Below, piece by piece: positions 1 through 15,829 of a stretch of DNA of 15,829 bases (positions are counted from its first letter, which is position 1; each line of letters starts with the position of its first letter). The stretch spans positions 1 through 15,829 of the forward strand of contig CAWAPJ010000042.1 in the NCBI GenBank assembly GCA_963783885.1, written 5' to 3'. The notes under the pieces were generated by a model. The model did not search any database, was not told where the DNA came from, and was given only the letters and a program-made list of their open reading frames with translations. The position numbers and the translations under genes are program-made. Source of the stretch: Waddliaceae bacterium. Its GTDB lineage: Bacteria; Chlamydiota; Chlamydiia; Chlamydiales; SLFE01.

Positions 1-11
1 GCTACCTAAAC

Positions 12-128
12 TTGTTGTTAAAGTCTTTCGTTGGATTCAGATGCGTAGACTCGATTTGAAGGCAAGGGTAATCCCTTGCCGATAATCGAGGCTTAGCAGA
101 TGAATTCAATGAAAGATTTTAACGACAA
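12..128 (+). repeat. Long imperfect palindrome/hairpin element, copy A
   Basis: 12-39 pairs with 101-128 (24 Watson-Crick pairs + 4 G:T/U). CTCGATT 50-56 pairs with AATCGAG 84-90. The apical core is GGCAAGGG-TAAT-CCCTTGCC at 61-80. Confidence 0.9.
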
Positions 129-169
129 TAGTCTCTATGATACTTCCTTAGCCAAAAAAAGGGGGCATC

Positions 170-1009
170 ATGGAAACTTACGCAACAACAGTTTATGTCA
201 TCAGCGAAGAAATCCTTCGAATTTTGGGGATTAAAGACGATCCTCAATCTCAAATGTCCAACGCAGAAGTGATAACTTTTGCTATTTTATCAGCAAAATA
301 TTTTTCTTGTAACTATAAAATGTCCAGATATTTATGTAAAAGATTACGATTATTCAGAGCTATTTTAAGCAATAGCCGGCTAAATCGCCGAATTCATAAA
401 ATTCCTTGGATTTGTTGGAACGCCATTTTCCGTTTTTTAGCTCTATTTTTTAAGCAAATAAATAAAGATCAGGGTTTTGCTATAGACAGCTTTCCAGTTT
501 CATGTTGTCAGAAAAATAGAATCGATAAACGGAAGGTTTTTCTAGAACGAAGGTATTTAGGTTTCGCAGCTTCTAAAAAGCGTTACTTTTGCGGCATAAA
601 AGTTCATAGGATTGTGACGAGCGAAGGCAAGCCGGTTGAAGTTCTTTTCAAGCCAGGAGCAGTAAGCGATGTAAAGGTGCTCTGGGAAATGAAACTGGAC
701 ATTCCACCAGATTCTAAACTTTATGCAGATGGTGCGTATAATTGCTTTGATTTAGAAGACATCTTGAAAGAAGAACAAATTACATTGCTTGCAAAACGGG
801 GATGTAAAGCAAAGAATAGAGTCCGAACACCAATTGAAGAGAGGGAAATTAGCAGCAAGCGACAGATTGTCGAGACGACATTTAGCTGCATAACAAACCT
901 TTTCCAAAGAACTTTTAAGTTCTGCACTGAACAAGGCTTTTTGATAAAAGTATTCTGTGCAATTCTTGCCTATAGTGTTTCGTTTTTATGCAAAGGGGAG
1001 CTCAGCTAG
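170..1009 (+). CDS. IS982-family DDE transposase (279 aa)
   Basis: N-terminal MSNAEVITFA motif and a DDE-like triad in FAIDSFPV / YADGAY / RQIVETTF. Also GFAASKKRYFCGIKVH, and a purine-rich RBS AAGGGGG before the ATG. Confidence 0.9.
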   Translation: METYATTVYVISEEILRILGIKDDPQSQMSNAEVITFAILSAKYFSCNYKMSRYLCKRLRLFRAILSNSRLNRRIHKIPWICWNAIFRFLALFFKQINKDQGFAIDSFPVSCCQKNRIDKRKVFLERRYLGFAASKKRYFCGIKVHRIVTSEGKPVEVLFKPGAVSDVKVLWEMKLDIPPDSKLYADGAYNCFDLEDILKEEQITLLAKRGCKAKNRVRTPIEEREISSKRQIVETTFSCITNLFQRTFKFCTEQGFLIKVFCAILAYSVSFLCKGELS

Positions 1010-1112
1010 AGCTTACACGAGCACACCATCTACTGCCTGTAGCGCCTCGGCAAGGGATTACCCTTGCCGAGGCGCTACAGTTGTATCTGGCGCACTCGTG
1101 TAAGCTCTAGCT
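1004..1112 (-). repeat. Long palindrome/hairpin element, copy B (possible CTAG/TA-flanked MITE)
   Basis: Perfect 18-bp outer IR (1004-1021 / 1095-1112) and perfect 20-bp inner stem (1037-1056 / 1061-1080) with a 4-nt loop. The 20-nt core is the reverse complement of 61-80. CTAG occurs at 1006-1009 and 1107-1110. Confidence 0.9.
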
Positions 1113-1117
1113 AAGGT

Positions 1118-1366
1118 TTAGGTAGCAATCAGGGTCTGAGGAATGACCTGAAAGCTCTTTTGTTCCAAGGCTCTAACGGCCTTATCCCAATCCGAGCATT
1201 GGAAATACATTTTTCCCTTTTCAACGATCAAGTAAAAAATAACCCCGATCCGCTCAAATATGCCGGAAGGCTGCATGGAATGATTGATAACGCAATTTCT
1301 TACGGACTTTTCCTGGAGCTCATCCAGATTGCATATTCTGACAGTCAAGTCAGTCACACTATTCAT
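1118..1366 (-). pseudogene. 5' fragment of a hypothetical gene truncated by the IS982 insertion
   Basis: Strong SD GGAGGT (1372-1377) lies 5 nt before the ATG at 1366. The last codons (T-L-I-A-T-stop, ACC CTG ATT GCT ACC TAA) are entirely IS right-IR sequence, 1118-1135. Confidence 0.7.
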
Positions 1367-1421
1367 ATATAACCTCCGGTTATTATTATCATAATGTTAA
1401 TAACTAAAAATTAATGAATAA

Positions 1422-2642
1422 TTAAGAGAATATAATTTTTCTATAAATCATAAAAAGAAACATCATTAGGAAAAGGTTGAGTACTCCTATCGTTAAAAAG
1501 CTTGTTGCCGGGGAGAGTTCTAAAAAGGAATTGAGAAAATAAAGGGTAAAAGAGGCAAGCAGCGCGAACGAAAAGCTCAAAAAATTGGCTGTTCCGAAAT
1601 TACGGCCGTGGTCTTTTTCCGGGGTTGCAGCTAAAATGTATGCTTGAGCCGGAACAATAAAAATCCCGCCAAAAAATCCCAGAATGAACATCCAGATGAT
1701 AATCAGCCACCAGGGAGAATAGAACCAATTGAGGCAAAATAAGGAAAGCGATAAGCCTGCTCCCGCTAGCGGGATTAAACCGAGCCTGATCACGCTTTGG
1801 GAAATCCGGTCGGTCATATAGGCTCCAAAGCCAAGCCCAAAGGCTGTAAGCAGGAAAAAATAGCCGCCGTCGACGTAGGTCATTTTCAGTACGTCTATGG
1901 CATAGGGAATGATATTCAGTTGGACAAACGCTCCAATGAAAAGCGAATAGGCATAGACCATCAAGGTGCTGAAGAGATAAGGGATAGACCAAGCCTGTTT
2001 CAGAGATTCCCATAGTTCTCTAAAGAAAAAAAGCCGAAATTTTTTATTGATATTGCCAACAGGAGTTTGGGGAAGCAGCAAGCTCAAGAGAAACCCGGTC
2101 AAAGCTAATGCGACACTGACAAGCAGGGCGTAAACATAGCGGTTGCCGGTTGCCCAAACCGTAAAGGAGGCCAGAGAAGTTCCGATGATGATTCCTAGAA
2201 AGGTGAGGGCGGCGACAAGGCTATTGGCCCAAAGGAGCTGGCCCGGTTTGATGAGTTCGGGTATGAGTCCATATTTTGAAGGGCCGAAAATAGCCCCGAG
2301 TGTAGCCATAAGAAAGAGAATCACATAGGCGCTGCTTCGTATATGGTAGCCGAATAAAAACAAGGCAACAATCAGGCATATGAGCTCAAGAAACCTTGTG
2401 ATGATTACAATCTTGTTTTTGGGCCATTTGTCTGCGAGGATACCTCCCGCATTGGAAAAAAGGAGAAACGGTATGAGAAAAATTGCCCCTACAGTTGCCA
2501 TAATCGTATTGGTGCTTTTCTCTCCCAATTCATAAATTAGAAAATAGGCTGCCAGGAATTTATAGACGTTTTCATTGATAGCAGCCAGAAATTGGATGAT
2601 ATTGAACAAGCCAAAGGACGAAATGGCTACCTTATTTGTCAT
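1422..2642 (-). CDS. MFS transporter, LplT/Aas-MFS-like lysophospholipid transporter (406 aa)
   Basis: About 12 hydrophobic segments and MFS motif A GGILADKWPK. QFLAAINENVYK and FGPSKYGLIPE resemble the Aas/LplT MFS domain. Confidence 0.8.
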   Translation of the reverse strand: MTNKVAISSFGLFNIIQFLAAINENVYKFLAAYFLIYELGEKSTNTIMATVGAIFLIPFLLFSNAGGILADKWPKNKIVIITRFLELICLIVALFLFGYHIRSSAYVILFLMATLGAIFGPSKYGLIPELIKPGQLLWANSLVAALTFLGIIIGTSLASFTVWATGNRYVYALLVSVALALTGFLLSLLLPQTPVGNINKKFRLFFFRELWESLKQAWSIPYLFSTLMVYAYSLFIGAFVQLNIIPYAIDVLKMTYVDGGYFFLLTAFGLGFGAYMTDRISQSVIRLGLIPLAGAGLSLSLFCLNWFYSPWWLIIIWMFILGFFGGIFIVPAQAYILAATPEKDHGRNFGTANFLSFSFALLASFTLYFLNSFLELSPATSFLTIGVLNLFLMMFLFMIYRKIIFS

Positions 2643-3256
2643 GATTTTTTTGGTTTAGCAGAATTTGCTGATTTAAGAAAGGTGGCGGAGAGAAAGTCCA
2701 ATAAATCCTCAAGGGCTACGGGTTTTCCCTGATTGATGTTTTTGAGTTCAATTGTTGGTATTTTGCTTTCAATTAATGATCCCTTGCCGAGCGGGTTGTC
2801 TATTTTCACGACAATATTTGTCGCGGTAATTTCTTTGACAACAAATCTTTGGGATTTTGCGGGGGCTTTGTCTTGGAATTTGATATTTTCCTTTTTAAAA
2901 AAATCGGCGGTTTTCACCAAAAGTCCGAGAGGGTTAACTTTGATATTGCCCGGTTTTGATATAACGCTGACATCTTTCATTTCCAGCCTATCGACAATAA
3001 TAGGGTTATCAAAGAAGCCAAAAAAAGGGGTTTTTAATGATAGCCGGTCAATGGTGATAGTCGTTTCTACTTCCGGAAGATGAAAGACGGCTCCCTTTAT
3101 TCTGACACCCCAGGGCGAGGGATCGAATTGCTCCAAAACGACATTGAGACCCAGCTTTTGGCTCATCAAATGAGAGGCGATATTGGCTCTGAAAACCCAT
3201 AGCAGTCCGAGAGCTATGATGATAATAATGAAGAGTGTCCCAAAGAATTTTTTCAT
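2639..3256 (-). CDS. Membrane-anchored hypothetical protein, AsmA/DUF748-like N-terminus (205 aa)
   Basis: MKK followed by a single N-terminal TM helix, then a beta-rich pattern (LMSQKLGLNVVL...IIVDRLEMKDV). Its stop overlaps the MFS start (ATGA at 2639-2642). Confidence 0.6.
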   Translation of the reverse strand: MKKFFGTLFIIIIIALGLLWVFRANIASHLMSQKLGLNVVLEQFDPSPWGVRIKGAVFHLPEVETTITIDRLSLKTPFFGFFDNPIIVDRLEMKDVSVISKPGNIKVNPLGLLVKTADFFKKENIKFQDKAPAKSQRFVVKEITATNIVVKIDNPLGKGSLIESKIPTIELKNINQGKPVALEDLLDFLSATFLKSANSAKPKKS

Positions 3257-3365
3257 TAAGCTTTACCCCTTTAAACAAAACTTTATCACGTGAATTCGAA
3301 GTCAAGCAAGAAGAAAAGTGGAAGGAATGAAACTTGAGAGTCGTATTATGTCAAGGAAGGGGGAC

Positions 3366-3393
3366 AAAAAAACGCCTGCCGTTTTGGCAGGCG
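3366..3393 (-). terminator. Rho-independent terminator of groES-groEL
   Basis: Minus strand reads CGCCTGCC-AAAAC-GGCAGGCG followed by T7, 16 nt after the groEL stop. Confidence 0.85.
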
Positions 3394-3409
3394 CTCCTTT
3401 TGGCATGGA

Positions 3410-5050
<1,641 letters not shown>

Positions 5051-5374
5051 TTATTCTTCAACGATAGCAATAATGTCGTCAGCGCGGACGATGACATACT
5101 CTTCGTCTTCCAAAGTGACATCCGTACCCGAGTACTTGTCCATTAAGACCAGGTCTCCGACTTTTACAGGAACAGCAATGATTTTGCCGTCTTTATCTTT
5201 CTTGCCTTCGCCAACGGCTAATACTTTTGCAGTTTCTTGTTTCTTTTTTGCGGAGTCCGGAAGGATAATTCCGCCTTTCAGGGTCTCTTCGGCTTCTAAT
5301 CTCTTGACCAATACGCGGTTTCCAAGAGGCTTTAGGCCGGGAGCTTTTGTCTTTGTTTTTTCTTCTGTTGCCAT
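5051..5374 (-). CDS. groES: Co-chaperonin GroES (107 aa; second ATG preferred)
   Basis: LKPLGNRVLV and GGIILPDSAK motifs. SD AGGAG is 7 nt from ATG 5374 but only 1 nt from ATG 5380. Confidence 0.97.
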   Translation of the reverse strand: MATEEKTKTKAPGLKPLGNRVLVKRLEAEETLKGGIILPDSAKKKQETAKVLAVGEGKKDKDGKIIAVPVKVGDLVLMDKYSGTDVTLEDEEYVIVRADDIIAIVEE

Positions 5375-5418
5375 AGTCATACTCCTAAAATTAAGAAGTT
5401 TAAGTTGATGTATTTATA

Positions 5419-5448
5419 CTTATATCTCTTAAGTCGATTTTAAGGCAA
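5419..5448 (-). promoter_or_regulatory. Putative sigma66/sigma70 promoter of groESL
   Basis: TTGCCT (5448-5443) - N18 - TATAAG (5424-5419), immediately downstream of the CIRCE. Confidence 0.45.
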
Positions 5449-5455
5449 GAAAAAT

Positions 5456-5482
5456 CTAGCAGTTGTTAAACAAGGGTGCTAA
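5456..5482 (-). promoter_or_regulatory. CIRCE element (HrcA operator)
   Basis: TTAGCACCC-N9-AACTGCTAG versus consensus TTAGCACTC-N9-GAGTGCTAA (8/9 and 6/9), with the exact 9-nt spacer, directly upstream of groES. Confidence 0.85.
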
Positions 5483-7268
5483 GTTTGTCGACAAGTGCTT
5501 CAAATAGAGAGATTGCCGATTCGATAGGACGGGGGGTCTCCATATCGACGCCGGCAATTTTTAAGGCGTCTATTGGATAGCAGCTGCTGCCGGATTTTAA
5601 AAAATTGAGATAATCCTGCCGCTCCTTATCTCCGCCGGATGTCACTCGGTCTGCAAGCGCAAGGGCGGCGCTTATGCCGGTGGCATATTGGTAAACGTAA
5701 AAATTGTAATAAAAGTGGGGAATCCGGGCCCATTCGATTATACCGGGATCATCGAGGACAACTTCGGGGCCGAAATATTTTTGGTTTAGCTTACGATACT
5801 CTTCTGAGAGGAGTGAGGGAGTTAAAGGGGTATAATTTTCGGCAAGGTCATGGATGATCAGTTCGAATTCGGCAAACATCGTCTGGCGGAACAACGTCGA
5901 ACGGATGTCTTCGAGCTTTTGGTTGATAAGAAATATTTGTGAGTCTTTATCGGTCAATTTTTTCATCAGATATTTCATGAGGAGCTCTTCATTGAAAGTC
6001 GAGGCTACCTCGGCGACGAAGATGGAGTAGTCGGAATAGTGGTAAGGCTGGGATTTACGGCTGTAGTAGCTGTGCATGCTGTGTCCGGCTTCATGGGCAA
6101 GGGTAAAGACATCGCGCAATAAATTTTTATAGTTCATCAGAATATAGGGCATGCTGTCGTAGCATCCGCTCGAATAAGCGCCGGAACGTTTGTTTTTGTT
6201 CTCAAAGCGGTCGACCCAGCGGTGGACTTTCAAGCCTTGCGATAAAATTTGGCGATACTCCTCGCCTAAAGGGAGGACCGATTCCGATACGGCATCGACA
6301 GCTTCGTCATAAGAAAATGTGATGTCGATGCTTTCGATCAAGGGAACATAAATGTCGTAGAGATGAAGGTCTTTAAGTTTTAAGGTCCTTTTTTTAAGAG
6401 CCATGTACTTGTGGAGAGAGTCCAAATGATCATTAACGGTTTTGATAAGATTTTGGTAGACACGGACAGGGATATTTTGCGGCGTGAGCGCGGCCTCGAG
6501 GCAGCTTCCGTATTTTCTGCAGCGGGAATTAAAGAGGTTTTTTTGCACTTGTCCTGTCAATAGTTCGCTTATTGTGTTTTGATAATCGTTATATTTTGCG
6601 CAGTAGGTATCGAAGGTATTTTTTCTGAGCGCTCTGTCTTTGTCTCTGATATACACCATATAGGTGCCATGCGAGAGAGGACGCTCCTCTCCTAGGGAAT
6701 CTTTTACTGTGCCGAATGTAAAATCGGCATCGTTGATGGCGGAAAAGGCTTTATGCGGCGTCTGAAGCGCTTGCCCGGCTTGGGCCATAATCATTTCTTC
6801 TTGTGCCGGCAGGGTATGTTTCCGAACGATGAGAATCGACTCTAAATAATGACGGTAATCTTTTAAAGCCTTGCTTGAAAGACAGTCTTGGATGACGGTT
6901 TCAGGAAGGGCTAGCATTTCAGGTTGAAACCAGGCCGTTTCCTGTTGGAATTGATGAAGCGCTGTTGTGATTCTGGCAAATGCTGTTTTATATTCGTTAT
7001 GGGTGATGTCTTCGTCGTGGCGCAAGTGCGCCCAGGTATAAAGCGCTGATAATTTTCTGTGAATGTTTAGAATTTCTTCTAAAGCGGATTTCAAAGTTTC
7101 AGGATTCTCTCCGAGTTTCCCTTTGTACTTCGCAAGACCGGGCCAGTGGGGCGGCGTTGCGTTGTCAATTGCGTCAACAAAGTGTTCGTTCCAGTTTTTG
7201 AGATCGGGAAACAGGGCTTCAACATTCCATGTTTCTTCAGGTAAAACTTCACTTCTGGCTTTTATCAT
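5466..7268 (-). CDS. pepF: Oligoendopeptidase F (M3B metallopeptidase, about 600 aa)
   Basis: HEAGH zinc motif (TLAHEAGHSMHS), KRSGAYS, FVAEVASTFNE and WARIPHFYYNFYVYQYATG. Start placed at MIKARSEV; the ORF track extends to 7310. Confidence 0.95.
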   Translation of the reverse strand: MIKARSEVLPEETWNVEALFPDLKNWNEHFVDAIDNATPPHWPGLAKYKGKLGENPETLKSALEEILNIHRKLSALYTWAHLRHDEDITHNEYKTAFARITTALHQFQQETAWFQPEMLALPETVIQDCLSSKALKDYRHYLESILIVRKHTLPAQEEMIMAQAGQALQTPHKAFSAINDADFTFGTVKDSLGEERPLSHGTYMVYIRDKDRALRKNTFDTYCAKYNDYQNTISELLTGQVQKNLFNSRCRKYGSCLEAALTPQNIPVRVYQNLIKTVNDHLDSLHKYMALKKRTLKLKDLHLYDIYVPLIESIDITFSYDEAVDAVSESVLPLGEEYRQILSQGLKVHRWVDRFENKNKRSGAYSSGCYDSMPYILMNYKNLLRDVFTLAHEAGHSMHSYYSRKSQPYHYSDYSIFVAEVASTFNEELLMKYLMKKLTDKDSQIFLINQKLEDIRSTLFRQTMFAEFELIIHDLAENYTPLTPSLLSEEYRKLNQKYFGPEVVLDDPGIIEWARIPHFYYNFYVYQYATGISAALALADRVTSGGDKERQDYLNFLKSGSSCYPIDALKIAGVDMETPRPIESAISLFEALVDKLSTLV

Positions 7269-7533
7269 AGGAACCAGTGTACACGTTATTGCTTCAAGGA
7301 TCAACATCAAAGTGCAACATTCTAATCGTTAGATATATAAAATTTTCTTGTAAATAAAAACCAATTGTTATTCGATGCAATTAGACATTAATCACGATCT
7401 TTTTATACCCAGTTTGGGACTCAAAACTCAAATAGTCTGAATCAATCAATTTATTCATTGTGGCTCAAATTTGTTAAACAACACTGTTTAATGAACTTGA
7501 GTGACAATATGCAAAAGAGCAAGGAGAGTCTAT

Positions 7534-8334
7534 ATGAAGTCTCTATTGAGAAAACTGTGGGTGCTGCCCCTCTTCGGATTGATATTTTTCTGGGGAGTCA
7601 GCATGATCGGTATGCCTTCAAACGCCAGCTTGTCTGGCAACAGCTTGATCGCGGCCTCGCAAATAAGCCCGATTAAGAACCTTTATCATGATCAGGATGA
7701 ATCAATTGTCACAATACGAGGAAAAGTCTCAAAATTTAAAGAACATGAAAAGCTAGTCATCGATGATGGTACCGACCAAATCAATGTTGAGTATCAAAAT
7801 AAATATAAGCCTCTGAAACTAAATGTAGGAGAGCTGGTTACAGTGTCAGGGGAGCTGAATGCTCATAGCAATAACCATCGTGAGATTATTGCGAAAGAAA
7901 TCTGGAGCGGCAGGCGCCTTGTGTATCCTCAGTCTGATTATGCTACAAGAGTCATTGCTTCAAATCAGAATCAAACCCGTTTTGCTGACGAAGATCAAAA
8001 TCAAAGTCAAAGCCAAAACGGTCAAAACGACCAGAATGGTGAGAAAGGGCAAAATGGTAAAAACGGCCAAATTATTCCGATTGCAGAGATTTTCAAAAAT
8101 GCAAGAACCGGCCAACAAGTATCAGTTGAGGGCGAAGTAATTGAATTGCCCGAAGAGCAAATGATCATTCTAAGAGATGCCTCCGGCGATATCATGGTTG
8201 ATATCGATGATGCGCAAAAAACCCTTCATCTGAAAAAGGGCGACCTCATCAATATCCAAGCAAATGTTACCAATGGATTTGATGGTAAAAAGGAGCTTGA
8301 GGCAACCAGAATCGAAAAGAAAAAATCTCATTAA
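7534..8334 (+). CDS. Exported protein with two bacterial OB-fold (YgiW/YdeI-like) domains (266 aa)
   Basis: SD AAGGAG before ATG 7534 and an N-terminal signal/TM segment. Two similar units (VTIRGKV...IDDGTDQINVE...GELVTVSGEL and VSVEGEV...LRDASGDIMVD...GDLINIQANV) are joined by a Q/N/G-rich linker. Confidence 0.75.
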   Translation: MKSLLRKLWVLPLFGLIFFWGVSMIGMPSNASLSGNSLIAASQISPIKNLYHDQDESIVTIRGKVSKFKEHEKLVIDDGTDQINVEYQNKYKPLKLNVGELVTVSGELNAHSNNHREIIAKEIWSGRRLVYPQSDYATRVIASNQNQTRFADEDQNQSQSQNGQNDQNGEKGQNGKNGQIIPIAEIFKNARTGQQVSVEGEVIELPEEQMIILRDASGDIMVDIDDAQKTLHLKKGDLINIQANVTNGFDGKKELEATRIEKKKSH

Positions 8335-8341
8335 TCATTTT

Positions 8342-8379
8342 TGATAAGAGCGCAGGATTTCATTCCTGCGCTTTTATCA
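8342..8379. terminator. Hairpin terminator between the convergent OB-fold gene and grxD
   Basis: 16-bp stem 8342-8357 / 8364-8379 (15 Watson-Crick + 1 G:T) with a 6-nt loop. The GC core is followed by TTTTAT on the + strand. Confidence 0.7.
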
Positions 8380-8683
8380 GCTTTTCCAATTCGCCGTTTT
8401 CGGCAAGTTCAATGACGATATCGCAACCCCCGATGAATTCTCCATTAATAAAGAGCTGGGGAATCGTGGGCCAGCCGGTGTAATCTTTGATTCCCTGTCT
8501 TAACCGCTCAGACTGAAGAACATCGTGAGCGACAAACTCAACGTCTAGGGTGCTGAGGATCGAAACCACGCGTCCCGAGAAGCCGCACTGCGGAAACAGT
8601 TTAGATCCTTTCATGAAAAGCACTATAGGATTAGATTTCACCTCATGCTCAATGAATTTCTGTATGTCTTGATTATCAGTCAT
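8360..8683 (-). CDS. grxD: Monothiol glutaredoxin Grx4 (CGFS type, 107 aa)
   Basis: VLFMKG...PQCGFS, WPTIPQLFINGEFIGGCDI. The start at 8683 overlaps the bolA stop (ATGA), with GAGAGGA upstream. Confidence 0.95.
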   Translation of the reverse strand: MTDNQDIQKFIEHEVKSNPIVLFMKGSKLFPQCGFSGRVVSILSTLDVEFVAHDVLQSERLRQGIKDYTGWPTIPQLFINGEFIGGCDIVIELAENGELEKLIKAQE

Positions 8684-8943
8684 AAATCCTCTCGTGATTT
8701 TTGTTTCCACTGTTCGGGGGTATACGTCTTTACTGAAAGCGCATGGAGAGCCCCTTTAAAGTGTTCGTTTAACGGCTTCATAACCATCATATGCTGCTTG
8801 ATTAGGGGTTTGTCGATAAATAAGGGGGAGATCACAATGGCCTCGAGATGCGTCTCATCATTCATAGGGTCCAAAATATGGATTTGAGAATCGGGAAGGG
8901 CTTCGGATAGCGTTTCTTTAATCTCAGTTACAATTGACATCAT
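8680..8943 (-). CDS. BolA/IbaG family protein (about 87 aa)
   Basis: HLEAIVISPLF...LIKQHMMV...LHALSVKTYTP. Adjacent to grxD; start is ATG 8943 or 8940. Confidence 0.92.
   Translation of the reverse strand: MMSIVTEIKETLSEALPDSQIHILDPMNDETHLEAIVISPLFIDKPLIKQHMMVMKPLNEHFKGALHALSVKTYTPEQWKQKSREDL

Positions 8944-15829: not shown

Follow-up and report, generated by a model that had tools for sequence, protein, structure and literature searches.

An insertion sequence of the IS982 family in a Waddliaceae bacterium carries a large imperfect hairpin just inside each of its terminal inverted repeats, and the same module recurs at both ends of diverged relatives. Alignments of these hairpins (A at the left end, B at the right) indicate that selection keeps their pairing, not their sequence, and does so on one strand, the one that runs 5'→3' from the terminus inward. 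This strand is the non-transferred one, and DNA or RNA synthesis coming into the element would have the same sense. Judged from their homology and placement, A and B are integral end modules of a distinct IS982 branch. The explanation that we prefer, with a probability of about 45%, is that the module works in cis, as folded single-stranded DNA, during mobilisation. We infer both that the folding strand is DNA rather than RNA and what would bind it, and when.

An IS982-family element with a hairpin at each end

The window, the whole 15,829-nt stretch of DNA analysed here, opens with an element that in full is about 1144 bp long (Table 1). Its left-most 9 nt are absent because the contig begins at the window start, 9 nt inside the element. 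Ends and target duplications were defined from 36 IR-bounded elements in the genome, most of which have matching flanks (3- or 5-bp duplications). An earlier note on this DNA, made from its letters, had placed the hairpins inside both ends of the IS, and this held. The 11-nt inverted match outside them (1–11 and 1116–1126) is only the inner part of a longer repeat, which other copies extend outward by 9 nt to 20 nt. The right target duplication reads CTGAG if it is 5 bp (CNNNG) or TGA (1137–1139) if it is 3 bp, and 3-bp duplications occur in a congener lineage; with 3 bp, the flanking G/C would belong to the repeat, and the two readings are not separable from sequence. Contigs from other sequencing runs diverge past 1136, in agreement with the right end at 1135. 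Read depth over the element was 15–30x that of the flank in four DNA runs, which were mapped for depth, variant letters and loose ends only; joints and the empty site were not found in them.

Table 1 Features of the element and its right flank in the window
Feature	Position	Strand	Basis
IS982-family insertion sequence	1..1135	+	NF033520 profile, IR-bounded copies, read depth
Left inverted repeat, inner 11 nt of 20 nt (ACCCTGATTGCTACCTAAAC)	1..11	+	Perfect inverted match to 1116–1126
Hairpin A	12..128	+	Folding, covariation in alignment A2, covariance model
Small hairpin over RBS and ATG	134..174	+	Same fold in 8/8 elements tested
Transposase gene, 279 aa, DDE type, IS982 family	170..1009	+	ORF, profile match
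Hairpin B	1001..1115	-	Folding, covariation in alignment A3, A-derived model match
Right inverted repeat (GTTTAGGTAGCAATCAGGGT)	1116..1135	+	Inverted match to left repeat; other copies
82-codon open frame into right IS end, ending within inverted repeat	1118..1366	-	ORF list
Right target duplication copy	1136..1140	.	Matching flanks of IR-bounded elements; left copy outside window

The terminal repeats begin ACCCTGATTGCTACC and are homologous to those of ISLll1 (ACCCGAATTGCTAG) and ISEfm1 (ACCCGTGGTGCTAG). They are thus of the 5'-AC type that is the rule for the family, and the length, the single frame and the short target repeats also agree with the family, for which 933–1282 bp is given, according to the 2020 family review as far as it was available to us (PMC7335449). 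The transposase scores 153.3 bits against NCBIfam NF033520, whose cut-off is 130, and also matches Pfam DDE_Tnp_1_3; IS5 profiles stay far under their cut-offs. Relatives of the transposase with E <= 0.001 numbered 269. Membership of IS200/IS605, a group defined by an HUH (Y1) transposase without inverted repeats or target duplication, is ruled out by the DDE transposase, the 20-bp inverted repeats and the target duplications. Nor does the module match REP/REPIN sequences, which are 20–40-nt palindromes associated with a RAYT (HUH) transposase: it is 115–119 nt long, is bounded by IS982 repeats and accompanies a DDE transposase.

In the window, hairpin A folds at −70.0 kcal/mol on the + strand (z −14.3; 0 of 200 shuffles as good) and at −48.1 on the − strand. 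Hairpin B, taken as 1004–1112, reaches −95.5 kcal/mol on the − strand (z −17.4) versus −82.8 on the + strand. Both therefore fold far better than shuffled sequence, and each folds better on its terminus-to-interior strand. DNA energy parameters give the same strand asymmetry for both hairpins and do not separate DNA from RNA. Moving inward from its base, A comprises an outer stem, a 2x2 GA/GA loop (40–41 with 99–100), a middle stem, a GAA/GA loop and an 8-bp apical stem with its TAAT loop (61–80). In B, the GA/GA loop pairs 1087–1086 with 1030–1029 on the − strand, and the apical stem and loop lie at 1049–1068.

The details in the earlier note were borne out. The identical apical core, GGCAAGGG-TAAT-CCCTTGCC, together with the following GA forms a 22-nt perfect inverted match (61–82 versus 1047–1068), and the 3' GA of the internal loop lies 18 nt from the core in both hairpins. 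The arms are largely dissimilar outside the core and only loosely alike there, with 77 of 134 aligned columns identical when the core is included. The outer stems, described as 28 and 25 bp with all seven non-Watson–Crick positions G:U, measure 27–28 bp with four G:U pairs in A and, in the frame of that note, 25 bp with three in B. The stem of B extends to 28 bp (1001–1115), which adds a fourth G:U.

Pairing is conserved on the inward strand

We surveyed the end regions of the window's element and 28 metagenomic relatives (43–100% transposase identity). An unbranched hairpin of 105–140 nt with at least 41 pairs was present in 44 of the 56 end regions, and the module was found just inside each 20-bp inverted repeat in related elements with 49–100% transposase identity. 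The layout is conserved: the 20-bp repeat is followed at once by an imperfect hairpin of 115–119 nt and then by the element body, both hairpins beginning 0–3 nt past the repeat. From base to tip, the hairpin consists of an outer stem of 28 bp, a tandem G-A/A-G loop set in the motif AGAU...AGAU, a middle stem that varies, a GAA/GA loop and, at the apex, 8 bp of GGCAAGGG:CCCUUGCC. At the tip, GGCAAGGG-N4-7-CCCTTGCC is conserved as sequence, with a loop of 4 to 7 nt.

Compensatory changes were found in 39 of the 47 pairs of hairpin A (alignment A2), in which 93.6% of cells are paired, compared with 36–47% when partners are slid; none of 500 shuffles reached the observed value. Hairpin B (alignment A3) gave compensatory changes in 35 of 42 pairs and 93.7% paired cells, under the same controls. 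The inward strand was the more stable in 22 of 23 A hairpins and in all 21 B hairpins. Transition-type mismatches between the arms, read on that strand, were of the G:U type rather than other in a ratio of 93 to 20 among 22 distinct A hairpins and 73 to 15 among 21 B hairpins. Counted per hairpin, G:U exceeded A:C in 19 A hairpins, with the reverse in 1 and ties in 2, and in 17 B hairpins, with the reverse in 3 and a tie in 1. A few G:U pairs are themselves conserved. A cruciform would penalise G:U and A:C mismatches equally, so it is the single strand that is selected. The earlier suggestion of selection on a strand-specific, single-stranded structure is supported by diverged relatives, in which both covariation and G:U bias are present.

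These results also bear on whether the palindromes are duplex or cruciform DNA sites for a dimeric protein, or the product of neutral concerted evolution between arms. Conservation of the apical motif as sequence would suit either idea, and arm-to-arm conversion does occur, in three copies (C2:83699, C16:22381 and L223). However, the strong one-strand G:U bias is unexpected for a duplex or cruciform, the variable loop length would change the half-site spacing of a duplex site, and the G+C-rich centre would probably disfavour extrusion from duplex DNA. Concerted evolution fares no better, since the asymmetric loops (AGAU on both arms, on one strand) are conserved, yet conversion has erased them in those three copies. 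We regard both ideas as very unlikely. The polarity of conversion was also considered as a sign of inward DNA synthesis and was rejected: two cases run one way and one the other.

A covariance model (R1) built from hairpin A scored that hairpin at 116.8 bits in the window and hairpin B at 70.9 bits on the − strand versus 51.3 on the + strand. It found every B hairpin on the opposite strand, with the − score above the + score in 22 of 22. This opposite-strand homology, together with the start 0–3 nt after the repeat, fits a function tied to the terminus. Of 151 genomes from this chlamydia-like order, 26 carried the module, and a search of plasmid DNA gave no match. When the module was compared with Rfam, as the earlier note had proposed, no family matched at its gathering score; three microRNA-hairpin matches fell below threshold (27–30 bits versus gathering scores of 70–100). 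We regard the module as a new and well-supported family of structured nucleic acids, one that Rfam lacks. The bare 16-nt core is unspecific in a contig search, matching at least 120 stretches in unrelated phyla. Among the core matches listed, only one, in a Parachlamydiaceae record (L062), resembled a relic.

Canonical IS982 members lack the module

Hairpin-less IS982 relatives have homologous inverted repeats, and in five of five the hairpin was absent and there was no room for one. The part of the family review that we drew on, which covers 70 members, records no such feature and gives an end-to-ATG distance of 90–128 nt and a stop-to-end distance of about 20 nt for registered members (PMC7335449). 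Both lines agree with the earlier remark that such hairpins lie outside the usual IS982 layout. In the literature searched, which included passages of that review, subterminal hairpins in IS982 were not described. This clade shares with ISLll1, ISEfm1, ISPasp1-3 and other IS982 elements a DDE transposase, 5'-AC...TTGCTA-type repeats, a length of ~1 kb, a single gene and short duplications; it differs from registered members in the extra ~117-nt structured module inside each repeat.

Solo hairpins as MITEs

The genome also contains nine solo MITEs with the arrangement IR–hairpin–IR, four from A and five from B, as well as two A/B chimeras. The solo elements measure 138–141 bp between 11-nt inner repeats, and most have matching flanks, as MITEs do. 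In a congener, four of the eight loci fetched are solo MITEs of this kind. Each solo retains the asymmetric loops of its IS copy, with no more than the final few bases taken from the opposite arm, which indicates that solos derive from IS ends. Solos and arm-identical copies are template-switch products, which implies that DNA hairpins form in vivo.

Similar to Correia, ERIC and RUP elements and the IS982-derived MITE of Cardinium, the solos are short and geneless, carry their parent's repeats and target duplications, and fold over their whole length; an IS982-derived MITE is already on record, in the portion of the report consulted (PMC9769881). Classical MITEs are deletion derivatives that join a left end to a right end, as the two chimeras do here, whereas the solos are fold-back copies of one end. 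Unlike the parents of classical MITEs, this parent IS has a whole palindrome at each end.

The presence of each hairpin was checked copy by copy, as had been suggested. Both were kept in 13 uninterrupted full copies, and B was wholly or partly deleted in 7 copies with 7 different junctions. No hairpin-deleted form has spread, although this argument is weak because all copies are recent (99–100% identical). These data speak to the idea that the hairpins are useless passengers, either selfish palindromic MITEs nested in the IS ends or the remains of two MITEs that flanked a transposase gene. Solo elements with target duplications do exist, in this genome and at the congener loci, and an origin of the layout by MITE-flanked capture is conceivable. 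Against this, the modules occupy the same place at both ends and co-diverge with the element down to about 49% transposase identity, the solos come from IS ends rather than the reverse, and, given seven independent deletions, long palindromes would not persist without selection. We therefore consider passengers of this kind improbable. Of the earlier proposal of a family of mobile palindromic elements, the solo MITEs support mobility, but the hairpins are not foreign insertions, being integral and co-diverging with the IS.

A MITE family that lacks a transposase, from a genome of the same family, carries the same apical motif (22 aligned copies, 162–185 bp). Its alignment folds at −49.5 kcal/mol on one strand versus −10.3 on the other. 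Variants shared between copies were G:U in 16 cases and A:C in 3 (p 0.004), whereas singletons numbered 16 and 14; 14 singleton compensatory changes mean that the singleton class is not purely post-insertion. The pattern is what one would predict if the fold counts during propagation rather than in the inserted copy or in expression of the transposase. This family has different terminal repeats and a weak match to the model (36–38 bits), and its homology with the window's module is uncertain.

Expression signals and read-in transcription

A TAnnAT box (TATGAT, 136–141) lies 7 nt past hairpin A, and 17 of 20 listed relatives have such a box 6–11 nt, mostly 7 nt, after the hairpin base. It is likely to be the −10 element of the transposase promoter; a consensus promoter scan found no inward promoter at either end and left the box unflagged. 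The small hairpin downstream pairs the RBS (159–165) and ATG (170–172) with 134–149. With the likely −10 box and this hairpin both downstream of A, the native transposase mRNA would lack hairpin A, and the small hairpin would be the element's own block on translation of read-in transcripts. In masking the RBS and ATG of transcripts started upstream, it is like the fold-back inhibition of IS10 and IS50. The 117-nt modules are unlike that system: they are separate from the small hairpin, are found at either end and leave the translation signals untouched.

Three roles in expression were rejected. Neither hairpin is followed by an inward U-tract, and no T-run follows A in the 20 listed relatives, which rules out an intrinsic (Rho-independent) terminator; the sole hit of a terminator scan within the hairpins was the apex of B on the + strand, and its tail was weak. 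A promoter rebuilt by extrusion of hairpin A, from TTGCTA of the repeat and the TAnnAT box, would have a spacing of 14–15 nt, which is too short. An Frpo-like −35/−10 pair in the stem was also dismissed, since B does not share the TTG found at the base of A.

Another possible explanation, which we judge less likely than a DNA role, takes up the earlier suggestion of a block on read-through transcription: the module would be an RNA insulator. A search of 20 sequencing runs turned up no RNA. A host transcript reading into the element would form the hairpin, a long duplex with purine loops, and be cut, for example by RNase III, or its polymerase would stall. On the left this would uncouple the transposase gene from promoters outside the element, and on the right from antisense read-in. 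At each end, RNA reading in would have the sense of the favoured strand; G:U pairs are frequent, with some of them conserved; and the conserved hairpin that masks the RBS and ATG downstream of A indicates that the element has evolved against read-in. The placement is also apt, A lying between the repeat and the likely promoter and B between the stop codon, at which it starts, and the repeat. In this window the open frame at the right end, which has no Pfam match and probably represents a host gene that the insertion interrupted, reads straight into B, and its transcripts would carry B in the stable sense. RNase III was found in five of five other module-bearing genomes tested. IS200 has a comparable pair, an end hairpin accompanied by a second hairpin that masks the RBS.

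Several observations do not suit such an insulator. Besides the absence of U-tracts, the outward strands likewise form long duplexes (−45 to −85 kcal/mol), cutting by a duplex-specific nuclease would account for neither the strand bias nor the conserved loops, and the fixed 28-bp stem and the position flush with the repeat are left unexplained. The bias among shared variants in a MITE family with no gene to protect fits poorly. RNase III did not turn up in searches of the window's own genome, and nor did SbcD, but with that genome only 88.9% complete these blanks are uninformative.

A proposed role for folded single-stranded DNA in mobilisation

If the module instead acts as folded single-stranded DNA, a fork or repair synthesis coming in from the element end would leave the inward strand exposed. 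The transposase, or host proteins of replication or priming (the genome has PriA), would then recognise the hairpin beside the repeat, and transposition would thereby be coupled to DNA synthesis. Such a mode of action would resemble that of attC sites, IS608 ends or plasmid single-strand origins. In favour of this reading are the conserved pairing and strand bias, the homology of the two ends, the likely absence of hairpin A from the native mRNA, the bias in the transposase-less MITE family, the failure of deleted forms to spread and the formation of DNA hairpins in vivo. A stronger claim, which we hold only tentatively, is that the ends of this IS982 branch must fold as single-stranded DNA and be read by the transposase or primosome, tying transposition to a fork or to entering synthesis.

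attC, ssoA, ssi and Frpo are imperfect palindromes of 60–150 nt that are conserved in structure, not in sequence, and are active as folded single-stranded DNA; in attC sites and single-strand origins, conserved unpaired bases mark the active strand. The likeness to our module is the strand-specific structural conservation, whereas the partners of those sites are tyrosine recombinases or RNA polymerase plus the primosome. We know of no sites of this type at the ends of DDE insertion sequences, and of no DDE transposase that uses folded single-stranded ends. IS200/IS605 elements are alike in having imperfect hairpins just inside their ends that are recognised on one strand. By contrast, theirs serve an HUH (Y1) enzyme without inverted repeats or target duplication and both lie on the same strand, whereas here a DDE enzyme and inverted repeats accompany hairpins on opposite strands.

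Further points weigh against a DNA role. Hairpin-less IS982 members presumably transpose, which makes the module an accessory, and accessories are more often regulatory. Tolerance of G:U, together with a few conserved G:U pairs, is more typical of RNA. In a solo MITE just one end is offered the favoured strand, although such lineages seem to have moved.

How IS982 elements transpose is described as uncharted in the 2020 review, as far as consulted (PMC7335449), and a clade whose two ends bear large structures, strict in shape and specific to one strand, offers a concrete handle on the pathway. The conservation suggests that a folded single strand may be needed at each end of these DDE-type elements, which is not described for the IS982 family. 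If true, this would bring attC- or IS608-like logic to a transposase class thought to be limited to duplex ends. If the active form is DNA, this would be the first DDE insertion sequence to read folded single strands, and also a means of sensing replication in bacteria that may be without Dam-type control; if it is RNA, the module would be a symmetric insulator of a new kind, directed against read-in transcription. In both cases, the module accounts for the recurrent fold-back MITEs in the reduced genomes of chlamydia-like symbionts.

The hairpins lie inside an IS982-type element

The transposase of the element scored 153.3 bits against the NCBIfam IS982 profile (cut-off, 130). The 11-nt inverted repeat reported in an earlier note on this DNA (1-11 and 1116-1126) does match, but it is only the inner portion of a 20-nt repeat, ACCCTGATTGCTACCTAAAC; in all other copies in the window's own genome (G000; 2.16 Mb, 46 contigs, 88.9% complete, with the window as contig C42) it extends outward by GACCCTGATT / AATCAGGGTC. 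Compared with ISLll1 (ACCCGAATTGCTAG) and ISEfm1 (ACCCGTGGTGCTAG), the terminal repeat reads clearly as IS982 type. The flanks match as a 5-bp CNNNG target duplication; counting the G/C as part of the repeat shortens it to 3 bp, and the string is identical under either reading. Insertion of the element into its own sequence also occurs: in hairpin A's conserved CTTAGCAGATG motif, the CTTAG harbours one copy (G000:C19:58040), and the CTTAG at IS positions 147-151 harbours a solo-B element (G000:C35:2852), so the preferred target is present inside the module.

Elsewhere in the window, a 617-aa frame (11930-13783, +) has a C-terminal match to the HECT (ubiquitin ligase) domain (31.7 bits; cut-off, 23.9) and is a candidate eukaryote-like effector of this chlamydia-like genome.

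Features of the element, its copies in G000 and the strand test on hairpins of relatives
Feature	Position or number	Remark
IS982-family insertion sequence	1-1135	left-most 9 nt lost to contig start
Transposase gene, sole gene of the element	170-1009	279 aa; NCBIfam IS982 profile and Pfam DDE_Tnp_1_3 matches
Hairpin A	12-128 (+)	
Hairpin B	1001-1115 (-)	
Full-length copies, uninterrupted, carrying A and B	13	one further copy is interrupted
Copies that have lost all or part of hairpin B	7	no two with the same junction
Solo IR-A-IR elements	4	
Solo IR-B-IR elements	5	
A/B chimeras	2	internal-deletion derivatives of the ordinary kind, with the join in the core
A hairpins	22 distinct	G:U-type on inward strand 93 vs A:C-type 20
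A, per hairpin	22	G:U > A:C in 19, ties 2, G:U < A:C in 1
B hairpins	21 distinct	G:U-type on inward strand 73 vs A:C-type 15
B, per hairpin	21	G:U > A:C in 17, tie 1, G:U < A:C in 3

Consistent with the earlier note, hairpins A and B have a 22-nt core in common, two GA/GA loops with the 18-nt spacing and seven G:U pairs in their outer stems. Hairpin A folded at -70.0 kcal/mol on the + strand versus -48.1 on the -, and hairpin B at -95.5 on the - versus -82.8 on the + (frame 1004-1112) or -100.4 versus -83.6 (frame 1001-1115). Z-scores were -10 to -17, and no shuffle folded as well. The asymmetry persisted with DNA parameters (A, -37.4 versus -27.6; B, -55.6 versus -50.6). At 1069-1072, a hairpin B variant (extra T, A>C, G>A) that weakens the perfect 20-bp apical stem of the window's copy was present on a high-depth IS contig in three of four DNA runs (X1, X3 and X4), and run X2 carried another variant there.

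The hairpins had been described as no part of the known IS982 layout, and this holds. In hairpin-less controls (ISLll1, ISEfm1, a cyanobacterial member and two metagenomic relatives at 35-37% identity), the distance from repeat to ATG was 90-113 nt and from stop to end 18-38 nt where repeats could be placed, and the best local hairpins reached -6 to -24 kcal/mol. The part of the 2020 family review covered here (70 members, 933-1282 bp; PMC7335449) names hairpins solely for frameshifting, lacks the word stem 'palindrom' and is silent on such end hairpins. An ordinary IS982-derived MITE has been described in Cardinium (PMC9769881).

One module is conserved at both ends and selected on one strand

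Protein searches returned 269 transposase relatives, the best 120 of which share 54-99% identity. An alignment of 32 relatives, used to scan metagenome contigs, gave 40 loci. We set aside 11 whose matches were partial or weak, and folded the regions at the two ends of 28 others and of the window's element (56 regions). In 44 of the 56, the fold was a single hairpin without branches, 105-140 nt long and with 41 or more pairs. Of the other 12, some ends are cut by a contig or disrupted by further insertions, B is deleted in L170, four hairpins exceed 140 nt because the repeats pair too, and the A of L171 is separated from the gene by an insertion; the model later located it at 64-180. Both ends in all lineages follow one plan: a 28-bp outer stem, a GA/GA loop within AGAU...AGAU, a middle stem, a GAA/GA loop, an 8-bp apex and a 4-7-nt loop. 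The sequence of the outer stem varies freely between lineages.

Compensatory changes occurred at 39 of 47 pairs in an alignment of 19 A hairpins and at 35 of 42 in one of 20 B hairpins (- strand). Pairing was retained in 93.6% and 93.7% of cells, respectively, versus 36-47% and 37-47% when partners were slid, and was attained by 0 of 500 shuffles in each alignment, which are counts rather than probabilities because the sequences are related. A covariance model trained only on A hairpins found every B on the - strand, scoring above the + strand in 22 of 22, and had no match in five hairpin-less IS982 elements. By this measure, A and B are one module in inverted orientation and part of a long structured terminal repeat. 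Within the same order, 26 of 151 genomes (counting that of the window) and 23 of 111 genera have the module, often in pairs of copies on opposite strands with about 1 kb between them. Two loci at 43-44% transposase identity (L191 and L192) have end hairpins of another design, about 122 nt and without AGAU loops, which suggests that the module has itself diversified within the family.

We then aligned each 5' arm to the reverse complement of its own 3' arm, which needs no energy model, with hairpin limits taken from the folds of the inward strand, the strand running 5' to 3' from each terminus into the element. The G:U excess lay on this strand at both ends (Table), and of the two strands it was the more stable for 22 of 23 A and for 21 of 21 B hairpins. 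For B the bias falls on the antisense strand, so mutational pressure arising from transcription of the transposase gene cannot account for it. A site acting as duplex or cruciform is less likely, as it would not yield the observed G:U bias. Together with the covariation, these results bear out the proposed selection on a strand-specific single-stranded structure, and show that the module is an integral, ancient structure at both ends of one IS982 branch, maintained by selection on pairing in single-stranded form.

The module gives rise to fold-back MITEs

The core motif had 50 sites in G000 and a reversed control pattern none. The earlier note had suggested mobile palindromic elements; solo elements, gene-less MITEs of one hairpin between repeats, do exist, but as derivatives of the IS-end hairpins, since they retain the asymmetric loops of the IS copy. 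Nested selfish MITEs are thus a less likely origin of the module. In solo C3:7004 just the final 3'-arm bases are copied from the 5' arm; with the retained loops, this makes the solos look like snap-back products formed at the hairpin base. In C2:83699 (A), C16:22381 (B) and L223 of a congener, one arm is overwritten by the complement of the other and the loops are erased; neutral arm conversion is a less likely account of the module as a whole. The solos and converted copies show that the palindromes fold in DNA in vivo and are unstable, and that the module is a source of fold-back MITEs.

In a 27-nt relic (G000:C35:3821-3847), TTGTCG is all that separates two inner repeats, the remnant of a solo element that has lost its whole palindrome. 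In a metagenomic relative, two extra modules within the transposase gene (L178:939-1055 and L178:1126-1242) are probably nested solo elements.

In G004, a genome from the same bacterial family as the window's, no relative of the transposase was detectable with the query used. The genome carries a diverged MITE family (L237-L263; 49 matches; no autonomous partner identified). Compared with the window's element, these MITEs have different terminal repeats, CCTGGATATTTCATGA, and a target of the CTAG/CTAA type; they share the apical motif, CGAAGGGAAGGG...CCCTTTCCGAG, and at 36-38 bits are weakly homologous to the module. We aligned 22 copies of 162-185 bp, dropping L261 (deletion) and L262 (missing repeat). 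The alignment folded at -49.5 kcal/mol on one strand versus -10.3 on the other. At consensus Watson-Crick pairs, variants common to at least two copies were G:U in 16 cases versus A:C in 3 (p 0.004), whereas singletons were 16 versus 14, a class that is not pure, as it includes 14 compensatory changes. If propagation depends on the one-strand fold, one would expect just this: a bias in the variants passed on by source copies and none among later changes. The MITEs themselves have no gene that would need protection.

Possible roles of the folded strand

In 17 of the 20 relatives listed, a conserved TAnnAT box lies 6-11 nt (mostly 7) past the base of hairpin A. Beyond it, the ribosome-binding site and ATG are paired within a small hairpin. 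We infer that the box supplies the -10 element of the transposase promoter, which would place hairpin A outside the native mRNA. With its start within the small hairpin, that mRNA would be open to translation; RNA reading in from outside would bear this hairpin in full and stay silent, as in IS10 and IS50. The element would thus already have its own read-in defence.

The main rival explanation, which we rate as somewhat less probable than a DNA role, is that the module is an RNA insulator. The G:U pairs, the hairpin placement and the read-in context are consistent with it, and RNase III is present in five of five other module-bearing genomes tested. The enzyme is found in the congener G001. 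However, RNase III (TIGR02191, PF14622) was not found in the 88.9% complete G000, and no U-tract was found after either large hairpin in the inward sense. SbcD (TIGR00619) was likewise not found in this assembly; the absence of RNase III and SbcD may be an assembly gap.

We tentatively favour, at a probability of roughly 45%, a role in cis for the folded DNA: the inward strand, which is the non-transferred strand, may act as a DNA hairpin in mobilisation. PriA is present in G000. This preference draws on the symmetry of the two ends, on hairpins that lie flush with the repeat and keep an unvarying geometry, on the G004 MITEs and on the separate translation block that would already handle read-in RNA.
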